Source: Bacteroidota bacterium (lineage in GTDB: Bacteria; Bacteroidota; Bacteroidia; Sphingobacteriales; Sphingobacteriaceae). From it: a stretch of 64,000 bases of DNA. Below, in pieces: positions 1 through 64,000 of this stretch (its first letter is position 1; each line of letters begins with the position of its first letter). Made by a program: the position numbers and the translations under genes. Location: assembly GCA_040390445.1 (NCBI GenBank), contig JAZJYI010000008.1, forward strand, positions 551,994 to 615,993. Reading direction: 5' to 3'. A model generated the notes under the pieces. That model was not told the origin of the DNA and searched no databases. It saw only the letters and a list, made by a program, of their open reading frames with translations.

Positions 1-2
1 TA

Positions 3-527
3 CTTACCACGAACGGTGTACCTGTAGCCGGCGAGTATGAGATAAAGAACGCGCAGGCCATGAAGATAATGGACAGTTTTGGCGCAGGTGGTTCTTTTAC
101 TGAATACTATGCCATGGATTACAAAGACGACGTAGTGCTTATGGGCCACGATGGCCCCGGCCATATTGCCATTGCCGAAGGGCGTACAAAAGTAAAACCT
201 TTGCAGGTTTACCATGGCAAGGTAGGGAATGGCCTTTCTGTAGAAATGGTGGTTAAAAATGGCCCTGTTACCTGTCTTTCTATCCTTGAAAACGGCAATG
301 GCGAATTGGTAATGCTGGTGGCCGAAGGCGAATCGGTAAACGGGCCGATCCTTCAGATTGGGAACACCAACAGCAGGTACAAATTCCCAATAGGTGCACG
401 CCAATTTGTTAACGACTGGAACAGCCACGGCCCGGCGCACCATTGTGCGGTTGGTATAGGTCACATTAGTAGTAAGCTTGATAAATTAGCAAAGATACTG
501 GGCATGGAGATCATCCAGGTATGTTAA
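3..527 (+). CDS. L-fucose/L-arabinose isomerase family protein, 5'-truncated by the window edge
   Basis: The frame is open from base 3 (LTTNGVPVAGEYEIKNAQAMKIMD...). Motifs GHDGPGH and GPAHHCAVG are typical of the C-terminal half of this isomerase family. Confidence 0.8.
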   Translation, partial: LTTNGVPVAGEYEIKNAQAMKIMDSFGAGGSFTEYYAMDYKDDVVLMGHDGPGHIAIAEGRTKVKPLQVYHGKVGNGLSVEMVVKNGPVTCLSILENGNGELVMLVAEGESVNGPILQIGNTNSRYKFPIGARQFVNDWNSHGPAHHCAVGIGHISSKLDKLAKILGMEIIQVC

Positions 528-912
528 ATGGTTTGATTGAAAGCAACTCAAAGATCGCGCAGCCCCATTTAGTAATGGAGTTGGCTTAGCAGCAAATACG
601 GTAGGAAGTAGTCAGCGCTTCTAATGGTTCTGCTACCATTTAAATTGCGGCTTAATTAAATAATTGACGAAAATTTAGCGGGGAGAGGCTGGTTTTGCTT
701 TTAAATAATTTACTAAAGGACTGAGGATAATCAAAACCTAATTCATAGGCAATTTCACTCACGGATAATTGAGTAGTTGACAATTTTTCCTTGGCCTGTT
801 ATAATAATTTTCATCCTACAAAGGTCAATAATACCATATATAGCTAATTAACCAAATCAACTGATAGTGTGTTCAAAGCGGATGTTGAAATGAAGTTTAG
901 ATAATAAGGCGC

Positions 913-939
913 AGGTGAAGCTTAAAAATAGCTTCACCT
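913..939. terminator. Hairpin between convergent transcription units
   Basis: AGGTGAAGCT-taaaaat-AGCTTCACCT is a perfect 10-bp stem, followed by TTTAT on the + strand. Confidence 0.6.
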
Positions 940-979
940 TTTATATTTTCATCATCCTTGCCGTAAAATGTTTCCAGGC

Positions 980-1648
980 TTACACAGCTTGCGTTAAGTT
1001 GACAGAGGGAATATGAAAGTCTTTTTTCATAAATGTTACCTCTCCGAATGATAGTGGTTGGTGAAAGTCCGGGGTTTCTGAAACAATGTTTACCCAGCTT
1101 AAAAAATGTGGTACCGGCAGGTCATCACCGCACTTTGCGAAATTTGCCAAACAGGTTAATCCGCTTAGTGATGTAATATTGTGATGATAAAAAACACTAA
1201 GCGGTAAATTTACCGTAATATTCCATTTGATAACTTTACTATTATTTATGTTATTAATAGCGACAATAACGTTATCTTCAACAATCTTCAACAATTTTTC
1301 CGGTATATATCTTCTACGCTGTCTGTTCTTTCCAAAGGCCGCCTTTACCGAGCCAAGGCAATTAAATTCGAAATTGTAATAGCCCGCGTCATTTTCAAAA
1401 GCGATAAAAAACTCCACGCAATTGTCTTTGTGGACTTCGCCATTTATTTTGCGCTTTTTTGCAAGCAATACCTGCTCAGTTACAATATAATTTATGGATA
1501 ACCCTGTATCGTAGTGTGATATGCTAAACTCTGCATTGCAGGATGGCTTATCAGTTCTGTTCCAGGGTTCAAAACTAATAGCGTGTAAGGGCAATTTGCT
1601 GTGCAGGTGTTTTTGTTGCGGTATAAATGGTATTTCTAATGATTTCAT
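980..1648 (-). CDS. Carbohydrate-binding family 9-like (DOMON-like) protein
   Basis: Motifs DNCVEFF, YYNFEFNCLG, ANFAKCGDDLPVPHFLSW and PDFHQP. It is the last gene of the nag operon and overlaps the GH20 stop by 4 nt. Confidence 0.75.
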   Translation of the reverse strand: MKSLEIPFIPQQKHLHSKLPLHAISFEPWNRTDKPSCNAEFSISHYDTGLSINYIVTEQVLLAKKRKINGEVHKDNCVEFFIAFENDAGYYNFEFNCLGSVKAAFGKNRQRRRYIPEKLLKIVEDNVIVAINNINNSKVIKWNITVNLPLSVFYHHNITSLSGLTCLANFAKCGDDLPVPHFLSWVNIVSETPDFHQPLSFGEVTFMKKDFHIPSVNLTQAV

Positions 1649-3204
1649 CTAAGCTTGGAAAGGCGCTGGTATAGCAAATGTATTTTTTGGTTCCTAAGTT
1701 TGTTTTCTTGCTCTAATTCCGATTTGTAAAATGTTGTCTGGTTAAGGTTTATAAAAGCCGCATTCAATGGTTGTTCATCCTGTAAAAGTGATTTTAAGCG
1801 TGCCAGATAACCGGCAATTTTGTTTGGTGCAGGGTCGTTATTCACATCGGCTTCAATAGTCATAAAGGTTAAATAATAAGCCCTTATAGCAGCCATTAAA
1901 CGGTATTGCTTAAATTCTTCTACTCCTTTTATTGGTGTAATGCTATTCAGTATTTTTAAGGCATATTTGGCGCTGTCCTGCAGTTGTTTAACAGACATGG
2001 AACGTGGCGATAAAACCTTGCCATTTTCTACTTTATAGGGCGCTGTAAATAGTGCCTTTTGAAATAGTAAAGCTTGTTTTTCTGATATCCCCAATTTACT
2101 ATTGCAATATGCAAGAATAAATTTTTGTATGTCAAGCGACTTATCGGTGTTGATAGCATCCAGGTAGGCGTCAATAATAATATTAAAACCGGTAATAGGG
2201 TAAACATGGCGTATGGCATACAAATCTACCAGTTGCCCGGATGATTCAAAAACTGATGAATACACACCAGAGGTTGACCATGATGTCATGACGATGCCTT
2301 TGTACCCCAACTTTTTTGACAGTGGTATAAAATCTTTTACATTATTAAAGTGCTTTTGCCAGGTGGTTATAAAATAGTTATCAGGGTCGCTTCTGATGGA
2401 TGGCGCTCCCCATATCTCGTAACCGCTTTTGGCCAACGCGCTATGATCACCAAACAGGTTTATATCCCACCCATAATTCCAATCAATAAACACGGTTTGT
2501 TTAGGTAGCAAGTGGATATAATCTGGATACTTTAAGGCAATATCGGCCCATACAATGGGCCGTTTGCCCATGCTTACAACAATATCGCACAGCATTTTTA
2601 TATGATCGAAATATAACCTGGAGATACCTACTTCGGCAGCCCGTTTTTTACACTTTTCGCAATGCCCAAGCAAATAGGTTTCATCGCCACCTATATGTAT
2701 ATAGTTGGATTGATGTGTAGCTATCATGTCTGCATAAAGCTTAGTGAAAAGCTGTTTGTTCAACTCGGTTTCACTTGGGCATACCTGTGAGTAATCTTTA
2801 TTATCTTCGCGAAGGGTAGCGTACCTGTAGTTTCTTAGGATATACTCCACATGCCCAAAACTTTGCTGCAGAGGTATGACGTCTACATGCAGTGATTTGC
2901 AGTAACTAATAAATTGGGCTACTTCCTGGCGGGTGTAAGCATATCTGTTAGGGATAAGCGTTTCTGTTTTAAACGGATAAGTTGCTTCCCACTCCATAAT
3001 AATGGTATTTACTCCCTTTTTGCTAAGCTTTAAAACAAACTGTTTTAAAGCGGGTAGTTTCATCACCTGTACACGAAGATCAAGATGGAAACCTTTTACA
3101 GCAAATGTAGTATCTGCTCTAATAGCCTTTGCCGATATTGTCCCGGCAAAAAACGTTGTTGAAATGAAAAATGCCACAAGGCTTTTGTAAATCAATTTTT
3201 TCAT
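1645..3204 (-). CDS. GH20 beta-N-acetylhexosaminidase, secreted
   Basis: Signal peptide; KGFHLD, IIPLQQSFGHVEY-like segment and the catalytic HIGGDE motif. Confidence 0.85.
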   Translation of the reverse strand: MKKLIYKSLVAFFISTTFFAGTISAKAIRADTTFAVKGFHLDLRVQVMKLPALKQFVLKLSKKGVNTIIMEWEATYPFKTETLIPNRYAYTRQEVAQFISYCKSLHVDVIPLQQSFGHVEYILRNYRYATLREDNKDYSQVCPSETELNKQLFTKLYADMIATHQSNYIHIGGDETYLLGHCEKCKKRAAEVGISRLYFDHIKMLCDIVVSMGKRPIVWADIALKYPDYIHLLPKQTVFIDWNYGWDINLFGDHSALAKSGYEIWGAPSIRSDPDNYFITTWQKHFNNVKDFIPLSKKLGYKGIVMTSWSTSGVYSSVFESSGQLVDLYAIRHVYPITGFNIIIDAYLDAINTDKSLDIQKFILAYCNSKLGISEKQALLFQKALFTAPYKVENGKVLSPRSMSVKQLQDSAKYALKILNSITPIKGVEEFKQYRLMAAIRAYYLTFMTIEADVNNDPAPNKIAGYLARLKSLLQDEQPLNAAFINLNQTTFYKSELEQENKLRNQKIHLLYQRLSKLR

Positions 3205-3222
3205 GCTAATGAGTATTAATAA

Positions 3223-3999
3223 TTAAACATACTGTTCAGATAATTGGCCGTAGCTGTCGGTATCAATAAATAACATAGCGGCGTTATGTGTAGTCAATAC
3301 TGTAGAGGGATAGGTTTCAGACACCGGCTTAGTTAGTGTATGCTTTACCGCTGTAGCTTTGTTTTTGCCCGGCACCATGCAAAAAACATAAGGCGCGCTC
3401 ATTAAAGCGGGGATAGTTAGGGTAAGCGCAATTTCGGGTACTTCGGTTAATGTGTCAAAGCATTCATCGTTTACCTGCTGCTGGCGGCAGGCCAGATCCA
3501 GATTTACAATTTTAACCATTTCTGGGTCGTTAAAATCTGCAATATGCGGATCGTTAAAGGCTATATGCGTATTTTCACCAATACCCATGCATACCACATC
3601 GGGCGGCTTATTTAAAAGCAAATCAGAATATCGCCGGCATTCATCCTTAAAAGAGGCTACATTACCATTCAGGTAGTTTACTGATGCAAATGGCACCAAA
3701 CTAAACAGCTTTGCCCTTAAAAAATTACCGAAACCCTGTGGTGCATCTGCAGGCAGCCCCAGGTACTCATCCATGTGGAAAGCATTTATGCGGTCCCATT
3801 CAATAGTTTCATCGGCAACAAGCGCCTCTAGAAACTCGTTTTGCGATGGGGCCGCAGCAAATATTACGTTTATAGTAGGCTTAATAGCCAACAAGTCTTT
3901 AAACTTAGTGCTCACACTTTTTGCAGCAGCCAGGCCTAATGATTGCCTGTTCTCAAAAATTAATACATCAAGTTTGTCTTTTTTTATACTCTTTAACAT
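3223..3999 (-). CDS. nagB: Glucosamine-6-phosphate deaminase
   Basis: Motifs AFHMDEY, MGIGENTHIAFNDP and ALTLTIPAL; adjacent to nagA. Confidence 0.85.
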   Translation of the reverse strand: MLKSIKKDKLDVLIFENRQSLGLAAAKSVSTKFKDLLAIKPTINVIFAAAPSQNEFLEALVADETIEWDRINAFHMDEYLGLPADAPQGFGNFLRAKLFSLVPFASVNYLNGNVASFKDECRRYSDLLLNKPPDVVCMGIGENTHIAFNDPHIADFNDPEMVKIVNLDLACRQQQVNDECFDTLTEVPEIALTLTIPALMSAPYVFCMVPGKNKATAVKHTLTKPVSETYPSTVLTTHNAAMLFIDTDSYGQLSEQYV

Positions 4000-4019
4000 A
4001 GGTATGTATTTTATCTTTT

Positions 4020-5216
4020 TTACTTAATAAAAGCCGCGGTGGGTTCCTGCGAATAAACAACCCTGCCTCCAATAATGGTAGTGTGCAGGTTAATATCTTT
4101 ATCAAAGATCACCAGGTCGGCATCTTTACCTACTTCAATCGATCCCTTTTTATCTGCCACACCCATTATTTTTGCCGGGGTGGTCGTCATCATTTTAACC
4201 GCATCTTTAACAGGTACATCTGCAAGCCGTATCATGTTTTTAACCAGTTGTATGGTTGTGGCCACGCTACCGGCAAAGGCGCTGCGATCTGGTAATTTGG
4301 CAACATTATCTTCCACTATTACACGCAGGCCATTCTTTAAATCGCCTAGTATGCTTTCGCCAGGGGGCATGCCTGCAGCGCGCATGGCATCAGTAACAAG
4401 AGCTATTTTGTCCGGCCCTTTTATTTTATAAACCAGTTTAAGCAATGCCGGTGGCAGGTGCACCCCATCGGCTATTATCTCTACAGTCATGTCATCTAAC
4501 AGGTAAGCGCTTTCGATAACACCGGCATACCTGAACGCGTTACGTCGTGACACACCAGACATGCACGAATAAAAATGTGTGCAGTGGGTAAAACCTACAT
4601 GATATGCATCAAGCACCTCTTCATAAATGGCATCGGTATGCGCTATTGATGCTAAAACACCTTTTGATTGCAGATACCGGCCAAATTCTATAATACCCGG
4701 CAATTCCGGGGCTGCACTCCATCTTTTTACAATTGATGAATACCTTAAAATTTCCTTATATTCCTTTGGATCAGGCTGCCTGATAAAACGCGGGTCCTGC
4801 GCACCACGCTGTGCCATCGAAAAATATGGCCCCTCAATGTGCATACCAATGAATTGCGCTCCATCCTTGTTTAAAGGCTGGGCTTCTTCATACAGTTTCA
4901 GGGTTTTGCGCAACGCATCCTGTTCGCAACTAAGCGTTGTGGGGGTAAAAGCTGTGGTACCGTAACGGGCATGTAGTTTGGCTATTTCTAAATAGGCATC
5001 AATAGTATTATCCATAAAATCGTGCCCGGCACCACCGTGTACATGTATATCAATAAAACCGGGAGCTAAATATTTGCCTTTTGCATCAATAACATGGCCG
5101 GTATAATCATCCGTATTATCGTTGTTAATAGCTGCTATTTTGCCGTCCTTAACTATTAAGGTGCCCTTATTTAAAATATTGGCAGGCGTTATAATTTTTG
5201 CATTAATTATTTTCAT
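4020..5216 (-). CDS. nagA: N-acetylglucosamine-6-phosphate deacetylase
   Basis: Motifs PGFIDIHVHG, HIEGPY, THFYSCM, IIADGVH and VTDAM. Start placed at MKIINAK (5216) rather than the ORF-track start at 5231. Confidence 0.92.
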   Translation of the reverse strand: MKIINAKIITPANILNKGTLIVKDGKIAAINNDNTDDYTGHVIDAKGKYLAPGFIDIHVHGGAGHDFMDNTIDAYLEIAKLHARYGTTAFTPTTLSCEQDALRKTLKLYEEAQPLNKDGAQFIGMHIEGPYFSMAQRGAQDPRFIRQPDPKEYKEILRYSSIVKRWSAAPELPGIIEFGRYLQSKGVLASIAHTDAIYEEVLDAYHVGFTHCTHFYSCMSGVSRRNAFRYAGVIESAYLLDDMTVEIIADGVHLPPALLKLVYKIKGPDKIALVTDAMRAAGMPPGESILGDLKNGLRVIVEDNVAKLPDRSAFAGSVATTIQLVKNMIRLADVPVKDAVKMMTTTPAKIMGVADKKGSIEVGKDADLVIFDKDINLHTTIIGGRVVYSQEPTAAFIK

Positions 5217-5249
5217 GTCAGTAGAACCCATCTATTAAAATAACAAGTG

Positions 5250-6539
5250 TTAAAATGCCCATCTTTTTACCTTATGACCATAGAACGCATAAAAAGTGAG
5301 GAAGAAATAGCAGGGCAATAAAACCCAATAGCCACTACGTAAACTATAGCTATCGGCCAGATGCCCATAAATTAAAGGCATAACAGCATTGCCACTAAGC
5401 CCCATAATTAATAGCGATGCGCCTAATTTTAAATGCTTGCCCAACCCGTCAAGCGCCAGCGGCCATATGCCTGCCCATATCATAGAATTGGCAAAGCCCA
5501 AAAGCACCATAAACCATATGGATATATCAGTACGGTGGCCCAAAAATGTAACCTGACCTTTACTATATATCACCAGTAATGAAAACGTTATACCCAGTAA
5601 TGTACACACCCTTAGCGCATTTTTTTGAGATATACCCCATGGGATTAAAGAAATGCCCAGCAAATACCCGCAGATGGTAGCAAAAAGGGTGTATGAGGGG
5701 AATACTTTTGCTTCGGTAATTGGTATGCCCATCCCCTGTGCATAGGGGATGATGGTATCTATAACAATTACCTGCGAACCCACGTGGAAAAATATTGCCA
5801 TCGCCCCCAGTATTAAATGAGGAAAACGGAAAATGCTTGTCTTTGTAGTCTCCAGATTACTGGCCTTATCTACCAGATGCTGGTCCACTTCGGGCAGGGG
5901 TGAAAACCTTATTAATATGCCCAGCAAAGTAAGTATGCAACCCACAACAGCATAGGGGGCGATAACCCGTTTTATTAATGCATCTAATACCAGGTTACGT
6001 TGGGTGATATCCATTAAATGGACATCTTTAAAAAGTTGGTTATCAGTTGGTTTTATGATGATGGCTGCAAGCAATAAGGGTGCGATAATGCCTGCGGTTT
6101 TGTTGCAGATACCCATTATACTGATGCGTTGTGCGGCTCTTTCTTTTGCGCCAAGTATGGTAACATAAGGGTTGGCGGCTGTTTGCAGTATAGCCAAACC
6201 TATTCCGATAATAAACAGACCTGTTAGAAATAGGGGGTACGACCGTACCATAGCTGCCGGAATAAAAATGAAAGCGCCAAATGCCATTATAAAAAAACCT
6301 GTCATCATTCCTTTTTTGAATCCTGTTTTTTGCAGCAGGAAGGATGCAGGAACAGAGATAACCAGGTATGAAATGTAAAAAGCAAAAGCTACCAGGTACG
6401 ATTGAAAGTTGGTTAACTGGCACGCTACCTTAAAATAGGGTATAAGTACGGCATTTATCCAGGTGGCAAAACCAAATACGAAAAACACAACGCAAATAAT
6501 AAGCAAAGAGATAACATTTCGCTTGTTTTCCTGGCTCAT
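5250..6539 (-). CDS. MFS sugar transporter, FucP/GluP family; probable GlcNAc permease
   Basis: About 12 hydrophobic segments with LQTAANPY and QRISIMG motifs. Start placed at MSQENKR (6539) because the longer ORF start overlaps the predicted operator. Confidence 0.85.
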   Translation of the reverse strand: MSQENKRNVISLLIICVVFFVFGFATWINAVLIPYFKVACQLTNFQSYLVAFAFYISYLVISVPASFLLQKTGFKKGMMTGFFIMAFGAFIFIPAAMVRSYPLFLTGLFIIGIGLAILQTAANPYVTILGAKERAAQRISIMGICNKTAGIIAPLLLAAIIIKPTDNQLFKDVHLMDITQRNLVLDALIKRVIAPYAVVGCILTLLGILIRFSPLPEVDQHLVDKASNLETTKTSIFRFPHLILGAMAIFFHVGSQVIVIDTIIPYAQGMGIPITEAKVFPSYTLFATICGYLLGISLIPWGISQKNALRVCTLLGITFSLLVIYSKGQVTFLGHRTDISIWFMVLLGFANSMIWAGIWPLALDGLGKHLKLGASLLIMGLSGNAVMPLIYGHLADSYSLRSGYWVLLPCYFFLTFYAFYGHKVKRWAF

Positions 6540-6592
6540 ATACTTAGATAAATGGATTAAATAACATTGGTCACAAGTTAAGTAATTGAATT

Positions 6593-6606
6593 CGTGTGCG
6601 TACACG
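6593..6606. promoter_or_regulatory. Putative LacI-family operator of the nag operon
   Basis: Imperfect palindrome CGTGTGCGTACACG with a central CG, lying between a minus-strand TATTTTTG box and the permease start. A LacI gene is immediately upstream. Confidence 0.55.
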
Positions 6607-6938
6607 CATGCAATTATAATTATAAAATTCTATTAATTGCAAAAATATTGTTCTGATAGGGGGGGATTTTGCATCGTTTGCTTATAAGCCAAAAACTAGC
6701 TTGTTCAGGCAGAACCTGAGGGATGTAAACAGCCAAATACCAGCTGTTCAAAATACTCTTAATAGCTATTTCGTACAAGTTACTTACCGGATTATATATG
6801 CATAAGCAAATGCATGCTTGCCGTTATTAAGCAGGTAGCTGATAATATATATTACGGAACCCAGCTGAGTAGCTAAAACATATCAACTAAGAGATGCAGA
6901 CTATTAATTTGAAGGTTAGGGGTTAGGACTTTCGATCG

Positions 6939-8000
6939 TTAATTTTTATAATAAAGGAAGTTTTCCCGTGTAATAATATCTATTGGCATGTAAGTGGTTT
7001 GCTCAATATCTTCTACTCCAAAGAAGTGCTTATACAAGGCCATAATGCCCAGGTAACCTTGTTCCATAGGGCGTTGGCTGATAAGAAAGGAGATTGAACC
7101 GTCTTCTAACCCACGAGCATTTTCTTCAATAAAATCATATCCCGCCAAAATGGTTTTTTGCGGGTTGTTGGCCAATATTTGTGCCAGTACATTCACCCTG
7201 GAATTTGTTACGAATATTGCTTTAGTATTTGGAGCCGAATTGAGCGCATTATTAACCTGTTTTTCAATTGATGAAAAATTGGTATGATTTATATTGAGGG
7301 TAAGGATAGTATTGGGGATATTATTTTCTTCAAAATAGACGCGGAAACCTTGTTCCTTACGACGCAAATGATGATCCAATTCCAGGTCTGTTGAAATGTT
7401 AACTATGAAAATTTCGTCTGCGTTGCGTATCATTAAACTTAACATTTGCGCTGCAAGCCTGCCACTCTGGTACAGATCTGGCCCTATGTAACTCAAACTT
7501 TCCTGTTTTGGTAAGTCGGAGTTGATGAAAACAAATGGAATACCGGCAGCGACAAGCTTTTTGGTTAATGCCAGTGATTCTTCTATAAATGACGGTGCCA
7601 GTAATACACCTTGAAGATCTGTATTCAAGGCAAGTTCTCCTGCCTCATTAAAACTACTTCTGGAATCCAGATCGTAGAAAAATTGGGTAATATTTACACC
7701 AAATTGATTAAGCTCAGAAACCGCCTTCTTAATACCCGCTAATGGGTAAGACCAATAATTTGTTTCGCTGGAGCTTTTCGGTATAATCACACCAATATTC
7801 ATCTGGTTGCGTTTGGCCAGCAGGCTGGCCATTTTATTTGGTGTGAAATTCAATTCTTTTATTATCGAATTTATTTTCTCTTTAGTTGTCTTTGAAACGC
7901 CTTTACGATTATGAATTACCCTGTCTACGGTGCCAATAGAAACGTTTGCAAGCTTAGCAATTTTCTTTACGCCGATCAAATCTGAATTATTGTTTTCCAT
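6939..8000 (-). CDS. LacI family transcriptional regulator
   Basis: N-terminal HTH (VKKIAKLANVSIGTVDRVIHNR) plus a periplasmic-binding-protein-like domain. A TATATTTG promoter box lies at 8012-8019 on the minus strand. Confidence 0.92.
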   Translation of the reverse strand: MENNNSDLIGVKKIAKLANVSIGTVDRVIHNRKGVSKTTKEKINSIIKELNFTPNKMASLLAKRNQMNIGVIIPKSSSETNYWSYPLAGIKKAVSELNQFGVNITQFFYDLDSRSSFNEAGELALNTDLQGVLLAPSFIEESLALTKKLVAAGIPFVFINSDLPKQESLSYIGPDLYQSGRLAAQMLSLMIRNADEIFIVNISTDLELDHHLRRKEQGFRVYFEENNIPNTILTLNINHTNFSSIEKQVNNALNSAPNTKAIFVTNSRVNVLAQILANNPQKTILAGYDFIEENARGLEDGSISFLISQRPMEQGYLGIMALYKHFFGVEDIEQTTYMPIDIITRENFLYYKN

Positions 8001-8253
8001 GTCTTATTAATCAAATATAAGAATGAAATATCTCTAAACCCATGCTTTATACGTTATTGTTATGCATTGCAGAAATTTGTGGATTACAAAAAACGCTGTC
8101 TAAAAAGACAGCGTTTGCTTTCATGGTAATAGCTATTAATTTATCTTTCTTCCAATCGCCTTTAACAGACTATTGGTGTCTGAAACATGCTGTGAAGTTT
8201 CTGTACCTGTACAAACGTTGCCTAAGGAGGCTGTAGATACTTATCTTTGCATT

Positions 8254-9129
8254 GTGCCTGCAAAAAAATCCTCTTTATCCCCTGTAAAAAAAGCTGTAGC
8301 TAAGAAAAAAGTATCCCGTAAAAAAACAACTGGTCACAAGTTTCCTTATCTGAAAGTGACGTTATGGGTTTTTGTGCTTGCTGTTTTATGTTCACCATTT
8401 TATTACGGCTATGTGCTAAAATCAGCTGTTACTACCTGGCGATGGATAAAGGATATAGGCAGTAACCCCAATTATCGTACTTATACCAGTTTTCAGATCA
8501 AAATACCTGCGCAGTATAAAATACACGGCATTGATGTTTCTTACGCGCAGGGCAAAATAAATTGGGATAAGGTGAGTAAAATGGAAGAGGATAGCGTTCG
8601 GGTTTCGTTTGCTTTTATAAAAGCGACAGAAGGCTTACTTACGGTTGACCCTTATTTTAAACGCAATTGGCGGGAAGCGCCAAAAGCGGGTATTATTTGT
8701 GGTGCTTATCATTATTTCAGGCCAAAAAAAGATGGGTTATGGCAGGCGCGTTTCTTTCTGCAGAATGTACAGATAGAAGCAGGAGATCTGCCACCTGTAG
8801 CAGATGTGGAGACATTGGATAAGTTACCTCCGCAGGTAATGAGGAAAGAGTTGACCAAATTTCTTAAACATATTGAGGAGAGAACTAAGACCCGCCCTAT
8901 TATTTATACGGGCATTAGTTTTTATAACGATTATCTGAAAGGATACTTTGATGGATATACTTTATGGATAGCGCATTATAACCGCGAACAATTAAACCTG
9001 AGCAAAGACACCCCATGGCAGTTTTGGCAACACTCCGAAACTGCACATATCAATGGTATTGATCATTTAGTTGATTTTGATGCATTTAAAGGGGATAGCT
9101 TGGCACTTAGATCGTTGGTTGTGCAATGA
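8254..9129 (+). CDS. GH25 lysozyme/muramidase with an N-terminal membrane anchor
   Basis: Motifs HGIDVSYAQG, FIKATEG, GAYHYF, LPPVADVE and FWQHSE. A basic stretch precedes one TM helix. The GTG start at 8254 directly follows TATCTTTG. Confidence 0.88.
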   Translation: MPAKKSSLSPVKKAVAKKKVSRKKTTGHKFPYLKVTLWVFVLAVLCSPFYYGYVLKSAVTTWRWIKDIGSNPNYRTYTSFQIKIPAQYKIHGIDVSYAQGKINWDKVSKMEEDSVRVSFAFIKATEGLLTVDPYFKRNWREAPKAGIICGAYHYFRPKKDGLWQARFFLQNVQIEAGDLPPVADVETLDKLPPQVMRKELTKFLKHIEERTKTRPIIYTGISFYNDYLKGYFDGYTLWIAHYNREQLNLSKDTPWQFWQHSETAHINGIDHLVDFDAFKGDSLALRSLVVQ

Positions 9130-9315
9130 TCCGGTATCCTGTCAGCACCAGCAATGTAGGTAAGAAAGTCATTCGCCAGATTGCTTGAGCGGGATACATT
9201 TTACGCGCCAAAAATATATGACTTGGCCATCTTTCAATCATCATTAATTTATCGTTATAACAATTATACTAAAATTATTAGTATTTGGTTTATATTTGAA
9301 AAAAGTTAAATGTAA

Positions 9316-9591
9316 ATGATGACGGACAATAATTATTTAACCAGTGAGGCTAAAGCTTTTGTAAAGCGCATAGATGGCCCCGATGAAGTAATAAGGGTTG
9401 TGCCCGACCATCTGCAAAAAAAAGCAGCTCAATGTTATCAGCTGTATACCGCTTTTGAAGAACGGCCCGATGATCTCGGCTGCATTTTATTTGATGAGCA
9501 GGGGTATTGGATTTATGATGGTGATTTATTATCTATTGCAGAGCAGGAACAACTTGCAGACTTTATTATTAATTATGTAGAAAGGCTATGA
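9316..9591 (+). CDS. Small hypothetical protein
   Basis: 91-aa ORF with a TATATTTG box at 9291-9298, coupled to the next gene by an ATGA overlap. Confidence 0.7.
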   Translation: MMTDNNYLTSEAKAFVKRIDGPDEVIRVVPDHLQKKAAQCYQLYTAFEERPDDLGCILFDEQGYWIYDGDLLSIAEQEQLADFIINYVERL

Positions 9592-10085
9592 AAAAGACAA
9601 TTAATTACCGGTTGACCGTAGCAGAAAAGCAAGTGCTTAAAAATCAAAAAATAAGCCAAAAGCTATTGCAGGATTATGCTCCAGATGAAATTGCCAGTCT
9701 GTTGGAGGCATCGCCCCAGCGTGCCAAAGAATTGAATGCACTGGCAGAATTTCAAAGCATCCCCTCGCTTGGTATCAACTTTGCCGAAGAATTGATAAGC
9801 CAGGGTTATTATAGGCTGGCGCAACTCAAGGGGAAGTCGGCAGTAGCATTATTTGATGCTTTTGAACAGCACAGCGGTGCCTGGGCCGACCCATGTGTAG
9901 AAGATTCGTACCGATTGCTTGTACATTATATAGAAAACCATGACGACTCCAAACGCTGGTGGCATTTCACAGCCGAGCGCAAAGATTACCGCGAGCGATA
10001 TGGTTTTTCTGCTAACCGGCCTAAAAATGCCTGGCACGAGAGCGGCGATTATCCTAAAATGGCCGGTTATCTTCAAAATAAATAA
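9588..10085 (+). CDS. Helix-hairpin-helix protein, Cdd1/'pathogenicity locus' family-like
   Basis: HhH motif FQSIPSLGINFAEEL followed by DPCVED and RWWHF, which are typical of this family. Confidence 0.7.
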   Translation: MKKTINYRLTVAEKQVLKNQKISQKLLQDYAPDEIASLLEASPQRAKELNALAEFQSIPSLGINFAEELISQGYYRLAQLKGKSAVALFDAFEQHSGAWADPCVEDSYRLLVHYIENHDDSKRWWHFTAERKDYRERYGFSANRPKNAWHESGDYPKMAGYLQNK

Positions 10086-10152
10086 TGAAATTTTTTCCTG
10101 ATTATCAGTGTGTTGAATAGGTTGTGTTCAAAATGTCAATATTATTATATTA

Positions 10153-10170
10153 AATCTATAGGATTAGTAG
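10153..10170. promoter_or_regulatory. Putative operator, copy 1 (upstream of the SAM-I riboswitch promoter)
   Basis: AATCTATAGGATTAGTAG; its reverse complement matches 12416-12433 at 15 of 18 positions. It lies just upstream of the TATATTTG box at 10181-10188. Confidence 0.45.
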
Positions 10171-10213
10171 GATATATACATATATTTGCAGTGTAGTAAT
10201 CGTTCTTTAAGTA

Positions 10214-10325
10214 CTTATCCAGAAAGACAGAGGGAAAGGCCCGATGACGTCTTAGCAACCTGTACCGGTTTTATAAACTTGTAAAAGGTGCTAATTCCTG
10301 CTCCGCTAAACGGAGAGAGATAAGA
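10214..10325 (+). ncRNA. SAM-I (S-box) riboswitch
   Basis: P1 CTTATC/GATAAG, P2 AAGAC/GTCTT with GAGGG..CCCGATGA, J2/3 AGCAACC, GGTGCTAATTCC and P4 CTCCG-ctaaa-CGGAG. It lies downstream of a TAnnTTTG promoter. Confidence 0.9.
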
Positions 10326-10424
10326 TGACCATAGAAATTCAAATATTCCACCTACCTGATTTCTTCGCGCTTCTGAATCTGATAAGTATTTACAGGCAAT
10401 TTGTAAATAATTAAAAGTACCAAC

Positions 10425-11561
10425 ATGAGCATTTATCTGGACAACGCTGCAACAACACAATTAGACAGGGAAGTATTTGATGCAATGACCCCATATTTAT
10501 TACAGAATTTTGGCAACCCGTCATCACATCATGTACATGGCAGGGTGGTGAAAAATGCTATTGAAAAAGCAAGGGAAACCATAGCCGGCCTGTTGAACGC
10601 ATCACCCGATGAAATTGTATTTACCAGCGGTGGCACTGAGGCCGATAATACAGCCATCCTGTCGAGCGTTCGTTCACATCAAATAAAACATGTTATTACC
10701 ACACCGTTTGAGCACCACGCTGTTTTACACACTCTTGAGGTTTTAAGAAATAACGACGAAATAAAACTAAGCTTTATTAATACCGATAGTAGGGGTAACT
10801 TGGATATAAATCACCTGGATGCCCTGTTGAAAAATAACGAACGCTCGCTGGTATCGGTAATGCATGCCAATAATGAAATTGGTAACCTTAACAATATTGA
10901 ACTGATTGGCGAGGTCTGTAAAAGCAGGGGCGCACTTTTTCACTCAGACACCGTACAGACCATGGGCCATTACCGGCACGATATGTCAAAACTAAAAACA
11001 CATTTTATAGCCGCATCGGCACATAAATTTCATGGGCCAAAAGGGGTGGGGTTTATATACTGCCGCAATGGTGTACAGCTATCACAATTATTGCACGGCG
11101 GTTCGCAGGAACGTAAACAAAGGGCAGGTACTGAAAATATCCATGGCATTATTGGCCTGGCAAAAGCTTTAGAGATAGCCTACCGCGATATTGACGGGCA
11201 CCAGGCATACATACAAAAATTAAAAAACAGGATGATTGCTAAATTGCAGGAACAAATAGGCGATGTACAGTTTAACGGTAACTCGGCCATTGCCGATAAA
11301 AGCCTGTATACTGTACTAAGTGCAAGCCTGCCGGTTAATCATGCGTCCGGAGATTTGCTTACCTATCTCGATCAGAATGATATTTCGGTATCGGGTGGCA
11401 GCGCATGTTCAACAGGCTCGGCATCACATGTATTACAGGCTATCGGTGCTGATACATTTAGAAATACGATCAGATTCTCGTTCAGTAAATTCAATACTGC
11501 CGAAGAAATTGATTATACCGTAGAAAAGCTATCAGCCTTATACAAGGCTATAGCAGCATAA
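10425..11561 (+). CDS. iscS: Cysteine desulfurase, IscS/NifS-like PLP enzyme
   Basis: Motifs IYLDNAATT, FGNPSS, FTSGGTEADN, SAHKFHGPKG and the catalytic SGGSACS. No isc or suf scaffold genes are adjacent, so the symbol denotes the family only. Confidence 0.85.
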   Translation: MSIYLDNAATTQLDREVFDAMTPYLLQNFGNPSSHHVHGRVVKNAIEKARETIAGLLNASPDEIVFTSGGTEADNTAILSSVRSHQIKHVITTPFEHHAVLHTLEVLRNNDEIKLSFINTDSRGNLDINHLDALLKNNERSLVSVMHANNEIGNLNNIELIGEVCKSRGALFHSDTVQTMGHYRHDMSKLKTHFIAASAHKFHGPKGVGFIYCRNGVQLSQLLHGGSQERKQRAGTENIHGIIGLAKALEIAYRDIDGHQAYIQKLKNRMIAKLQEQIGDVQFNGNSAIADKSLYTVLSASLPVNHASGDLLTYLDQNDISVSGGSACSTGSASHVLQAIGADTFRNTIRFSFSKFNTAEEIDYTVEKLSALYKAIAA

Positions 11562-11570
11562 TATTAAAAT

Positions 11571-12017
11571 ATGAGAAAATTTATAATAAGTGCGGGCATT
11601 ATATTATCGGGTTTTTACGCTAACGCGCAAATCCTTACCCCGGTTAAGTGGGCCTACGCAAGTAAACGGCTCAATAAAAATGAGGCTGTTATTTTGGTAA
11701 AAGCAACTATTGAAAAAGGCTGGCACATTTATTCGCAAAATGTAGCCGATGGCGGGCCGGTTAAAACGGCTTTGGTTTTTACCAAATCTGACGAGTATAA
11801 TTTGGTTAACAAGCCTACTGAACCTCAACCGTTAAAAAAATATGAAAAGGCTTTTGATATGGATGTAACCTACTTTGAAAATACGGTTGTGTTTCAGCAA
11901 AAAGTAAAGCTTGTAAAAGATCAGCCGATTATTAACGGAACCGTATCATACATGGCTTGTAGCAACAAAGAGTGCCTGCCGCCAGAGGATGTTACTTTTA
12001 GCGTAAGCGTAAAATAG
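11571..12017 (+). CDS. Stand-alone DsbD N-terminal (alpha) domain protein, exported
   Basis: Signal peptide (ANA-Q), GWHIYS and C-terminal YMACSNKECLPP. Confidence 0.8.
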   Translation: MRKFIISAGIILSGFYANAQILTPVKWAYASKRLNKNEAVILVKATIEKGWHIYSQNVADGGPVKTALVFTKSDEYNLVNKPTEPQPLKKYEKAFDMDVTYFENTVVFQQKVKLVKDQPIINGTVSYMACSNKECLPPEDVTFSVSVK

Positions 12018-12126
12018 ATAAACATTAACAATAATATATAGCATATACACCTACTATCTCACTATTAGATATTAAGTCAATCCTCCACCAATTGATTTTA
12101 TTATTTATAACAGAATAATAAATAAA

Positions 12127-12222
12127 ATGAAAACTGACCCATCTAAAACCTTTATTACCATCCACCATCATTTAGCAGCCTGTTCGGGTACTGCTGTGCA
12201 AAGCTGTTGTTGCCATTTTTAG
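12127..12222 (+). CDS. Candidate Cys/His-rich micropeptide, 31 aa (MKTDPSKTFITIHHHLAACSGTAVQSCCCHF)
   Basis: Translated by hand. It has an A-rich upstream context (AATAATAAATAAA-ATG) and ends in CCC like the second micropeptide. Confidence 0.5.
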   Translation: MKTDPSKTFITIHHHLAACSGTAVQSCCCHF

Positions 12223-12266
12223 GTACACACAACGGGAAAACTAATTAAACTTTATTTAAAAGATTA

Positions 12267-12353
12267 ACATCCTGGCGCTGTATATAGCAACGAGGCTTTA
12301 TGCAATGGTGGAACTTCATTTTGCTGAATTGCTATTGCAGTATGCCGGGATGT
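12267..12353 (+). other. Long imperfect RNA hairpin of unknown role
   Basis: ACATCCTGGC pairs with GCCGGGATGT and TAGCAA pairs with TTGCTA, enclosing an inner GCAATG/CATTTTGC stem. Confidence 0.45.
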
Positions 12354-12415
12354 AAATCAAAAACAATATGCCAATACAAAAAATGTATTATTACGATAAA
12401 TATTTTTAATAAATA

Positions 12416-12433
12416 CTACTAAATCTATAGATA
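12416..12433. promoter_or_regulatory. Putative operator, copy 2 (upstream of the second SAM-I-like RNA)
   Basis: CTACTAAATCTATAGATA is 15/18 identical to the reverse complement of 10153-10170. Confidence 0.45.
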
Positions 12434-12500
12434 TAGTTTGCTTTATTGATATTTATTGTTACCTTTACTGCATCTAATTAACCCCACCATTAATTAGTTG

Positions 12501-12610
12501 ATTTATTAAGAAAAAGGGAGAGGAAGCCTCGATGATCTTTTAGCAACTTTTCAGATATCTGGAATAAGTGCTCTACTTTATCTGATGGAATAATCCAACG
12601 GATAATAAAT
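12501..12610 (+). ncRNA. Divergent SAM-I-like riboswitch
   Basis: The elements occur in the same order as in 10214-10325: TTATT-AAGA, P2 AAAAG/CTTTT with GAGG-aag-CCTC-GATGA, AGCAAC, P3 TTCAGA/TCTGGA, GTGCT, P4 TGGA/TCCA, GATAA. Confidence 0.6.
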
Positions 12611-12622
12611 TAACTAAGTGTT

Positions 12623-12700
12623 ATGAAAAATTTGAAGTATCCAAAAGTAAACAAACAAACAACCGCTACTCCACCGCGATGTTGTTGTATGTGCATGTAG
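12623..12700 (+). CDS. Candidate sulfur-sensing leader peptide, 25 aa (MKNLKYPKVNKQTTATPPRCCCMCM)
   Basis: The last six codons are TGT TGT TGT ATG TGC ATG, then TAG. It starts 12 nt after the SAM-I-like RNA and ends 160 nt before the first operon gene. Confidence 0.65.
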   Translation: MKNLKYPKVNKQTTATPPRCCCMCM

Positions 12701-12860
12701 TTTCCCGTATTACCCCAGGTAAGTTTTAATTACACGGATTAGGTATCAATGGCTTTGCCCGTTGCTGCTTATAGAACTGTTATGCCTCAAATTTTGTCTG
12801 CACTTCCTTAATCTTCATTAAGCAAGTAAAAAAATCATTAACAACATTAAAATTCAAACT

Positions 12861-14177
12861 ATGAACTTCAAAAATTATCTATCAAAAGCAAAATACCTTA
12901 CACTGGGTGTTTTATTAAGTGGTGCAGCGGTAGCGGGGGATAAAGTGCCGGCAGCAAAATTTATTAAAGAGGGCGTATGGCGTGGCGTATTTACGGTGAG
13001 CGAATCGCAGGTGCCGTTTAACTTCGAGCTGAAAGGGAAAGACCCGCAGCATGCCATATTTACATTGATAAACGGAACCCGCCGTGATAACTTTCATGTT
13101 GAGCGCCGCGGTAATGATTCAGTATACATTAAAATGAATACCTACGATGCCGCATTGGTCGCTAAAATAAACGATGATAATACCATTAGCGGTGAATACC
13201 GCAGTCTGGTACCCGGTTTTAGGGGGAATGCCCTGCCATTTACGGCCGAATATGGTAAAAATTATCGCTTTGTAGAGCCAGGTAAAGACGTAGCCCCGGC
13301 TGCCGACTTATCCGGTAAATGGGAAATCAAAACCTATAGTAAAGAAGCCGTCCCTGCATCTATCGCCATATTAAAACAAAAAGGAAATAAGCTAACAGGC
13401 GTGGTGATGACTGTTGTTGGCGACACCCGCGAACTGGAAGGCACTGTACAAGGCGACGAATTTGCGCTGAGTGGTTTTACCGGCCCAAGTCCGTTTATTA
13501 TAAAAGGTAAAATAAATGCTGATGGCACTATTAGCGGCGAAGAAGGTTTCGGCATCTACAAAAACCTGAAGTTTGATGCCACTAAGAACGCAGCTGTTGA
13601 GTTGCCCGATCCATATAAACTAACCTTCCTAAAAGAGGGCTACAAAAAACTTGATTTTTCTTTCCCTGGCATTGACGGCAAACAGGTATCGTTAAGCGAC
13701 GAAAAATACAAAGGCAAGGTTGTTATTATTGAGATAATTGGTACATGGTGCCCAAATTGCACCGATCAAACCGTATTCCTGTCGCCATGGTTTAATAAAA
13801 ACCGCCAGCGTGGGGTAGAAGCCATAGCTATTGGTTTTGAGCAAAAAGACAGCCTGGAGTACGCCAAATACACATTAGGAAAGCTGAAAGAAAAATATAA
13901 CATTAACTATGATATTGCCTTTGGCGGCCTGGCCGATAAAAAGCTGGTATCGCAAAAGCTGCCCGCGCTAAATAAGTTTATCGCTTTCCCAACTACTATT
14001 ATTATTGATAGAAAAGGCGATGTGCGAGAGATTTACACCGGCTATACAGGTACCGTAACCGGCAAATATCACGAGGATTACGAAAAGAAATTCAACAAAG
14101 TATTGGACGAGTTGATTGCCGAGCCAGCACCAGAAACGGCACAGGTTGTTGATAAAAACGCGAGTCAGGGTAAATAA
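12861..14177 (+). CDS. TlpA-family thioredoxin-like disulfide reductase with a large N-terminal beta domain (copy 1)
   Basis: Sec signal; C-terminal redoxin domain with GTWCPNC and FPTTIIIDRKG. Confidence 0.88.
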   Translation: MNFKNYLSKAKYLTLGVLLSGAAVAGDKVPAAKFIKEGVWRGVFTVSESQVPFNFELKGKDPQHAIFTLINGTRRDNFHVERRGNDSVYIKMNTYDAALVAKINDDNTISGEYRSLVPGFRGNALPFTAEYGKNYRFVEPGKDVAPAADLSGKWEIKTYSKEAVPASIAILKQKGNKLTGVVMTVVGDTRELEGTVQGDEFALSGFTGPSPFIIKGKINADGTISGEEGFGIYKNLKFDATKNAAVELPDPYKLTFLKEGYKKLDFSFPGIDGKQVSLSDEKYKGKVVIIEIIGTWCPNCTDQTVFLSPWFNKNRQRGVEAIAIGFEQKDSLEYAKYTLGKLKEKYNINYDIAFGGLADKKLVSQKLPALNKFIAFPTTIIIDRKGDVREIYTGYTGTVTGKYHEDYEKKFNKVLDELIAEPAPETAQVVDKNASQGK

Positions 14178-14199
14178 ACTTTAAACCGAACATAAACAT

Positions 14200-15504
14200 A
14201 TGAAAACTAACAATTTAAAAGGGCTTTTAATAGGCTTGTTATTTAGCGGTGCCGCTTTCGCAGGCGACAAAGAACCGGTAAAATTTATTAAAGAAGGCGT
14301 TTGGCGCGGTGTATTCCGTGTAAGCGAATCACAGGTGCCGTTCAACTTTGAATTTAAAGGCAAGGATGCAGAGCATGCGGTGTTTACGCTGCTAAATGGC
14401 ACCCGCCGGGATAATTTCCATGTACAAAAAATAGGTAAAGATTCGGTGTTCATTAAAATGAATACCTACGATGCAGCCCTTGTTGCCAAAATTGAAGAGG
14501 ATGGCACGCTAAGCGGCGAGTACCGCAGCCTGGTACCGGGTTTTAGAGGCAACTCGTTGCCTTTTACTGCCGAGTATGGCAAAAACTACCGCTTTGTTGA
14601 ACCGGGCAAGGATGTTGCCCCGGCAGCAAACCTAACCGGTAAGTGGGAGTTGAAGGTTTACTCGAAAGAGCAGGTGCCAAACAAAATTGCTGTTCTTAAA
14701 CAAAACGGCAATAAGCTAACCGGTGTAATTATGCAGGTAACCGGCGACAGCCGCGAATTGGAAGGTACAGTACAGGGCGATCAGTTCGAACTATCCGGTT
14801 TCACTGGCCCAAGCCCAAAGATTTATCATGGTAAAATAAATGCAGATGGCACCCTGAGTGGCGAAATTGGCTCCGGTATTTACGATAATACCAAGTTTGA
14901 CGCTGTAAAAGATGAAAAAGCCGAACTGCCTGATCCATATAAGCTAACTTTTTTAAAAGAAGGCTATAAGAAACTGGATTTCACTTTCCCTGACCTGAAC
15001 GGCAAAGCGGTATCATTAAGCGATGATAAATATAAAGGCAAAGTGGTTATTGTAGAGATTATAGGTACCTGGTGCCCTAACTGTACTGATCAAACCGTGT
15101 TTTTGTCGCCATGGTTCAACAAAAACCACCAGCGTGGGGTAGAAGCCATTGCTCTTGGTTTTGAGCAAAAGGATAGCCTTAAATACGCTCAATATACCTT
15201 AGGTAAGTTGCGCGATAAATATGATGTGAAATACGACATCCTTTTTGGCGGCCTGGCCGATAAAAAATTGGTATCGCAAAAACTGCCTGCGCTTAATAAG
15301 TTCGTGGCATTCCCAACTACGATCATCATCGATAGGAAAGGCGAAGTACGCGAGATCTATACCGGCTACACCGGCACGGTAACCGGTAAATATTACAAGG
15401 ATTACGAAAAGAAATTTAATGCCCTGCTTGATAAACTATTGGCAGAAGATGCGCCAACAACCGCCGCCGTAAGCACAGACGATAACGCATCAAAAGGAAG
15501 ATAA
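14200..15504 (+). CDS. TlpA-family thioredoxin-like disulfide reductase (copy 2, tandem paralogue)
   Basis: Colinear with the previous gene and highly similar along its whole length, with the same WCPNC motif. Confidence 0.88.
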   Translation: MKTNNLKGLLIGLLFSGAAFAGDKEPVKFIKEGVWRGVFRVSESQVPFNFEFKGKDAEHAVFTLLNGTRRDNFHVQKIGKDSVFIKMNTYDAALVAKIEEDGTLSGEYRSLVPGFRGNSLPFTAEYGKNYRFVEPGKDVAPAANLTGKWELKVYSKEQVPNKIAVLKQNGNKLTGVIMQVTGDSRELEGTVQGDQFELSGFTGPSPKIYHGKINADGTLSGEIGSGIYDNTKFDAVKDEKAELPDPYKLTFLKEGYKKLDFTFPDLNGKAVSLSDDKYKGKVVIVEIIGTWCPNCTDQTVFLSPWFNKNHQRGVEAIALGFEQKDSLKYAQYTLGKLRDKYDVKYDILFGGLADKKLVSQKLPALNKFVAFPTTIIIDRKGEVREIYTGYTGTVTGKYYKDYEKKFNALLDKLLAEDAPTTAAVSTDDNASKGR

Positions 15505-15534
15505 AAGATTAACCGGACTATATAATTAACTATT

Positions 15535-15564
15535 AACCTGGTGCAGATTTGCCTGCGCCGGGTT
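15535..15564 (+). other. Intercistronic hairpin
   Basis: AACCTGGTGCAG pairs with CTGCGCCGGGTT using G-U pairs; the U-tract is weak. Confidence 0.45.
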
Positions 15565-15594
15565 TAAACAACAAAACTAAGCACAAGAACGATC

Positions 15595-16251
15595 ATGAAA
15601 TTAACAATTGGCCTATCGGTAATAACCATAGCATCTATTGCAGCATTAACTGGCATAGCTCCAAACAAAACAAACCATGTAAAACCCACGGCAATTGCAG
15701 TAAATCCTATCAGGTTTGCAAAACCGGTTGTTTTTAAAGTAGATAACCAAACCAGCAAACTTACCTGGCTGGCTAAAAAAGCCACCGGCGAACACTCTGG
15801 CACCGTAGAAGTAAGCGATGGTAGCTTTACCCTTGATAATAACACACTAAAAGCAGGTAGCTTTGATATTGATACCCGTAGTATTACAGACACGGATATT
15901 ACCGACGAAGGTGCAAACGGTAAACTGGTTACTCACCTAAAAAGCGACGACTTTTTCAGTGTAGAAAAGCACCCTAAAGCAAACTTTGTGCTTACATCTG
16001 CCACAAAAGCAGCGGGTAATATTTATAATGTTAAAGGTAACCTAACCATAAAAGGCATCACTAACGAGGTAACTTTTCCGGCTACGGTTGCGGTAAACGG
16101 TAAAAAGCTAACTGCCAACGCTAAGATCACCATAGATCGTACCAAGTACGATATCAAATTCCGGTCTAAAAACTTCTTTGAGAATTTGGGCGACAAAGTG
16201 ATCTATGACGATTTTGATATTAATGTGGCGCTTGTAGCCAACGCCCAATAA
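15595..16251 (+). CDS. YceI family exported lipophile-binding protein
   Basis: Signal peptide; motifs LTWLAKKATGEHSG, LVTHLKSDDFFSVEKHP, GNLTIKGIT and IDRTKYDI. Confidence 0.9.
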   Translation: MKLTIGLSVITIASIAALTGIAPNKTNHVKPTAIAVNPIRFAKPVVFKVDNQTSKLTWLAKKATGEHSGTVEVSDGSFTLDNNTLKAGSFDIDTRSITDTDITDEGANGKLVTHLKSDDFFSVEKHPKANFVLTSATKAAGNIYNVKGNLTIKGITNEVTFPATVAVNGKKLTANAKITIDRTKYDIKFRSKNFFENLGDKVIYDDFDINVALVANAQ

Positions 16252-16283
16252 ATAAAGAAACTACATTGATTAGGTTGGAAGAT

Positions 16284-16316
16284 AAAGATCCCTGCTTTGA
16301 GCGGGCAGGGACTTTA
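16284..16316 (+). terminator. Intercistronic hairpin or weak intrinsic terminator
   Basis: TCCCTGC-tttgagcgg-GCAGGGA followed by CTTTATT. Confidence 0.5.
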
Positions 16317-16366
16317 TTGACTAATAAACTCGTAAATAATATACCATAACAGCTGAGCAAATAACC

Positions 16367-17332
16367 ATGAAAAAGAAGAATATCACCTTAACTATAATAA
16401 GTGTTACGCTTTTATTCATTACCACGGTAAGCTTCATGTCGGGGCCCGATGAAGTGCAAACCAGGGAAGAGCTTGGCCGTAAACTATTTTTTGATAACAT
16501 CCTTTCAAAAGACAATACTATTAATTGCTCATCGTGCCATAACCCCGAGTTTGCATTTGCCGATACCTCTGTATTTAGTAAAGGTATTGGTGGTAAGCTA
16601 ACTGCACGTAATTCGCCGGGGCTTACAAATTTATCGGGCCGTACCCACTTTTTTTGGGATGGCCGCGCAGCCTCGTTAGAAGAACAGGCCCTCGGGCCAA
16701 TTACATCGCCCGATGAGATGGGTTTACCCATTGAAGAGGCTATTGAACGACTTAACAAAAACGAATTTTATGCAAACGCTTTTCAAAAAATATTTAAAGC
16801 AGCGCCGAATAAAGATAATTTGTTGAAAGCACTTGCTGCTTTTGAACGGACGCTGGAAACAAGCAACAGCCCTTATGACCGCTATATAAATGGTGATGAT
16901 AATGCATTATCAGCCGCTGCGGTACGTGGCCGCAATATATTTATAGGCAAGGGTAACTGTAACAACTGCCACTCTGGCGAAGATTTTACCGCAGACCGCT
17001 TTAAAAGCATTGGCTTATATAATGGCAAAGACCTGAACGATGCCGGCAGGTTCAAAATAACAAAAGACAGCACCGTACTGGGCGAATTTAAAATACCAGG
17101 TTTGCGTAATGTAGCCGTAACAGCGCCATACATGCACAACGGTAAGTTTAAAACTCTGCGCAACGTGGTGGAGTATTACAACAATCCATCAGCTTTGGTA
17201 AGTGACGGTATAAACCGCGACCTGTCTTTAGATAAACCATTGAACCTTTCATCGCAGGATATAGATGACGTAGTTGAATTCCTGAAAGCCTTAACTGATG
17301 ACAGGTTCGCCAAAAATATAAGCAGAAACTGA
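16367..17332 (+). CDS. Di-heme cytochrome c peroxidase superfamily protein, MauG/MbnH-like
   Basis: Two CxxCH motifs (CSSCH, CNNCH), FFWDGRAASLEEQA and FKIPGLRNVAVTAPYMHNG; signal peptide. Confidence 0.88.
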   Translation: MKKKNITLTIISVTLLFITTVSFMSGPDEVQTREELGRKLFFDNILSKDNTINCSSCHNPEFAFADTSVFSKGIGGKLTARNSPGLTNLSGRTHFFWDGRAASLEEQALGPITSPDEMGLPIEEAIERLNKNEFYANAFQKIFKAAPNKDNLLKALAAFERTLETSNSPYDRYINGDDNALSAAAVRGRNIFIGKGNCNNCHSGEDFTADRFKSIGLYNGKDLNDAGRFKITKDSTVLGEFKIPGLRNVAVTAPYMHNGKFKTLRNVVEYYNNPSALVSDGINRDLSLDKPLNLSSQDIDDVVEFLKALTDDRFAKNISRN

Positions 17333-17430
17333 TACCATAAACTAATCTGAACACTTAAAAGCAAAATGTAATGCGGGCCAAACGGCCTGTACGAAATGCC
17401 CTTTTGCCTAAATTTTAACACAATAAAACA

Positions 17431-20202
17431 ATGAAAAGAGCTATACTTTATATATTATTCTTAAGCCTTATTTATGGGCAAAATACACTGGCGCAGGAGG
17501 CGAGACGGGTAACCGGCGTAGTTACGTCGGCCGATGATGGCCAGCCCTTACCTGGTGTATCTGTACAGGTAAAAGGTACTAATGAGGGTACTGTCACTAA
17601 ACTTGATGGTACGTTTGAACTAAATATAACTACCGGTAAATACCTTATTTTTTCTTTTGTAGGGTACGAAACACAAGAGATTTATATTGATGGTATCCGC
17701 AGGTTTAACGTGGCGCTAAAGCCAAAAGGCAATCAATTGGGCGATGTGCAAATCATCGGTTCACGTAACGCAAACCGTACCAAGCTTAACTCGGCCAACC
17801 CGGTTGATATTATTGATATTAAGGCGCTACAGGAGAGCAGCCCGCAGGTAAGCGTTACTCAACTGCTGCAATACGTATCACCGTCATTCCACTCATCCGT
17901 ATCTGGTGGTGGTGATGCGGCATCGGCAACCTCAACAGCGCAATTGCGTGGGTTGGGAGTAGATCAATTACTGGTTCTGATAAACGGTAAACGCCGCCAT
18001 AAAAGCTCTAACATCAGTTGGGGTGGTTTGGGTAATGGTGCTACCGGTTATGATCTAAACTCTATCCCAACCGGTTCTATAGACCGCATTGAGATACTAC
18101 GCGATGGTGCGGCCGCTCAATATGGTTCTGATGCTATTGCAGGGGTAATTAATATTGTATTGAAGAAATCTACCGATCAGTTAACGCTTAATTCTACTGC
18201 CAGTAGCCGCCGCCGGGGGGATGGCATTACTACGCGTACCAGTAGCAATTACGGCGTTAAACTCGGTGACAAAGGTGGTTTTTTAAACTTGACCGGCGAA
18301 TTTGCTACCCAGGCGGTATCCTTGCCGGTAGGTAGGGATGATGCAGGTTTGTATATAGGCCCTGCATATGGCGGGGGCGCTAACACCCGCGGTTTCGATC
18401 AGATCTATACCAAAGAAATAGATGATGCCATCATCAAATCAAGAGGGATAGACAGGCATTACTTTGACCAGCGCGGCAGCACCAATAAAGCTATTGACGC
18501 ATTGCTGTTCTTTAATGCGGCGGTACCTTTACAAAAAGACGTTGAACTATATAGTTTTGGTGGTATAAGCCAGCGCAATTCACAATTTACGGCCGTTTAC
18601 CGTTTACCAGGCTGGACAGAGCGTAACAATACATTTGTTTATCCTGATGGCTTTTTACCGGCCATGGATAACATCATTTCTGATAAATCATTAGCGGTAG
18701 GCGTAAAAGCCAAAGTACACGGTTGGAATGTAGATATATCAAACGTGTACGGTAATAATAGCTTTGGTAACAATATCTCTAACTCGCTTAATGCAAGCTA
18801 CGGCTTACGTTCGCCGCGTAAATTTGACGCGGGGAGTTATAGCGCCAGCCAGAATACCGGTAGTTTAGATTTTAGCCGCTACTTTGATAAGGTACTGAAA
18901 GGGGTGAACATTGCCTTTGGCGGCCAGTATCGTGTTGAAACTTACCGTATCAATGCAGGCGATGAGGCGTCTTATTCTAAAGCCGACCTGAGGCAGATAT
19001 ACGGTGTGGATACGACATCAGGCGGTATACCTTACACAACATCGTTAGGGCAAACGCCGCTAAACGGTTTATCGCCAGGCTCACAGATCCACGCGGGTTT
19101 CAGGCCAAGTAACGAGGTGAACGTAAACCGCTCCATCTCTGCAGGCTACGCCGATGTGGAAGTGAACGCAACCAACGCCTGGTTGGTATCTGGCGCTTTG
19201 CGAGTTGAGAACTACTCAGATTTTGGGAGCGTATTTACTTACAAAGCCGCAACCCGTTATAAATTTGCCGATTTCTTAAGCGTTCGTGGTTCCATTAACA
19301 CCGGCTTCCGCGCACCCGATCTGGCACAGTTCTATTATACCGAAACATCAACAACGTTCCAGAATGGAGTAGCTATTGATCAGGTTACGGCTAACAACGT
19401 TAATCCGGCTACCAAAGCCTTAGGTATACCGAGCTTAACGCCTGAGCGGTCTAAAGGCTATACCGCTGGTATCACCTCATCGCCCATACCAAATTTTGAG
19501 TTTACGATTGATGCTTATAAAATTGATATCCGCGACAGGGTAGGTAACACGGGCCGTTTTTCGGCTACAGACACCAACCTACCTGCAGATGTAAGGGCAT
19601 TATTTGTGGCAACGGGTACGGTACAGGCTAAGTTCTTCTACAATTCCTTTAGTACCAGTACCAGAGGGGTGGAGCTTACAGGTAGTTATAAATATACTTT
19701 CGAGAATGGCGCTAAAGCAACTTTCCTGGTAGGGGCCAATTTCCTGGAAACTAAATTGACTAAAGTGAACACCCCACCAGGACTGGAAGCGTACCGCTAC
19801 ATTATATTTGATGAGTCGGAGAAGGCTCGTGTAACTAACAACATACCGTCTAAAAAGATCACCTTACAAGGTACTTATGGAATAGACAGGTTCAACTTCC
19901 TGCTGCGTACGGTTTACTTTGGCTCGGTAGTTTCAGTTACCCAATTAAACGCCAATTTTCCTAAGCCCGATTATTACTACCAAACGTTCAGTCCGGTTTG
20001 GATAACCGATTTATCTGTAGGGTATGCGGTATCTAAAAACTTATCGGCTACGATAGGTGCCAACAACCTGTTCAATATACTGGGCGATTATACTATCCCT
20101 GCACCGGGTAGTAACATTACCCGCATCCCTGGCCCGGGCTCTTCACAGGCAGGGACCAATACAGGTATACAGCCATTTGTAAGATTATCGGCTAAATTTT
20201 AA
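17431..20202 (+). CDS. TonB-dependent receptor with an N-terminal carboxypeptidase-regulatory-like domain (not SusC type)
   Basis: Plug motifs LVLINGKRRH and RIEILRDGAAAQYGSDAIAGVINIVLK; C-terminal Phe; no SusD downstream. Confidence 0.92.
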   Translation: MKRAILYILFLSLIYGQNTLAQEARRVTGVVTSADDGQPLPGVSVQVKGTNEGTVTKLDGTFELNITTGKYLIFSFVGYETQEIYIDGIRRFNVALKPKGNQLGDVQIIGSRNANRTKLNSANPVDIIDIKALQESSPQVSVTQLLQYVSPSFHSSVSGGGDAASATSTAQLRGLGVDQLLVLINGKRRHKSSNISWGGLGNGATGYDLNSIPTGSIDRIEILRDGAAAQYGSDAIAGVINIVLKKSTDQLTLNSTASSRRRGDGITTRTSSNYGVKLGDKGGFLNLTGEFATQAVSLPVGRDDAGLYIGPAYGGGANTRGFDQIYTKEIDDAIIKSRGIDRHYFDQRGSTNKAIDALLFFNAAVPLQKDVELYSFGGISQRNSQFTAVYRLPGWTERNNTFVYPDGFLPAMDNIISDKSLAVGVKAKVHGWNVDISNVYGNNSFGNNISNSLNASYGLRSPRKFDAGSYSASQNTGSLDFSRYFDKVLKGVNIAFGGQYRVETYRINAGDEASYSKADLRQIYGVDTTSGGIPYTTSLGQTPLNGLSPGSQIHAGFRPSNEVNVNRSISAGYADVEVNATNAWLVSGALRVENYSDFGSVFTYKAATRYKFADFLSVRGSINTGFRAPDLAQFYYTETSTTFQNGVAIDQVTANNVNPATKALGIPSLTPERSKGYTAGITSSPIPNFEFTIDAYKIDIRDRVGNTGRFSATDTNLPADVRALFVATGTVQAKFFYNSFSTSTRGVELTGSYKYTFENGAKATFLVGANFLETKLTKVNTPPGLEAYRYIIFDESEKARVTNNIPSKKITLQGTYGIDRFNFLLRTVYFGSVVSVTQLNANFPKPDYYYQTFSPVWITDLSVGYAVSKNLSATIGANNLFNILGDYTIPAPGSNITRIPGPGSSQAGTNTGIQPFVRLSAKF

Positions 20203-20224
20203 ATCATATCAATAAACAGAACTC

Positions 20225-21139
20225 ATGAAAATAATGGAATATATTTTAAAAAGAATAAAAAATCCAGAAAGGCTGCGAGGGCTTCAACCTGTCTATGCGT
20301 TAAGTATGCTTATAATATTACTATCAGCATCCTGCAAAAAAACCAATTACCTGGATACTGATAATTCGCAAAGGCCGCCATTAAGCGCCAGGGTGAAATT
20401 GGTGAACGCCTTAAGCATAACCGCGCCAATAAACTTCCTGGATTTTACCAGGCAGGTTAACACCAGCCTGGTAGTTCATAATGCATCTACAGGTTACCTG
20501 GATACACAATTTGGCAAGGTACAATACAACACCACCGAGGGTAGCAATACCAGTTACAAGTCATCATACGTGTTTGGCGGGAGTGCCATTTTTCAGCAGG
20601 AGACGGATAAAGCATCTTTTTCGGGCCCTAATGGCCCCATAGCCGATTTTTATCATACACTATTTGCGGTAGCCAAACGTAAGCCCAGCAAATTAAACCC
20701 CGGTAACCGCGACAGCCTGGTATTGGTTTATGATGATCTGGATGCCCCGGCAGCAGGCAAAACCAAAGTAAGGTTTGCTAACTTCTCGCCCGATGCACCA
20801 AATGTAAGTTTTGCTGCGGCAGGCGGCACCGCCATATTTACCAACGTAGGCTACGGTAGTTTTGGCGATCAAACCGTACTTACTTATGACGCTACAGGTA
20901 AAGGCCCTGCCACCATACCGGGACTAAACTGGAAAACCCTGGGGCCATTTAAAGAGATAGCACCCACGGCAGTAGTAAACTTTGAGATAAGGAATGCCAC
21001 CACCAATGCTGTGATCCCGGTAACCGGAACAGGGTTAACAGGGGTAACATTTGAGGCCGGGAAAATATATACCGTGTTTATAAACGGAACGGTAACAGGT
21101 GGAACTTTAAGCGCGACGATAATTACCCATACTAAGTAA
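20225..21139 (+). CDS. DUF4397-like surface lipoprotein
   Basis: Lipobox LSASC followed by KK; two repeats of the type RVKLVNA and KVRFANFSPDAP; C-terminal GKIYTVFING. Confidence 0.75.
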   Translation: MKIMEYILKRIKNPERLRGLQPVYALSMLIILLSASCKKTNYLDTDNSQRPPLSARVKLVNALSITAPINFLDFTRQVNTSLVVHNASTGYLDTQFGKVQYNTTEGSNTSYKSSYVFGGSAIFQQETDKASFSGPNGPIADFYHTLFAVAKRKPSKLNPGNRDSLVLVYDDLDAPAAGKTKVRFANFSPDAPNVSFAAAGGTAIFTNVGYGSFGDQTVLTYDATGKGPATIPGLNWKTLGPFKEIAPTAVVNFEIRNATTNAVIPVTGTGLTGVTFEAGKIYTVFINGTVTGGTLSATIITHTK

Positions 21140-21175
21140 CAGCACATACAATAAGTGATTTAATATTTGTGCTTT

Positions 21176-21211
21176 AAAGGCAGCGCGGCTTTATACCCGC
21201 CTGCCCTTTTT
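21176..21211 (+). terminator. Intrinsic terminator-like hairpin before sod
   Basis: AAAGGCAGCGCGG pairs imperfectly with CCGCCTGCCCTTT and is followed by a T run. Confidence 0.55.
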
Positions 21212-21237
21212 AACGTTTAATTATAAAAACAATAGCC

Positions 21238-21948
21238 ATGAAAGATAACAGTAGAAGACAATTCATCAAAAATACCCTTGCAGCTACCGCAGCCGTAACC
21301 GTGGGCACATCTTTAATAGATAGTTCAACCGCGTTTGCAGGTGTAGAAGCATTTAAGTTTACACAGGTGCCGCTGCCATTTAAATACGCCGACCTGGAGC
21401 CGAATATTGATGCATTAACTAATGAAATACATTATACAAAGCACCACACCGCATATATTAAAAATGTGAATGATGCCATTGTTGCCGAAAAGATACCCTA
21501 CACCAGCGAAAAGCAATTTTTTGACAATGCCTCAAAACTATCGGCCAAGGCCCGAAACAACGCAGGCGGCGCCTGGAACCATAACTTTTTTTGGGAAAGT
21601 TTGCGCGCACCAGGTGGGGCAGGGCCTCAGGGTAAATTGTTGGATGCTATCAACGGCTCCTTTGGTTCACTTGATAAACTAAAAGAACAATTTAACGATG
21701 CCGCTACAAAACGTTTTGGATCTGGCTGGGCATGGCTGGTTGTTGATGGCGGGAAATTAAAGATTGGGTCAACAGCTAACCAGGATAATCCATTATTTGA
21801 TAATGCCGAACTAAAAGGAACGCCTTTATTGGGCCTGGATGTTTGGGAACATGCCTACTATTTAAAGTACCAGAATCGCCGCCCCGAGTATATTGCTAAT
21901 TTTTGGAATGTAGTTAACTGGGATAAAGTAGCATCGCGATTGAGTTAG
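21238..21948 (+). CDS. sodA: Tat-exported Fe/Mn superoxide dismutase with Mn-type residues
   Basis: Twin-arginine signal SRRQFIK; metal ligands in HYTKHH, NHNFFW and DVWEHAYY. GG in NNAGG and NQD are typical of Mn-type enzymes. Confidence 0.9.
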   Translation: MKDNSRRQFIKNTLAATAAVTVGTSLIDSSTAFAGVEAFKFTQVPLPFKYADLEPNIDALTNEIHYTKHHTAYIKNVNDAIVAEKIPYTSEKQFFDNASKLSAKARNNAGGAWNHNFFWESLRAPGGAGPQGKLLDAINGSFGSLDKLKEQFNDAATKRFGSGWAWLVVDGGKLKIGSTANQDNPLFDNAELKGTPLLGLDVWEHAYYLKYQNRRPEYIANFWNVVNWDKVASRLS

Positions 21949-22556
21949 TTACTGCAGCTAAAATCAGCCCATAGCTTATTCATTCGTTCCCATACCGGTG
22001 CGCCTGTTTTTTGCGGACTAAGCTCGTGAAAAACTATTAGTTTATCTGAGCCGGAGCAAACGCGCACATGTATTATGCAGTTTAATGTTATGGGCCTTTG
22101 GGCCATATAATCGAGCATGTACACTGTTCCGTTATAGGTTTGCAGGTCGTTACCGGCTTTGCTAACTTTTTTAATGCTTGTTTTTATTTTTACAAGTTGT
22201 TCTGGTTTGATGCTTCGTTTCCCGATGTTTCTTTCTACAAGGCCGGTATAATAAGCTGTAAGGTTTTTTTCTATCATGGTTGTAGTGATAGTTGGTTTTG
22301 CGTCAAGCAACCATAAAAACGCATATGACCAATAATCGGAGCTTTTTGCATCACCCCAACCGGGTGTGAAACGGATATCTTCAACCCCATGATAGGGAAT
22401 TGAGGGGGCAAAATCTATTGGGATAGGGAAACGTTCAATGCTCCAGCCGTCTGTTGCAAGTGTATAAGGCGCTTTCCAACTAGGTGCGTCAAATTTTTCC
22501 TGCCCGTAGCTTTTAAAAAATACCAGGCAAATAATTAAGGTCAGGATACTTTTCAT
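21945..22556 (-). CDS. Secreted hypothetical protein
   Basis: 203-aa ORF with a signal peptide (SYG-Q) and a minus-strand TATTTTTG box upstream. Its stop overlaps the sod stop. Confidence 0.75.
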   Translation of the reverse strand: MKSILTLIICLVFFKSYGQEKFDAPSWKAPYTLATDGWSIERFPIPIDFAPSIPYHGVEDIRFTPGWGDAKSSDYWSYAFLWLLDAKPTITTTMIEKNLTAYYTGLVERNIGKRSIKPEQLVKIKTSIKKVSKAGNDLQTYNGTVYMLDYMAQRPITLNCIIHVRVCSGSDKLIVFHELSPQKTGAPVWERMNKLWADFSCSN

Positions 22557-22690
22557 TGTGAGGTTTTTTTCAAAAATAAATCATTATTGGCTGTTAAACA
22601 ATGACTTAAATGTTAAATAACCTTAAATTCCTTTTTGGTTTTAACAAAATAATGTAGTGTAATTAATATGTATATCAAGTAAGGAAAAAC

Positions 22691-22727
22691 TGTCACAATA
22701 CGAACACGCACCGTTCGGTACCGAACG
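22691..22727. promoter_or_regulatory. Tandem palindromic boxes upstream of the ABC permease
   Basis: TGTCACAATACGAACA and the perfect palindrome CGTTCGGTACCGAACG start 21 bp apart. Confidence 0.5.
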
Positions 22728-22825
22728 CTTTTTATTGCTAGGTGATAGTTAAATAATTAACAATCAATTATATATAATTGTGGCTTGAAAAATGTGGTGA
22801 TCTTATAAAGATCAGCGTTAATTGG

Positions 22826-25456
22826 ATGGAAGAACATATATGGTATTTGGTTGAAAAATTTATCTCCGGCGATATCAGTCGCGCCGAGGTGAAGGAATTG
22901 CAATCTTTGCTAGCCTTGTATCCAAAATTATTCCTGTTGGTAAAAGATTTCCTGATCACCTATCAGGATCCCGACCCTCAGGTTAGCCCACAGCAAATAC
23001 AAGCATTTCTGCAAAAAGTAGAAAATAGTAAAAATAAGAACTGGGCTGTAAAAAGTATATGGCAAAAATTAGCTAATGCTATCACCCGTGAAGCAACCAT
23101 GGCCGGGCAGTTCTTTAAAGTTGCTATACGTAACCTGCAAAGAAACAGTAGTATATCTTCCGTTAATATAAGTGGCTTAGCTGTTGGTATTGCAGGGGCA
23201 GTACTTATTTTACTTTGGGTGCAAAACCAGTTAAGTTACGATCAGTTTCACACAAATAAAGCCCGAATATACCAGGTGTTTAACCGCACCATGGCTGAGG
23301 GCGAACTGCGCGCATGGAGCAGCACGCCTATGCCTTTGGCACCGGCCCTTAAGGTCGATTATAGCCAGGTTGAGCAGGCTGTTCGGACAAACTGGGTAGG
23401 TTCATTTGTGTTAAAGAATGGGGATACAAAGCTGGAAACGCAAGGCCTTACAACTGACCCCGGTTTCCTGAAAATATTTAGCTTTCCACTGCTTAATGGT
23501 GATGCCAGTACAGCTTTAAACAATGCACATTCTATTGTGCTTACACAAAAGCTGGCCAAAAAGCTTTTTGGCGATACTGACCCGGTAGGTAAAACCATAG
23601 CGGTAGATAGTACATCCAATTTTACAGTTACCGGCGTACTAAAAGATCTGCCGAATAATACCCAATTCAGTTTTGAATACCTGGTACCTTTTAATTATAT
23701 GAAAGAGGTGCATTGGTACAATACCAATTGGAAATATCATAGCTTACAAACCTATGTGATGCTTAAGCCAGGTGTTACTGAGGCTACTGCCAATAAGTTG
23801 TTCAAGGATATTTATCGCCGTTACCCAGGCGAGAAACGCAATGATGCTTTTGTACACCCCATGAGTAAATGGTGGCTGTATTCTAAATATGATAATGGTA
23901 AGTTTGTGGGTGGCCAAATTACTACCGTACACCTGTTCACTGTTATTGCGTTGCTCATTATTCTCATCGCCTGCATTAATTATATGAACCTGGGTACTGC
24001 ACGCAGTGCAAGGCGGGCAAAAGAAGTAGGCATCCGTAAGGTTGCAGGCGCCGAACGCTCCTGGCTTATCAAGCAGTTTTTGGGCGAATCTGTACTGGTT
24101 ACATTTTTGGCTGCTATTTTCGGTTTAGTATTGGTTCAACTGGCGCTGCCTTGGTTTAATGGTATTGTAGAAAAAACTTTAGTAATGCCTTATGATAAAC
24201 CACTTTTTTGGTTTACTGCCGCAGGTTTTATATTAATAACAGGTATAGTTGCCGGTAGTTATCCGGCATTTTATTTGTCTGGTTTTAAGCCGGTTAGGGT
24301 GTTGAAGGGAAGCATGCAAGCCATGAACGGATTGGTCAACCCGCGTAAGGTGTTGGTTGTTTTACAGTTTACGCTGGCCATAGTATTTATTATAAGTACC
24401 ACGGTAATTTACAGGCAAATAAATTACGCTCAAAAACGCGATACGGGCTACCAGGTAGATAACCTGGTCTACATCTATATCAAGGGTGATATCGCAAAAA
24501 ATTATACTACCATCCGTAACGAACTGGTAAACAGTGGAGCAGTAAGTAGCATTACGCGTACCGCGTCGCCCATTTTGGATATTTGGACCAATAGCGATTC
24601 GTACCAGTGGGATGGGAAACCAGCAGATTCACGCGCATATTTTAACGAGAACCTTACCGATCATAATTTTACAAAAACCTTTGGCCTTAAATTATTGGCA
24701 GGGCGCGATATTGATGTTACAGCCAACCCTACAGATACAAGTGCCATACTGGTTACCCAGCAGGCGGCCAAAGTAATGGGTTTTAAAAACCCTGTGGGGC
24801 AAGCGCTTAAGAACGGGGATAATAATTATCATATTGTTGGCGTAGTGAAAGATTATGTTGCAGTATCGCCTTTTATAACATCAATGCCAATTATTATCCG
24901 TGGTTCGGCCAGGCTGTTTGGCACTATCACCTTAAAATTGAATACACATAACGCTGTAGCGGGCAATATTGATAAGATCAGCAATATATTTAAGCGATAC
25001 AACCCCAATTACCCATTCGACTTTAAGTTTCTGGATGAATCGTACCGGATAAAGTTCCAGCAAGAACAGCATGTAGGACAATTGGTAGCCGTTTTTGCAG
25101 GCCTCAGTATATTTATATGCTGCCTGGGGCTATTTGCATTAGCAGCGTGCATGGCCGAAGGCCGTACAAAGGAGATAGGTATTCGTAAGGTACTGGGCGC
25201 CTCTGTAATAAGGATAACTACCTTGTTAACAAAAGATTTCCTGGTGCTTGTGCTTATTGCATTTGCAATTGCTTCTCCGCTTGCCTGGTGGTTAATGAGC
25301 AAATGGTTGCAGGAGTATCCTTACCATACCGATCTAAACTGGTGGATATTTGGGCTTACCGGCTTAGCATCTATTGTAATAGCCTTTTCAACTGTTAGTT
25401 CCCAAGCTATTAGAGCCGCTGTTGCTAATCCCATAAAAAGCTTAAAAACTGAGTAG
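22826..25456 (+). CDS. MacB/FtsX-type ABC transporter permease with an N-terminal extension of about 91 aa
   Basis: Duplicated periplasmic-core/FtsX architecture with motifs RAKEVGIRKVAGA and RTKEIGIRKVLGAS; ends ANPIKSLKTE. No ATPase gene is nearby. Confidence 0.9.
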   Translation: MEEHIWYLVEKFISGDISRAEVKELQSLLALYPKLFLLVKDFLITYQDPDPQVSPQQIQAFLQKVENSKNKNWAVKSIWQKLANAITREATMAGQFFKVAIRNLQRNSSISSVNISGLAVGIAGAVLILLWVQNQLSYDQFHTNKARIYQVFNRTMAEGELRAWSSTPMPLAPALKVDYSQVEQAVRTNWVGSFVLKNGDTKLETQGLTTDPGFLKIFSFPLLNGDASTALNNAHSIVLTQKLAKKLFGDTDPVGKTIAVDSTSNFTVTGVLKDLPNNTQFSFEYLVPFNYMKEVHWYNTNWKYHSLQTYVMLKPGVTEATANKLFKDIYRRYPGEKRNDAFVHPMSKWWLYSKYDNGKFVGGQITTVHLFTVIALLIILIACINYMNLGTARSARRAKEVGIRKVAGAERSWLIKQFLGESVLVTFLAAIFGLVLVQLALPWFNGIVEKTLVMPYDKPLFWFTAAGFILITGIVAGSYPAFYLSGFKPVRVLKGSMQAMNGLVNPRKVLVVLQFTLAIVFIISTTVIYRQINYAQKRDTGYQVDNLVYIYIKGDIAKNYTTIRNELVNSGAVSSITRTASPILDIWTNSDSYQWDGKPADSRAYFNENLTDHNFTKTFGLKLLAGRDIDVTANPTDTSAILVTQQAAKVMGFKNPVGQALKNGDNNYHIVGVVKDYVAVSPFITSMPIIIRGSARLFGTITLKLNTHNAVAGNIDKISNIFKRYNPNYPFDFKFLDESYRIKFQQEQHVGQLVAVFAGLSIFICCLGLFALAACMAEGRTKEIGIRKVLGASVIRITTLLTKDFLVLVLIAFAIASPLAWWLMSKWLQEYPYHTDLNWWIFGLTGLASIVIAFSTVSSQAIRAAVANPIKSLKTE

Positions 25457-25460
25457 GGAA

Positions 25461-28400
25461 CTACTTCATTAATTCCCGCTGGATATCAAATAGAAACTCA
25501 AACAGATTTATCTCTGTTGGGATCTGCAACTTTTTACGCAGCCGGTACCTGCTGATCTCTACCCCACGCACAGAAATAGCCATTAACTGGGCAATCTCTT
25601 TACTGGATAGGTTCATGATCAGGTAAGCACACAGTTTTAATTCCTGCTGGTTTATGGTTGGGTAACGGTTTTTTATAATAGTTAAAAAGCCTGCATGTAC
25701 TTTATCAAAATGAATAGAAAACTGTTCCCATTCTTCGTTTATCTTATTCTCTCCGGCTAACAGGCGCAGTATCTTTTTTATCTCGGTGGTTTCAACCATG
25801 TCTTTACCCGATTTTTGCAGGTTCTGCAACTCATCTTTCACCTTAAGCAAAAACTCCTTCTTTTGTACCAGGTTTAATGCCGACGAGGCCAGTTCTGATG
25901 TTTTAAACTCTATCTCAGACTGCAGCATTTCATTTTTAAGTTTCACCACCTCTTTTTCAGAACGTTCAAGTTCAAGCTGATGCAGGTAAGCTATTTGCTT
26001 TTGCTCCTCCTCATTTTTTTGCTGCTGAATAAGTAATTCCTTTTGTTGTTTGATGATGTGGCGTTTTTCCTGTAGTTTATATAAATAATATAGTATGCCT
26101 GCAATAATAACCAAGTATAAAATATACGCCAGTACCGACCCGTACCACGGCGGGTTGATATTAAAAGCATAACACCCTACAGCCGATTCATTGTTTTGAT
26201 GGTTACGTGCCTTTACTTTAAAGGTGTAGCTGCCAGCCGGCAAATTGGTATAATCTTTCTCTGATTTTTTTGACCACGCCGACCACTCCTGATCAAACCC
26301 TTCTAACAGATAGCTGTATTCGGCATTTGATTGCTCTTCGAAAATGGGCGATGAATACTCAAAATGCAACGAACGCCAGCTATATCCAAGTGTTAGCGTA
26401 TTGCTTGCTGTTTGTTTGCCATCATCATTAACATGGCTAAAATAACCACCGTAAAGCACACTATCAGTAACTGAAGTAGCTTTAACCTTGCGGATGTACA
26501 CCTTTAACGGATGTATATTTTGTTTGTATTTAGCGTAGTTAATATGATAAAAACCATTCTCGCTGCCTACAAATATATTGTTGGCATTAATGGGGTAAAC
26601 GTTTTCAAAGCCACTGAGTATGCGGTTATTTAGCTCAGGGAAGTTGATGATGGTTGGGGTTGCAGCATAATCTACCACGCCCAGGCTTTTACCCTGTACA
26701 AACCAGATATTGCCTGATGGGTCTTCTTGCAGGTATCTTAAGCTACGGTCGCCAAATATTTTTTTGAACTGTGCCGATGGTTTAAACCGGTCTGTTTTAG
26801 CATCGTACTCGTAAACGCCTTTTTCGGTAGCTATTACCACACGGCCTTTAACCTTAAATACAAAATTATTTAAGTTTGAAGGTAACCCTTGCGCTGTGGT
26901 GTAGGTTTTGATCTGATCGTTATCAGGGTTTAATTTATATACCCCGCGGTAGGGGTGCGAGGTCCAGATAATATTATCACTATCAACCTGCACAAAACGG
27001 GCCGACTCATAATATTTGGCTACGCTACCTTTATCAATTAACGAGTTGCCCTTGTTTTCAAACAAACGTACGCCATAATAATTACCGGCAGCTATAAGCG
27101 GGGTGCCCGCCTTGTTTTTTAATGGTTGAAATATCCAAAAACCGGTGCTGTTATAAATAGGTGAAAGCTTATCGTTTAAAACTTCAAATATCCCATCATC
27201 GCGGCCAGCCAGTAAATGCCCGTCAACAGCCGCAATGTTCCATGTTTGTCCCTCTGCAACTGCTTTAAAATTACTTTTTAGATAGCTCAGGTCGGTAGTA
27301 CTGCCTACCGGTAGTTGATATGCGCCGTTAGATAAGGCAAAATACAGGTTGTTTTTATATAACGCGGTTGCGTAACCGCCACCATCTTTAAATATTGCGG
27401 GGTTAATATGCTTAACCGCATTGTTATAAGCAATAAAATCTATCCCGTTATCAAGGCCTAACCAAATGTTGCGGTTAATATCGGCATACATACAGCGTAC
27501 AAAAATATTCTGCAAGCCTTCTTTTTTGCCAATATTTTCAATCACATTACCATTTTTATCAATCTGGTAAATACCGTTAATGTAAGTACTCACCAGGTAA
27601 GTGCTATCATTAAGTGCAACCGCTGCCGAAAAATGCTGATGATTATTTACGTTAAAACCACTAAGGTTAAAATACCTGAGTTTATTCCTAGTTAACAGCA
27701 ATAAGCCATTTTTGGCAGTAGTAATTAAGCTTGATGTATCATTGAACTTTGATACCGAGGTCATGTAAAAATCCTTTGGCAGGTCTTTTTTATCTATAAA
27801 AGGTCTCCATATGCTATTGGAATAGGTTAATAAACCCTTTTCTTCATCGTGCGCAATTAGTTTGCCCTGGTAAGTACCCAGGAATAACCATGAATGGGAG
27901 TGATAAACGGTTATTTTATTATCGCTATATCTGATTATCTTATCGTGCGAACGGAAAAACACCTCGTTGCCGTAGCTGGCAATATCCCATATGTCAGAAA
28001 ATTCCTGGTCGGCTTTTGGGATAAGGTTTTTTAATGAGGTAAAAACCAACTGCCCATTTTTAGCCGGCGAAAAATATCCTATCTCATCCTGCCCACCTAC
28101 GTATAGCTTTTTATCGCTCCCAAATTCAAGCGAGCGTACAATAGTTTTATTGGGCAGGGGATATAACTGCCAGTACGAACCATCAAAAACAAGCACCCCT
28201 TCATTATTGGCAAAGTACATACGGCCTTGTGCATCCTGGCGTATTTTCCAGTTTTGGGTGCCCGCATTGTACTGTCTTTTCTCGTAATTTACTGTTTTGC
28301 GCTGGCCAATATAAGTTTGCGGCATTGCATTTTGCATGCATGCAAACAGTAGGGCGGATAGTAATACCCTTAAAAACAGATTTTTATGTTGGTTTAGCAA
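25461..28400 (-). CDS. Beta-propeller/Y_Y_Y periplasmic sensor fused to a cytoplasmic LuxR-type HTH (PUL regulator)
   Basis: Contains propeller repeats, YSYLLEGFD..YTNLPAGSYTFKVKA, a TM helix, a coiled coil and C-terminal ELKLCAYLIMNLSSKEIAQLMAISVRGVEISRYRLRKKL. The start is uncertain; TTG at 28400 was chosen over the ORF-track start at 28493. Confidence 0.85.
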   Translation of the reverse strand: MLNQHKNLFLRVLLSALLFACMQNAMPQTYIGQRKTVNYEKRQYNAGTQNWKIRQDAQGRMYFANNEGVLVFDGSYWQLYPLPNKTIVRSLEFGSDKKLYVGGQDEIGYFSPAKNGQLVFTSLKNLIPKADQEFSDIWDIASYGNEVFFRSHDKIIRYSDNKITVYHSHSWLFLGTYQGKLIAHDEEKGLLTYSNSIWRPFIDKKDLPKDFYMTSVSKFNDTSSLITTAKNGLLLLTRNKLRYFNLSGFNVNNHQHFSAAVALNDSTYLVSTYINGIYQIDKNGNVIENIGKKEGLQNIFVRCMYADINRNIWLGLDNGIDFIAYNNAVKHINPAIFKDGGGYATALYKNNLYFALSNGAYQLPVGSTTDLSYLKSNFKAVAEGQTWNIAAVDGHLLAGRDDGIFEVLNDKLSPIYNSTGFWIFQPLKNKAGTPLIAAGNYYGVRLFENKGNSLIDKGSVAKYYESARFVQVDSDNIIWTSHPYRGVYKLNPDNDQIKTYTTAQGLPSNLNNFVFKVKGRVVIATEKGVYEYDAKTDRFKPSAQFKKIFGDRSLRYLQEDPSGNIWFVQGKSLGVVDYAATPTIINFPELNNRILSGFENVYPINANNIFVGSENGFYHINYAKYKQNIHPLKVYIRKVKATSVTDSVLYGGYFSHVNDDGKQTASNTLTLGYSWRSLHFEYSSPIFEEQSNAEYSYLLEGFDQEWSAWSKKSEKDYTNLPAGSYTFKVKARNHQNNESAVGCYAFNINPPWYGSVLAYILYLVIIAGILYYLYKLQEKRHIIKQQKELLIQQQKNEEEQKQIAYLHQLELERSEKEVVKLKNEMLQSEIEFKTSELASSALNLVQKKEFLLKVKDELQNLQKSGKDMVETTEIKKILRLLAGENKINEEWEQFSIHFDKVHAGFLTIIKNRYPTINQQELKLCAYLIMNLSSKEIAQLMAISVRGVEISRYRLRKKLQIPTEINLFEFLFDIQRELMK

Positions 28401-28461
28401 AATTATAACAGGGTTAATTATTGGTGTACTAATATCCGTGTTTTTAAATGATTTTTCAATG

Positions 28462-28552
28462 TTGTGTAGCAGTGATGTAGTGCTAAATTTCATTTTAGGT
28501 ATTTACCTGCCATACATTTGATACCCATAAACCAATTGCTCCGGCAAAATTA
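28462..28552. promoter_or_regulatory. Divergent promoter region: TGTAG direct repeats plus two opposed TAnnTTTG boxes
   Basis: TTGTGTAG (28462) and TGATGTAG (28473) are 11 bp apart. TACATTTG lies on + at 28513-28520 and TAATTTTG on - at 28545-28552. Confidence 0.5.
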
Positions 28553-28702
28553 TAAACCAATTTAAAACCGTTAACTAATGCTTTAAGCTAAATGTATGAC
28601 TGCGCATTTTTATGCGCGAAAAAATTATGTATGAATAAACTTTACAATTAACCAAAGGTCAACACCAATTAGACCAATTATTTAAATTATCAATCAAACC
28701 TT

Positions 28703-31700
28703 ATGCAATTAAGACTCAAGTTTTTCGTGGGTATTGCTTTGCTCTTATGTTTTGTTAGCCAGGCGGGCTTTGCCCAGTCTCTGCGCCTAACCGGTAAAGT
28801 AACCCAAAAAGCCGACGGACAATCATTGCCCGGCGCTTCAGTAACCATTAAAGGAACAACCACAGGCGTTGTTACAGATGTAAATGGTAATTACAGTTTA
28901 AACCTTCCGCAAAGCGGCGGTACCATAGTGGTATCATTTGTAGGGATGGTATCTGTTGAAAGGCAGGTAACCCAGGCTGGTGTGCAAAACTTCACTTTAG
29001 AAGATAACGTTAACAACGCGTTAAATGAGGTGGTAGTAATTGGTTACGGTACCCAAAAAGTAACCAATATATCTGGTGCTATATCGGTAGTTAAAAGTTC
29101 CGATATCAAAAAACTGAACGCGGTACGCGCAGAAGAAGCCTTACAAGGCCTGGCATCGGGTGTAACGGTTATACAATCGGGTTCGCCGGGCGCTAAACCA
29201 ACTGTGTTGATAAGGGGGATCCCTTCATTCTCTGGTAACGACCCAATAGTTGTTGTTGATGGTTCGATACAAACCATGGATGATCTGAATGCCATAAACC
29301 CAACAGATATTGAGTCTATCAACCTGCTCAAAGACGCTGCAACCACAGCCATTTATGGTGTAAAAGGTGGTAATGGGGTTATCGTGGTAACTACCAAATC
29401 GGGCAGGAGAAATCAAAAAACCGAGTTTTCGGTAAATTCTAATTACGGTGTACAACAAGTGGCGCGTACCGTTGGTGTTTTAAACGCAAGCGAATACGCT
29501 GCCATCATTAACGAAGGTAGTGTAACGTCAGGCGGAAGCCCAATCTTCACGGATCTTAGCAATATTGGTGTAGGCACCAACTGGCAGGATCAGGTTTTTA
29601 AAACCGCGCCCATGCAGTCGCACAATATATCGGCCCGTGGTGGTGGCGAAAAAATGTCGTACTTTTTATCAGCCGGTTATTTAAGCCAGGGTGGTATAAT
29701 TGGCGGATACGATAAATCGCATTTTAACCGCGGTACATTTACAGCCAACTTAAATTTCGACTTGACCTCAAAGCTGAAGTTTATACTAAACACCAGCGGT
29801 ATGATAACCAATTCAAAAGGTGTTGCAGAAAATTCATTCAATAGTATTTTAGGTAATGCAATAAACTTTGACCCAACAGTACCCATTTACAATACCGACC
29901 CAAGTGTTGTTAGTAAATATGGCTATAGTAACCTCATCTTATCTGAAGTTGATAACCCGCTTACAAAACTTGATAATACCTTCAATAACTACAATGGCAA
30001 CAAGCTTTTCGGAAAATTTGAAGCACAGTATGATATTATCAAAGGGCTTAAAGTAAGCAGCAGGTTTGGTTACACCAAGTACGATGATAACTCCCGATCA
30101 TTTACCCCGCTGGTATTTTACGGGCCGCTGAATGTTGAAAATGGCCTTGATGCATCAGGTAACCCTATAGCCGATCGCCATAACAACGTAGCGCAAAGCA
30201 AATACAGCAATTTTAACTACACATGGGAAAACTTTGCCAACTATAACTTTAACATTAATCAGGTTCATCATTTTGAAACGGTGTTAGGTTTTTCAATGGC
30301 GAAAACTACCGGTAATACCATGAATGTTAGCAGGCAGGATGTACCCTTTAATTCATGGACTTTTGCAGATTACTCTGCAGCTACAGGTACAAACAGTGCC
30401 GATAACCCAAATGCGCAATCGGGCGGATATTACCAGGGTTTCAGGAAAAACCTGTCGTATTTTGGTCGTGTAAATTACGATTATAACGATAAGTACCTGG
30501 CTTCCTTCTCGGCGCGCCGTGATGGGTCGTTTGCATTTGGTAAAAACAACAAATTTGCTAATTTCTTCGCAGGTTCATTAGGCTGGGTAGTTACCAAGGA
30601 GAATTTCTTCCAGTCTGATCTGATAGATTTCTTAAAGATAAGGGGTAGCTACGGTTCATCCGGTAACGAGAACACCGACCCGCAAACGATCAAGATAGCT
30701 ACCGGTGGCCCTGATTATGGCCCTACGGCAAATAGTAATGGCTACAATTTTAATAATGTGTTTTATCCGGGATCAACAGTTGCATCATCACGTAATGATA
30801 ATTTGGCCTGGGAGCGGCAGCTGCAAAGTAACGTTGGTTTTGATATAACTTTATTAAAAGGCAAACTATCTATATCGGCCGATTATTATCAGAAAAAAGT
30901 TAACGGTTTGCTTTTTAAACCAACGGGGTCATTATACGCAGTAGGTACGGCTCAAATTCCTGATGGAAATATAGGGTCAACCAAAAGCAGCGGTTTTGAT
31001 ATAACCGTGGCTTATAACCAAACCATCGGCGATGGTTTTAAATTAAACAACTCGTTTAATATTACTACCGTTAAAAATATGGTTACTGCAACTAATGCCG
31101 ATGGTACCGCAAAATATACAGGCGGAGGGTTTTTTAATGGCCAGCCGCAAACGGTAACAGTTTTTGAAAAAGGCCAAACGCCAGGCTATTTTTATGGCTA
31201 CAAAACAGATGGTTTATTCCAAACTGTTGCAGAAATTGCAGCAGCCCCTACGCAAGCAGGTGCGCGGCCGGGCGATATACGCTTTGTTGATACCAATAAA
31301 GATGGTGTAATAAATGCCGATGACCAGGTTAAAATTGGCGATCCTTTTCCTAACATGACCCTGGGATGGAACCTGAGTATGTCATATAAAGGGTTTGATT
31401 TTAGCGCATTAACGTACGCGTCGTTAGGTAATGATATTTACAGAGCGTATGAGCGTAACGCTAACTACAATAATAAATTCCGTAGTGTTTTAGCAAGGTG
31501 GACCGGCCCGGGTACCACTAACGATGCACGCTACCCACGCTATTCATTTACCGATGATAATAGCAACATCCGCGTATCTGACAGGTATGTGGAAAATGGC
31601 TCATTTGTAAAAGTAAAAAACCTGCAACTTGGCTACACCTTCCCTAAATCGATATTGAAAAATGTTTTCAGGAGCGTGAGGATCTATGCACAGGTTAAAA

Positions 31701-31831
31701 ATGCATTCACTATTACAAAGTACACAGGTTTTGATCCTGAAATTTCAGGGGGTGTATTTGATACAGGTGTTGACCGCGGCGCTTATCCGCTTGCGCGCAT
31801 CTACTCTGTGGGTTTAGATATTAACTTATAA
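28703..31831 (+). CDS. susC: SusC/RagA TonB-dependent transporter
   Basis: Motifs VVVIGYGTQ and LKDAATTAIYGVKGGNGVIVVTTK; SusD follows. Confidence 0.95.
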   Translation: MQLRLKFFVGIALLLCFVSQAGFAQSLRLTGKVTQKADGQSLPGASVTIKGTTTGVVTDVNGNYSLNLPQSGGTIVVSFVGMVSVERQVTQAGVQNFTLEDNVNNALNEVVVIGYGTQKVTNISGAISVVKSSDIKKLNAVRAEEALQGLASGVTVIQSGSPGAKPTVLIRGIPSFSGNDPIVVVDGSIQTMDDLNAINPTDIESINLLKDAATTAIYGVKGGNGVIVVTTKSGRRNQKTEFSVNSNYGVQQVARTVGVLNASEYAAIINEGSVTSGGSPIFTDLSNIGVGTNWQDQVFKTAPMQSHNISARGGGEKMSYFLSAGYLSQGGIIGGYDKSHFNRGTFTANLNFDLTSKLKFILNTSGMITNSKGVAENSFNSILGNAINFDPTVPIYNTDPSVVSKYGYSNLILSEVDNPLTKLDNTFNNYNGNKLFGKFEAQYDIIKGLKVSSRFGYTKYDDNSRSFTPLVFYGPLNVENGLDASGNPIADRHNNVAQSKYSNFNYTWENFANYNFNINQVHHFETVLGFSMAKTTGNTMNVSRQDVPFNSWTFADYSAATGTNSADNPNAQSGGYYQGFRKNLSYFGRVNYDYNDKYLASFSARRDGSFAFGKNNKFANFFAGSLGWVVTKENFFQSDLIDFLKIRGSYGSSGNENTDPQTIKIATGGPDYGPTANSNGYNFNNVFYPGSTVASSRNDNLAWERQLQSNVGFDITLLKGKLSISADYYQKKVNGLLFKPTGSLYAVGTAQIPDGNIGSTKSSGFDITVAYNQTIGDGFKLNNSFNITTVKNMVTATNADGTAKYTGGGFFNGQPQTVTVFEKGQTPGYFYGYKTDGLFQTVAEIAAAPTQAGARPGDIRFVDTNKDGVINADDQVKIGDPFPNMTLGWNLSMSYKGFDFSALTYASLGNDIYRAYERNANYNNKFRSVLARWTGPGTTNDARYPRYSFTDDNSNIRVSDRYVENGSFVKVKNLQLGYTFPKSILKNVFRSVRIYAQVKNAFTITKYTGFDPEISGGVFDTGVDRGAYPLARIYSVGLDINL

Positions 31832-31851
31832 TTCGTTTTTAATACAAGAAA

Positions 31852-33390
31852 ATGAAAAAGATATATATAAAGATAATTGGTATTGTTGCTATTGCAGCTG
31901 TACTAGGCTCGTGCAAAAAGTTTGTGGATTATAACCCACATGATAGTTTCACTGTTACCGACCTGGATTACTTAAAGTCAGAAAGCGATTACCGTACCAT
32001 GGCAATAAGTACATATACGCCGATACAATGGTTAAACCAGGTGGTTGTTATTGGCGATATTGCTTCTGATAACTCAGTAGCGGGCGGCGAAAGCGCGTCG
32101 GACGTTTTGCCTTTACAGCAAATTGATGACTTTTCATTAACCTCAGTAAACTCAACACTGCAGGATTTGTGGCAGGTTGCTTATGAAGGCGTTAATCGTA
32201 CAAATTACCTGTTACAGTATAAGGATAAAAACCCCGGCGGGCAGGTTGTTGATTTTGCAGGCAAGGAGGCACTTTACGGAGAGGTTAAATTTTTACGCGC
32301 TTATTACTACTTTACTTTGGTGAAAATGTGGGGCGATGTACCCTTCTTTATTGACAGACGCCTTGGTGTAAGCGATTCAAGGAGTTTACAAAGGTCGCCT
32401 AAGGCAGAGGTTTATGCCCAGGTAGAAAAAGACCTGAATGAGGCTATTGCCGTTTTGCCACCAACACAAACCGAAAAAGGCAGGGTAACCAAGTATGCTG
32501 CACAAGCTTTATTAGGTAAAGTTTATTTGTACGAGAATAAATTTGACGCCGCAGCTTCGGTGCTTGAACCGGTTATTACATCAAATGCGTACAGTTTGGT
32601 AAGCGATTTTGCATCAATGTACCTGGCGGCTGGCGAAAATGGCCCTGAGTCGGTGTTTGAAATACAATATACAAATGGCTCACCTTATTACAACTGGGGC
32701 GGTACAACCCGTGGCCAGGGTAACTATGCGGTTCAGCAAAATGGGGTGCGTGGTATTTCTGGCGGTGCTGCCGATATGCCTTATGCAGCAGGGTGGAGTA
32801 CAAACTTGCCAACACAAAGTTTAGCCGCTGCATATGCCGCCGGCGATCAGCGAAAAGATGCGACCTTATTAGACATGGAAGCATATAAAATAGCGTATAA
32901 TGCTGCCCATCCGGAGCTCCCTGATAATCAAAAACTGAAATATCAGGTAGCGCCATATAAAAACACAGGGTTTTATAATAAAAAATACCTGCCGCGTAAA
33001 GGCGAAACATCAGGCCAGATAGAGCTGAATTACCTGAACAATTTTAGGGTTTTAAGATATGCTGATGTATTGCTGATGGCTGCCGAAGCAAATAACCGTG
33101 CAACTGCACCAAATGATACCAAGGCACAGGATTACCTGAACCGTGTACGTCATCGTGCATTTAATGATGACCTGCACAATGTAGCAGCCTCGGGTACTAC
33201 ATTAAAACAAGCTATTTGGGACGAACGCAGGCTGGAACTGGCCATGGACGGCGACCGCTTTTTTGACCTGGTTAGAACCGGGCAGGCTGCCACCAAACTT
33301 ACTGGCTTTGTAACCGGTAAGCATGAACTGTTCCCTATACCGCAGCAAGAAATTTTGATTTCTAACCTGGCACAAAACCCAGGCTACTAA
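31852..33390 (+). CDS. susD: SusD/RagB surface lipoprotein
   Basis: Lipobox LGSC; motifs FLRAYYYFTLV..WGDVP, LRYADVLLMAAEA and ERRLELAMDGDRFFDLVR. Confidence 0.95.
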   Translation: MKKIYIKIIGIVAIAAVLGSCKKFVDYNPHDSFTVTDLDYLKSESDYRTMAISTYTPIQWLNQVVVIGDIASDNSVAGGESASDVLPLQQIDDFSLTSVNSTLQDLWQVAYEGVNRTNYLLQYKDKNPGGQVVDFAGKEALYGEVKFLRAYYYFTLVKMWGDVPFFIDRRLGVSDSRSLQRSPKAEVYAQVEKDLNEAIAVLPPTQTEKGRVTKYAAQALLGKVYLYENKFDAAASVLEPVITSNAYSLVSDFASMYLAAGENGPESVFEIQYTNGSPYYNWGGTTRGQGNYAVQQNGVRGISGGAADMPYAAGWSTNLPTQSLAAAYAAGDQRKDATLLDMEAYKIAYNAAHPELPDNQKLKYQVAPYKNTGFYNKKYLPRKGETSGQIELNYLNNFRVLRYADVLLMAAEANNRATAPNDTKAQDYLNRVRHRAFNDDLHNVAASGTTLKQAIWDERRLELAMDGDRFFDLVRTGQAATKLTGFVTGKHELFPIPQQEILISNLAQNPGY

Positions 33391-33409
33391 ACCTTAAAAA
33401 ATTAAGATA

Positions 33410-35500
33410 ATGAAAGCAATAAAATATTTTTTAAGCATATCCTTGCTACTGGCTGTTATTACAGGTTGTAAAAAGGAGAAGTTTGATGATACATCGTTTG
33501 TTAATAACGGGGTATCCGATCCGGCAAAGTTGTCGGTATTATTTAACATCACGCAGGATAATACAGGGTTAGTTACTATTTTCCCATCGGGAGAGGGTGC
33601 AATTATCTATGATGTTTATTATGGCGACGGTACCGAAAGCTTTGTTAAAGTAGGCGCGGGTAAAAACACCCAGCATACTTATAAAGAGGGCGTTTATACT
33701 GTAAAGATAGTAGGCCATGGTATTAACGGTAAAACTACCGAATTAACCCAGGAGCTTACCGTATCGTTTAAAGCCCCTGAAAACCTAAAGACAACCATTA
33801 CTACTAATGGCTTAACAGTTAGTGTTGGTGCAACTGCCGATTATGAAACCATGTTTCATGTATATTATGGTGATGAAACATCAACCAACCCCGAGCCTTA
33901 TGATTCGTTCCTGGAAAAGCAAACGGCCACGCATACTTATGCAGCTGCCGGTAGTTATGTAATAAGGGTGGTTGCCTTAAGCGGTGGTGTTGCAACAACC
34001 ACACACGAGGAAACCATTAAAGTAGGTAAACAGATAGACCTGCCTTTAACCTTTGATGACCCTAACTATGATTACACCACCAGCGATTTTGGTGGTAACA
34101 TATCAAGCGTTGCTGCCGATCCGGCTAATGCTGCAAACAAGGTTTTAAAAGTTATTAAACCGGGTGGTGCCGAAGTTTGGGCAGGTACCACGTTAGGTAC
34201 AGCAACAGGCTTTGCAACCAAAGTAGCTATAACTGCTGCCAATTCAAAAATGACAGTGCGTGTTTACTCGCCTGCTGCAGGTTTAACTATGAAATTGAAA
34301 TTAGAAGACCATAATGTTGGTGCAAATGCTGTTGAAACAGATGCTGTAACTACAGTAGCCAATGCATGGGAAACCTTAACATTTGATTTTAATAATAATT
34401 CTGCCGGTACACCAGCTTTAAACCCAGCATTTACTTACGACAAGGCCTCTATGTTCTTTGACTTTAATGTTGGTGGAAGTGGCAAGGTGTTTTATATGGA
34501 TGATCTGAAAATGACCGTTCCTATCCAAAAGATCAGTCTTCCGGTAACATTTGATGCCCCAAATACAGATTACACTGTAATTGATTTTGGTAATAACGTT
34601 ACCATTGATGCTGTTGACCCAACCAACCCGGCCAACAAGGTTAAGAAGACCACCAAGCCGGGTGGTGCCGAAACCTGGGCAGGCGTTACCATTGGCACAG
34701 CGGCGGGCTTCCCAACCAAAATACCGGTAACAGCAGATTTTGCTCAAATGAGCCTGCGGGTTTATTCGCCTGCGGCGGGTTTAACTATCAAATTGAAAAT
34801 TGAAGATCATGCCGATGGCTCCAAAGCTGTTGAAACTGATGCGGTGACAACTGTTGCTAACCAATGGGAGACTTTAACCTTTAACTTTCTGAATAACTCT
34901 GCAGGTACCCCGGCATTTAACCCGGCATCCAATTACGATAAGGCTTCGGTGTTTTTCGACTTTAACGTAGCCGGCTCGGGCAAAGTATTCTATTGGGATG
35001 ATCTGAAATTAGTACCGGCGCCATCTTCTGTTTTGGGTATCCCGCTCGATTTTCAATCAACAACCCTTAACTACGCCTTTACCGATTTTGATGGTGGTAC
35101 AGTTACTATCGTAAATAATCCAAATGCTTCAGGCATCAACACCAGTACAAAAGTTGTTAAAATGGTTAAAAACCCAGGGGCAACTTATGGTGGTAGTTTC
35201 CTGGCATTAGATAACCCGATAGATTTCTCGACCAAGAAAACCTTTAAAATGAAAGTGTATTCACCAAGGGTAGGTGCTAAGGTATTGTTAAAGGTAGAGA
35301 ACCTGACCAACGGTGGCATCAGCTTTGAAAAAGAGATGACTACCACTAAAGCAAACGAGTGGGAAGAATTAACCTTTGATTATTCCGCCATCAACACAGC
35401 TAACTCTTACCAAAAAGTGGTGCTGATATTTGATAACGGTACATCGGGTGATGGCTCGGCCAACTATACTTTCTATTTAGATGATATCACACTTAATTAA
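33410..35500 (+). CDS. Surface glycan-binding lipoprotein with PKD-like domains and three tandem CBM-like modules
   Basis: Lipobox ITGC; two PKD-like segments; three modules of about 160 aa, each with VYSP..G and WE.LTF. Confidence 0.8.
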   Translation: MKAIKYFLSISLLLAVITGCKKEKFDDTSFVNNGVSDPAKLSVLFNITQDNTGLVTIFPSGEGAIIYDVYYGDGTESFVKVGAGKNTQHTYKEGVYTVKIVGHGINGKTTELTQELTVSFKAPENLKTTITTNGLTVSVGATADYETMFHVYYGDETSTNPEPYDSFLEKQTATHTYAAAGSYVIRVVALSGGVATTTHEETIKVGKQIDLPLTFDDPNYDYTTSDFGGNISSVAADPANAANKVLKVIKPGGAEVWAGTTLGTATGFATKVAITAANSKMTVRVYSPAAGLTMKLKLEDHNVGANAVETDAVTTVANAWETLTFDFNNNSAGTPALNPAFTYDKASMFFDFNVGGSGKVFYMDDLKMTVPIQKISLPVTFDAPNTDYTVIDFGNNVTIDAVDPTNPANKVKKTTKPGGAETWAGVTIGTAAGFPTKIPVTADFAQMSLRVYSPAAGLTIKLKIEDHADGSKAVETDAVTTVANQWETLTFNFLNNSAGTPAFNPASNYDKASVFFDFNVAGSGKVFYWDDLKLVPAPSSVLGIPLDFQSTTLNYAFTDFDGGTVTIVNNPNASGINTSTKVVKMVKNPGATYGGSFLALDNPIDFSTKKTFKMKVYSPRVGAKVLLKVENLTNGGISFEKEMTTTKANEWEELTFDYSAINTANSYQKVVLIFDNGTSGDGSANYTFYLDDITLN
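34030..35497 (+). repeat. Intragenic triplication of a module of about 490 bp
   Basis: Modules 1 and 2 share long identical runs (VYSPAAGLT, AVETDAVTTVAN, NNSAGTPA, YDKAS, SGKVFY); module 3 is more diverged. Boundaries are approximate. Confidence 0.75.
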
Positions 35501-35511
35501 TTTATAGAGCG

Positions 35512-36408
35512 ATGAAAATTAATATAAAAGCATTAATAACCATCTGTTTAGCAGCCGTTATAATTGTAATTGGCTGTAAAAAACAAGACTACTCCTTCGG
35601 TAAAATAGTTACTCCGAAGGATTTAACCCTCGCAACCGTTATTGAAGGGGCAGATGATGCAAACCCCGATGGGGCGGGTTCTGGTAACGTTACCATTAAA
35701 ACATCGGCTACTGATGCCATTTCTTACAAAATTGATTTTGGCGACGGTAGTGACACAAAAATAGTAAGCGATGGCAACCTGGTGCATAAATACGGCAACC
35801 CGGGCACTAACGATTACACTATCGTAGTTAGTGCTATAGGTACCGGTGGCGTAACCACAACTACTGCCAAAAAGATAACGGTTTTTGTGGCGTTTGAAAT
35901 TCCGGAGGAAATTATGCAAGGTTTAACCAATGGTACTGCACAAACCTGGGTGATTGACCGCCTTACGCCCGGCCATGTTGGTGTAGGCCCTGCCGATGGT
36001 TATACCTCAAGTTATTATAGCGCAGCACCTAATGAACGCGCAGAATGTTTGTATGATGATGAGATAACCTTTACTAAGGATGGTGGCACCATTAATATGA
36101 CTATAAATAATAAAGGGCAGTCGTTCTTTGTAGCAGCTGCTACTGCATTCTACGGTAAATCGGGGGGCGATAATTGTTACGATCTTGACGTTACAGGTAC
36201 TAAAAAACTTGTATTTATGGATGCTACGTCGGGCTCAACTTCGGCAAACTCTACCCGTATACAATTTATAGTACCGGGTAATGGGCTTATAGCGTTTGGT
36301 ACAGGTGGTAACACTTACGAAATAATGGAACTTTCCGAAACAGCCATTACCCTGCGTTGTATGAGTATAGATGGCCTTGCGTGGTATCAGAAATTTAAAG
36401 TTAAATAA
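35512..36408 (+). CDS. PKD-domain PUL lipoprotein
   Basis: Lipobox VIGC; PKD-like YKIDFGDG..HKYG; C-terminal domain with HVGVGP and AWYQKF. Confidence 0.75.
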   Translation: MKINIKALITICLAAVIIVIGCKKQDYSFGKIVTPKDLTLATVIEGADDANPDGAGSGNVTIKTSATDAISYKIDFGDGSDTKIVSDGNLVHKYGNPGTNDYTIVVSAIGTGGVTTTTAKKITVFVAFEIPEEIMQGLTNGTAQTWVIDRLTPGHVGVGPADGYTSSYYSAAPNERAECLYDDEITFTKDGGTINMTINNKGQSFFVAAATAFYGKSGGDNCYDLDVTGTKKLVFMDATSGSTSANSTRIQFIVPGNGLIAFGTGGNTYEIMELSETAITLRCMSIDGLAWYQKFKVK

Positions 36409-36416
36409 TCAAAGAT

Positions 36417-37451
36417 ATGAGAAGACTGAAAACTTTAGTATTAGTTGCATTGGTAGCCTTGTTTACCAATTGCAGTAAAAAGAATGATACAGGCACAAAC
36501 GTAGTTGATAAACCGGCTAACATTGTTATAACGCCTACCGTAAGTACAGATAATAGCGGTACCGTAGTATTTGCAGTAACCGCAGAAAATGCAGTAACCT
36601 ACGAGTTTGATTTTGGTAACGGTATTTTCCAAAATACCACAACAGGTAGTTTAACGTATAAGTACCCGGTAGCGGGCACTTACACCGTAAACGTTACGGC
36701 CAAAAGTCAAAGCGGAAAAACAACCGTAAAATCAACGCAGGTAACAATTTCTGCAGCCGAAGCCCTTGTATGGTCTGATGAATTTAATACTGCCGGTGCG
36801 CCCGACCCGGGCAAATGGGGTTATGATCTTGGCAACAACAACGGCTGGGGTAATAACGAGCTGGAGTATTACACCAACCGTACAGATAACGCGGTAGTAA
36901 GTAACGGTACGTTAAAGATCAACCTGAAGAAAGAGGACTATAATGGTTTTGGTTATACCTCGGCCAGGCTTTTAACAAAAGGTAAATTCAACTTTAAATA
37001 CGGCCGCGTAGAGGTTAAAGCAAAGCTGCCTACAGGTGTGGGTACATGGCCTGCAATATGGGCGCTTGGCAGTAATGTTGATACTACACCATGGCCTGCC
37101 TGTGGCGAGATAGATATTATGGAGCATGTGGGTAAACAACAAAACACCATATTCTCTACCATGCACTATCCCGGCCACTATGGCGGCGGCGGTGTTGGCG
37201 GTACAACCCAAAACCCAACTGCTTCAACAGAGTTTCATGTTTACAGTATGGACTGGACACCGGCTACTATGAAGTTTGCTATTGATGGTGTAGTATATTA
37301 TACGTTCGCCAACAGTGCCGACCTGCCGTTTAACAACAACTTCTTCCTGATACTTAACGTAGCCATTGGCGGTAATTTTGGTGGCCCTGCGGTCGACCCT
37401 AATTTTACCAGCAGCTCGATGGAGGTAGATTACGTACGCGTTTATAAATAA
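36417..37451 (+). CDS. GH16 endo-beta-1,3-glucanase (laminarinase type) with a PKD domain; lipoprotein
   Basis: Motifs WSDEF, GWGNNELEYYT, WPAIW and the catalytic GEIDIME. Confidence 0.9.
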   Translation: MRRLKTLVLVALVALFTNCSKKNDTGTNVVDKPANIVITPTVSTDNSGTVVFAVTAENAVTYEFDFGNGIFQNTTTGSLTYKYPVAGTYTVNVTAKSQSGKTTVKSTQVTISAAEALVWSDEFNTAGAPDPGKWGYDLGNNNGWGNNELEYYTNRTDNAVVSNGTLKINLKKEDYNGFGYTSARLLTKGKFNFKYGRVEVKAKLPTGVGTWPAIWALGSNVDTTPWPACGEIDIMEHVGKQQNTIFSTMHYPGHYGGGGVGGTTQNPTASTEFHVYSMDWTPATMKFAIDGVVYYTFANSADLPFNNNFFLILNVAIGGNFGGPAVDPNFTSSSMEVDYVRVYK

Positions 37452-37463
37452 TCAAATTAAAAC

Positions 37464-37496
37464 AGATAAAAGCCATTAATGAAATGGCTTTTATCT
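37464..37496 (+). terminator. Intrinsic terminator-like hairpin
   Basis: AGATAAAAGCCAT pairs perfectly with ATGGCTTTTATCT. Confidence 0.65.
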
Positions 37497-37521
37497 TGTT
37501 AAACAATCCCTAATTATCATT

Positions 37522-38385
37522 ATGCTTTATAAAAAGTATATGTATGTGGCTGCCGTTGCAGCTGCAATAACAATAAGTACGTCCTGTTCATCTGTTAAAA
37601 AAAGTTCGGCTGCTGGTTATGCCAAAGGCGAGGTGGTTTTTTTTGACGATTTTACAGGTACTAAACTCGATCGGAGTAAATGGACCCCGGAGGTACCTGG
37701 CTTTAACGGGAATAACGAATTGCAAACCTATGTAGATTCATCATCCGTAATGTATCTTGAGGATGGGCTATTGGTGTTAAAACCCAAATACTCGCCCAAG
37801 TTTAAAAATGTAGAAGGCAGGGAATACGATTTTATTTCTGCACGGATAAACACCCGGGGTAAATTTGATTTTACTTACGGCACAGCCGAGGCACGGATAA
37901 AAGTTACAGCTGGCGAAGGTTTATGGCCGGCCTGGTGGATGCTGGGTAACGGCCTATGGCCAGATGCCGGTGAGATAGACATTATGGAGTACGTAGGCGA
38001 GCCCGACTGGATAAGCGCTGCGGTACACGGCCCCGGCTACAGTGGCGAAACGCCGTTTGTTAACCGTTTATATTTTGATAAGGAGCACGATGCTACCCAA
38101 TGGCACGTTTACGCTGTTGATTGGACACCCGAAAGCCTTGTTTTTAAGTACGATGGTGCGCCTATGTTTCGCGTAACCCGCAAAATGGCCGAACATTACG
38201 GTAAATGGATATTTGATAATAAGCAATACCTGATACTTAACTATGCCCTTGGCGGCGGTTATCCGGCTAAAATAAATGGCGTAAAGCAGCCTTATTATGG
38301 CCTGCCCGAAAGCTCTGCTAATATGGTAAAAAATGGCGAAGCCAAAATGTGGGTAGACTGGGTTAAGGTTACTAAAACCAGGTAA
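37522..38385 (+). CDS. GH16 beta-glucanase, second copy; lipoprotein
   Basis: Motifs FFDDF, GNNELQTY, WPAWWMLG and the catalytic GEIDIME. Confidence 0.9.
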   Translation: MLYKKYMYVAAVAAAITISTSCSSVKKSSAAGYAKGEVVFFDDFTGTKLDRSKWTPEVPGFNGNNELQTYVDSSSVMYLEDGLLVLKPKYSPKFKNVEGREYDFISARINTRGKFDFTYGTAEARIKVTAGEGLWPAWWMLGNGLWPDAGEIDIMEYVGEPDWISAAVHGPGYSGETPFVNRLYFDKEHDATQWHVYAVDWTPESLVFKYDGAPMFRVTRKMAEHYGKWIFDNKQYLILNYALGGGYPAKINGVKQPYYGLPESSANMVKNGEAKMWVDWVKVTKTR

Positions 38386-38411
38386 TATGAGCTGCTAATT
38401 TATTTATGACT

Positions 38412-38441
38412 AAGGCCTGTGATTTATTAATCGCAGGCCTT
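38412..38441 (+). terminator. Intrinsic terminator
   Basis: AAGGCCTGTGAT pairs with ATCGCAGGCCTT and is followed by GATCTTTTT. Confidence 0.7.
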
Positions 38442-38561
38442 GATCTTTTTAAAACTATTTGTAAAATGCCCCTGTATGTTAAAAAAGTATCGCTTTTAGC
38501 TAAATAAAGGTTGGTTTTGTATCATAAGTGCCAATACATTTGCGCCATAAAGCTATTAACC

Positions 38562-39857
38562 ATGAAATCGACTTCCCTAAAAGTAATTATGTGCGTATTT
38601 TTTTGCTTATCAATAATGCTTGATAAAGCTATTGCACAACCATTCGTAAAAACAGAAAACGGACAATTTAAAATAGGGAAGGACAGCTACTATTACATTG
38701 GCGCCAACTTTTGGTATGGCGCTATACTGGGTGCCAAAAAAAGCGACAGGCCCCGCTTAATAAAAGAGCTTGATCTGTTAAAAGCAAACGGCGTAAACAA
38801 CCTGAGGATATTGGTTGGTGCCGATGGCCCTGCCCGCCCAAGTAAGATACAACCATCGCTGCAAACTTCGGCGGGTGTGTATGATGACAGCCTTTTAGCC
38901 GGGCTCGATTTTTTACTGGCAGAGATGCAGCGCAGGGATATGAAAGCCATATTATACCTTACCAACTCGTGGGAGTGGTCTGGCGGGTATAGCCAATACC
39001 TGGAATGGGCTGGTAAAGGTAAGGCACCGGTACCGGCTGTTGATGGCTGGAATACTTTTCAAAACTACGTTGCGCAATTTGTACAGTGCGATAGCTGTAA
39101 ACAATTGTTTAAAAAGCATGTGAGCTACATTCTTAACAGGACTAACCGTTACACCAAAAAGAAATATATTAATGACCCGGCTATCATGACCTGGCAAATT
39201 GCCAACGAGCCGCGTGCGTTCTCGGCAGCGGGTAAGCCAGCTTTTGCTGCATGGATAAAAGAGACAGCGGCCTTTATAAAATCTATAGATAAAAACCATT
39301 TGGTAACAACAGGCAGCGAGGGGCAAAGCGGATCGGAAGATGATATTGCCCTATGGCAGGATATTCATTCAACCCCGGCCATAGATTACCTTACCATACA
39401 CATCTGGCCAAGCAACTGGGGTTGGCTTGATAGAGCCAATATGCCTGCTACATTTGATAAAGCTATTACCAATACCAAGGCTTATTTAGATAAACACACT
39501 GCTATTGCCAGGCAACTGAACAAGCCAATTGTAGTTGAAGAATTTGGCCTTCCGCGCGATGGTATGAAATTTAACCCTGAGTCGACCACAACCCTGCGCG
39601 ATACTTATTATAAAACCATTTTTGAACTGATAGCCCAAAGCGCCAAAGCCGGCGATATTTTTGCAGGATGCAACTTTTGGGCATGGGGCGGTACAGGCCG
39701 GGCAACAAAAGGCCACGTGTTTTGGCAGGAAGGTGATGCTTACCTTGGCGACCCGGCACAAGAGGAGCAGGGCCTTTACTCAGTTTTTGATACCGATACA
39801 ACAGTGAAGATGATAAAAGAGTACAACAAACAGTTGCAGCAAATACAGAAACGCTAA
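38562..39857 (+). CDS. GH5 endo-beta-1,4-mannanase-like enzyme
   Basis: Motifs GANFWY, LTNSWEWSGGYSQY, WQIANEPR (acid/base), TIHIWP and VVEEFG (nucleophile). It has its own TACATTTG box at 38535-38542, so the start was placed at 38562. Confidence 0.85.
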   Translation: MKSTSLKVIMCVFFCLSIMLDKAIAQPFVKTENGQFKIGKDSYYYIGANFWYGAILGAKKSDRPRLIKELDLLKANGVNNLRILVGADGPARPSKIQPSLQTSAGVYDDSLLAGLDFLLAEMQRRDMKAILYLTNSWEWSGGYSQYLEWAGKGKAPVPAVDGWNTFQNYVAQFVQCDSCKQLFKKHVSYILNRTNRYTKKKYINDPAIMTWQIANEPRAFSAAGKPAFAAWIKETAAFIKSIDKNHLVTTGSEGQSGSEDDIALWQDIHSTPAIDYLTIHIWPSNWGWLDRANMPATFDKAITNTKAYLDKHTAIARQLNKPIVVEEFGLPRDGMKFNPESTTTLRDTYYKTIFELIAQSAKAGDIFAGCNFWAWGGTGRATKGHVFWQEGDAYLGDPAQEEQGLYSVFDTDTTVKMIKEYNKQLQQIQKR

Positions 39858-39872
39858 ATATTTAAGCGTTTG

Positions 39873-40454
39873 TTATTGATGAAGTAACATAAACAGCACT
39901 ACAAATGATGCTGTATGTTTTAAGCATAGCCTTAAATGCTTTAAGGCTATGGTAATTTGATTTTCAACACTCCTTTTTGAGATGCCTAACTGCGCGGCAA
40001 TTTCATCATTACTCAGGTGATTAAACCTGCTTAACTGAAAAATTTCCTGGCAGCGTTTTGGTAACTGGTGCAGGTAGGTAAAAACCTCCTGTTCCAGTTC
40101 TTGCTCGTTTAACCTGTCATCTGCCAAATGCGCATCTGCAGTATCAGTGTAAATACTGTCATCAATATAAGTTACCGAAAGTTTTTTTGCGCGTATGCGG
40201 TTATAAGCCTGGTAGCGTACGGCGTTTAGCAGGTAATGTTCAAAACAGGTTATTTCGAGATCCTTCCGGCGGTCCCATAAATTCAGGAAAATATCATGGA
40301 CTACTTCTTCGCTGGTTTCGCGATTTTTGAGGTAACGGTTGCATGTATTATAAAGCCGTGCCCAATAACGCTCAAACAGCTCATTAAAAGCCGCTTCGTT
40401 ATCATGGCGTACAGCGTTCCACAACACGTCGTCACTTCTCAAATCTATAGTCAT
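39873..40454 (-). CDS. ECF sigma-70 factor of the Bacteroidota PUL type
   Basis: Motifs AFNELFERYW, EEVVHDIFLNLW, LPKRCQEIFQLSR and SKRSVENQITIALKHLR. Start placed at MTIDL (40454). Confidence 0.92.
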   Translation of the reverse strand: MTIDLRSDDVLWNAVRHDNEAAFNELFERYWARLYNTCNRYLKNRETSEEVVHDIFLNLWDRRKDLEITCFEHYLLNAVRYQAYNRIRAKKLSVTYIDDSIYTDTADAHLADDRLNEQELEQEVFTYLHQLPKRCQEIFQLSRFNHLSNDEIAAQLGISKRSVENQITIALKHLRLCLKHTASFVVLFMLLHQ

Positions 40455-40676
40455 AATTGGGTTTTTAAAATTATAAAAAGGTTTTTTATAATCCAAACCG
40501 TTATGTATCAGCAATAAATTAATTTTTAAAGGATTTTTTTTTATTAACAGTTCAATAACCTAAAGGTTAATAAAAGTAAAGTTTACTTGTCATTTAAACG
40601 TTCATAGTAAACAATTAATCTGTTGGTTAAATTGCAGTATATGATAAATGTTACAAATAAAATTAGCCGTAATAAG

Positions 40677-40892
40677 TTAACCACAGCAGGAAACGCCCTG
40701 TTGAATGGGTGGGCATTTAACGGTACCGTAACTGCAAAAAACGCAGCAATCGCCTGCTAACGGCTTTAAGCAAGTCTTACAGCTTTCACATTCGTAAAAA
40801 TACTGGCAGGCATCCGTTGGCATTTCTTCTTCCTTCTTGAAGCCGCAGTTCGGGCAGGTTATTACAGAATTAAACAGAATTGTTGCAGCCAT
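40677..40892 (-). CDS. GDCCVxC-family small Cys-rich protein
   Basis: Motifs ITCPNCG, MPTDACQYFYEC and GDCCVFCSYG; 12 Cys in 71 aa. Confidence 0.85.
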   Translation of the reverse strand: MAATILFNSVITCPNCGFKKEEEMPTDACQYFYECESCKTCLKPLAGDCCVFCSYGTVKCPPIQQGVSCCG

Positions 40893-41116
40893 TTTAGTTG
40901 TTTTAGGCGGGCAGTTTGATAGCCGGTTTCTTTGATCTTGTTGCTAATACTGCCAGGGTTAAAGATACTTATTTAAGCAATTGTTAAGTATAAATATTAC
41001 CATTGAACTGCTTGCTGGCTAATAACTCAACTCACCCGAAAAAAAAGTTTTAAAAAGTATGTGTGTTGGGTTAAGATTTCTACACTTAGCTATTACAACC
41101 AATTACAACAACCTTC

Positions 41117-42274
41117 ATGCTTACTAAAGAAGAGTTTGTATTACTTTACGAAAAATATGAAACCGGGCAATGTACACCGGCTGAAATTGAACTGCTAAAT
41201 AATTACCAGGACGAACTGTATTTGCTTGGTGATAATTGGGAGGATGCCGAAGAGGAAAAGCAAATTGTACATGACCGGATCTGGCAGCGCCTCAAACAAA
41301 GCAGGAATTTGCCAATAAAAAAATCTAAAAATTATACATGGCTAAAAGTAGCGGCAATATTGCTGGTTACTTTATCAATAGGTATTGGTTTTGTGAAATA
41401 CCAGCAAAACAATACACAGCAGGCATTTACTCAAATAACGCCCGCTAATAAGCAACCACAAATAATACCCGGCAGTAATAAAGCCTTTTTAACTACAGCC
41501 GATGGTAAAACCATTACGCTAACCGATGCTAAAAATGGCCAGTTAGCTACACAAGCGGGTATGCAGGTAAATAAAACTAAGGATGGTATGCTGGTGTACC
41601 AGGTTGCCGGTGCTAACAGCCCGCAAACCGACCCTGACGCGGTAAACATTATTACCACCCCACGCGGAGGGCAATACATGGTAATACTGGCCGATGGCAC
41701 AAAAGTTTGGTTAAACTCAGTATCATCATTACGTTACCCGGTTGCGTTTAACGGCAATACCCGTAGTGTGGAGTTAACAGGCGAAGGGTACTTTGAAGTA
41801 GCTAAAAACAAGCAAAAACCATTTATAGTAAAGGCAAATGGCAATAATGTTGAAGTGCTGGGCACCCATTTTGATATCAGCGCTTACAGCGATGATAAAG
41901 CCGTAACTACAACACTGCTTGAAGGATCGGTTAGGTTGACTAAAGGTACTGTAACCACCATGCTTAGCCCAGGGCAAAAAGGTGTTTCGGTAAATGGACG
42001 GGCCGATATTAATGTACAAGATGCGGACACCGAACAGGCTATTGCCTGGAAGAATGGTTTGTTCCTGTTTAAAAATACCGATATCCGCACCATCATGAAA
42101 CAGGCATCGCGCTGGTATGATGTAGATGTTGATTTCCTGGATAACCTGAAAGATAAGGAGTTTGGCGGCAAGCTGTCAAAATACAAAGATATATCTGAGC
42201 TAATGCATAACCTGGAACTTACAGGTACCATTCACTTTAAGGTAGAAGGAAGGAGGATAACCGTTATGCAATAA
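41117..42274 (+). CDS. fecR: FecR-family anti-sigma factor
   Basis: N-terminal helical domain, TM helix, then TPRGGQY..LADGTKVWLNS, GEGYFEV and VLGTHF. Confidence 0.92.
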   Translation: MLTKEEFVLLYEKYETGQCTPAEIELLNNYQDELYLLGDNWEDAEEEKQIVHDRIWQRLKQSRNLPIKKSKNYTWLKVAAILLVTLSIGIGFVKYQQNNTQQAFTQITPANKQPQIIPGSNKAFLTTADGKTITLTDAKNGQLATQAGMQVNKTKDGMLVYQVAGANSPQTDPDAVNIITTPRGGQYMVILADGTKVWLNSVSSLRYPVAFNGNTRSVELTGEGYFEVAKNKQKPFIVKANGNNVEVLGTHFDISAYSDDKAVTTTLLEGSVRLTKGTVTTMLSPGQKGVSVNGRADINVQDADTEQAIAWKNGLFLFKNTDIRTIMKQASRWYDVDVDFLDNLKDKEFGGKLSKYKDISELMHNLELTGTIHFKVEGRRITVMQ

Positions 42275-42300
42275 CCTCTACTTTGCAAATGGTTACCAAT

Positions 42301-42335
42301 AATCATCAGGAGCGTTTGCGGCGCCCCCGATGATT
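42301..42335 (+). other. Hairpin between fecR and susC
   Basis: AATCATC pairs with GATGATT, enclosing an inner GGAGCG/CGCCCC stem. Confidence 0.5.
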
Positions 42336-42412
42336 GTCAGCTTCTGAAAGCCGATGAGCCAGGTAACTAATTTAATTGTCTTCACCAACCAATTATTAAA
42401 CCTAACATTCAA

Positions 42413-45400
42413 ATGTATAAAATTTTTACTGCAATTAATTGCGGGGCGCGTTCCTGCATTTCACCTAAATTTCTGAAGATAATGAAATTGACCATTGTTT
42501 TGTGGGTAACTGCCTTATTACAGGTAAGTGCGGCAACTTATGCTCAGAAAGTGACCCTGAGTGTAAAGAATGCCCAGCTCGATGTCGTTTTAGATAAACT
42601 CGGCAAGCAAACTGGTTATAATTTTCTTTACAACTCAAACATGATGAAAGCGGGGAAACCTGTTAGTATCAGTGCACAAAACCAACAGCTTAATGAGGTG
42701 TTGGAGCAATGCTTTAAAGACCAGCCTTTTACTTATGTAATAAACGGTAACACGGTTGTTATTAAAGACAAGGATACACCCGTTACGGCAAATGCATCAG
42801 TTGTTGCTGCCCCTGTTGTTATAACAGGTTTGGTTACCGATTCGAAAGGCGAACCATTGCCCGGTGTAACCATACGTGTTAAAGGCACAACAAATGGCGT
42901 AGTAAGCGGCGCCGATGGGCGATATAATATTAAAGTAGACGATACCAACGCCATATTGGTTTATAGCTTTATAGGTTTTACCTCCAAAGAAATAACCGTT
43001 GGCAGCCAAACCCAAATAAACGTAGCGCTGAGCGAACAGGCATCAACCCTGGAGGATGTAGTGGTTATTGGTTACGGTTCCGTTAAAAAACGCGACCTCA
43101 CCGGTGCTGTAGGCCAGATTAAAGCTGTAGACCTGATGAAAGGCAACCCGATAAGCCTTTCGCAAGGGTTGCAGGGTAAACTGGCAGGTGTATCTGTTAA
43201 CCAGAATGATGGTGCCCCGGGTGCGGGTGTAAGCATCCAGATCCGTGGTGCAAACTCATATGGTACAAACACTCAACCATTATATGTGGTTGATGGGATC
43301 CCGTTTGATGCGGCATCTACACCAACAAATGATGCCACAAGCGGCAACAACCAAACATTTAACCCGCTTGCGCTGATCAACCCTTCGGATATCGAATCTA
43401 TCGATATCTTAAAAGATGCATCGGCAACCGCAATTTATGGTTCGCGTGGTGCTAATGGTGTAGTTTTGGTCACTACCAAAAAAGGTAAAGCAGGCGAAAC
43501 CAAGGTAGTATTCTCTACCAATACTTCGGTATCTATGCTGGGTAAAAAAGTACCGGTATTAGGCCCTTATGACTATGCAAACTATGTAAACGAAGGCTAT
43601 ACCAACGGCGTTAAGTATAACGATTATAGCTTTTACCAGTTGCCTTACCCGGGTCAATGGTCGTATCCGTTTGCAAATAACCAGTTTCAGTACAATCAGG
43701 GCGTTTATCAGCCATCACCTCAGGATTTCCTGAGCCCCGGCGTGCGTACAGATCAATATGGTAACAGTACCAACGTACAGGGGAGTAACTGGATGGATCT
43801 GATAACCCGTAAAGCCTTAACGCAGGATTATAACCTGAGTGTATCTGGTGGCAGCGAGCATGGTTTTTACTCCATATCAGGTAACTATACCAAACAGGAT
43901 GGTATCATCAAAAATAGCGATTTTGAACGCTACTCGTTACGTGCAAACGTTGGGCAAAAAATTGGCAACTGGTTAGAAGTTGGTTTAAACACCTCTTTTG
44001 GCCGCACCAGCTCAAATTTTGCTAAAACCAATTCGTTCGATTATGGTATCATCCGTTCGGCGCTGGTATTCCCAACCACTTATGCGCCAGAGACTGATAT
44101 CACCAAGATACAAAACCCTTTAAGCTGGCTATCGGCAAACCCGTACCTGTATGTAATGACAGCACAGGATAACCTGGCCGCCATCAGCTCGTTCAGCTCT
44201 GCCTATGCCGAGGTTAAATTTAACAGCTGGTTAAAATTCAGGCAAAACCTGGGTGTCAATTATTCGGCAAATAACCGTGGTACCTATTATAATAGCCTAA
44301 CAGGCGAAGGCCAGGCGCCAACCATTAACGGTAAAGCAGGGCAAAGTGATGATTGGTACTCCAACATTGTTACCGAGTCGTTATTAACGTTCGATAAAAA
44401 GATAGGCAGTATCCATAGCCTGAATGCTGTTGTTGGTTTTACGCATGAAAATGCCAATTATGGAAGCAAAGCCATGTCGGCTACAAACTTCCCTGATGAC
44501 CTTACCGGTTACTACGATATGGGCAAAGCCTTAACACCGGGCAAACTGGTAAGCGGCCGTGGCGCAAACGAATTGATGTCGGTACTGGCGCGTGTTAATT
44601 ATACCTTAAACGATAAATACCTGTTCACCGCATCGTTCCGTAGGGATGGATCAAGCAAATTTGCTACGGCAAATAAGTTTGCCAACTTCCTTTCAGGAGC
44701 ATTTGCATGGAGGGCATCCGAAGAGAAATTTATTAAAGACCTTGGCATCTTCAGCGACCTGAAATTTAGGGTGAGTGGAGGTAAAACAGGTAACCAGGCC
44801 ATTGCCCAATACGCAACTCTGCCGCAACTGGCAGCAGCTAACTATCCGGTTGGCGGCTCGTTACAAAGCGGTATGGCCGAATCTACCTATAACGGCCCTG
44901 CTAACCCTAACCTGAAATGGGAAACTACTACCCAATATGATTTTGGTGTAGATATGGGCTTTTTTGATAACCGGCTGAGCTTTACAGTTGATTATTACAC
45001 CAAAAAAACCACAGACCTGCTGCAAAGCATAAAAACCCCTTTAAGCACAGGTTTTCAGCAAATGACCATCAACCACGGCTGGGTTAAAAACGATGGTTTA
45101 GAGATCAGCGGTAAGTTTGCCGCGCTGGTACATGGCCCGTTAAAATGGAATATCGATGCTAATATATCCTTTAACCGTAACACCATTGGCGGCCTTGATA
45201 ACGACCAGTTTGCCAGCCGTTTATGGAACGCTGCCGATTACGTATTTATACAGCGCAACGGCATGCCTATAGGCGCTATATACGGTTATGTAGAGGATGG
45301 CTTTTATGATAACGAAGCCGAAGTACGCTCAAACCCGGTTTACGCCAATGCAAGCGCTGCTATCATCAAACAAAAAATAGGGGAGGTGAAATACCTTAAC

Positions 45401-45949
45401 CTTGATAATGATCCAAACATCACGGATGCCGACAGGACTATTATCGGTAATACCAATCCCGATTTTATTGCGGGTATCACCAACAGTTTCACCTATAAAA
45501 ACTTTAACCTGAGCTTCTTTTTACAAGGTGTGTTTGGTAACGATATTTTTAACGGTAACCTAACCGATGTTACCCTGAATTCGATTGGTAACATCCCAAC
45601 TTTTGCCTATGCAGGCCGCTGGACACCTGAAACCGCTGCAACCGCAACCTGGCCAAAAGTGAACAATGGTTACACCCGCGAGTGGCTCATATCAAACCGT
45701 TACATCGAGGATGGTTCTTACGTACGCCTAAAAAGCCTGACGTTTGGTTACGATTTTAACAAACCTTTTAAAGGGATACAAACCATAAGCTTATTTGCAT
45801 CGGGCACCAATTTAATTACGATCACCAAATACAACTGGTTCGACCCGGATGTAAACTCTTTTGGTGGCGATGCCTCAAGGCGTGGTGTTGATATACATGC
45901 GTATCCGTCAAGCCGTACATTCTCATTAGGCGCGCGAGTGTCATTTTAA
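42413..45949 (+). CDS. susC: SusC/RagA TonB-dependent transporter with an N-terminal STN signalling domain
   Basis: N-terminal extension (VTLSVKNA..LGKQTGYNFLY) and LKDASATAIYGSRGANGVVLVTTKKG. Confidence 0.95.
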   Translation: MYKIFTAINCGARSCISPKFLKIMKLTIVLWVTALLQVSAATYAQKVTLSVKNAQLDVVLDKLGKQTGYNFLYNSNMMKAGKPVSISAQNQQLNEVLEQCFKDQPFTYVINGNTVVIKDKDTPVTANASVVAAPVVITGLVTDSKGEPLPGVTIRVKGTTNGVVSGADGRYNIKVDDTNAILVYSFIGFTSKEITVGSQTQINVALSEQASTLEDVVVIGYGSVKKRDLTGAVGQIKAVDLMKGNPISLSQGLQGKLAGVSVNQNDGAPGAGVSIQIRGANSYGTNTQPLYVVDGIPFDAASTPTNDATSGNNQTFNPLALINPSDIESIDILKDASATAIYGSRGANGVVLVTTKKGKAGETKVVFSTNTSVSMLGKKVPVLGPYDYANYVNEGYTNGVKYNDYSFYQLPYPGQWSYPFANNQFQYNQGVYQPSPQDFLSPGVRTDQYGNSTNVQGSNWMDLITRKALTQDYNLSVSGGSEHGFYSISGNYTKQDGIIKNSDFERYSLRANVGQKIGNWLEVGLNTSFGRTSSNFAKTNSFDYGIIRSALVFPTTYAPETDITKIQNPLSWLSANPYLYVMTAQDNLAAISSFSSAYAEVKFNSWLKFRQNLGVNYSANNRGTYYNSLTGEGQAPTINGKAGQSDDWYSNIVTESLLTFDKKIGSIHSLNAVVGFTHENANYGSKAMSATNFPDDLTGYYDMGKALTPGKLVSGRGANELMSVLARVNYTLNDKYLFTASFRRDGSSKFATANKFANFLSGAFAWRASEEKFIKDLGIFSDLKFRVSGGKTGNQAIAQYATLPQLAAANYPVGGSLQSGMAESTYNGPANPNLKWETTTQYDFGVDMGFFDNRLSFTVDYYTKKTTDLLQSIKTPLSTGFQQMTINHGWVKNDGLEISGKFAALVHGPLKWNIDANISFNRNTIGGLDNDQFASRLWNAADYVFIQRNGMPIGAIYGYVEDGFYDNEAEVRSNPVYANASAAIIKQKIGEVKYLNLDNDPNITDADRTIIGNTNPDFIAGITNSFTYKNFNLSFFLQGVFGNDIFNGNLTDVTLNSIGNIPTFAYAGRWTPETAATATWPKVNNGYTREWLISNRYIEDGSYVRLKSLTFGYDFNKPFKGIQTISLFASGTNLITITKYNWFDPDVNSFGGDASRRGVDIHAYPSSRTFSLGARVSF

Positions 45950-45979
45950 TAAGTAATTCAAGAGATAAACTTTAAGTAT

Positions 45980-47758
45980 ATGAAAAGAATATATAGCATA
46001 AAGGGCCCAAAACTTAAATGGTTTATGGCTTGCTTTTTCGTCCTGATGCTGGCATCGTGCAAGCTGAACGAAAAGGTTTATGATTTTGTTTCGCCTGAAC
46101 AGGTAGGCGACTCTGATGCTGCCGCTGATAAGTGGGCGCTTGGTACCTACAACGAGCTTAGCCTGATGTTCAGGTTTAGCGAGTTCCCTGCCGTATTGGA
46201 GTATGATGACGATTACACCACCGGCCCGTCATGGGCGTTTGGTGAACTGGGCGCAGGTAACTTTCAGGGTAACAGCAAACAAACCGATCCGTTATGGACG
46301 TATGGTTACGTGTTGGTGCACCGTGCAGACAGGGCTATCGTCAATATCGAAAAAATGACAAAAGCATCTGCCGAGTACAAAAGAAATGTACTGGGCGAAA
46401 TGTATTTCCTAAAAGCCTTCTCTTATTTCCTAATGGTAAGGGCTTATGGCGATATCCCATTATTTGACAAAGCGGTTGATGACGGTGCAGATATTAACCA
46501 GCCAAGGCGGCCTATAAAAGATGTGTACACAGAGATCATCAGTTTGCTGATGCAATCAAAAGATATGATGTACACCAACGCTAAAGCCGTTCCGGGCCGT
46601 GCAACAGCAGGGGCAGCAGCAGCATTATTGGCTAAAGTATATGTAACTATAGGTTCGGCATCATTACCATCAGGGCAGGTTATTGTACGCGGTGGTAAAC
46701 CGTTCGACCTGGTGAACAACGTACAGGTACGCACCATGCCAACTCCAATAACTTTTAATAAAAAACAGGTTAAGGGTTATGAGAGCTTCGACTCTAAGGC
46801 ATACTTTAAACTGGCTATGGATATGGCTAACGATGTAATAAGCGGTAAGTACGGCGCATACAAACTGGCCGACTTTGGTAACATGTGGACCGCCGCAGGT
46901 AAAAATAAGGACGAGCATATTTTTAGCGTACAAGGTTATATGGGCGATGCCGACCTGGGCAACCACCTAACCCGCGACTTTGCCGGTTTGGTTGCCAACA
47001 ACCAGGTTATAACAGGTATGTGGTATGGCCTGCGCGACCACTGGTACAAGCTTTTTGAACCACAGGACCTTCGTATTACCGATGGTGTAATGCACCGATG
47101 GTCAAGAAACTTTGACTTTGCTAACCACATTGGTACCTTTTATCCAAACAACGATGAGTACCGTAAAAAAGCACTGGGTTATGATGTGCAAACCGGTGTT
47201 GACGGCAGCGGTAACCCCATTATAGTTCACTACCCGGCTGTTGCCCCTTATAATGATGGGTTAAACTACGGTTCGGGTACTGATGCCAACTACATCGCAT
47301 TCCTGAACAAGTATGCTTACCCAACAGACCGCACCAAAGACCAAAGTGATGTAAACTATCCTTTCCTGCGGTTTGCCGATGTGAAATTGATTTATGCCGA
47401 AGCAGCTAACGAGTATAACGGCGGCCCCAATACTGATGCACTTACCGCACTTAATGATGTTAGGGGCAGGAGCAATGCCACGCCTAAGCAATTATCAGGC
47501 GATGGTAACGTAGGTACACAGGTTGCGTTCCGTTCTGCAGTAATTGAAGAGCGCGCATTGGAACTTGCTTTAGAGGGCGACCGTCGTTGGGACCTTATCC
47601 GTTGGGGAATATACCTTGATGTGATGAACGCTATACAAGGTAACGACGAAGTAGGCGTAACCAAGGTTAGGGCAGAGAGAAACTTGCTTTACCCGTTGCC
47701 TATAAGCGAAACAACTACCAATACCAGCATCCACGGTAATAACCCTGGTTGGAATTAA
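45980..47758 (+). CDS. susD: SusD/RagB surface lipoprotein
   Basis: Lipobox LASC; motifs FLKAFSYFLMVRAYGDIP, LRFADVKLIYAEA and ERALELALEGDRRWDLIR. Confidence 0.95.
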   Translation: MKRIYSIKGPKLKWFMACFFVLMLASCKLNEKVYDFVSPEQVGDSDAAADKWALGTYNELSLMFRFSEFPAVLEYDDDYTTGPSWAFGELGAGNFQGNSKQTDPLWTYGYVLVHRADRAIVNIEKMTKASAEYKRNVLGEMYFLKAFSYFLMVRAYGDIPLFDKAVDDGADINQPRRPIKDVYTEIISLLMQSKDMMYTNAKAVPGRATAGAAAALLAKVYVTIGSASLPSGQVIVRGGKPFDLVNNVQVRTMPTPITFNKKQVKGYESFDSKAYFKLAMDMANDVISGKYGAYKLADFGNMWTAAGKNKDEHIFSVQGYMGDADLGNHLTRDFAGLVANNQVITGMWYGLRDHWYKLFEPQDLRITDGVMHRWSRNFDFANHIGTFYPNNDEYRKKALGYDVQTGVDGSGNPIIVHYPAVAPYNDGLNYGSGTDANYIAFLNKYAYPTDRTKDQSDVNYPFLRFADVKLIYAEAANEYNGGPNTDALTALNDVRGRSNATPKQLSGDGNVGTQVAFRSAVIEERALELALEGDRRWDLIRWGIYLDVMNAIQGNDEVGVTKVRAERNLLYPLPISETTTNTSIHGNNPGWN

Positions 47759-47784
47759 CAGATCAATTTTTAATTAACAATATT

Positions 47785-48945
47785 ATGAAAGCGACTTATA
47801 ATGCAATGAAAATGTGCCTGGTGCTTTTAACGGTAGTGATGCTGTTTGGCTGTAATAAGGACATTGTAACATATGATAAGATCAAGAAAGAATCGGATGT
47901 ATCTACTGCTCCGCCTGCTATATCGGCCATAACCAAGGTAGACAGGACCACCGCGGTGACAGAGGCCGATCTGTCTCAGTTGGTAATGATACAGGGTACC
48001 AACTTAAGCGGTTTAAAATCAATTAAGTTTAATGATGTAGATGCCGATCTATCGCAGGCCTATGTAAAAGCAAAAGAGATAATTGTACCCGTGCCCCGTT
48101 TATTGCCCGGTACCGTTACTAATAAAGTAACGGTTACCACAGCATTAGGCGAAGCTACATATGACCTGAAGATCAACGTTCCGGCATTGCAGGTGAGCGG
48201 CTTGTTTAACGAGTTTGCATTACCCGGCGATACCACAACCATCGTGGGCGATAACTTTGATATTTACAAGCTAACCAAAGAGGATGCTAAAGTAAGCTTC
48301 GGCGGCACACAGGCTACGGTGTTGGCGGCAGATCAAAAATCACTTACCGTTATTGTGCCTGCAAGTATCCCTAAGGCCGAGGCTGTGGTTACTGTAATAA
48401 CCCCCGAATTACCTGATGGGTTAAAGATGAACTACCGCCACCTGGGGCAGGTTGTTAACATCCAGAATAAATTATGGGCTGGCGAAAGCTGGCAAACCAA
48501 TGGTACCAACCTTGGCGATCCAAAAGCTATCAACGGTATTTTCTCGCACATACATGGCGTAACGGTAGGTCAGTGGGGCTGGTACGATCAGATCTATGGC
48601 TGTAACTTCCCGGTAACCGATCCGGATATATTGGCACACCTTGATCAGTACGACCTGAAATATGAGTTAAATACCGAAAAGGACCACCCGCTTAGCCAGA
48701 TGTTTATCAAGTTCTCTATGCGTTTTTCTATTACCTACGAGTGGAACTTATACGACAGCGGCGTATCATTAAACACCTATGGTAACTGGCAAACCATTAC
48801 GCTTGATGCCAAAACCGTTATGGGCCAGCTGTTTCCAAATAATGATAACTTCTTTTACTTCGCTATTAATCCGGGGGTTCAAACCAACCTCGATTTCAGT
48901 ATTTCATCCATGAGATTGGTGAAAAAAGAGCCGATTGTAAAATAA
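47785..48945 (+). CDS. Surface glycan-binding lipoprotein with IPT/TIG domains
   Basis: Lipobox LFGC, two Ig-like/TIG segments and a Trp-rich C-terminal domain. Start is 47785 or 47806. Confidence 0.75.
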   Translation: MKATYNAMKMCLVLLTVVMLFGCNKDIVTYDKIKKESDVSTAPPAISAITKVDRTTAVTEADLSQLVMIQGTNLSGLKSIKFNDVDADLSQAYVKAKEIIVPVPRLLPGTVTNKVTVTTALGEATYDLKINVPALQVSGLFNEFALPGDTTTIVGDNFDIYKLTKEDAKVSFGGTQATVLAADQKSLTVIVPASIPKAEAVVTVITPELPDGLKMNYRHLGQVVNIQNKLWAGESWQTNGTNLGDPKAINGIFSHIHGVTVGQWGWYDQIYGCNFPVTDPDILAHLDQYDLKYELNTEKDHPLSQMFIKFSMRFSITYEWNLYDSGVSLNTYGNWQTITLDAKTVMGQLFPNNDNFFYFAINPGVQTNLDFSISSMRLVKKEPIVK

Positions 48946-48950
48946 TCGGT

Positions 48951-48980
48951 GAACGGCCCCTGGTGAGGTGGGGGCCGTTC
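48951..48980 (+). other. Intercistronic hairpin
   Basis: GAACGGCCCC pairs perfectly with GGGGCCGTTC. Confidence 0.6.
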
Positions 48981-48994
48981 TTAATACATCTGCT

Positions 48995-50122
48995 ATGAAT
49001 TTTAAAAATATAAGCGCGCTACTTACAGTAGCTGTGTTCGCAGCTTCTTGTGCCGTAGAAAAACCAAAAAGTAGCTACACTGTACATCCGGCAGATAGCC
49101 TGGCTACAGTAGCCACCGCTAACCTGTACCAAAACATGGCCGACGTTACCAAAAACGGTATCATGTTTGGCCAGCAGGATGCTGTATTGTATGGTTTAGG
49201 CTGGCGGGGAGATGCCAACCGCTCTGACGTGAAAAGCGTCTGCGGCGACCAGCCTGCAGTGTACGGATGGGAGATAGGCCGCATAGAGCATGGCGCAGCA
49301 TACAGTATCGATTCTGTGAATTTCGATTTAATGCGTAAGCGCATCATTGAAGCCTATAAGCGCGGTGGCATTAACACCATCAGCTGGCATGCAGATAACC
49401 CCGTAACCAATGGCGACGCATGGGATGTATCGCAAAAGGGCGTGGTAGCATCTGTTTTACCAGGCGGCGAAAAGCACGAACTATTTATGACCTGGCTGGA
49501 CAAGGTTGCCGGTTTCCTGAACTCGCTGGAAAGTGGGGGTAAAAAAATCCCTGTACTCTTCCGCCCGTTTCATGAACATACCGGCAGTTGGTTTTGGTGG
49601 GGCGAAAACCTTTGCACACCCGACGAATACAAAGCCATGGTACGCATGATGGTTGATCACTTCAGACAAAAAGGCCTGCACAACTTACTCTACATCTACT
49701 CACCCGATCAAACAGATCAGCCTGCCCGGTACTTTGAGCGTTACCCGGGCGATACTTACATAGACATGCTTGGTGTAGATTATTACCAGCAGCAGGGTGC
49801 TGCCGGCGCGCCGCAGTATATGCAAACCATGAACAGTATATTGGCCATGCTGGCCACCGAGGCAAAAAACAGGAACAAACTGCTTGTTTTTAGCGAAACC
49901 GGGCTGGAAGGCCTGCCCATGAATAACTGGTGGACGGATGTGCTTCTGAAAACTATTAAGCCATACCCGGTAACCTACGTAATGGTTTGGCGCAATGCTT
50001 ATGATAAGCCCGGTCACTTTTTTGGCCCGTATCCCGGGCATCCGTCGGCTAATAATTTTATCCAATTTTATAAGGACGGCAAAACCCTGTTTCAGGGCGA
50101 TATCAGCAAAATGTATAAATAA
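48995..50122 (+). CDS. GH26 beta-mannanase; lipoprotein
   Basis: Lipobox AASC; motifs TISWHADNP, FRPFHEHTGSWFWWG, YPGDTYIDMLGVDYY and FSETG. Confidence 0.9.
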   Translation: MNFKNISALLTVAVFAASCAVEKPKSSYTVHPADSLATVATANLYQNMADVTKNGIMFGQQDAVLYGLGWRGDANRSDVKSVCGDQPAVYGWEIGRIEHGAAYSIDSVNFDLMRKRIIEAYKRGGINTISWHADNPVTNGDAWDVSQKGVVASVLPGGEKHELFMTWLDKVAGFLNSLESGGKKIPVLFRPFHEHTGSWFWWGENLCTPDEYKAMVRMMVDHFRQKGLHNLLYIYSPDQTDQPARYFERYPGDTYIDMLGVDYYQQQGAAGAPQYMQTMNSILAMLATEAKNRNKLLVFSETGLEGLPMNNWWTDVLLKTIKPYPVTYVMVWRNAYDKPGHFFGPYPGHPSANNFIQFYKDGKTLFQGDISKMYK

Positions 50123-50163
50123 ACATTTGCTGCAAATACACAAAAATCTAACAATAAAATATA

Positions 50164-51699
50164 ATGAAAAAAGGTCTGTTACTATTCTCGCTATTGCTAA
50201 CCATGTTTACCGGTTACGCGAAAGACAACTATAACGTGCTTGATTATGGCGCAAAAAACGATGGTAAAACACTAACTACCGCCCAAATTCAAAAAGCTAT
50301 AAATACCTGCGCGGCCAATGGCGGTGGTATGGTTTACATCCCCAAAGGTGATTACCTGACCGGTACATTAAACCTTAAATCGAACGTTGATTTTCATTTT
50401 GAAACAGGGGCAAGGCTTGTAGCCACAACAGACCTTAAGCAATATCAAAAACATAACGATGAGCTTGCCGGTGTGTTTTATACCGAAAAGGCGCATGATG
50501 TATCTATCACCGGTAACGGTATCATTTTTGGCCAGGGCATGAAAATGATGTACATTGATAGTGCAAAGGTTATTGGCGATAAAGCTGACACCCGCCAAAA
50601 GAATAACTTTCGCAAAGTATCATCAGGTACCGGCGACGGGCCTTTTTACCCGAAAGACCGCTTTCACCAGATGGTGATATTTAGCGAGTGTACCAAAGTA
50701 ACCCTGAAAGATTTTACCTGTATTGATGCACCGTACTGGACGTTCCTGGTGGTGCATTGCGATGATGTAAAGGTGGATGGTTTACGTATTGATAATAACC
50801 TGAACATCCCAAACAGCGATGGCCTGGACGTAATATCAAGCAGTAACGTAAATATCTCTAACTGTTATTTCTCCTGCGGAGATGATGCCATTGTACTGGC
50901 AGGTTATGCCTGGCACTGGGGCGATCCGGGTTTTAAAAGGATCATGAAACGGTCAGAGAATATCAACGTAAGTAATTGTGTGCTGCGCTCACGTTCAAGC
51001 GGTATCCGTATTGGCGGCTGGGATCAGAACAATATGTATAACTACAACTTTAACAACATCACCATATTTGATTCAAACCGTGGTATTAACCTGGGTATAG
51101 GCGATTATGGCTCGATGGAGAACATCAACTTTACCAACATCAATATCCAAACCCGCCTGCACACCGGAGACTGGTGGGGCGAGGGCGACCCGATAAAAAT
51201 TACCGCCATGCGTGGTATGCCAAAAGGTAAGGTTGGTACTATTAAAAATGTTAACTTCACTAACGTGGTTATCCGCAGCGAAAACTGTATCAACATGTAC
51301 GCATCAAACGAAAGCCGCCTGGAAAATATATTTTTTACCAATGTGCAAATGGAGTTTGTAAAAAGCGCCCTGGAAGAAACCGTTGGCGGTAACCTTGATC
51401 TGCGGCCAAACACCGTGCCGCATAAAGAACTTTTTGCGCGCGATATCCCTGCAATTTATGTAGAGAATGCCAGCAACGTGTTCCTGAACCAGGTAGTGAT
51501 AAAATGGGATAAGGACATTAACAAAAAGCACTACACCAATGCTATTGAAGCTGTTGGTGTTGATAATTTACGCTTAACCAGTGTAAGGGGCAATGCCTCA
51601 CCGGCCAACCCCGGTATGGCAGATATATTGCTGAACAACTGCAAGGATTTTTATACCGACTCTAAACTAACCGTTAAAAAAATTGGTGATGAGAAATAA
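50164..51699 (+). CDS. GH28-like parallel beta-helix glycoside hydrolase
   Basis: Motifs YNVLDYGAKNDG, PNSDGLD, GDDAIVL and SGIRIG. Confidence 0.8.
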   Translation: MKKGLLLFSLLLTMFTGYAKDNYNVLDYGAKNDGKTLTTAQIQKAINTCAANGGGMVYIPKGDYLTGTLNLKSNVDFHFETGARLVATTDLKQYQKHNDELAGVFYTEKAHDVSITGNGIIFGQGMKMMYIDSAKVIGDKADTRQKNNFRKVSSGTGDGPFYPKDRFHQMVIFSECTKVTLKDFTCIDAPYWTFLVVHCDDVKVDGLRIDNNLNIPNSDGLDVISSSNVNISNCYFSCGDDAIVLAGYAWHWGDPGFKRIMKRSENINVSNCVLRSRSSGIRIGGWDQNNMYNYNFNNITIFDSNRGINLGIGDYGSMENINFTNINIQTRLHTGDWWGEGDPIKITAMRGMPKGKVGTIKNVNFTNVVIRSENCINMYASNESRLENIFFTNVQMEFVKSALEETVGGNLDLRPNTVPHKELFARDIPAIYVENASNVFLNQVVIKWDKDINKKHYTNAIEAVGVDNLRLTSVRGNASPANPGMADILLNNCKDFYTDSKLTVKKIGDEK

Positions 51700-53665
51700 G
51701 CTATATGTACTAATTGTTTTGCTATGCGCTATGCCGGCGCTGCTGCTGGCCCAGAAAAGCGCTAAGGTAACCTCGCCCGATGGCAGGCTGGTGATTGATG
51801 TGGCGTTAACCGCAACCTCGCCTGTTTATAAGGTGAGCTTTAAAAAGCAGCCTGTAATTAAATCATCCCCGCTTACGCTCTACTTTGATAATGGCGCCTG
51901 GGGCAAAAACCTTAAAATAAATAAGGTGGCCTATAATAAAGTTGATAGTTATTATGACCTGGTGGTTGGCAAGGCAAAACACATCCGTAATAATTATACG
52001 GAAGCGATTATCCCCTTTGAGGAAACCGCTAAGCCGTTCCGCAAGATAAACCTGGTGGTGCGTGCTTATAATGATGGTGTGGCATTCCGCTACGCCTTCC
52101 CGGAGCAGGCAGCCTGGAAGAATTATACCCTGTATGATGAGAATACCGCGTTCAACCTTGCCGGCGACCCAAAGGCGCTGGTATTGTTCCTGCCATCGTA
52201 CACCTCATCACACGAGGGGCCTTACACGCATAAACCATACTCGCAGCTTAAAGTGGATAGCCTGATGGATATGCCCGCCACGTTTGAATATCCGGGTAAT
52301 ATATACCTGGCTATAACTGAAGCCGAAGTGGTGAACTATGCAGGCATGTACCTGAGTAAGAACAGCGATGGCACCATGCGCGGTAAACTATCGCCTTTGC
52401 CGGGGCAGGATAAAGAAAAGGTAAAAGCTGTTTTACCACACGAGACGCCGTGGCGGGTGGCCATCATTAGCGACAGGGCAGGGGCATTGATAGAGTCGAA
52501 CATGCTGACTAACCTTAACGGACCATGTAAGATTGAAGACACCTCGTGGATAAAACCGGGCAAATCTACCTTCCCGTGGTGGAACGGTACTGTTGTGCCC
52601 GATACCACCTTTGCACCCGGCAATAACTTCGAAACCAATAAGTATTATATTGATTTTTGTGCCCGTAATGGCATCCAATACCATTCGGTAGTTGAATATG
52701 GCCAGCACGAATGGTATGTGAACGATGGCCCCGATTTTATGCCCGGCCCTAATGCTGATGCATCAAAATCGATAGCAAGCATTGATATGCAGCAGATCTG
52801 CGATTATGCTAAAAGCAAGGGCGTAGGCATCCGTGTTTGGGTACACTGGAAAGCACTTTACCCGGTATTGGAAAAAGCCTTTGCCCAGTACGAAAAGTGG
52901 GGCATCAGCGGCATGATGGTTGATTTTATGGATCGCGACGACCAGGAGATGATCAACATTCAGGAGGAGATCTTGCAAACCGCTGCAAAGCATCACCTGC
53001 ATATCCAGTTCCACGGCTCAAGTAAACCATCGGGCCTGCACCGCATGTATCCTAACGAGTTTACCCGCGAGGGCACCCGCAACTACGAGGTTTATAAATG
53101 GGATACTACCATAAACGCGAGCCATGATATTGCCATGCCGTTTACCCGCATGCTGGCCGGCGCTACCGATTATCATTTAGGTGGCTTCCGTTCGGTACCT
53201 CAATCAAAGTTTAAGATAAAGTACCGTAGTCCGCTGGTTACCAGTACACGTTGCCATATGCTGGCTATGTACGTGGTGTTAGAAAGCTACCTGGGCATGG
53301 TATGCGATTACCCGCAAGCCTATGAAGGCCAGCCCGGTTTTGATTTCCTTAAAGCTGTACCAACCAACTGGGACGAAACCCGTGTGCCGAACGCAGCCAT
53401 TGATGAATATGTAACCATTGCAAGGCGCAGTGGTGATAACTGGTATATCGGTTCTATCACCAACAATAAGCCACGTACCCATACCGTTAAGCTCGACTTT
53501 TTAGGAGAGGGGGAATACACGGCAGATATTTATACAGATGCTGCCGATACAGATACCAACCCAAACAACCTGAAAAAGGAAACCAGGACGGTAACCCGTA
53601 ATGATGTATTGGCCTTACCTGTTGCAGCCAACGGCGGCGCGGTAGTGAAGATCAGTAAAAAATAA
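51689..53665 (+). CDS. GH97 glycoside hydrolase, probably a retaining alpha-galactosidase
   Basis: Motifs VRAYNDGVAFRY, SWIKPGK, GMMVDFMDRDDQ, FHG, FTRMLAGATDY and ARRSGDNWYIG. Confidence 0.88.
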   Translation: MRNKLYVLIVLLCAMPALLLAQKSAKVTSPDGRLVIDVALTATSPVYKVSFKKQPVIKSSPLTLYFDNGAWGKNLKINKVAYNKVDSYYDLVVGKAKHIRNNYTEAIIPFEETAKPFRKINLVVRAYNDGVAFRYAFPEQAAWKNYTLYDENTAFNLAGDPKALVLFLPSYTSSHEGPYTHKPYSQLKVDSLMDMPATFEYPGNIYLAITEAEVVNYAGMYLSKNSDGTMRGKLSPLPGQDKEKVKAVLPHETPWRVAIISDRAGALIESNMLTNLNGPCKIEDTSWIKPGKSTFPWWNGTVVPDTTFAPGNNFETNKYYIDFCARNGIQYHSVVEYGQHEWYVNDGPDFMPGPNADASKSIASIDMQQICDYAKSKGVGIRVWVHWKALYPVLEKAFAQYEKWGISGMMVDFMDRDDQEMINIQEEILQTAAKHHLHIQFHGSSKPSGLHRMYPNEFTREGTRNYEVYKWDTTINASHDIAMPFTRMLAGATDYHLGGFRSVPQSKFKIKYRSPLVTSTRCHMLAMYVVLESYLGMVCDYPQAYEGQPGFDFLKAVPTNWDETRVPNAAIDEYVTIARRSGDNWYIGSITNNKPRTHTVKLDFLGEGEYTADIYTDAADTDTNPNNLKKETRTVTRNDVLALPVAANGGAVVKISKK

Positions 53666-53670
53666 AGATG

Positions 53671-53708
53671 CATCGGGAGGAAGCGGTTTTTTCGTTTCCT
53701 CCTCGATG
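53671..53708 (+). terminator. Hairpin at the end of the mannan PUL
   Basis: CATCG-GGAGGAAGCG pairs with CGTTTCCTCC-T-CGATG. Confidence 0.6.
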
Positions 53709-53753
53709 ATATCGTGTGCCCATAAGTTTTAAAATGCAGAAAGGCAATGACCC

Positions 53754-53812
53754 GTAGGTGCAACAGGCCGGTAGATGGTGGCACCCCATTTATTTTTGCT
53801 CTGTAGGTGCAA
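53754..53812 (+). repeat. Degenerate GTAG-type REP-like doublet
   Basis: GTAGGTGCAA occurs at 53754 and 53803, with a further GTAG at 53771. Confidence 0.4.
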
Positions 53813-53851
53813 TACATATATCCATTGTATTGATGTCATCACCAAAAATCC

Positions 53852-54208
53852 TTGTTCCAATCGGAACAAAATGGAACAAGTTATAAAAAACCAATTAATT
53901 GACAATCAGTAATTTAAGTATTGGTTGCTATGTGTCCTTTTATGCCATCCCGCGTCCCAAAAAGGCCGGACTAAGGTCGAAAAAAGACTAAAAAGATCGC
54001 ATTTTTGCCGCTGTTTTACTTGCTGTATTTTGTTCCATTTTCCAAAAAGTGGAACAAAAACGTAAAATTTATATATACCTATATATCAATATTTTAGGTG
54101 TCTAATCATGTAGTATTACTTTAGATAGAAGCAAAAAATAAAACAGATAATATATTGATTTGCAATATGTTCCATTTGTTCCACTTGTTCCGTTTTAAAG
54201 TAGAACAA
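53852..54208. repeat. Cluster of about nine TGTTCC/GGAACA hexamers in direct and inverted orientation
   Basis: Copies near 53852, 53863, 53873, 54030, 54051, 54168, 54176 and 54185, with a variant at 54202. Confidence 0.7.
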
Positions 54209-54221
54209 AACAAACCGCAGC

Positions 54222-54902
54222 TTACTTCTTTTGCAGCGCCTGTGCTATGGCTTTTTTAGCTAAAGTTTCCATTATTTTGTACCCGTCAAGGTTTGGGTGC
54301 ACCCCATCTTTTGATAAGGTTGTAGGTAACCCTCTTTTATCATCGGCCATGGCGGTAAAGTAATCCAGGTAAACAATGTTATTCTTTTTGGCGTAAGCCT
54401 GTATCATTTCGTTCAGGGCTTTAACTTTCTCTACCGGGTTAATAGCCGGGCGCCACGGAAATGCAGCCGCAGGCATTACTGATGATAGTACAACTTTAAT
54501 ATGGTTGGCTTTAGCCAGTTCGGCCATAGAGAAAATATTGCCTGCAACATCCTCCAGTTTTGACGGGCCGTTGTTTTCTGCTATATCGTTAATACCCGCC
54601 AAAATAACCACCACAGCAGGCTTTAAATTGATCACATCCTCGCGGAAACGAACCAGCATTTGCCCGGTGGTTTGGCCGCTTATGCCACGGTCGTAATAGT
54701 TATTGCTCTTAAAAAAAGTCGAATCGTTATTGATCCAGGCGTCTGTTATCGAATCGCCCATATAAACAACCCGTTTCTCGCCACTTGCGGGCGGTTTTAC
54801 GGCACTGTTGGCTTCTTCGTATCTCTTTATGTTTGGCCAGTCCTGCGCGCTGGCAGCAAGGCTTAATAAGAGTAATGCGGTAGTATAAATGGTGCTTTTC
54901 AT
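54222..54902 (-). CDS. SGNH/GDSL esterase, secreted
   Basis: Motifs YMGDSITD, RGISGQTT, LAGINDIA and DGVHP. Start placed at MKSTIY. Confidence 0.9.
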   Translation of the reverse strand: MKSTIYTTALLLLSLAASAQDWPNIKRYEEANSAVKPPASGEKRVVYMGDSITDAWINNDSTFFKSNNYYDRGISGQTTGQMLVRFREDVINLKPAVVVILAGINDIAENNGPSKLEDVAGNIFSMAELAKANHIKVVLSSVMPAAAFPWRPAINPVEKVKALNEMIQAYAKKNNIVYLDYFTAMADDKRGLPTTLSKDGVHPNLDGYKIMETLAKKAIAQALQKK

Positions 54903-55040
54903 AATGTGCAATTTATAAAAAAATACTTCCGGCACTAATTACAGCGTTATATTTTTTACAATAGGTTTTTTAACACGGGCACTAATTGGTTTGCATAAAC
55001 CTTTGTAATTGCTACTTTTAGCCATCTTATTTTACTACCT

Positions 55041-56675
55041 ATGTTACGACGCAACTTTATAAAACTATCTGCCACCGGCTTTGCCGCGGTTATGTACAGC
55101 AGGCTAACTTATGCTGCCGGCAATGGTAATTCATTGATCAACCATCCCGACGAGGCCTGGGCACAGGTAGATGACCAGTGGGTAAAGCTTACCGGTAAAG
55201 GCGGTTCCGTTTTTATTTACCGGGATATCAAAGTAGAGGTTAAGGCAAATGGCAACACGCAGGCAGTGTATGTACAATCGCCGGTAGCAGAATTACAGGC
55301 GGTAAAGTTTAAATGGAAATATCAAACATCAGGATATTCAAAGGTATTAGGCGACCATTGGGAACGTACCTATGGCGATATGGCCTGGCGAACGCTGGGC
55401 GAGGTGGTACGTAACCCTTGGTATGTTTTATTGCATGATGATAAGCAAACTGCTTGCTTTGGCGTAAAAACAGGCGGTAATACCCTGTGTTGGTGGGGTG
55501 TTAAAACCGATGGTATGGAACTGGTTATGGATACCCGATCGGGAGGCGTGGGCGTAAAGCTTGGCCGGCGTACCCTGCATACTGCCGATATTGTAACCGG
55601 TATGAGCAAGGCCGGCCAAACACCATACGCAACCCTTACCGATTTTTGCAAAGTGATGTGTACCAAACCACGGCTGCCAAAACAGCCCGTTTATGGTATT
55701 AACGATTGGTATGTGGTGTATGGCAAAAACTCTTATCAAACCATAAAAGAACAAACAGCCGCCATGGCCGAACTGGTTAGCGATACCAATAACCGCCCAT
55801 TCTCGGTTATTGATGACGGCTGGCAGCAGGCTGATGATTTTTCGATAGTGAACGATAAGTTTAAGGATATGCATAAAATGGCCGATGAGATAAAAAGCCA
55901 TGGTATGCGCCCCGGCTTATGGACTCGCCCTTTAATTGCCCGGAAAGATGATAGTAAAACATTGCTTTCGCCAAAGATACCCGGGCGTGGCCAGGATGAC
56001 GAACTGATACTCGACCCAACTATCCCGGAAAACCTTGCCCGCGTAAAACGTAACATCACACTGTATAAACAATGGGGTTACGATATGGTAAAGCACGATT
56101 ATAGTAGCTGGGATATTTTTGGAAGGTGGGGGATGCAGATGAAAGATAGCTTTACCGCTCCCGACTGGAAGTTTCAGGATCAGACAAAAACTAATGCCGA
56201 GATCATCAACACACTCTATCACACTATCAGAGAAGCCGCGGGTGATATGTATATTATTGGCTGTAATACCATGAGCCACCTGTCTGCCGGGGTATTTGAG
56301 CTTAACCGGATTGGTGATGATACCAGTGGGAAGGAGTGGGCCCGCACAAAAAAAATGGGTGTGAATACTCTGGCCTTCCGCCTGCCTCAAAATAATGCTT
56401 TTTACGCTGCCGATGGCGATTGCGTAGGTTTAACAAAAGATGTTGCCTGGGATAAGAATAAACAATGGCTGCAGTTGCTGGCAGAAAGCGGCTCACCGCT
56501 CTTTATATCGGCAGAGCTGGATATATTAGATGCTGAAAAAAAAGTAGCCATAAAGCAAGCCTTTGCCAACGCAGCCAAGGTGCAGCCCAATGGCGAGCCG
56601 ATCGATTGGCTAACCAATCCGTTTCCCGAAAAATGGAACCTTAACGGTAAGGAAGTCACCTTTAATTGGGATTAA
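55041..56675 (+). CDS. Tat-exported GH36-like (clan GH-D) alpha-galactosidase
   Basis: Twin-arginine signal LRRNFIK; motifs NDWY, VIDDGWQ, MVKHDY and NRIGDDTSG. Confidence 0.7.
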   Translation: MLRRNFIKLSATGFAAVMYSRLTYAAGNGNSLINHPDEAWAQVDDQWVKLTGKGGSVFIYRDIKVEVKANGNTQAVYVQSPVAELQAVKFKWKYQTSGYSKVLGDHWERTYGDMAWRTLGEVVRNPWYVLLHDDKQTACFGVKTGGNTLCWWGVKTDGMELVMDTRSGGVGVKLGRRTLHTADIVTGMSKAGQTPYATLTDFCKVMCTKPRLPKQPVYGINDWYVVYGKNSYQTIKEQTAAMAELVSDTNNRPFSVIDDGWQQADDFSIVNDKFKDMHKMADEIKSHGMRPGLWTRPLIARKDDSKTLLSPKIPGRGQDDELILDPTIPENLARVKRNITLYKQWGYDMVKHDYSSWDIFGRWGMQMKDSFTAPDWKFQDQTKTNAEIINTLYHTIREAAGDMYIIGCNTMSHLSAGVFELNRIGDDTSGKEWARTKKMGVNTLAFRLPQNNAFYAADGDCVGLTKDVAWDKNKQWLQLLAESGSPLFISAELDILDAEKKVAIKQAFANAAKVQPNGEPIDWLTNPFPEKWNLNGKEVTFNWD

Positions 56676-56692
56676 ATAAATTATTAAACCAT

Positions 56693-56724
56693 GTAAAAAG
56701 CCATCTCTCAGGATGGCTTTTTAC
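56693..56724 (+). terminator. Intrinsic terminator
   Basis: GTAAAAAGCCATC pairs with GATGGCTTTTTAC. Confidence 0.75.
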
Positions 56725-56755
56725 TTTAGGTATAAAATTCTTAAAAAAATATTGC

Positions 56756-56798
56756 GTAGTTACATAACTACATTTATATTTGTAGTTAAATAGCTACA
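56756..56798. promoter_or_regulatory. Two palindromic operators flanking the promoter box of the ArsR gene
   Basis: GTAGTTACATAACTAC (56756-56771) and TGTAGTTAAATAGCTACA (56781-56798) bracket TATATTTG (56775-56782). Confidence 0.7.
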
Positions 56799-57121
56799 TG
56801 ATGAATTTAAGAAGAGACGTATTCCAGGCCATTGCCGATCCAACCCGGAGGGCAATATTGCTGCTGGTTGCTACGCAAGCCATGACAGCAGGGGCAATAG
56901 CTTCAAACTTTGATACCGCAAGGCCAACAGTTTCAAAACACCTGCAAATACTTACCGAATGCGAATTGCTTAAGCAGGAGCAAAACGGAAGAGAGATCCA
57001 CTACCACATAAACGCGAAAAAAATGAAAGAAGTAGCCGAATTTATTGAGCCATTCCGCAAAATATGGGATGACAGGTTCAATCTGTTGGAAACTGTAATG
57101 AAAAACTATAAAAGCAAATAA
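56798..57121 (+). CDS. ArsR/SmtB family transcriptional regulator
   Basis: Motifs [26 protein letters not shown] and QNGREIHY. Confidence 0.9.
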
Positions 57122-57122
57122 C

Positions 57123-57590
57123 ATGGAACTAAAAACAAAAATTAATGCTGAAGATGGTAGGCAGGATCTAGTAATAACCAGGGAGTTTGATTTGCCCCTG
57201 GAATTGCTTTTTAAAGCTTTTACCGAGCCCGAAATTGTTGAACAATGGATGGGAACTAAAGTGCTTAAACTGGAAAGTGAAAAGCATGGCAGCTGGCAAT
57301 TTGAAACATCAGACGCAAAGGGAAATGTAGTGTTTAAAGCCAATGGGACAATACATGAGTTTAACCCAAATCAGAAGATCACCCGGACGTTTGAAATGGA
57401 AAATGCTCCTTTTGGCGTTCAGCTTGAATTGCTGGAGTTTGAAAAACTTACTGACGATACCAGTATGATCAATATGCACATCATATATGAATCAGGTGCA
57501 CTTCGCGATCAGATGCTAAAGCTACCTTTTGCACAGGGTATCAATATGGCGCATAACCGGTTAGAAGATATCGTTAAGAAACTAAAATAA
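57123..57590 (+). CDS. SRPBCC (AHSA1/START-like) domain protein
   Basis: Motifs LVITREFDLPLELLFKAFTEPE and KITRTFE; typical position after ArsR. Confidence 0.85.
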   Translation: MELKTKINAEDGRQDLVITREFDLPLELLFKAFTEPEIVEQWMGTKVLKLESEKHGSWQFETSDAKGNVVFKANGTIHEFNPNQKITRTFEMENAPFGVQLELLEFEKLTDDTSMINMHIIYESGALRDQMLKLPFAQGINMAHNRLEDIVKKLK

Positions 57591-57596
57591 CATATT

Positions 57597-57977
57597 ATGA
57601 ACACAAAGTTAATTATCTATTGGCTAACAACGGCTTTAGTGGCTATAGGAATGACGGGGAGTGGCCTGGCACAGATATTCCATGCGAAAGCAATGATAGA
57701 TCTGATCACCCCTCTAGGGTATCCGTTGTACCTGCTGTACATTATTGGTGTATGGAAGGTACTTGGTGTAATAGCTATTTTATTACCAGGGTTTAAACTT
57801 GTTAAAGAATGGGCTTATGCAGGATTGTTTTTTGTTATGACAGGAGCCCTTGCTTCACATTTGCTGAGCGGTGATGATAGTATAAAGGGTATTATCGGGC
57901 CGTTTTTTCAGGCTGTTTTTATTATCTTGTCTTGGTATTGCAGACCCGCGAACAGGAAAATCAGTTTAGTTAATTAA
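57597..57977 (+). CDS. DoxX-like membrane protein
   Basis: Motifs LGYPLYLLYIIGVWKVLG and KEWAYAGLFF. Confidence 0.85.
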   Translation: MNTKLIIYWLTTALVAIGMTGSGLAQIFHAKAMIDLITPLGYPLYLLYIIGVWKVLGVIAILLPGFKLVKEWAYAGLFFVMTGALASHLLSGDDSIKGIIGPFFQAVFIILSWYCRPANRKISLVN

Positions 57978-57990
57978 TAAATGAATTAGT

Positions 57991-58569
57991 ATGAACCCTA
58001 AGGTTGATTTTTATTTTAATAAAGCTAAAAAGTGGCAGGATGAGGCCGGGAAATTAAGAACAATCGTGCTTGACTGCGGGCTAACAGAAGAATTAAAATG
58101 GGGTTGCCCATGTTACACATATCAAAACAGTAATATCGTCTTAATACACGATTTTAAGGAATACTGTGCGCTTTTGTTCTTTAAAGGCGCGTTGTTGCAT
58201 GATGCTGAAGGGATCCTGATCCAGCAAACGGAGAATGTGCAGTCGGCGCGCCAGGTACGGTTTACCAATATCAATGAAATGGTTGAACGCGAAGCTATCT
58301 TAAAAGCGTATATTTTTGAAGCTATCGAGGTAGAAAAAGCCGGCTTGGAGGTGAATTTCAAAAAAACTGCCGACTTTAAGGTCGCCGAAGAATTTCAAAA
58401 TAAGTTAGACGGAAGCACAATACTAAAAAATGCTTTTGAAGGATTAACGCCGGGGCGGCAAAAAGCATATCTGCTGCATTTTTCTTCACCCAAACAATCC
58501 AAAACCCGCGAGGCGAGGATCGAAAAGTGGATGTCACAGATACTTGCTGGTAAAGGTTTGAATGATTAA
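57991..58569 (+). CDS. YdeI/OmpD-associated family protein (DUF1801 plus OmdA-like domain)
   Basis: Motifs EELKWGCPCY, FFKGALL, LTPGRQKAY and KQSKTREARIEK. Confidence 0.85.
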   Translation: MNPKVDFYFNKAKKWQDEAGKLRTIVLDCGLTEELKWGCPCYTYQNSNIVLIHDFKEYCALLFFKGALLHDAEGILIQQTENVQSARQVRFTNINEMVEREAILKAYIFEAIEVEKAGLEVNFKKTADFKVAEEFQNKLDGSTILKNAFEGLTPGRQKAYLLHFSSPKQSKTREARIEKWMSQILAGKGLND

Positions 58570-58570
58570 C

Positions 58571-59135
58571 ATGATTAAAAACAATTCAAACTTATCTTCT
58601 TCGCAAGCTGAAGAACTAATGGGGATATTGAAAGGCCGTTTTGAGAAAACATGAACCGTCATGCAGGGATTGAATGGCTGGCAATACAAGCAAAACTGAA
58701 AACGGATGCCGGTAAATTATGGAGCCTTAACGAAATGGAAATGACAGGTGGAGAACCCGATATTGTAGGTTATGATCAAAAAACTGGGGAGTATATTTTT
58801 TACGACTGTAGTTTGGAGAGCCCGAAGGGTCGTAGAATTGTTTGCTATGACCATGAAGCACCGGAGTTGAGGAAAAGACATAAAACCGGCAGATAGTGCC
58901 ATAGCTATGGCGACAGATATGGGTATTGAAATTTTAAAAGAAGAACAATACAGGGGGCTACAACAACTTGGCAGGTTTGATACCAAAACATCAACTGGAT
59001 ATTAACGCCTTCTGCTATCAGGAAACTAGGAGGTGCAGTTTTTTGTGACCGCAGGTATGATACCGTATTTCTTTATCACAACGGCGCCGAATTTATTACG
59101 CTGCGAGGGGTTTTCGTGGTGCGTTACGAGTGTAA
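58571..59135 (+). pseudogene. DUF4256-family gene broken by about four single-base frameshifts
   Basis: Conserved blocks switch frame: LKGRFEK / MNRH..EMEMTGGEPD..CYDHEA..HK / PADSAIAMATDMGIEIL..FDTKTS / WILTP..LGGAVFCDRRYDTVFLYHNGAE / YYAARGFRGALRV. Confidence 0.85.
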
Positions 59136-59180
59136 TACTAAAACTACCTGTCAGGAATATATAGGGGAGTAGTTTATAAC

Positions 59181-59215
59181 AAAAAACCTCTTCAAATTGC
59201 TTTGAAGAGGTTTTT
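59181..59215. terminator. Bidirectional intrinsic terminator between the ArsR operon and tRNA-Pro
   Basis: AAAAAACCTCTTCAAA pairs with TTTGAAGAGGTTTTT. Confidence 0.85.
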
Positions 59216-59235
59216 GATACTTGGTATCGCTTCTG

Positions 59236-59309
59236 TCGGGATGGCAGGATTCGAACCTGCGGCCTCCACATCCCAAATGTGGCGCGATACCGGGCTACGC
59301 TACATCCCG
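59236..59309 (-). tRNA. trnP: tRNA-Pro, anticodon TGG
   Basis: Acceptor CGGGATG/CATCCCG, anticodon arm CCACA-tttggga-TGTGG and T-loop GGTTCGAATCC. CCA is not fully encoded. Promoter TACCTTTG lies at 59320-59327 on the minus strand. Confidence 0.97.
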
Positions 59310-59646
59310 ATTGGGATTGCAAAGGTAGCTTTTTTGTATAGCTGTGCAAACTTTTTTTAAAAGAATTTGAAGGGGTTTGTTTAATGGGTTCATTTGCAAA
59401 AACTTAGCGTTAAAACTTTTTTTAATTCGCCCTTAATAGGCCTTAGCATGCTATAAAACACCCCAAAATAGTACATATGTAGTATTGATGCCGATTTAAA
59501 ATGGCCGTTACTTTATATCACAGCAAATTATCAGTACAAGGGTATTTGCTGCAAAACTTTATTGCTTGAAAAACTGGCGAGCTTTAAGTTTGCAAAATAC
59601 CATGCATGCCATACTATTAAAATAGGGGGAATATGGCTGCAAGGTA

Positions 59647-59679
59647 AAATCCCCGTATCAGCAAGTGGTACGGGGATTT
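59647..59679. terminator. Orphan terminator-like hairpin
   Basis: AAATCCCCGTA pairs perfectly with TACGGGGATTT; no annotated gene ends here. Confidence 0.6.
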
Positions 59680-59944
59680 GTTGCGTTTAGGCAATACTCA
59701 CATATATAAATCAGCGCATTATATCAGTCTTTAAAGGCGTAACTCAAATTTCGGCTGGTTAATAAGCATAGCATGTTGCTGTGATAGAACTACTTATAGA
59801 TGTATTAATTTATTCAATCGGTTAAAATGCGTATTCACTCATTACGTACTTGCCGGTAACTCATTCTCAAAAAATAGCATAATGCAGGTGTCTACTTTCG
59901 ATTAATGAATAAACAAACAACATTAATCTAAAAACAAAAACACC

Positions 59945-60415
59945 ATGAAAAATTTGAAAACAACATCGGTATTAACAGTAATTATGGCGATAGTATTCTC
60001 CTTCGCTGCCTGTAAAAAAGATAAGAACGACGGCCCGGGTGGTGGTTCATCAGCTTACAAATTCGCTGATAAAACTTATGCCATTACAGACGCAAATGAA
60101 AAGCACATAGAAGGCGATATCTTCCTTGAGTTTACTTCTACAACCCCTGGCGATTACCTGCAAATAAGTTTTGCTGGTGTGGATGCTATCCCCGAAGGTA
60201 AACTCACTTATAACCCCGACAGGAACGTAGGATATAACCCGCAAACAAACTTTTGGGCAACCGGAATTGGCCTTGGTGGAAATAATATAAATATTAGCGG
60301 CGGCACAATAACCGTATCCAAATCTGGCGGTAGTACCAAAATTGTATTCAATCTTGAAACTGCCAATGGCCCAATTACCGGCGAATATAACGGCACCACT
60401 AGGGTAACAAACTAA
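59945..60415 (+). CDS. Hypothetical lipoprotein
   Basis: Lipobox FAAC followed by KKDKND; beta-rich mature part. Confidence 0.8.
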   Translation: MKNLKTTSVLTVIMAIVFSFAACKKDKNDGPGGGSSAYKFADKTYAITDANEKHIEGDIFLEFTSTTPGDYLQISFAGVDAIPEGKLTYNPDRNVGYNPQTNFWATGIGLGGNNINISGGTITVSKSGGSTKIVFNLETANGPITGEYNGTTRVTN

Positions 60416-60438
60416 GCCAACCAACAATATATACGACA

Positions 60439-61383
60439 ATGAAAAACAACAGAATAATAACCCTGATGCTGCTTATTGTGGCAGCATCGGGTTTACTATC
60501 ATCCTGTAAAAAAGATAAACAAGGTGGTAACGAGTGCGCTAAGGTAGATTTTGAACAAAAGGCACTCGCGGCTTATACTCATCCGTGTGCTATAGCTATA
60601 TCAAAATCGGGCATAATAGCGGTGGTAGAGTATAATGGGTTTAATGCATATGGCACAAACGGCACAACCACTATATGGAAAAGTGTGAGTGATTTTCTGG
60701 CCAAGAGCCCGCCCGTACAAAGCTTTCAAAGCCGCGGGGCAGAGGCGGCCATATTTGATGCATCAGAAAACCTGTACATCGCCGAAACTGAAGGCACTGC
60801 AGGCATCCGTGTATATCAAAAAACAGGTAATGTAAGCTATCAGTATAAAACAGTTATACAGGGCGATGGTATTACCGGGGGCTTTGTTAACCCCCGGGGC
60901 ATGGCCTTTGATGCAGCCGGCCATTTGTTTATAGCCAATGATGGTGTTGGCAATATTGTAAGGATAACCAACCCGCTTAATAATGGCCCCAAACAAATTA
61001 TTGGCGGCGGTATGGGCAATGTAAAAGGCCTGGCCATTATTGGTAACAATATGTTTGTAACGGTTTATAACCAAAACCAGTTGTGGAAATGCACCCTAAA
61101 AGACAACGGAGATTTTGGCGAGATAGTAGCTACTTATGATATTAACAAACCCGTTGATGTTGCCGTAAAGGATGGCGTGCTGGCAGTAGCCTCGCCCGAG
61201 TCGGGCACTGTAGATGTTATCGACCCTGATAAGATAGGCAAAGCTGGCGAAGCCTTTACCGGCTGTAAAAAAGTACTAACCGTAGGTAATAATGTTTTTG
61301 GCCTTGCCTTTAACCCATCAGAGAATAGCTTGCTTGTAGCTCACCTGGATATGAACCGGGTTTTATACTACAAAGCTCAATAA
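60439..61383 (+). CDS. NHL-repeat/beta-propeller lipoprotein
   Basis: Lipobox LSSC followed by KKDK; repeats FVNPRGMAFDAAGHLFIAND, VKGLAI and PVDVAV. Confidence 0.8.
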   Translation: MKNNRIITLMLLIVAASGLLSSCKKDKQGGNECAKVDFEQKALAAYTHPCAIAISKSGIIAVVEYNGFNAYGTNGTTTIWKSVSDFLAKSPPVQSFQSRGAEAAIFDASENLYIAETEGTAGIRVYQKTGNVSYQYKTVIQGDGITGGFVNPRGMAFDAAGHLFIANDGVGNIVRITNPLNNGPKQIIGGGMGNVKGLAIIGNNMFVTVYNQNQLWKCTLKDNGDFGEIVATYDINKPVDVAVKDGVLAVASPESGTVDVIDPDKIGKAGEAFTGCKKVLTVGNNVFGLAFNPSENSLLVAHLDMNRVLYYKAQ

Positions 61384-61416
61384 TTTATTTGATCACATTA
61401 CCACAAAATACTCATC

Positions 61417-62070
61417 ATGAAAAAAATAGCAACTATATTATCTATACTGATAATTGCCTTAAGCTTACAGGCGCAGGCACAAACAAAAAAACAAAAAGCT
61501 AAACCCAAAAAGGCTATTAGTGCCAATACCACTTCAACAACTGTTAAAAAAGTGGATCCCCCTAAGGCAGACGCCCCAAAAACGGAAACAAAAACGGTTG
61601 CGGTTAGCACACCAAAAAGAACAGCCACTGTAACAGACGATTACTATAAAACAGCCCTGGGCGTGAAATTTTTGCACGGCATATCCCTTACTGCCAAACA
61701 TTTTATCAATGAAAAAGGCGCGCTTGAAGCCGTTATACAATACCGCCACTATACCGATGTTGGCTCGGAAATTAATTTTACAGGCTTATATGAATACCAT
61801 GGTAAAATAGCCGGTGCAGGCGGCCTGCGCTGGTATGTTGGCGGCGGGGCATACGCAGGGTACTTCTCGTCTGATAATGACGCAGTGAACGATCTTAATG
61901 ATGGCTCATCCAACTTTACTTTCGGCGTTGCGGGTACAGTAGGGCTGGAGTATAAAATAAAAGGCGCCCCTTTAGCCATTAGCGCCGACTGGCAACCTCT
62001 TTATATTATAAACGGCAACAGTGGCCTGGCAACCGATAATGGGGGCATAGGCGTTAAATACACATTTTAA
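61417..62070 (+). CDS. Small outer-membrane beta-barrel protein with a Lys/Thr/Pro-rich N-terminal linker
   Basis: Signal peptide; amphipathic strands (TALGVKF, LRWYVGGG, GLEYKI, SADWQP); C-terminal GVKYTF. Confidence 0.75.
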   Translation: MKKIATILSILIIALSLQAQAQTKKQKAKPKKAISANTTSTTVKKVDPPKADAPKTETKTVAVSTPKRTATVTDDYYKTALGVKFLHGISLTAKHFINEKGALEAVIQYRHYTDVGSEINFTGLYEYHGKIAGAGGLRWYVGGGAYAGYFSSDNDAVNDLNDGSSNFTFGVAGTVGLEYKIKGAPLAISADWQPLYIINGNSGLATDNGGIGVKYTF

Positions 62071-62750
62071 TGTCTGCCATGAAAAAGATATTTATTTTAC
62101 TGCTAATCCTGCCGTTTTTAATAGCAGGGTGCCGAAAAGACCCGGCGAAAAGGGGCGATACAGACACAGGTAAGGGCGAGCTAGCCAATTATTCAGGTTA
62201 CTTTATTCAGGGAATGATGAAGGATGTTATTGTGACCGACGGTGGGCGGGAGAAGCCATTTATAATGCTGCTGAAAGATAACCACAAAGCCGTATTAGTT
62301 AACGTAAATGGCGAAACAAGCCTAAGCTACAGCGTACAGGATGGTAGAATTGTACTGGATGACAACGGTTACTTTAACGTTAAAAATGGGCAGATAACCG
62401 ATTGGCTGATCGCCGGCTTCAATTTTACCAAAGCTACCCTGCATGCTAAGGTTGAAACGAATCAGCTTAAAGGCAAAAAATTTGGCGGTTCGCAATTTTA
62501 TGTAAAGCTGGGTGCATCAATTTACAGCGAAATAAAATTTGAAACATCAGGCGATCTGTTAAGTAACCCACGGGCAGACGACCCAAATAAAACATACGGT
62601 TACAATTCATATGCAAATGTGGCTGGGTTTAGGCATAGCAACGAGTATGATACAAACGATTTTTTTGTAATAGAGGATGGTAAATTACAAATAGCAGGTT
62701 ACTCTGCATTTAACGGATTGTCGGTTGGGAGTATGGACCAAATTCCATAG
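62070..62750 (+). CDS. Hypothetical lipoprotein
   Basis: Lipobox IAGC followed by RKD; translationally coupled to the barrel gene (TAATG). Confidence 0.75.
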   Translation: MSAMKKIFILLLILPFLIAGCRKDPAKRGDTDTGKGELANYSGYFIQGMMKDVIVTDGGREKPFIMLLKDNHKAVLVNVNGETSLSYSVQDGRIVLDDNGYFNVKNGQITDWLIAGFNFTKATLHAKVETNQLKGKKFGGSQFYVKLGASIYSEIKFETSGDLLSNPRADDPNKTYGYNSYANVAGFRHSNEYDTNDFFVIEDGKLQIAGYSAFNGLSVGSMDQIP

Positions 62751-62756
62751 TAAGCA

Positions 62757-62781
62757 GCGGGGGAGTTGTTTGTTCCCCCGC
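62757..62781. terminator. Hairpin between convergent genes
   Basis: GCGGGGGAG pairs with TTCCCCCGC. Confidence 0.6.
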
Positions 62782-62793
62782 CACTTCCAATAT

Positions 62794-63705
62794 TTATACC
62801 TGCGTACGCACGTTTGTAGTTAACTTATACTGCTCTGGCGACATGCCCATGTACTTTTTAAATACCCGCGAAAAGTAATACGGATCTTCATACCCCAAAT
62901 CTATAGCTATCGTTTTTATCTTGGCCTCATTAGCATAAAGAAATTGGCAGGCCTTTTGCATTTTTAAGTGTATAAAATAATCAATAGGGGGCATGCCCGT
63001 AGCTTTACGAAACAAGCTTGAAAAATGCGAGCTGGATAACTTATGCTGGCCGGCCATATCTTCAACCGTCATTTTCTTTTCAATATTATCCTTCATGTTA
63101 ATGATGGTGGCGGTGATAATCTCGTCCGTACTATTTTGCTCGTTATTAATAACATGCTTGTGTGGGAACAGAAACGTTGCCACCAAATTGTACAGGCAAA
63201 AGCTTCCATTACACAAGTTTTCGATGCTATAACCCATCTCCAGGTTTTGATAAATATTATTCCATATATCAAGCGCCTTGCTATTAAACGGAATCTGTAC
63301 CGGCCCCTTAAATTCGCTGATGTTTAATGATTTATTGAAGTTTTCAATATCATCCCCTGTAAAATGCACCCAGTAAATAGTCCACGGGTCTTCTTCGTCG
63401 GCCCAATAGCGCATGTAAACATCAGTTTTAGGGGTAATAAAGAATTGATTGGGGGTAACTTCAAATTTCTTCTTATCCATCACATAATAACCTTTGCCCT
63501 TAATGCAGTAAATGAGGATATTGTCATCACAACCCCGGCGCCGTTCTTTATAATGATAGGATGCCTTTGGGAAATACCCTATTTGAGTAATGTAGATATT
63601 AAATAAAGCCGGGTACCGTTTAACATATTCTTTTAATACTTTTTGCGGTATGGTAATTAGTTTTTCGCCGTCAAATCCGTCTTTTCTTTTAAAAGAGCTG
63701 CCCAT
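62794..63705 (-). CDS. AraC family transcriptional regulator with an N-terminal ligand-binding cupin
   Basis: Motifs ITQIGYFPKA, PWTIYWVHFTG, FRKATGMPPIDYF and LGYEDPYYFSRVFKKYMGMSP. Confidence 0.92.
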   Translation of the reverse strand: MGSSFKRKDGFDGEKLITIPQKVLKEYVKRYPALFNIYITQIGYFPKASYHYKERRRGCDDNILIYCIKGKGYYVMDKKKFEVTPNQFFITPKTDVYMRYWADEEDPWTIYWVHFTGDDIENFNKSLNISEFKGPVQIPFNSKALDIWNNIYQNLEMGYSIENLCNGSFCLYNLVATFLFPHKHVINNEQNSTDEIITATIINMKDNIEKKMTVEDMAGQHKLSSSHFSSLFRKATGMPPIDYFIHLKMQKACQFLYANEAKIKTIAIDLGYEDPYYFSRVFKKYMGMSPEQYKLTTNVRTQV

Positions 63706-64000
63706 AGTTTAGTTTGCAATAATTAATAGAATATTCCATTAGGGTTGGAGTAGCTGCCAAATGGATAGGTTAAAAATAGTTTTATTTCGATACAGTGGGA
63801 ATAGTTTTTTACTAAGTTTAACATCAGAATAAGTATGTTCTTAGTTTAGGTTTTATCGAAGGCTTACTATTGCTGGTAATTGCTCCGTTAGATGCGGTCC
63901 TGTATAATTTACATAGCAGATTATTGAACTATTTATTTGTTGTAACGTATAATGTTAAGTATTAGGATAATGCTTAACATAATGATAATATTGAATTAAC

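What the first reader, a model, noticed from the sequence alone, without database searches (positions are those of the whole stretch)
10150..21948. Candidate undescribed sulfur-starvation envelope system
Seen: two SAM-I-type leaders, two Cys-rich micropeptides and a motif shared by both leader regions precede same-strand genes for a cysteine desulfurase, DsbD-alpha, two TlpA, YceI, a di-heme MauG-like enzyme, a TonB receptor, a DUF4397-like lipoprotein and a Tat SOD. All products except the desulfurase and the micropeptides are exported, and they are nearly free of Cys and Met. Known: SAM-I switches derepress when SAM is low and normally control Met/Cys synthesis or uptake genes; I do not know a described SAM-I-controlled operon with this content. 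Inference: under sulfur limitation the cell imports an external sulfur source (disulfide, polysulfide or hydrophobic organosulfur) through the receptor and processes it in the periplasm. TlpA and DsbD-alpha would reduce S-S bonds, YceI would carry a lipophilic substrate, and the di-heme enzyme and SOD would handle oxidation chemistry and ROS. The substrate cannot be read from the sequence.
Basis: partly seen in the sequence, partly recalled or inferred. Interest (0 to 1): 0.9.

Follow-up and report, generated by a model that had tools for sequence, protein, structure and literature searches.

The report
Sulfur-starvation envelope operon, triple-gated
A soil Mucilaginibacter carries a conserved, uncharacterised set of exported redox and outer-membrane import proteins almost free of sulfur amino acids, placed behind two SAM riboswitches, cysteine-run leader peptides and a shared operator, so it is very probably switched on when sulfur runs short, although what it imports is unknown.

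Summary
Rfam finds two SAM-I aptamers (10212-10326, 12500-12611). All nine gene assignments are confirmed. The products of the second unit are strongly depleted in Cys and Met, and their nine Cys all lie in CxxC, CXXCH or lipobox motifs.

New here:
- The core TlpA(-TlpA)-YceI-di-heme-TBDR-DUF4397 is syntenic in about 75 loci of Sphingobacteriaceae, Chitinophagaceae and Cytophagales. A variant occurs in one Opitutaceae genome. Sulfur depletion is conserved throughout.
- The micropeptides conserve only a C-terminal Cys run, the pattern expected of sensory leader ORFs. One starts 10-11 nt after aptamer 2 in 25 of 25 Mucilaginibacter loci. Another follows the SAM-I aptamer of the genome's own metY operon.
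- The shared motif is a CTA-N9-TAG dyad found at eight promoters of one regulon. That regulon also contains a 1-Cys peroxiredoxin, three further receptor systems (two of them SusCD pairs) and a gene beside a family 2A encapsulin/cysteine-desulfurase pair.
- The di-heme enzyme is MauG/MbnH-type (Tyr in place of the Met ligand).

Induction by sulfur limitation is well supported by sequence evidence, but no expression data could be obtained. Reductive scavenging of oxidised organosulfur is plausible and unproven; the substrate is unknown. I found no description of this operon in the searched literature. I class it as a new variant of sulfur-starvation systems.

The parts
10151..10171 (+). Operator-like dyad 1 (TAAATCTATAGGATTAGTAGG; the core CTATAGGATTAGTAGG at 10156-10171 is a CTA-N9-TAG dyad), about 10 nt upstream of a TAtaTTTG -7 box at 10181-10188
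   Evidence: The same motif lies at a fixed distance (about 50-60 nt) upstream of aptamer 1 in 9 related loci.
10212..10326 (+). SAM-I riboswitch aptamer 1
   Evidence: RF00162, 81.1 bits, E 1.5e-17, full model. Orthologous aptamers precede the desulfurase in Mucilaginibacter and Pedobacter.
10425..11561 (+). Cytoplasmic NifS/IscS-like cysteine desulfurase, a sulfur-spared paralogue
   Evidence: PF00266 263 bits; TIGR03402 391 bits, below that model's cut-off. It has 3 Cys and 5 Met, against 6 Cys and 16 Met in the 55%-identical paralogue C6:16732.
11571..12017 (+). Secreted stand-alone DsbD-alpha domain protein
   Evidence: PF11412 52 bits. It is 51% identical to C2:726836, which directly precedes the genome's only DsbD_TM gene.
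12127..12222 (+). Distal Cys-run leader ORF (31 aa, ends CCCHF)
   Evidence: Orthologues keep only the C-terminal Cys run. In Pedobacter the equivalent ORF precedes the aptamer.
12415..12430 (-). Operator-like dyad 2 (CTATAGATTTAGTAGT on the - strand; reads ACTACTAAATCTATAG on +)
   Evidence: It is conserved about 75-80 nt upstream of aptamer 2 in most Mucilaginibacter loci.
12474..12497 (+). Invariant 5' hairpin CTAATTAA-CCCCACCA-TTAATTAG, overlapping the extended P1 helix by 3 nt (12495-12497)
   Evidence: Nearly invariant: identical in 19 of 20 aligned Mucilaginibacter leaders; L027 reads A for the first loop C. The alternative-pairing role is my inference.
12500..12611 (+). SAM-I riboswitch aptamer 2 (divergent). 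P1 can extend to 13 bp, 12495-12507 with 12604-12616
   Evidence: RF00162, 52.4 bits. RNAalifold shows compensatory changes in P2 and P4.
12623..12700 (+). Proximal Cys/Met-run leader ORF (25 aa, ends RCCCMCM). Its AUG is 11 nt after the aptamer and 6 nt after the extended P1
   Evidence: The spacing is 10-11 nt in 25 of 25 Mucilaginibacter loci.
12861..14177 (+). TlpA-long 1: signal peptide, two 8-strand beta modules of unknown family, and a ResA/TlpA thioredoxin domain (WCPNC)
   Evidence: It has 2 Cys and 2 Met.
14200..15504 (+). TlpA-long 2 (79% identical paralogue)
   Evidence: It has 2 Cys and 2 Met.
15595..16251 (+). Exported YceI-family protein with no Cys and no Met
   Evidence: PF04264 102 bits.
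16289..16311 (+). Terminator-like hairpin in the yceI/di-heme spacer
   Evidence: The spacer is variable and carries hairpins in other loci.
16367..17332 (+). MauG/MbnH-type di-heme enzyme (two CXXCH; Tyr271 at the position of the Met ligand of classical peroxidases)
   Evidence: PF03150 191 bits; TIGR04039 226 bits, below that model's cut-off. Alignment to 1eb7 and 1iqc, and full-length matches to 6e1c and MauG.
17431..20202 (+). TonB-dependent receptor with N-terminal CarboxypepD_reg domain; no Cys and 1 Met in 923 aa
20225..21139 (+). DUF4397 lipoprotein (lipobox LSASC) with tandem Ig-like sandwiches
   Evidence: PF14344. AF2 model pLDDT 77; best fold matches are PepT1/2 extracellular domains.
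21238..21948 (+). Tat-exported Fe/Mn superoxide dismutase with no Cys and no Met
   Evidence: PF02777, PF00081 and a TAT signal. In related loci it is present only in Mucilaginibacter and a few others.

Best explanation
This is one module of a sulfur-limitation regulon in Sphingobacteriaceae and related Bacteroidota.

Regulation (inferred from sequence):
- A promoter-proximal CTA-N9-TAG operator is shared by eight regulon promoters.
- A SAM-I aptamer sits in each leader. At the second leader its P1 helix extends to within 6 nt of the start codon of a 25-codon ORF ending RCCCMCM.
- Proposed logic: low SAM lets the leader ORF be translated, and scarce Cys-tRNA (and Met-tRNA) then stalls ribosomes on the Cys run and relieves attenuation. 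The operon would be made only when both SAM and cysteine are short.

Products: they are built almost without Cys or Met, so they can still be synthesised under that condition.

Function (inferred, less certain):
- The receptor and its DUF4397 lipoprotein bring an oxidised sulfur source across the outer membrane. Candidates are disulfide-bonded cystine peptides, glutathione-type disulfides or polysulfide.
- The two TlpA-long reductases reduce it in the periplasm. Electrons would come from membrane DsbD through the co-regulated DsbD-alpha paralogue.
- The beta-barrel modules of TlpA-long and YceI hold the substrate or a product.
- The sulfur-spared cysteine desulfurase feeds recovered cysteine sulfur to sulfide-dependent homocysteine synthesis (MetY) and to cofactors.
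- The MauG-type enzyme and the periplasmic SOD either modify a partner protein or limit oxidant-driven re-oxidation of thiols.
For: Regulation:
- Two RF00162 hits lie above the gathering score.
- A SAM-I aptamer sits upstream of the first cluster gene in Mucilaginibacter, most Pedobacter, Arcicella, Flectobacillus, two of the three Cytophagales-type MAGs (L075, L076) and Dyadobacter.
- Cys-run ORFs are conserved only in the Cys run.
- The aptamer-to-AUG spacing is fixed and P1 can extend.
- The same design sits in front of the genome's own metY-metX-hom operon.
- CCC-tail ORFs in intergenic DNA number 17, against 4.05 +/- 1.7 in shuffles; CCCC-tail ORFs number 5, against 0.05.
- The operator occurs at eight promoters, each followed by a SAM-I aptamer and/or a Cys-run ORF.
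- Poly-Cys leader ORFs are proven cysteine sensors in mycobacteria (10.1101/834739).

Sulfur sparing:
- document the depletion.
- 10 of 21 ORFs in these operons are in the sulfur-poorest 2% of the genome (Fisher p = 1.5e-12).
- Depletion is conserved in about 75 orthologous loci and in an Opitutaceae version.

Scavenging role:
- A TlpA-long paralogue heads metNIQ.
- A short TlpA with SusCD sits behind another SAM-I aptamer. Dyadobacter has SAM-I > TlpA-long-desulfurase-SusCD.
- Cytophagales and Opitutaceae versions add a secreted M19 dipeptidase with no Cys or Met.
- A DsbD_TM gene lies next to the DsbD-alpha paralogue.
- A TlpA-long/YceI fusion protein exists.
Against:
- No intrinsic terminator and no clear Rho-type C>G tract follows the leader ORFs, so the read-out step of attenuation is unknown.
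- The extended P1 and the 5' hairpin are invariant, so covariation cannot test them.
- Chitinophaga versions lack SAM-I, and most lack a recognisable Cys-run ORF.
- A terminator-like hairpin separates yceI from the di-heme gene, so the receptor half may be regulated differently.
- The conserved core has no inner-membrane transporter.
- The receptor resembles characterised receptors only in its plug domain.
- The MauG/MbnH-type enzyme has no recognisable substrate partner, and its role in a reductive pathway is unexplained.
Confidence: 0.5

Rival explanations
1. A sulfur-sparing back-up of envelope redox and antioxidant functions, not a nutrient importer. When thiol pools collapse, the cell makes Cys/Met-free periplasmic reductases, a SOD, a heme peroxidase-like enzyme and YceI to protect the envelope. 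The receptor would import a cofactor these enzymes need, such as heme or a metal.
For: - Sulfur starvation is known to co-induce antioxidant proteins (PMC12581299).
- A 1-Cys peroxiredoxin lies behind another SAM-I aptamer with the same operator.
- The desulfurase, DsbD-alpha, YceI and TlpA-long all have sulfur-richer paralogues elsewhere in the genome.
- The conserved core has no inner-membrane transporter.
Against: - The di-heme enzyme, receptor and DUF4397 protein have no housekeeping paralogue to replace.
- SOD is absent from most orthologous clusters.
- TlpA-type proteins recur with import systems (metNIQ, SusCD) and with a secreted dipeptidase.
- Tyr at the Met-ligand position argues against a simple peroxidase.
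Confidence: 0.25
2. A periplasmic pathway for elemental sulfur or polysulfide. The hydrophobic S8 or polysulfide is taken up through the receptor, carried by YceI and the beta-barrel modules of TlpA-long, and reduced by the CxxC thiols to H2S. H2S then diffuses inward and is fixed by MetY or CysK.
For: - The conserved core has no inner-membrane transporter.
- Each TlpA-long carries two beta-barrel-like modules, and YceI is present. That YceI proteins are beta-barrels binding lipophilic ligands is my background knowledge; no tool tested it here.
- A TlpA-long/YceI fusion exists.
- MetY, a sulfide-using enzyme, has the same aptamer plus Cys-run ORF design and is itself sulfur-free apart from one Met.
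- The family 2A encapsulin/CyD pair sits immediately upstream of an operator-bearing promoter of the regulon. A link between such compartments and elemental sulfur rests on my recollection of published work, not checked here.
Against: - No sulfur-specific domain (Sox, rhodanese, Sud or Psr type) is present.
- The N-terminal modules match no family and are not detectably related to YceI.
- The secreted M19 dipeptidase in other lineages points to peptide substrates.
Confidence: 0.12
3. A metal acquisition system of the MbnT/MbnP/MbnH (copper) or iron type that is only indirectly linked to sulfur.
For: - The best NCBIfam hit of the di-heme enzyme is the MbnH family, and it lies next to a TonB-dependent receptor.
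- From my background knowledge, TlpA proteins help copper-centre assembly in other bacteria.
Against: - No MbnP-like partner is present.
- The MbnH score of 226 bits is far below the 363-bit cut-off.
- The proteins lack the Met and Cys residues typical of copper handling.
- Regulation is by SAM-I and Cys-run ORFs rather than any recognisable metal signal.
Confidence: 0.05

Closest known systems
Sulfate-starvation-induced (SSI) proteins and sulfur sparing (Ssu/Tau/Ats systems, LsfA peroxiredoxin of Pseudomonas; sulfur-poor isozymes in cyanobacteria and yeast)
   Same: The proteins are depleted in Cys and Met, and scavenging systems are co-regulated with antioxidant proteins. Outer-membrane receptors and periplasmic proteins are involved.
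   Different: The gene set is different: TlpA-long, YceI, MauG-type enzyme, DUF4397 protein and a Tat-exported SOD. No sulfonatase, sulfatase or ABC transporter lies in the core. Control is by RNA and leader-ORF elements instead of (or in addition to) CysB/Cbl-type regulators.
Polycysteine leader ORF attenuators of mycobacteria (Cys 'ribulon', 10.1101/834739) and the cysS uORF of Rhodobacterales (PMC8632094)
   Same: Short ORFs with a Cys-codon run near the stop lie upstream of sulfur-related operons. Several operons share the device.
   Different: Here the ORF is not leaderless. It sits 10-11 nt behind a SAM-I aptamer, or upstream of one in Pedobacter, giving a two-signal leader. The phylum lacks Shine-Dalgarno-based initiation (my background knowledge), so the mycobacterial mechanism of unmasking the ribosome-binding site cannot simply be transferred.
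SAM-I (S-box) regulon of Firmicutes
   Same: The aptamer family is the same, it responds to SAM, and it controls met genes (metY, metH) in the same genome.
   Different: Here the regulon extends to exported redox proteins, TonB-dependent importers, a peroxiredoxin and a cysteine desulfurase. No canonical terminator expression platform was found.
MbnH/MbnP/MbnT and MauG systems
   Same: A di-heme enzyme with a Tyr at the axial-ligand position is encoded beside a TonB-dependent receptor.
   Different: There is no MbnP and no methylamine dehydrogenase precursor. Scores are below both family cut-offs, and the regulatory context is sulfur.
DsbD-TlpA/ResA/CcmG reductive pathways of the periplasm
   Same: A CxxC thioredoxin fold with a signal peptide, a DsbD-alpha donor domain, and a membrane DsbD present in the genome.
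   Different: TlpA-long carries about 220 extra residues forming two beta modules of unknown family, is duplicated, and is co-regulated with an importer rather than with cytochrome maturation genes.

Membership tests
SAM-I riboswitch (RF00162) | Covariance-model score above the gathering threshold over the full model | tested here: met
   81.1 and 52.4 bits against 44.4; model positions 1-108.
SAM-I riboswitch (RF00162) | Helices supported by compensatory changes in relatives | tested here: met
   For aptamer 2, pairs in P2 and P4 change on both sides in 20 aligned leaders. P1 never varies.
SAM-I riboswitch (RF00162) | Binds SAM and switches expression off | not testable with these tools
   This needs in-line probing or reporter assays.
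Cys-sensing leader ORF (polycysteine attenuator) | Short ORF with a run of Cys codons near its stop, upstream of and on the same strand as a sulfur-related operon | tested here: met
   12623-12700 ends RCCCMCM and 12127-12222 ends CCCHF. The metY leader ends CMCCCCC.
Cys-sensing leader ORF (polycysteine attenuator) | Conservation of the Cys run but not of the rest of the peptide, and more frequent than chance | tested here: met
   Counts are 17 against 4.05 in shuffles, and 5 against 0.05 for CCCC.
Cys-sensing leader ORF (polycysteine attenuator) | Downstream structure (terminator or start-site sequestering duplex) relieved by a stalled ribosome | tested here: inconclusive
   No intrinsic terminator was found. 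Folding z-score is -0.99 for the proximal leader and -3.1 for the distal one. There is no clear C>G bias.
Cys-sensing leader ORF (polycysteine attenuator) | Leaderless transcript start at the ORF's AUG (mycobacterial type) | tested here: not met
   The proximal ORF is preceded by the aptamer on the same leader.
Sulfur-spared, sulfur-starvation-induced proteins | Cys+Met content far below genome and paralogue background | tested here: met
Sulfur-spared, sulfur-starvation-induced proteins | Induction under sulfur limitation | not testable with these tools
TlpA/ResA thiol-disulfide oxidoreductases | Thioredoxin fold with CxxC and an export signal | tested here: met
   WCPNC is invariant. The model superposes on ResA with TM about 0.8. 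PF00578 and PF08534 match.
MauG/MbnH di-heme enzymes | Two CXXCH motifs and Tyr as axial ligand of the second heme | tested here: met
   Tyr271 aligns with Met275 of P. aeruginosa CCP. Full-length alignment is obtained only to MbnH (6e1c) and MauG.
MauG/MbnH di-heme enzymes | Adjacent protein substrate (MbnP or methylamine dehydrogenase precursor), and a score above the family cut-off | tested here: not met
   No such partner is present. TIGR04039 scores 226 against 363, and TIGR03791 scores 211 against 444.
Classical bacterial cytochrome c peroxidase | Met axial ligand of the high-potential heme | tested here: not met
   Tyr occupies the aligned position.
SusC/SusD-type utilisation locus | SusC-family receptor paired with a SusD lipoprotein | tested here: not met
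   TIGR04056 scores 127 against 368. The partner is a DUF4397 protein, not SusD.
YceI family | PF04264 domain above cut-off | tested here: met
   102 bits against 23.7.

The most novel reading that the evidence does not exclude
The operon encodes a previously unrecognised periplasmic sulfur-assimilation route. A TonB-dependent receptor takes up an oxidised or insoluble sulfur species (S8, polysulfide or disulfide-linked organosulfur). Carrier barrels (YceI, the TlpA-long N-domains) hand it to DsbD-fed CxxC reductases, which release H2S or thiols without a dedicated inner-membrane transporter. A MauG-type enzyme installs a protein-derived cofactor in one of the partners. Expression is set by a two-input RNA gate in which a SAM-I aptamer controls translation of a poly-Cys sensor ORF.
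Probability: 0.15. Interest if true: 0.9.

Novelty: new variant of a known kind. Interest (0 to 1): 0.72.

Why it matters
Most sulfur in aerobic soils is organic or oxidised. How abundant soil Bacteroidota obtain it is poorly known.

This locus gives a conserved, testable candidate system, and a whole regulon recognisable from sequence alone: the operator, the SAM-I aptamer, the poly-Cys leader ORF and sulfur-free products.

It also offers:
- a natural example of a riboswitch placed directly in front of an amino-acid-sensing leader ORF, in a phylum whose translation initiation and attenuation mechanisms are little studied;
- a new context for MauG/MbnH-type enzymes and YceI proteins, whose physiological roles remain largely open.

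Tried and rejected
- **Intrinsic terminators.** The consensus scan found none in the leaders. Folds of the proximal leader are not more stable than shuffles.
- **Rho-type C-rich tract after the leader ORFs.** C and G are nearly equal over 90 nt in 31 proximal and 33 distal ORFs, so this is not supported.
- **TlpA-long N-domain identity.** Sequence search of PDB and Foldseek return only the thioredoxin domain. Pfam gives nothing even at E = 10. hhalign against YceI gives 3.6% probability. My lipocalin-like reading of the GxW motifs therefore stays a guess.
- **DUF4397 fold.** The only matches are generic tandem Ig-like sandwiches (PepT extracellular domain, AlgF), which carry no functional lead.
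- **Receptor specificity.** It shows only plug-domain similarity to PirA, FepA, BtuB and SusC.
- **Other riboswitch classes in Chitinophaga and aptamer-less Pedobacter loci.** Rfam finds none.
- **Loose matches of the 12-mer palindrome elsewhere in the genome.** None lies near a sulfur gene, so these are probably chance.
- **Literature.** No paper in the library describes this operon, DUF4397 in this context, or SAM-I control of such genes.
- **The Stenotrophomonas operon of an earlier scan note.** Protein searches listed only Bacteroidota-like sequences in their top 120.

Full report
**What is there**

The window comes from a Mucilaginibacter genome; the nearest public relative is strain L294. 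Rfam finds two SAM-I aptamers on the + strand, at 10212-10326 (81.1 bits) and 12500-12611 (52.4 bits). Both exceed the gathering score of 44.4 bits.

These are an NifS/IscS-like cysteine desulfurase, a stand-alone DsbD-alpha protein, two paralogous TlpA/ResA-type proteins of about 435 aa, YceI, a CCP_MauG di-heme protein, a TonB-dependent receptor, a DUF4397 lipoprotein and a Tat-signal Fe/Mn SOD. All except the desulfurase start with a signal peptide, lipobox or twin-arginine motif, which can be read directly from the translations.

There are two Cys-rich small ORFs. One lies at 12127-12222, between dsbD-alpha and aptamer 2. The other lies at 12623-12700, directly behind aptamer 2.

**Sulfur depletion**

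I compared these proteins with 3,756 long ORFs of the same genome.
- YceI and SOD have no Cys and no internal Met.
- The receptor has one Met in 923 residues.
- Each TlpA-long protein has only its CxxC cysteines plus two Met.
- The DUF4397 protein has only the lipobox Cys, plus two Met that lie in its signal peptide.
- The seven proteins of the second unit hold nine Cys in total, all in CxxC, CXXCH or lipobox motifs.

The receptor is the second most sulfur-poor of 50 receptor-like proteins in the genome. The desulfurase has 3 Cys and 5 Met. A 55%-identical paralogue elsewhere has 6 Cys and 16 Met.

The depletion is not a quirk of one strain. In about 75 related loci the receptor orthologues have almost no Cys (none in 62 of 68; at most three) and 0-5 Met (0-3 in all but one) in 850-960 residues. 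YceI orthologues mostly have none.

**Synteny**

A scan of one genome per species found 156 stretches encoding relatives of TlpA-long, and 78 loci were kept. The order TlpA(-TlpA)-YceI-di-heme-receptor-DUF4397 is conserved in Mucilaginibacter, Pedobacter and Chitinophaga. Chitinophaga has a single TlpA. The same genes occur in shuffled order, with DsbD-alpha inside the cluster, in Arcicella, Flectobacillus and Cytophagales MAGs.

SOD is limited to Mucilaginibacter and a few other loci. The desulfurase travels with the cluster in several Mucilaginibacter and Pedobacter loci. In Dyadobacter the arrangement is SAM-I > TlpA-long-desulfurase-SusC-SusD.

A complete Opitutaceae chromosome carries a variant. 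It has two TlpA-long genes, YceI, DsbD-alpha, the di-heme gene, a 767-aa receptor with no Cys or Met, and a secreted M19 dipeptidase with no Cys or Met. The same dipeptidase occurs in three Cytophagales-type loci. One metagenomic protein fuses TlpA-long to YceI.

**Regulation**

A covariance model built from the genome's six SAM-I aptamers finds an aptamer 150-350 nt upstream of the first cluster gene in many lineages. These are Mucilaginibacter, most Pedobacter, Arcicella, Flectobacillus, two of the three Cytophagales-type MAGs (L075, L076) and Dyadobacter. It finds none in Chitinophaga or in one Pedobacter group.

The small ORFs are conserved in an unusual way. The body of the peptide varies freely and its length ranges from 12 to 36 residues. 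A run of three to six Cys codons near the stop is kept, often preceded by Arg.

In Mucilaginibacter the proximal ORF starts 10-11 nt after the aptamer in 25 of 25 loci. In the Cyclobacteriaceae MAGs it starts 1-2 nt after. In Pedobacter a Cys-run ORF lies upstream of the aptamer instead. In the aptamer-less Pedobacter group a Cys-run ORF (…NCCCCRCCMC) stands alone.

The same genome uses the identical design in front of metY-metX-hom: a SAM-I aptamer, then 7 nt later an ORF ending CMCCCCC. Further Cys-run ORFs precede three other sulfur-poor receptor genes.

Such ORFs are much more frequent than in shuffled intergenic DNA. CCC-tail ORFs number 17 against 4.05 +/- 1.7, and CCCC-tail ORFs number 5 against 0.05. 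Leader ORFs with Cys runs were predicted in Actinobacteria (PMC1262725). They were shown to act as cysteine-responsive attenuators in mycobacteria (10.1101/834739). A cysS uORF of this kind is described in Rhodobacterales (PMC8632094). I therefore read the micropeptides as sensory leader ORFs, not as products.

RNAalifold on 20 Mucilaginibacter leaders supports P2 and P4 of aptamer 2 by compensatory changes. It also extends P1 to 13 pairs (12495-12507 with 12604-12616), ending 6 nt before the leader ORF's AUG. The extension and a 5' hairpin with a CCCCACCA loop are all but invariant (one loop base differs in one leader), so covariation can neither support nor reject them.

My model is an inference. 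SAM-bound P1 blocks initiation on the leader ORF. With low SAM the ORF is translated, and ribosomes stalled on the Cys run relieve attenuation. How the signal is read out is open. I found no intrinsic terminator and no clear Rho-type tract.

**The shared motif**

The 11-mer TAAATCTATAG occurs five times in the genome's intergenic DNA. Four of these are in sulfur loci, two of them in front of the two leaders of this window.

Generalised to CTATAGrwwTwrTAGr, a CTA-N9-TAG dyad, and with one mismatch allowed, it marks eight promoters (27 hits genome-wide; the other 19 are not linked to sulfur loci). Each of the eight is followed by a SAM-I aptamer and/or a Cys-run ORF:
- the two leaders of this window;
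- a 1-Cys peroxiredoxin operon;
- a short-TlpA/SusCD operon;
- a receptor next to cysDNH;
- a small operon with a thioredoxin;
- two sites beside a family 2A encapsulin and its cysteine-desulfurase cargo, which score 534 and 890 bits, both above cut-off.

The motif is absent from the metH and metY leaders. It keeps its position upstream of the aptamers in other Mucilaginibacter species, in Pedobacter and in Cyclobacteriaceae MAGs. A similar palindrome precedes four of the five Chitinophaga clusters whose upstream regions were read, and that of a Chitinophagaceae MAG. The dyad has the T-N11-A layout of LysR-type boxes. That resemblance is my own reading and was not tested.

Of 21 ORFs of at least 200 aa in these operons, 10 fall in the sulfur-poorest 2% of the genome (Fisher p = 1.5e-12).

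**The proteins**

The AlphaFold model of TlpA-long (pLDDT 85.7) shows two eight-stranded beta modules followed by a ResA-like thioredoxin domain. The N-terminal part matches no Pfam family and is not detectably related to YceI.

The genome has a single DsbD membrane gene. It lies directly after a 51%-identical paralogue of the DsbD-alpha protein of this locus. This makes an electron path DsbD > DsbD-alpha > TlpA-long plausible.

The di-heme protein aligns with classical peroxidases only up to residue 274. It places Tyr271 where they have the Met axial ligand. It aligns over its full length with MbnH and MauG. It is therefore MauG/MbnH-like, but it scores below both family cut-offs and has no known partner nearby.

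The DUF4397 model is a tandem Ig-like sandwich with no informative match. The receptor resembles characterised receptors only in its plug domain.

**Interpretation**

That the module belongs to a sulfur-limitation regulon is supported by four independent kinds of sequence evidence: the aptamers, the Cys-run ORFs, the operator and the composition of the products. I put this at about 0.8.

The biochemical reading rests on context only. In that reading, an oxidised sulfur source is imported, and DsbD-fed TlpA-long proteins reduce it in the periplasm. The context is as follows:
- a TlpA-long paralogue heads metNIQ;
- TlpA proteins recur with SusCD importers behind SAM-I aptamers;
- a sulfur-free secreted dipeptidase joins the cluster in other lineages.

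The whole statement gets 0.5.

The main rival is a sulfur-sparing antioxidant and redox back-up. It fits the known co-induction of antioxidants under sulfur starvation (PMC12581299). The absence of an inner-membrane transporter in the core fits that rival. It equally fits a route that releases membrane-permeant H2S from elemental sulfur or polysulfide.

**Caveats**

- A terminator-like hairpin (16289-16311) and variable, hairpin-rich spacers after yceI mean the receptor half may be transcribed or attenuated separately. Its link to sulfur then rests on composition and synteny.
- An earlier scan note describes a similar sulfur-poor operon in Stenotrophomonas. I could confirm cross-phylum spread only for the Opitutaceae genome.

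**Novelty**

Sulfur-spared starvation proteins, SAM-I riboswitches and poly-Cys leader ORFs are each known. I did not find the gene set, its spread in soil Bacteroidota, or the combination of operator, aptamer and leader ORF described in the searched literature. I class it as a new variant of a known kind.

Noticed in passing
own genome C18:45893-46125 (outside the window): The metY-metX-hom operon has the same leader design: a SAM-I aptamer, then 7 nt later an ORF MKSLIYLAQQNTSQTQTGQSFVYNLSAGCICMCCCCC. MetY itself has no Cys and one Met in 436 aa.
   Followed up: partly
own genome C4:283894-299222 (outside the window): A second sulfur locus. It holds a TlpA-long paralogue (46% identity) heading metN-metI-metQ, a family 2A encapsulin shell with its cysteine-desulfurase cargo, and a BshB2-like deacetylase. 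These are followed by a Cys-run ORF, SusC, SusD, and a secreted HisC-like PLP enzyme with no Cys or Met. Two copies of the operator lie in this locus.
   Followed up: partly
own genome C9:212653-220832 and C1:533419-536686 (outside the window): Two more SAM-I leaders carry the same operator. One precedes a short TlpA, a Cys-run ORF and SusCD. The other precedes a 1-Cys peroxiredoxin and two further genes. A divergent Cys-run ORF (…ALCCCCCC) precedes a 152-aa protein and a thioredoxin.
   Followed up: partly
own genome C8:453349-461609 (about 100 kb upstream of the window): The most sulfur-poor SusC/SusD pair of the genome (0 Cys + 1 Met in 977 aa; 1 Cys + 0 Met in 452 aa) is followed by two large ORFs whose N-terminal sequences looked peptidase-like to me (not checked against any family library). 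I found no aptamer, CCC-tail ORF or operator in front of it.
   Followed up: no
window 12474-12497 and 12075-12093; L062/L066/L068/L080 upstream regions: A/U-stem hairpins with a CCnCCACC loop recur at three kinds of site: 5' of aptamer 2, upstream of the distal leader ORF (TCAAT-CCTCCACC-AATTGA), and in Chitinophaga leaders that lack an aptamer. A complementary AUGGUGG lies upstream (window about 12306-12312; also in Pedobacter L038 and L072). This may be a long-range pairing or a protein-binding site.
   Followed up: no
window 12300-12422: A 40-codon ORF with five Cys (MQWWNFILLNCYCSMPGCKSKTICQYKKCIITINIFNKYY) overlaps a region that folds much better than shuffles (z = -3.1 for 12120-12500). 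Whether it is translated, or only part of an RNA structure between the distal leader ORF and the second promoter, is unclear.
   Followed up: no
L016:13435-14024, L018:13430-13779, L020:13424-13763: The yceI/di-heme spacers of some Mucilaginibacter species hold long GC-rich inverted repeats that look like inserted REP- or MITE-type elements.
   Followed up: no
protein P0130 (metagenome, 612 aa): A natural fusion of a TlpA-long protein with a YceI domain (PF08534, PF00578, PF04264).
   Followed up: no
L075:7554-21175: A Cyclobacteriaceae MAG has three SAM-I aptamers within 12 kb, the first two of them preceded by the operator core. They control YceI-M19 dipeptidase-TlpA-DsbD-alpha-di-heme-receptor, then ATP-grasp-TlpA-like-alpha/beta hydrolase, then a Cys/Met PLP enzyme with a Sulf_transp protein.
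   Followed up: partly
many Mucilaginibacter loci, e.g. L016:9788-9877: Many proximal leader peptides end RCCC[LM][VA]QY[AV]FWF. This conserved tail after the Cys run is absent from the window's own peptide and may be a second stalling determinant.
   Followed up: no

What the first reader, a model, noticed from the sequence alone, without database searches (positions are those of the whole stretch)
12623..12700. Leader peptide ending in CCCMCM behind a SAM-I-like RNA
Seen: a 25-aa ORF whose only sulfur residues, apart from the start, are six consecutive Cys/Met codons just before the stop. It lies between the riboswitch-like RNA and the first operon gene, and is followed by a C-rich, G-poor tract (TTTCCCGTATTACCCC) with no clear intrinsic terminator. 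Known: amino-acid attenuator peptides carry runs of the sensed residue. Inference: ribosome stalling on uncharged tRNA-Cys or tRNA-Met relieves termination, possibly Rho-dependent. In tandem with the SAM sensor this would give a two-input sulfur gate.
Basis: partly seen in the sequence, partly recalled or inferred. Interest (0 to 1): 0.8.

Follow-up and report, generated by a model that had tools for sequence, protein, structure and literature searches.

The report
SAM riboswitch plus Cys/Met leader peptide
A tiny unannotated gene ending in cysteine and methionine codons sits 11 bases behind a SAM-sensing riboswitch and is conserved in frame in related bacteria, so one mRNA leader probably reads both SAM and charged Cys/Met-tRNA before switching on a sulfur-related operon; I found no published description of this pairing.

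Summary
Window 12623-12700(+) encodes MKNLKYPKVNKQTTATPPRCCCMCM*, and its ATG lies 11 nt after the P1 helix of an Rfam-validated SAM-I aptamer (12500-12611).

It is not chance. In 29 homologous leaders:
- the ATG is invariant;
- the ATG-to-Arg distance is always a multiple of 3;
- CGA-UGY-UGY-UGY is nearly invariant, with T/C wobble changes;
- the N-terminus drifts freely.

The same design precedes this genome's metY. It also precedes 23 of 29 metY and 5 of 12 metX SAM-I leaders in the family, but 0 of 44 metH leaders.

Natural variants separate the two modules. Many Pedobacter keep the aptamer without the ORF. A few keep the ORF with a decayed aptamer.

The best reading is a ribosome-stalling sensor of Cys/Met-tRNA whose translation is gated by the SAM aptamer. 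The ORF's last codons and stop form one strand of a conserved long-range helix that a stalled ribosome would cover. That output step is inferred.

The closest known systems are the mycobacterial poly-Cys sORFs and the mgtA riboswitch with mgtL. I class this as a new variant of a known kind.

The parts
12460..12467 (+). Candidate Bacteroidota -7 promoter box, TACCTTTA, about 30 nt upstream of the aptamer.
   Evidence: Read from the sequence. The same octamer sits at the same relative place in Pedobacter locus L184. It resembles the TAnnTTTG/TAHHTTTG consensus reported in PMC6847099. This is an inference and was not tested.
12500..12611 (+). SAM-I (S-box) riboswitch aptamer. Its P1 helix is made only of A-U and G-U pairs (5' GAUUUAUU, 3' AAUAAAUU at 12604-12611).
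   Evidence: Rfam RF00162, 52.4 bits against a gathering score of 44.4, full-length model match. SAM-I aptamers are also found in front of the orthologous gene in Pedobacter, Mucilaginibacter, Arcicella and Dyadobacter.
12612..12622 (+). An 11-nt linker, AACUAAGUGUU, between P1 and the leader start codon. AUAAAUUAACU is invariant in 29 homologues.
   Evidence: Alignment A1. Across the class, the ATG lies 7-12 nt after the aptamer in 27 of the 29 ORF-bearing leaders. In the other two an in-frame upstream ATG lies inside P1 and a second ATG follows about 9 nt after the aptamer.
12623..12700 (+). Leader ORF of 25 codons plus UAG: MKNLKYPKVNKQTTATPPRCCCMCM*.
   Evidence: The ATG is conserved in 29 of 29 homologues. 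The ATG-to-CGA distance is 54, 51, 48 or 18 nt, always a multiple of 3. Further members come from metagenomes.
12677..12697 (+). Sensor codons: CGA UGU UGU UGU AUG UGC AUG (Arg-Cys-Cys-Cys-Met-Cys-Met).
   Evidence: CGA is present in 28 of 29 homologues. The three Cys codons read TGT:TGC 24:3, 26:3 and 21:7, so the wobble base varies while the residue is kept. CGA is the rarest Arg codon in this genome (3.7% of Arg codons), and Cys accounts for 0.70% of codons.
12693..12705 (+). 5' strand of the long-range helix: GCAUG.UAGUUUCC. It covers the last two sense codons, the stop codon and 5 nt beyond.
   Evidence: The helix appears in the RNAfold minimum-energy structure of 11 of 13 group-1 sequences. 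In the count of structure pairs, 92.4% of cells are paired, against 36-45% when the partner strand is slid. Two pairs change on both sides.
12706..12772 (+). Interior of the folded domain. It holds two hairpins, the second being GGUAUCAAUGGCUUUGCCCGUUGCUGCU.
   Evidence: RNAfold of the window and its homologues. The hairpin sequences differ between homologues while the stems are kept.
12773..12785 (+). 3' strand of the long-range helix: AGAACUG.UUAUGC.
   Evidence: L158 changes UGC to UAC in the ORF and compensates with UAUGC to UAUGU here.
12786..12795 (+). Conserved tract CUCAAAUUUU directly after the helix. It may be a non-canonical termination or pause site.
   Evidence: UAUGCC-N-AAAUUUU is conserved in all three leader subgroups. 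Its function is inferred only. It is not a canonical terminator.
12861..15504 (+). First genes controlled by the leader: two paralogous 438- and 434-aa exported proteins with a C-terminal AhpC/TSA-Redoxin (TlpA-like) domain.
   Evidence: Pfam scan. Orthologues follow the same leader in 78 loci.
15595..21948 (+). Probable remainder of the operon: YceI-like protein, di-haem cytochrome c peroxidase (CCP/MauG family), TonB-dependent receptor, DUF4397 protein, and a Tat-signal Fe/Mn superoxide dismutase.
   Evidence: Pfam scan. All lie on the same strand with gaps of 22-115 nt. How far the operon extends was not tested.
12127..12222 (+). Second, upstream Cys-tailed short ORF of 31 aa: MKTDPSKTFITIHHHLAACSGTAVQSCCCHF*.
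   Evidence: Cys-tailed ORFs lie at the same relative place in Mucilaginibacter and Pedobacter loci.
12263..12357 (+). Conserved long hairpin following the upstream ORF. The closing stem is AACAUCCUGG...CCGGGAUGU and the apical motif is AAUGGUGG.
   Evidence: RNAfold. It is present in 40 distinct loci, with different stem sequences in Mucilaginibacter and Pedobacter. There is no Rfam match and no other convincing copy in this genome: one further pattern match at C8:455914 looks like coding sequence.

Best explanation
The 25-codon ORF is a regulatory leader peptide, and its product is not the point. Its tail, a rare CGA Arg codon followed by UGU-UGU-UGU-AUG-UGC-AUG, acts as a ribosome-stalling sensor for charged tRNA-Cys and tRNA-Met. 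Because the ATG lies 11 nt behind the weak, all-A/U P1 helix of a SAM-I aptamer, SAM binding probably closes P1 and keeps ribosomes off this Shine-Dalgarno-less start. The ORF would then be translated only when SAM is low. The ORF's last two sense codons, its stop codon and the next 5 nt form the 5' strand of a conserved long-range helix. This helix closes a roughly 95-nt folded domain (12693-12785) that is followed by a conserved CAAAUUUU tract. I take this domain to be the OFF structure, acting by premature termination, pausing or occlusion. A ribosome held on the Cys/Met codons would cover that strand, stop the domain from forming, and let the TlpA-like/YceI/peroxidase/TonB-receptor operon be expressed. 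With no ribosome (high SAM), or a ribosome that finishes and leaves (ample Cys/Met), the domain folds and expression stays low. The net logic is an AND gate: low SAM and low Cys/Met-tRNA. Shown here: the ORF, its in-frame conservation, its codon pattern, its coupling to SAM-I, its recurrence before metY/metX, and the helix overlapping its end. Inferred: translation, stalling, gating by P1, and how the domain represses.
For: 1. ORF and aptamer. 2. In-frame conservation in 29 orthologous leaders. The ATG is present in 29 of 29, every length difference between ATG and CGA is a multiple of 3, CGA-UGY-UGY-UGY is nearly invariant with T/C wobble changes, and the N-terminus is variable at 12-37 aa. 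Metagenome copies add to this. 3. The same architecture occurs a second time in this genome before metY-metX-hom (MKSLIYLAQQNTSQTQTGQSFVYNLSAGCICMCCCCC*, ATG 7 nt after P1). 4. In a survey of 127 SAM-I aptamers in 61 genomes of the family, the ORF follows 23 of 29 metY and 5 of 12 metX aptamers, always 7-12 nt after P1. It follows 0 of 44 metH, 0 of 6 metE and 0 of 2 metF aptamers. 5. Cys/Met-run ORFs occur before metY in at least 8 families of the phylum. 6. Codon choice favours slow decoding. CGA makes up 3.7% of Arg codons, and UGU is the minor Cys codon yet is used in 71 of 84 positions. 7. Natural variants separate the modules. Pedobacter L189-L205 keep the aptamer and have no ORF after it. 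Pedobacter L184, and by ORF sequence L183, L185 and L186, keep the ORF behind an aptamer that in L184 has decayed to P1 plus one hairpin. 8. The helix overlapping the stop codon has 92% of cells paired against 36-45% when slid. A Cys-to-Tyr codon change in L158 is compensated on the far strand. 9. In ORF-less leaders, P1 is followed directly by the closing helix of a comparable domain. This fits the domain being the riboswitch's OFF structure.
Against: - There is no direct evidence of translation or stalling.
- No canonical terminator lies between the ORF and the gene, in this leader or in 27 of 28 sister leaders. The output step is therefore unknown.
- Covariation in the helix is thin. The shuffle control is not significant because the strands hardly vary.
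- The window's own copy has a weaker 3' strand (AUAGAAC instead of AUGGAAC), and its minimum-energy fold uses a shifted register.
- Subgroup 2 leaders (RCCC[MLC][VA]QY[AV]FWF*) do not show the same closing helix.
- The invariance of CGAUGUUGUUG could partly reflect an RNA-level constraint.
- The operon's link to sulfur supply is itself inferred.
Confidence: 0.62

Rival explanations
1. The ORF is translated but serves only as a relay for the riboswitch. Ribosomes admitted when SAM is low open the downstream domain or shield the RNA from Rho. The Cys/Met codons add no separate input, and their conservation reflects the RNA helix and UG-rich pairing needs.
For: The ATG sits a fixed 7-12 nt after P1. 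The ORF's end overlaps a conserved helix. CGAUGUUGUUG is conserved at the nucleotide level. UG-rich Cys tracts can pair with CA-rich stretches in the same leaders.
Against: The Cys/Met enrichment recurs in leaders whose nucleotide sequences and downstream structures are unrelated (UGC-rich, UGU-rich and AUG-rich tails). Wobble positions vary while the residue is kept. The enrichment occurs specifically before Cys/Met-consuming steps, metY and metX, and not before metH/metE/metF. Pedobacter L184 keeps the ORF after losing the aptamer.
Confidence: 0.14
2. The nascent or released Cys/Met-rich peptide is itself the active agent. It could be a metal-sensing (for example Cu(I)) or redox-sensing arrest peptide like CruR, a metal-binding peptide, or a RiPP precursor tied to the TonB-receptor/peroxidase/thioredoxin-like operon.
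For: Cys and Met are classic soft-metal ligands. The operon holds a TonB-dependent receptor, a MauG-like di-haem peroxidase, TlpA-like proteins and a superoxide dismutase. A copper-sensing uORF before a TonB receptor is known (PMC9426467).
Against: The same kind of tail precedes metY/metX biosynthetic genes. The N-terminus and the length (12-37 aa) are not conserved. The neighbouring genes include no maturase, export or immunity genes. The peptides match no NCBIfam family, and the sequence contains no RAPP-type arrest motif. The leader is under a SAM sensor.
Confidence: 0.06
3. The stretch is an untranslated UG-rich RNA element, such as a protein-binding site or one arm of a switch. The open frame is a by-product.
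For: There is no direct proof of translation. The tract can pair with CA-rich regions in the ORF and near the main start codon.
Against: The ATG is invariant at a fixed distance from P1. All length differences in 29 leaders are multiples of 3. A stop follows the run closely in subgroups 1 and 3. T/C wobble variation keeps the codons as Cys. The frame is shared by unrelated metY/metX leaders. Complementarity to the main gene's start region is no better than in 13.7% of random start regions.
Confidence: 0.05
4. It is a chance ORF in an AT-rich spacer.
For: Short ORFs abound: 93 ORFs of at least 20 aa lie in the 7.5 kb listed.
Against: The expected frequency is about 3e-10 per position. The ORF is also conserved across genera.
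Confidence: 0.01

Closest known systems
Polycysteine leaderless short ORFs of mycobacteria (Canestrari et al., bioRxiv 10.1101/834739; read)
   Same: Both are unannotated short ORFs with a run of Cys codons at the head of cysteine/sulfur operons. In the mycobacterial case, ribosomes stalled in the tract block an mRNA structure that otherwise represses the downstream gene, and several such ORFs in one genome form a collective response.
   Different: The mycobacterial ORFs start at the 5' end of leaderless mRNAs and have no riboswitch. Here the ORF starts 11 nt after a SAM-I aptamer, mixes Met with Cys codons, lies in Bacteroidota (which lack Shine-Dalgarno sequences), and its end overlaps a long-range helix rather than an RBS-sequestering duplex. 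The test for such a duplex was inconclusive.
Salmonella/E. coli mgtA leader: a Mg2+ riboswitch plus the proline-codon ORF mgtL, with Rho-dependent termination (from my own knowledge; reviewed in PMC12360218, listed but not read)
   Same: One mRNA leader combines a ligand-sensing RNA with a short ORF whose sensor codons report a second signal.
   Different: The ligand (SAM versus Mg2+), the sensor codons (Cys/Met versus Pro) and the phylum all differ. In mgtA the ORF lies inside the switching stem-loops. Here the aptamer comes first and appears to gate the ORF's start. Rho involvement was not tested here.
Classical leader-peptide attenuators (trpL, hisL, thrL, pheL), the predicted Cys leaders of Actinobacteria (PMC1262725) and the cysS uORF of Rhodobacterales (PMC8632094)
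   Same: All are short ORFs with a run of codons for the regulated amino acid placed upstream of the operon.
   Different: The classical systems use 1:2/2:3/3:4 hairpins ending in an intrinsic terminator. No such terminator is found here, and none of them is coupled to a riboswitch.
Canonical S-box/SAM-I riboswitch leaders (Rfam RF00162)
   Same: The aptamer is a full-length SAM-I match, and the genes controlled across the class belong to methionine and sulfur metabolism.
   Different: The expression platform is not the usual terminator/antiterminator or SD sequestration. A translated sensor ORF is placed between the aptamer and the downstream folded domain.
CruR copper-responsive uORF (PMC9426467)
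   Same: Both are upstream ORFs with Cys residues heading an operon that includes a TonB-dependent transporter.
   Different: CruR is a DUF2946 protein with a CXXC motif and a RAPP arrest motif, and it senses copper through the nascent chain. This peptide matches no NCBIfam family, its sequence has no arrest motif, and its N-terminus is unconserved.

Membership tests
SAM-I riboswitch (RF00162) | Aptamer sequence and four-way-junction structure matching the covariance model above the gathering score | tested here: met
   52.4 bits against a gathering score of 44.4, model positions 1-108.
SAM-I riboswitch (RF00162) | Canonical expression platform: an intrinsic terminator/antiterminator, or SD sequestration | tested here: not met
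   No terminator-like site was found by the consensus scan or by my own hairpin-plus-U-run scan. Bacteroidota mRNAs lack SD sequences (PMC6847099).
SAM-I riboswitch (RF00162) | Binds SAM | not testable with these tools
   This needs in-line probing or ITC.
Ribosome-mediated leader-peptide attenuator | Short ORF with a run of codons for the sensed amino acid, conserved in frame while the rest of the peptide drifts | tested here: met
   29 leaders; metagenome copies; metY/metX leaders.
Ribosome-mediated leader-peptide attenuator | Lies upstream of genes for synthesis or supply of that amino acid | tested here: inconclusive
   This is met for the sister leaders before metY/metX. For this operon of TlpA-like, YceI, peroxidase and TonB-receptor genes, a role in sulfur supply is inferred only from its SAM-I control.
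Ribosome-mediated leader-peptide attenuator | Mutually exclusive hairpins ending in an intrinsic terminator | tested here: not met
   There is no canonical terminator. Instead, a long-range helix overlaps the ORF's end.
Ribosome-mediated leader-peptide attenuator | The ORF is translated and ribosomes stall on starvation | not testable with these tools
Mycobacterial poly-Cys leaderless sORF attenuators | Leaderless start at the mRNA 5' end | tested here: not met
   The ORF is preceded by a 112-nt aptamer on the same leader.
Mycobacterial poly-Cys leaderless sORF attenuators | The Cys tract pairs with and masks the start region of the downstream gene | tested here: inconclusive
   The duplex with the 12861 start region is -13.0 kcal/mol, but 13.7% of 2500 random start regions of this genome pair as well.
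mgtA-type dual-sensor leader | A ligand-sensing RNA and a sensor-codon ORF in one leader | tested here: met
   This concerns architecture only.
mgtA-type dual-sensor leader | Rho-dependent termination as the output | not testable with these tools
   The C>G bias after the stop is weak and not conserved.
RiPP precursor peptide | Adjacent maturase or export genes and a conserved leader or core | tested here: not met
   Pfam finds no maturase among the neighbours. The N-terminus is not conserved. NCBIfam gives no hit.
CruR-type metal-sensing uORF | DUF2946 fold, CXXC motif and a C-terminal RAPP arrest motif | tested here: not met
   There is no family hit, and the sequence contains no RAPP.

The most novel reading that the evidence does not exclude
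This 840-nt leader is a modular, multi-sensor sulfur computer. A SAM-I aptamer licenses translation of a Cys/Met-stalling ORF, giving an AND gate. Upstream of it lie a second poly-Cys ORF and an undescribed conserved hairpin (the AUGGUGG motif) that may be a further ligand- or protein-binding switch. Together they control an outer-membrane and periplasmic system (TonB receptor, TlpA-like reductases, di-haem peroxidase) for scavenging oxidised organosulfur compounds. Riboswitch-gated sensor ORFs would then be a general expression platform of SD-less Bacteroidota.
Probability: 0.25. Interest if true: 0.85.

Novelty: new variant of a known kind. Interest (0 to 1): 0.7.

Why it matters
- **A natural logic gate.** If confirmed, this shows a riboswitch whose expression platform is a translated sensor ORF. 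One leader would then combine a metabolite signal (SAM) with a tRNA-charging signal (Cys/Met).
- **An open question in Bacteroidota.** It would explain how SAM-I riboswitches work in a phylum without Shine-Dalgarno sequences, where I found few canonical terminators.
- **A wider sulfur regulon.** The regulon would extend beyond biosynthesis to a TonB-receptor and thiol-oxidoreductase operon of unknown role.
- **A ready-made experimental series.** Natural variants already exist: aptamer only, ORF only, and both.
- **Annotation.** Such ORFs are probably missed by annotation: the peptides match no NCBIfam family. I found no published description.

Tried and rejected
1. **Canonical terminator after the ORF.** None was found by the tool scan or by my own hairpin-plus-U-run scan, which scored 0 of 23 metY-type leaders, 1 of 5 metX-type leaders and 0 for the window.
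2. **C-rich rut site.** C>G in the 40 nt after the stop is weak (9 C against 6 G) and is not conserved in 29 homologues.
3. **Cys tract masking the main gene's start region, as in mycobacteria.** The duplex is -13.0 kcal/mol, but 13.7% of random start regions of this genome pair as well. I leave this open but unsupported.
4. **Pairing of the aptamer's 3' end (CCGGAAUAUAAAUU) with the conserved UUCUGG of subgroup 2.** One side varies without compensation on the other (alignment), so I rejected it.
5. **RNAalifold on the whole 29-sequence leader alignment.** It predicted no pairs because the alignment is too divergent. Subgroup 2 shows no common closing helix.
6. **Other known RNA families in 12000-12900 at E <= 10.** Only chance snoRNA-level hits appeared.
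7. **Peptide families.** NCBIfam gave nothing for four leader peptides.
9. **The closest sampled relative of the operon in the family set (G113, L008).** It has no SAM-I hit at the gathering score in two Rfam runs. It does have a 39-codon ORF ending MRMCMCR*.
10. **Complementarity between AAAAUUUG at the ORF start and the downstream CAAAUUUU.** A/U palindromes pair regardless of function, so this is uninformative.

Full report
**1. Observation**

Window 12623-12700(+) is an ATG-initiated ORF of 25 codons, MKNLKYPKVNKQTTATPPRCCCMCM*, ending in UAG. Rfam places a full-length SAM-I aptamer at 12500-12611, scoring 52.4 bits against a gathering score of 44.4. The 3' strand of P1 ends at 12611, and the ATG follows 11 nt later. 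The next long gene starts at 12861. The tract TTTCCCGTATTACCCC follows the stop codon, and no consensus terminator is present.

With local base composition, six Cys/Met codons followed by a stop are expected about 3e-10 times per position. In the whole genome (5.38 Mb, laid), only 6 of 319,677 stop-to-stop frames end in a run of at least 5 Cys/Met residues. Two of them lie inside or antisense to genes. The other four are intergenic:
- this one;
- one behind another SAM-I aptamer before metY-metX-hom (MKSLIYLAQQNTSQTQTGQSFVYNLSAGCICMCCCCC*, ATG 7 nt after P1);
- one between a SAM-I-controlled TlpA-like gene and a SusC/SusD pair (...ICMPAMCCCCC*);
- one before a small Hc1-like gene.

**2. Conservation of this leader**

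The 438-aa first gene recovered 78 orthologous loci. They come from Mucilaginibacter, Pedobacter, Chitinophaga, Arcicella, Dyadobacter and others. The window is 99% identical at protein level to Mucilaginibacter sp. L294.

All 29 leaders carrying AUAAAUUAACU have the ORF; 28 are Mucilaginibacter or unclassified Bacteroidota MAGs and one is Pedobacter:
- The ATG is invariant.
- The distance from the ATG to the Arg codon is 54, 51, 48 or 18 nt, a multiple of 3 in 29 of 29 leaders.
- CGA is present in 28 of 29.
- The three Cys codons vary only at the wobble base (TGT:TGC 24:3, 26:3 and 21:7).

The N-terminal part drifts freely, and total length runs from 12 to 37 aa. Three tail types occur: RCCCMC[MI]*, RCCC[MLC][VA]QY[AV]FWF* and RCCCCC[SIL]*. 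A pattern scan of metagenome contigs added further in-frame copies.

CGA is the rarest Arg codon in this genome, at 3.7% of Arg codons. UGU is the minor Cys codon, yet it fills 71 of 84 Cys positions. Cys accounts for 0.70% of all codons. This profile, with conserved sensor codons, a free remainder and slow codons, is that of a regulatory leader peptide and not of a functional protein.

**3. A wider class**

I located 127 SAM-I aptamers in 61 genomes of the family and fetched the DNA downstream of each. The results are:
- A short ORF follows 23 of 29 aptamers before metY and 5 of 12 before metX. It is 19-46 codons long and ends in a Cys/Met(-Arg)-rich tail.
- Its ATG lies 7-12 nt after the aptamer in 27 of the 29 ORF-bearing leaders. 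In the other two an in-frame upstream ATG lies inside P1 and a second ATG follows about 9 nt after the aptamer.
- No such ORF follows any of 44 aptamers before metH, 6 before metE, 2 before metF, 3 before the cysteine desulfurase or 5 before hom.

The peptides share nothing except the tail. A survey of the phylum using MetY as the anchor found Cys/Met-run ORFs before metY in at least 8 families. In one family the ORF lies upstream of the aptamer.

Notes left by other agents of this scan describe the same design before met operons in at least 8 other genomes. I treated those notes as leads only. My family and phylum surveys reproduce the core claim independently.

**4. Natural dissection of the two modules**

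SAM-I control of this operon is widespread. Rfam confirms aptamers in front of the orthologue in Pedobacter, Mucilaginibacter, Arcicella and Dyadobacter.

Many Pedobacter leaders (L189-L205) have the aptamer but no ORF behind it. In these, P1 is followed at once by the closing helix of a multibranch domain.

Pedobacter sp. V48 (L184) shows the reverse. It keeps a 12-codon ORF, MKNLKFCCCMCM*, behind an aptamer reduced to P1 plus one hairpin, with no SAM-I hit even at E <= 10. Three other Pedobacter loci (L183, L185, L186) carry the same 12-codon ORF. L185 also has no SAM-I hit next to the gene at the gathering score.

The two sensors are therefore separable modules. Mucilaginibacter combines them.

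**5. Anatomy downstream of the ORF**

There is no canonical terminator, in this leader or in 27 of 28 sister leaders.

In subgroup 1, which includes the window, the last two sense codons, the stop and the next 5 nt (GCAUG.UAGUUUCC, 12693-12705) pair with AGAACUG.UUAUGC (12773-12785). This helix closes a domain holding two hairpins. It is in the minimum-energy fold of 11 of 13 sequences. On a 12-sequence alignment, 92.4% of cells are paired, against 36-45% when the partner strand is slid by 1-3 columns. Two pairs change on both sides. One of these is a G-C to A-U swap in L158, where a Cys-to-Tyr codon change is compensated 90 nt away. The shuffle control is not significant because the strands vary little, so I rate the helix as moderately supported. 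Subgroup 3 has an analogous UUUCCC/GGGAA helix, which appears as AAUCCC/GGGAUU in L166. Subgroup 2 does not show a common closing helix.

A conserved UAUGCC-N-AAAUUUU tract follows the helix in all subgroups.

Its C>G bias is not conserved.

**6. Mechanism**

Shown:
- the ORF, its frame and its codon pattern;
- its fixed spacing from P1;
- its recurrence before metY and metX;
- the helix overlapping its end.

Inferred:
- SAM-stabilised P1 occludes roughly positions -8 to -19 of an SD-less start site. [quoted passage not shown]
- Ribosomes stall at CGA-UGU-UGU-UGU-AUG-UGC-AUG when Cys- or Met-tRNA is scarce.
- A stalled ribosome covers 12693-12705 and so prevents the OFF domain from folding.
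- The folded domain represses the operon by non-canonical termination or pausing at CAAAUUUU, by Rho, or by occlusion.

The resulting logic is ON only when SAM is low and Cys/Met-tRNA is low.

I put 0.62 on the core reading, a Cys/Met-sensing leader ORF functionally coupled to the SAM aptamer. I put about half of that on the particular structural output.

**7. Comparison with known systems**

By function, the closest are the mycobacterial poly-Cys sORFs (10.1101/834739) and classical leader-peptide attenuators. By architecture, the closest is the mgtA riboswitch with mgtL. This leader fails the defining features of each:
- it is not leaderless;
- it has no 3:4 terminator;
- its ligand and sensor codons differ from those of mgtA.

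It is a bona fide SAM-I aptamer with a non-canonical platform. Six full-text searches found no description of a SAM-I aptamer followed by a Cys/Met leader ORF. NCBIfam has no model for the peptides. I classify it as a new variant of a known kind.

**8. What is particular to this window**

- The leader controls not a biosynthetic operon but two TlpA-like thiol-disulfide oxidoreductase paralogues, a YceI-like protein, a di-haem peroxidase, a TonB-dependent receptor, a DUF4397 protein and a Tat-exported superoxide dismutase. Together with the SAM-I/Cys-ORF/SusC locus on contig 9, this suggests a sulfur-scavenging uptake system. That is inference only.
- The same 840-nt intergenic region holds a second Cys-tailed ORF (12127-12222...QSCCCHF*). 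It is followed by a conserved hairpin with an AUGGUGG motif that matches no Rfam family.

**9. Limits**

- Translation, stalling, SAM binding and Rho dependence are all untested.
- The output step of the mechanism remains the weakest link.

Noticed in passing
window 12127-12222 (+): A second Cys-tailed short ORF lies in the same intergenic region: MKTDPSKTFITIHHHLAACSGTAVQSCCCHF*. Cys-tailed ORFs sit at the same relative place in many Mucilaginibacter and Pedobacter loci. In ORF-less Pedobacter leaders this upstream ORF lies about 200 nt in front of the SAM-I aptamer. Its Cys codons pair with CACACAACGG just after its stop.
   Followed up: partly
window 12263-12357 (+): A conserved long hairpin follows the upstream ORF. 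Its closing stem is AACAUCCUGG...CCGGGAUGU and its apical motif is AAUGGUGG. It occurs in 40 distinct loci, and the stem sequences differ between Mucilaginibacter (CUGUAC/GUACAG) and Pedobacter (UACCCCGG/CCGGGGUA). It has no Rfam match and no other convincing copy in this genome: one further pattern match at C8:455914 looks like coding sequence. It is a candidate new structured RNA. MAFFT and RNAalifold mis-registered the two genera, so covariation was not quantified.
   Followed up: partly
window 12412-12434: AATACTACTAAATCTATAGATAT is a degenerate copy of a perfect palindrome, AATACTACTAAATTAGTAGTATT, seen in Pedobacter L194. In L184 the same element is followed by a U-run. It could be an operator or a terminator between the upstream ORF/hairpin unit and the SAM-I promoter.
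   Followed up: no
window 10212-10326 (+), with genes at 10425-12017: Another SAM-I aptamer (81.1 bits) controls a class-V aminotransferase/cysteine desulfurase and a DsbD_N-like exported protein. It has no Cys/Met ORF behind it.
   Followed up: partly
own genome, contig C9:217471-217632 (-), outside the window: A short ORF ending ICMPAMCCCCC* lies between a SAM-I-controlled 202-aa TlpA-like gene and a SusC/SusD pair. This is a third SAM-linked Cys leader in the genome, and it too precedes a TonB-dependent transporter.
   Followed up: no
own genome, contig C9:219928-220029 (+), outside the window: An intergenic ORF, MKKVILFVFLKFSYQPALCCCCCC*, lies upstream of a small Hc1-like gene, a tRNA-like stretch and a thioredoxin gene. 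No riboswitch was seen and its meaning is unclear.
   Followed up: no
L054/L013 (G024), L038 (G054), L066 (G037): In other genera, a SAM-I aptamer is followed 100-130 nt later by a short ORF and then a TonB-dependent receptor. The ORFs are MKKPDEQKLKISTVPNCKTIRMCMELCCSS, MKKTDELKSLDDAYFRMRRPC and MKFFTCLSAPLVTASMHCC. A 44-46%-identical TlpA-like paralogue lies nearby.
   Followed up: no
leader tails across the family (for example L083, L048, L060, L139, L008): The hexamer CGAAUG (Arg-Met), often repeated as RMRMR, recurs in Cys/Met tails, and CGA is the rarest Arg codon here. A rare Arg codon may be part of the stalling design.
   Followed up: partly

What the first reader, a model, noticed from the sequence alone, without database searches (positions are those of the whole stretch)
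12861..21948. Whole operon is stripped of sulfur amino acids
Hand counts from the supplied translations: TonB receptor (923 aa) 2 Met and 0 Cys; YceI (218 aa) initiator Met only; SOD (236 aa) initiator Met only; DUF4397 lipoprotein none after its lipid-anchor Cys; each TlpA 3 Met plus the two CPNC Cys; di-heme protein 4 Met plus the four heme-binding Cys. The total is about 26 of 2874 residues (0.9%). The two SusC transporters in this window carry about 12/1042 and 18/1178, five to seven times the 0.2% of the receptor. Known: proteins made during sulfur starvation tend to be depleted of Cys and Met. This supports the regulatory evidence independently.
Basis: partly seen in the sequence, partly recalled or inferred. 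Interest (0 to 1): 0.85.

Follow-up and report, generated by a model that had tools for sequence, protein, structure and literature searches.

The report
Sulfur-poor envelope operon, sulfur-starvation controlled
A seven-gene operon for exported redox and import proteins in a soil Mucilaginibacter has lost almost every dispensable methionine and cysteine. It sits behind RNA signals that should switch it on when sulfur amino acids run short, so it is a clear new example of the known "sulfur-sparing" rule.

Summary

- **Rank in the genome.** Under my own gene call, the operon has 0.66% Cys+Met outside the initiators, against 2.82% genome-wide. That is the lowest of 4535 seven-gene windows.
- **What is depleted.** The effect is mainly in Met (0.19 times the secreted-protein level).
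- **Not uniform.** TBDR, YceI and SOD are extreme (below the 1st percentile of exported proteins). The two TlpA proteins and DUF4397 are moderately low. The di-haem enzyme is ordinary.
- **What remains.** Of the 19 residues left, 9 Cys are catalytic, haem-binding or lipid-anchor residues. Six Met sit in columns invariant across 37-45 orthologues, and 3 lie in or next to signal peptides.
- **Conservation.** The depletion holds in 45 orthologous loci from three orders. It is absent from paralogues and from the nearest non-orthologous homologues.
- **SOD.** Three Met columns that are nearly invariant in sister clades read Asn, Leu and Phe here.
- **Regulation.** A SAM-I riboswitch, a conserved CCCMCM leader peptide and a shared palindrome precede the operon. 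Other sulfur-linked loci in the genome are also sulfur-poor.

Sulfur sparing is the best reading (about 0.7), and it is a new member of a known kind. No expression data could be obtained.

The parts
12416..12433 (+). Operator-like near-palindrome CTACTAAATCTATAGATA (CTAC-N7-RTAG), about 70 nt upstream of the riboswitch
   Evidence: The strict pattern CTACTA-N3-CT-N-TAGA occurs only 4 times in the 5.4-Mb genome. All four are intergenic and all lie at sulfur-linked loci. The relaxed palindrome also lies upstream of the orthologous operon in Chitinophaga, Larkinella and other loci that lack the riboswitch.
12500..12611 (+). SAM-I riboswitch aptamer (RF00162)
   Evidence: Rfam cmscan gives 52.4 bits against a gathering score of 44.4, E 3.4e-9, full length. 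It is one of six in the genome. A riboswitch sits at the same position in about 30 orthologous loci, and Rfam confirms the one in Pseudarcicella.
12623..12700 (+). 25-codon leader ORF MKNLKYPKVNKQTTATPPRCCCMCM*
   Evidence: Read directly from the sequence. The CCCMCM-type tail is conserved while the body varies (MKNLKFCCCMCM...CCCCRCCMC), and it is kept in loci without a riboswitch. It is one of only 5 intergenic Cys-tailed short ORFs with a downstream gene in the genome.
12861..14177 (+). TlpA1: exported thiol:disulfide oxidoreductase with an N-terminal all-beta region of roughly 16 strands and a ResA-like thioredoxin domain (CPNC)
   Evidence: Pfam AhpC-TSA/Redoxin; AlphaFold model pLDDT 81, Foldseek best match ResA. 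It has 2 non-initiator Met (M92, M183), both invariant in 37 orthologues, plus C297 and C300.
14200..15504 (+). TlpA2, paralogue of TlpA1
   Evidence: Pfam. M87 is invariant; M178 is Met in 31/43 and Leu in 12/43 orthologues; C292 and C295 form the CxxC.
15595..16251 (+). YceI-like lipid/polyisoprenoid-binding protein, no Met or Cys after the initiator
   Evidence: Pfam PF04264, E 4e-29. 25 orthologues pooled have 0.09% sulfur residues. 89 of the 120 closest database homologues have none. Genomic paralogues have 1.1-3.5%.
16367..17332 (+). Di-haem CCP/MauG/MbnH-superfamily enzyme; not sulfur-depleted
   Evidence: Pfam CCP_MauG, E 3e-56. NCBIfam MbnH and MauG models hit below their cut-offs. 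It has 4 haem Cys, invariant M118 and M256, and M24 in or near the signal peptide. Orthologues pooled have 2.8%.
17431..20202 (+). TonB-dependent receptor (923 aa) with one internal Met and no Cys
   Evidence: Pfam Plug, beta-barrel and CarboxypepD_reg domains. M412 is invariant in 45 orthologues of 66-99% identity. Only 13 other Met/Cys cells occur in the whole alignment, pooled 0.14%. ATG occurs 33 times in frame +1 but only twice in frame, so the avoidance is at the codon level.
20225..21139 (+). DUF4397 lipoprotein; no sulfur residue after the lipobox Cys37
   Evidence: Pfam PF14344. In 45 orthologues the mature part has 0.09% sulfur residues.
21238..21948 (+). Tat-exported Fe/Mn superoxide dismutase with no Met or Cys after the initiator
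   Evidence: Pfam Sod_Fe_N, Sod_Fe_C and TAT_signal. All operon-linked copies in the fetched loci and the window have 0; one further operon-linked copy, P0116, has 1. Conserved Met columns are replaced by N62, L122 and F187. The sulfur-poor state marks one clade of 51 sequences, support 97.
10153..12222 (+). Upstream companion unit: a second copy of the palindrome (10153-10170), a SAM-I riboswitch (10212-10326), a NifS/IscS-like cysteine desulfurase (10425-11561), an exported DsbD-alpha domain (11571-12017) and a second Cys-tailed short ORF (12127-12222)
   Evidence: Rfam 81.1 bits; Pfam Aminotran_5 and DsbD_N; motif; the short ORF is conserved in L003, L008, L029 and L031. These two proteins are not sulfur-depleted, at 2.1% and 2.7%.

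Best explanation
This is sulfur sparing (elemental economy) in a sulfur-amino-acid-starvation operon. The seven exported proteins are predicted to be made when SAM and charged Cys/Met-tRNA are scarce.

Proposed control:
- Low SAM leaves the SAM-I riboswitch in its ON state.
- Ribosomes stall on the CCCMCM tail of the leader peptide.
- A shared palindromic operator ties the operon to other sulfur loci.

Proposed selection: because the proteins are built and exported exactly when sulfur amino acids are limiting, selection has removed every Met and Cys codon the proteins can do without. What remains is the initiators, catalytic CxxC pairs, haem-binding CxxCH, the lipid-anchor Cys and a handful of invariant Met. 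This cuts the sulfur cost of the response, and the mRNAs can be translated while Met-tRNA and Cys-tRNA are scarce.

Shown here:
- the composition and its genome-wide rank;
- its Met specificity;
- its conservation in orthologues;
- its absence from paralogues and more distant homologues;
- the replacement of conserved Met columns in SOD;
- the presence and conservation of the cis-elements;
- the same bias in other sulfur-linked loci.

Inferred:
- that the operon is actually induced by sulfur limitation;
- that sulfur economy rather than oxidant resistance drove the loss;
- what the operon does. My guess is envelope redox and antioxidant defence plus TonB-dependent uptake of a sulfur source.
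For: (1) Rank and specificity.
- The operon has 0.66% against 2.82% genome-wide and is the lowest of 4535 windows.
- Met is 0.19 times and Cys 0.53 times the secreted-protein baseline. No other residue is below 0.65 times.

(2) Only one of the 19 residual sulfur residues is visibly dispensable (TlpA2 M178, Leu in 12/43 orthologues). The rest are functional Cys, Met at invariant columns, or lie in or next to signal peptides.

(3) 45 orthologous loci in Mucilaginibacter, Pedobacter, Olivibacter, Pseudarcicella, Larkinella and Chitinophaga keep the gene order and the depletion, down to 66% identity.

(4) Controls.
- TBDR paralogues have a median of 1.17%.
- The nearest non-orthologous TBDR homologues have a median of 1.11%.
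- YceI paralogues have 1.1-3.5%, and the non-sulfur-context TlpA paralogue has 1.96%.

(5) SOD.
- The distribution among 120 homologues is bimodal (0-2 against 5-8).
- The Met columns are replaced.
- Copies that left the operon for a DinB/AI-2E context carry 2 and 5 sulfur residues.
- A zero-sulfur copy in Pedobacter sp. V48 sits beside an SrpI encapsulin, with the palindrome upstream.

(6) Regulation. There is a SAM-I riboswitch, a conserved Cys/Met leader and the palindrome.

(7) Other sulfur-linked loci of the genome.
- MetY has 1 Met in 436 aa, homoserine dehydrogenase 3 sulfur residues in 410, and MetQ 0 Met.
- The SAM-controlled SusC/SusD pair has 3/1067 and 2/480.
- The SusC/SusD/aminotransferase set in the SrpI island has 4/1926.
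- Pooled they have 1.31%, at a median percentile of 5, permutation p < 1e-5.
- Several of these are cytoplasmic and are not antioxidants.

(8) Precedent. Sulfate-starvation regulons elsewhere include antioxidant enzymes such as the 1-Cys peroxiredoxin LsfA, Ohr and SodB in P. aeruginosa (PMC12581299). Here a SAM riboswitch also precedes a 1-Cys peroxiredoxin.
Against:
- No intrinsic terminator or clear expression platform was found after the riboswitch or leader.
- The di-haem enzyme is not depleted, and MetH, MetF, the cysteine desulfurase and DsbD-alpha in the same putative regulon are not either.
- TonB receptors and exported proteins are sulfur-poor in general, so part of the effect is a class bias.
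- The sulfur-poor SOD state is essentially one clade. It is therefore one main evolutionary event, and the orthologue counts are not independent.
- One sulfur-poor SOD (P. heparinus, 1 Met) lies in a context with no sulfur link that I could see.
- His and Trp are also somewhat low (0.65 times), which fits cost or oxidation arguments as well.
- My gene calls and signal-peptide flags are crude heuristics.
Confidence: 0.7

Rival explanations
1. Oxidant-proofing. The operon encodes envelope proteins that face or handle reactive oxygen species (Tat-SOD, a peroxidase-like di-haem enzyme, thiol reductases). Met and Cys, the most easily oxidised residues, were removed so that the proteins survive oxidants. 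Sulfur supply is not the selective agent.
For: - The functions are redox or antioxidant.
- His and Trp, which are also oxidisable, are about 0.65 times the secreted baseline.
- Sulfur starvation and oxidative stress are physiologically linked (PMC12581299), so both pressures may act together.
Against: - Homologous Tat-exported SODs in sister Bacteroidota clades face the same periplasmic oxidants, yet keep 5-8 Met, including three near-invariant columns.
- The same depletion is seen in non-antioxidant and partly cytoplasmic sulfur-regulon proteins: MetY, homoserine dehydrogenase, MetQ, SusC/SusD and a periplasmic aminotransferase.
- The cis-elements sense SAM and Cys/Met codons, not oxidants.
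- The enzyme that would meet peroxide directly, the di-haem protein, is the one that is not depleted.
- Tyr (0.81 times) and Phe (1.23 times) are not avoided.
Confidence: 0.15
2. Generic class bias. Outer-membrane and secreted proteins, especially abundant ones, are cheap in costly amino acids. The operon is simply a run of such proteins and has no specific link to sulfur.
For: - Signal-peptide proteins in this genome have a median of 2.4% against 2.8% overall.
- TBDR paralogues have a median of 1.17%, and many SusC proteins sit among the 40 most depleted proteins.
- Economy of extracellular proteins is documented (PMC2932507, listed).
Against: - Within-class comparisons still place TBDR, YceI and SOD below the 1st percentile.
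- The operon ranks 1 of 186 windows made almost wholly of signal-peptide genes for Met.
- The nearest homologues are about 10-fold richer.
- The bias is about 5-fold for Met, while every other residue stays at 0.53 times or more.
- The most extreme proteins in the genome cluster at sulfur-linked loci.
Confidence: 0.08
3. Phylogenetic inertia or chance. The low sulfur content arose once by drift in an ancestor and is merely inherited, with no continuing selection.
For: The sulfur-poor SOD state maps to essentially one clade. Orthologues share ancestry, so the counts are not independent.
Against: - At 66-80% identity, each TBDR orthologue has about 200-300 substituted positions. Even so, only 13 stray Met/Cys cells occur in 45 sequences, about 0.3 per protein. 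Substitutions drawn from ordinary TBDR composition would give about 2-3 per protein.
- The same state is kept in seven unrelated protein families side by side.
- SOD copies that left the operon regain Met.
Confidence: 0.05

Closest known systems
Sulfur-depleted proteins of sulfur-starvation responses. Examples from my own knowledge: the low-sulfur phycocyanin set of cyanobacteria (Mazel and Marliere 1989), sulfur-assimilation enzymes of E. coli and yeast (Baudouin-Cornu et al. 2001), and the sulfate-starvation-induced proteins of Pseudomonas. These are cited in PMC4357790, PMC2932507 and PMC12581299, which were seen.
   Same: Proteins expected to be made under sulfur limitation have far fewer Cys and Met than the proteome and than their homologues. 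Conserved Met positions are replaced. Sulfur-replete counterparts exist in the same genome.
   Different: - Here the bias covers a whole seven-gene envelope operon of unknown role in Bacteroidota, not assimilation enzymes or pigments.
- It includes an outer-membrane receptor with a single internal Met and a Tat-SOD isozyme with none.
- The inferred trigger is a SAM-I riboswitch plus a Cys/Met leader, not CysB or Met4-type transcription control.
- Induction has not been measured.
Antioxidant members of the Pseudomonas aeruginosa sulfate-starvation regulon: LsfA (1-Cys peroxiredoxin), Ohr and SodB (PMC12581299)
   Same: Sulfur limitation is coupled to antioxidant enzymes. In this genome one SAM riboswitch precedes a 1-Cys peroxiredoxin and another precedes this operon with its SOD, peroxidase-like enzyme and thiol reductases.
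   Different: The proteins here are periplasmic or outer-membrane, not cytoplasmic. The regulators differ. No omics data exist for this organism.
Cysteine-run leader peptides: candidate leaders upstream of the cys and cbs operons of Actinobacteria (PMC1262725), polycysteine leaderless short ORFs of mycobacteria (bioRxiv 10.1101/834739), and the cysS upstream ORF of Rhodobacterales (PMC8632094)
   Same: A short ORF carries a run of Cys codons close to its stop, upstream of sulfur-related genes. As in Mycobacterium, no intrinsic terminator follows it.
   Different: - The tail mixes Cys and Met (CCCMCM).
- It lies directly behind a SAM-I aptamer.
- It controls an envelope operon rather than biosynthesis genes.
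- It is found in Bacteroidota.
SrpI (family 2A) encapsulin with cysteine-desulfurase cargo, a sulfur-starvation marker first seen in Synechococcus (function from my own knowledge; Pfam PF19307 and NCBIfam NF041166 names)
   Same: It is present in this genome in a sulfur-poor island with TlpA3-metNIQ and a sulfur-poor SusC/SusD pair. In Pedobacter sp. V48 it lies beside the zero-sulfur SOD.
   Different: It is a different machine. It is relevant only as a marker that the sulfur-poor genes cluster with sulfur-starvation functions.

Membership tests
Sulfur-spared (elementally economised) sulfur-starvation proteins | Cys+Met content significantly below the proteome and below proteins of the same class | tested here: met
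   0.66% against 2.82%, lowest of 4535 windows. TBDR, YceI and SOD fall below the 1st percentile of signal-peptide proteins. This is not met by the di-haem enzyme taken alone.
Sulfur-spared (elementally economised) sulfur-starvation proteins | Homologues or paralogues used outside sulfur limitation are sulfur-replete, and conserved Met/Cys positions are substituted | tested here: met
   Paralogues. TBDR representatives have a median of 1.11%. SOD columns 62, 122 and 187 are Met in 66-68 of 68 replete homologues and read N, L and F here.
Sulfur-spared (elementally economised) sulfur-starvation proteins | Expression is induced by sulfur limitation | not testable with these tools
Only cis-element evidence is available.
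SAM-I (S-box) riboswitch regulon | An aptamer matching RF00162 above the gathering score, in the 5' leader on the coding strand | tested here: met
   52.4 bits against 44.4, at 12500-12611(+), 250 nt before the first gene. It is conserved in about 30 orthologous loci.
SAM-I (S-box) riboswitch regulon | An expression platform (terminator or start-site sequestering helix) coupled to the aptamer | tested here: inconclusive
   No intrinsic terminator was found in 12000-12900. The MFE fold shows the aptamer plus long-range pairing but no clear platform. A leader ORF follows instead.
Leader-peptide (ribosome-stalling) attenuators | A short ORF with a run of the regulatory codons, conserved across species upstream of the regulated genes | tested here: met
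   The CCCMCM-type tail is conserved while the peptide body varies, and it is present with and without the riboswitch. Such ORFs are rare in the genome.
Leader-peptide (ribosome-stalling) attenuators | Alternative terminator and antiterminator hairpins overlapping the leader | tested here: not met
   No terminator-like site was found. A Rho-dependent or translational mechanism would be needed, as proposed for the Mycobacterium cys leaders (PMC1262725).

The most novel reading that the evidence does not exclude
The sulfur-free build may be the signature of an undescribed, widely conserved sulfur-starvation envelope module. Its parts would be:
- a TonB receptor with a DUF4397 lipoprotein as importer of a scavenged sulfur source;
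- a DsbD-alpha/TlpA reducing branch;
- a YceI carrier;
- a MauG/MbnH-like di-haem enzyme;
- in some lineages, a Met-free Tat-SOD.

Its mRNA would carry a sensor (the CCCMCM leader) enriched in exactly the codons the payload has eliminated. The payload would then stay translatable under the very condition that stalls the sensor.
Probability: 0.4. Interest if true: 0.75.

Novelty: new member of a known kind. Interest (0 to 1): 0.55.

Why it matters
- Composition alone gives an independent, sequence-only clue to when an uncharacterised operon is used. Here it agrees with three separate cis-regulatory signals.
- It assigns a conserved seven-gene envelope operon of soil Bacteroidota to the sulfur-limitation response.
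- It links sulfur starvation to periplasmic redox and antioxidant functions, a link that has been noted in Pseudomonas but not explained there.
- It outlines a sulfur regulon in Sphingobacteriaceae: six SAM riboswitches, Cys/Met leaders, a shared palindrome, and an SrpI encapsulin island.
- The Met-free SOD and the single-Met TonB receptor are convenient test cases for measuring the fitness value of elemental sparing.

Tried and rejected
- **Terminators.** The terminator scan and the fold of the leader region gave no expression platform.
- **TlpA N-terminal domain.** Neither Pfam nor a PDB sequence search recognised it, even at E = 10. The Foldseek search of the whole model was dominated by the ResA-like domain and did not identify the N-terminal all-beta region.
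- **Sulfur-poor TBDR homologues in other phyla.** These came from Idiomarina, Hymenobacter, Salinibacter and Niveispirillum. The two I looked up showed contexts that are not the same operon and are only weakly sulfur-related, so I draw nothing from them.
- I compared cleaved signal peptides with mature parts to separate the two. Both are depleted, so the test does not discriminate.
- **DNA-level ATG avoidance.** Rejected: there are 33 ATG in frame +1 of the TBDR gene.
- **Foreign origin.** Rejected: operon GC is 43.8% against about 43% for the genome.

Full report
**What is there.** The window is contig C8:551994-615993 of a 5.38-Mb, 43% GC genome. Its nearest named relative is Mucilaginibacter sp. 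L294, with a receptor 99% identical. Seven same-strand ORFs occupy 12861-21948, with gaps of 22-115 nt. Pfam names them as follows:
- two TlpA/ResA-like thiol:disulfide oxidoreductases with a 250-residue unassigned N-terminal part;
- a YceI-like protein;
- a di-haem CCP/MauG-superfamily enzyme;
- a TonB-dependent receptor with an N-terminal CarboxypepD_reg domain;
- a DUF4397 lipoprotein;
- a Tat-signal Fe/Mn superoxide dismutase.

**Check of the observation.**
The total is 26 Cys+Met in 2874 residues. The two SusC proteins used as yardsticks are 12/1042 and 18/1178.
- To judge significance I called genes on the whole genome. I used ORFs of at least 60 codons, a codon-usage score trained on long ORFs, and greedy removal of overlaps. 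This gave 4646 genes and 89% coding.
- Non-initiator Cys+Met is 2.82% genome-wide. The operon has 19/2867 = 0.66%, the lowest of all 4535 windows of seven consecutive genes. The next independent locus has 1.13%.
- By binomial p-value the receptor is the fourth most depleted protein in the genome, at 1e-10.
- Percentiles against 1127 proteins of at least 150 aa with a signal-peptide-like N-terminus: YceI 0.7, SOD 0.7, TBDR 0.9, TlpA1 and TlpA2 about 8, DUF4397 10, di-haem enzyme 41.
'Whole operon' hides a gradient: three proteins are extreme, three are moderately low, and one is ordinary.

**Specificity.**
- The bias is essentially about Met. The operon has 0.19 times the Met and 0.53 times the Cys of the secreted-protein baseline. 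No other residue is below 0.65 times.
- Met ranks 1 of 4535 windows, and 1 of 186 windows in which at least six genes have signal peptides.
- It is not avoidance of the trinucleotide. The receptor gene has 33 ATG in frame +1 against 2 in frame.
- Operon GC is normal.

**What is left.** The 19 non-initiator sulfur residues break down as follows:
- 9 Cys: two CPNC pairs, two CxxCH haem sites and the lipobox Cys.
- 3 Met in or next to signal peptides: di-haem enzyme M24, DUF4397 M4 and M28.
- 6 Met at columns invariant in 37-45 orthologues: TlpA1 M92 and M183, TlpA2 M87, di-haem enzyme M118 and M256, TBDR M412.
- 1 Met at a variable column: TlpA2 M178, which is Leu in 12 of 43 orthologues.

The proteins are thus stripped close to a functional minimum.

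**Controls within the genome.**
- 31 TonB-receptor paralogues have a median of 1.17% (5th-95th percentile 0.19-2.4%). The operon receptor, at 0.11%, is second lowest.
- YceI paralogues have 1.1-3.5% against 0.
- The cytoplasmic SOD has 1.0% against 0.
- The closest TlpA paralogue in a context unrelated to sulfur has 1.96% against 0.92%.
- A third TlpA copy of the same architecture (0.74%) heads a metNIQ methionine-transporter operon.

**Orthologues.**
- A scan of one genome per species found 47 close loci. 45 of them carry the same gene order (TlpA, TlpA, YceI, di-haem, TBDR, DUF4397) in Mucilaginibacter, Pedobacter, Olivibacter, Pseudarcicella, Larkinella and Chitinophaga. SOD is appended in eight of the fetched loci besides the window.
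- The depletion is conserved:
  - TBDR (66-99% identity): one invariant Met, no conserved Cys, 13 stray Met/Cys cells in 45 sequences, pooled 0.14%.
  - YceI: pooled 0.09%.
  - Mature DUF4397: 0.09%.
  - Operon SOD copies in the fetched loci and the window: 0.
- The di-haem enzyme family is not depleted (2.8%).
- With 200-300 substituted positions per receptor orthologue, ordinary TBDR composition would add about 2-3 sulfur residues each. About 0.3 are seen, which points to continuing selection rather than inheritance alone.

**Homologues outside the orthologous group.**
- *TBDR.* An exhaustive HMMER search of 1.84 billion representatives gave 147 full-length relatives. The orthologue representative (78% identity) has 1 Met. 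The rest (33-43% identity) have a median of 1.11%.
- *YceI.* 89 of the 120 closest database homologues have no sulfur residue at all. These are probably all orthologues.
- *SOD, distribution.* The 120 closest homologues (65-93% identity, all about 236 aa) are bimodal. 45 have 0-2 sulfur residues and 63 have 5 or more.
- *SOD, column test.* I compared the 45 copies with 0-2 sulfur residues against the 68 copies with 4 or more. Three columns are Met in 66/68, 68/68 and 68/68 of the replete group. They read N62, L122 and F187 in the window protein and mostly N, L and F in the depleted group. Two of these columns are Met in the genome's own cytoplasmic SOD.
- *SOD, tree.* The depleted proteins form one clade of 51 sequences with support 97. 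This is largely one evolutionary event.
- *SOD, contexts.*
  - A copy with 1 Met sits in the operon.
  - A copy with none, in Pedobacter sp. V48, lies next to an SrpI-type encapsulin. A CTACTAGTTCTGTAGA palindrome precedes it.
  - Two copies that moved to a DinB/AI-2E-transporter context have 2 and 5.
  - A Cyclobacteriaceae copy in an unrelated context has 5.
  - One P. heparinus copy with 1 Met has no visible sulfur link. That is an exception.

**Regulatory context.**
- *Riboswitch.* Rfam finds a SAM-I riboswitch at 12500-12611 (52.4 bits, gathering score 44.4) and another at 10212-10326 (81.1 bits). The second lies ahead of a NifS/IscS-like cysteine desulfurase and an exported DsbD-alpha domain. 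DsbD-alpha is the usual electron donor of TlpA-type proteins (from my own knowledge).
- *Leader peptide.* Directly behind the operon's riboswitch is a 25-codon ORF ending in CCCMCM. A covariance model built from the genome's six riboswitches finds one at the same position in about 30 orthologous loci. Rfam confirms the Pseudarcicella one. The leader tail is conserved while the body varies: MKNLKFCCCMCM in the P. foliorum and P. panaciterrae group...CCCCRCCMC in another group. It persists where no riboswitch lies directly upstream of the operon.
- *Rarity of such ORFs.* Only five intergenic Cys-tailed short ORFs with a downstream gene exist in the genome. Four of them precede sulfur-poor genes: this operon, metY, a SAM-controlled SusC, and a TBDR next to the sulfate-assimilation cluster.
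- *Palindrome.* A near-palindrome noted by another first-stage entry (CTACTA-N3-CT-N-TAGA) occurs exactly four times in the genome. All four are intergenic: two upstream of the window's two riboswitches and two in the SrpI island. Degenerate copies precede two other Cys leaders. The relaxed form CTAC-N7-RTAG lies upstream of the operon in Chitinophaga, Larkinella and other loci that lack the riboswitch.
- *Missing piece.* No intrinsic terminator follows the riboswitch or the leader. The expression platform is unresolved, as with the Cys leaders of Mycobacterium (PMC1262725; bioRxiv 10.1101/834739).

**The rest of the sulfur regulon.** The six SAM riboswitches of the genome precede the following:
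- metY-metX-hom: MetY has 1 Met in 436 aa, and homoserine dehydrogenase has 3 sulfur residues in 410;
- metH-metF, which are not depleted;
- a 1-Cys peroxiredoxin (2 in 211);
- a small TlpA followed by SusC (3/1067) and SusD (2/480);
- the desulfurase unit;
- this operon.

A separate island on contig C4 holds the following:
- TlpA3-metNIQ, where MetQ has 0 Met;
- an SrpI encapsulin with its cysteine-desulfurase cargo (0.9-1.3%);
- SusC/SusD and a periplasmic aminotransferase (4/1926).

Excluding the operon itself, these 21 genes pool to 1.31% and sit at a median percentile of 5 (permutation p < 1e-5). Several are cytoplasmic and none of those is an antioxidant. This is the main argument that sulfur economy, not oxidant resistance, is the common cause.

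**Interpretation.**
- The best reading (about 0.7) is sulfur sparing in an operon expressed when sulfur amino acids are scarce. The phenomenon itself is known. Examples are the low-sulfur phycobiliproteins of cyanobacteria, the sulfur-assimilation enzymes of E. coli and yeast, and the Pseudomonas sulfate-starvation proteins. I know these from memory; they are cited in papers seen.
- A sulfur-starvation response that contains antioxidant enzymes also has precedent. P. aeruginosa induces LsfA (a 1-Cys peroxiredoxin), Ohr and SodB under sulfur limitation (PMC12581299).
- Oxidant-proofing remains a possible contributor (about 0.15). It is weakened in three ways. Sister-clade Tat-SODs are Met-replete. 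Non-antioxidant regulon members are also depleted. The peroxidase-like enzyme is the one protein that is not depleted.
- Generic secreted or outer-membrane economy (about 0.08) and drift (about 0.05) are contradicted by the within-class and homologue controls.

**Limits.**
- Gene calls and signal-peptide flags are my own heuristics.
- Orthologue and clade counts share ancestry.
- The function of the operon is inferred only.
- An earlier AI note reports a similar sulfur-poor TonB/TlpA/YceI/MauG-like operon in Stenotrophomonas and other phyla. I could not test this here.

**Verdict.** This is a clean, well-controlled new example of a known principle. It is useful mainly because it assigns a physiological condition to an uncharacterised, conserved envelope operon of Bacteroidota.

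Noticed in passing
window 12416-12433 and 10153-10170; genome C4:291856 and C4:293000; L012, L013, L017, L030, L032-L035, L046 upstream of the operon: The palindromic operator-like motif CTAC-N7-RTAG (strict form CTACTA-N3-CT-N-TAGA) occurs only 4 times in the genome. All four are at sulfur-linked intergenic sites. It is conserved upstream of the orthologous operon even where the riboswitch is absent. This suggests an unidentified sulfur-responsive DNA-binding regulator.
   Followed up: partly
genome C18:45893-46125 (outside the window): The metY-metX-hom operon has the same layout. A SAM-I riboswitch is followed by a leader ORF ending in GCICMCCCCC. MetY itself has 1 Met and no Cys in 436 aa.
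   Followed up: partly
genome C1:533475-534384 (outside the window): A SAM-I riboswitch directly precedes a 1-Cys peroxiredoxin (211 aa, 1 Met, 1 Cys). This parallels LsfA in the Pseudomonas sulfate-starvation regulon.
   Followed up: no
genome C4:283894-299222 (outside the window): A sulfur-poor island. It holds TlpA3-metNIQ, an SrpI-type (family 2A) encapsulin with its cysteine-desulfurase cargo, and a SusC/SusD/periplasmic aminotransferase set with 4 sulfur residues in 1926.
   Followed up: partly
window 12127-12222: A second Cys-tailed short ORF (MKTDPSKTFITIHHHLAACSGTAVQSCCCHF) lies after the DsbD-alpha gene. Similar ORFs ending in CCCL, CCCCN or CCCQ occur at the same place in L003, L008, L029 and L031.
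   Followed up: partly
L009:2840-3087 and L010:2954-3202: Pedobacter soli and P. ghigonis carry two SAM-I aptamers in tandem directly upstream of the operon, and no Cys/Met leader was detected there.
   Followed up: no
window 12861-13620 (TlpA1 residues 30-250) and the same part of TlpA2: The N-terminal half of both TlpA proteins has no Pfam or PDB sequence match. It is predicted with good confidence (pLDDT mostly 80-95) as an all-beta region of roughly 16 strands. The same architecture heads the metNIQ operon, so it may bind a sulfur-containing substrate.
   Followed up: partly
genome C8:453349-461609 (about 98 kb upstream of the window): A SusC (1 Met in 977 aa) and SusD (0 Met) pair is followed by S15 and M1 peptidases. 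This peptide-uptake locus is as sulfur-poor as the operon's receptor, but I found no riboswitch, leader or palindrome there.
   Followed up: partly
window 12861-21948: Gln is also unusually low in the operon: 0.69 times the secreted baseline and rank 1 of 186 windows rich in signal peptides. This is unexplained.
   Followed up: no
window 16367-17332: The di-haem enzyme scores best against the NCBIfam MbnH-family and MauG models, but below both cut-offs. By phmmer against PDB sequences it is closest to classical bacterial cytochrome c peroxidases. Its subfamily and substrate remain open.
   Followed up: partly
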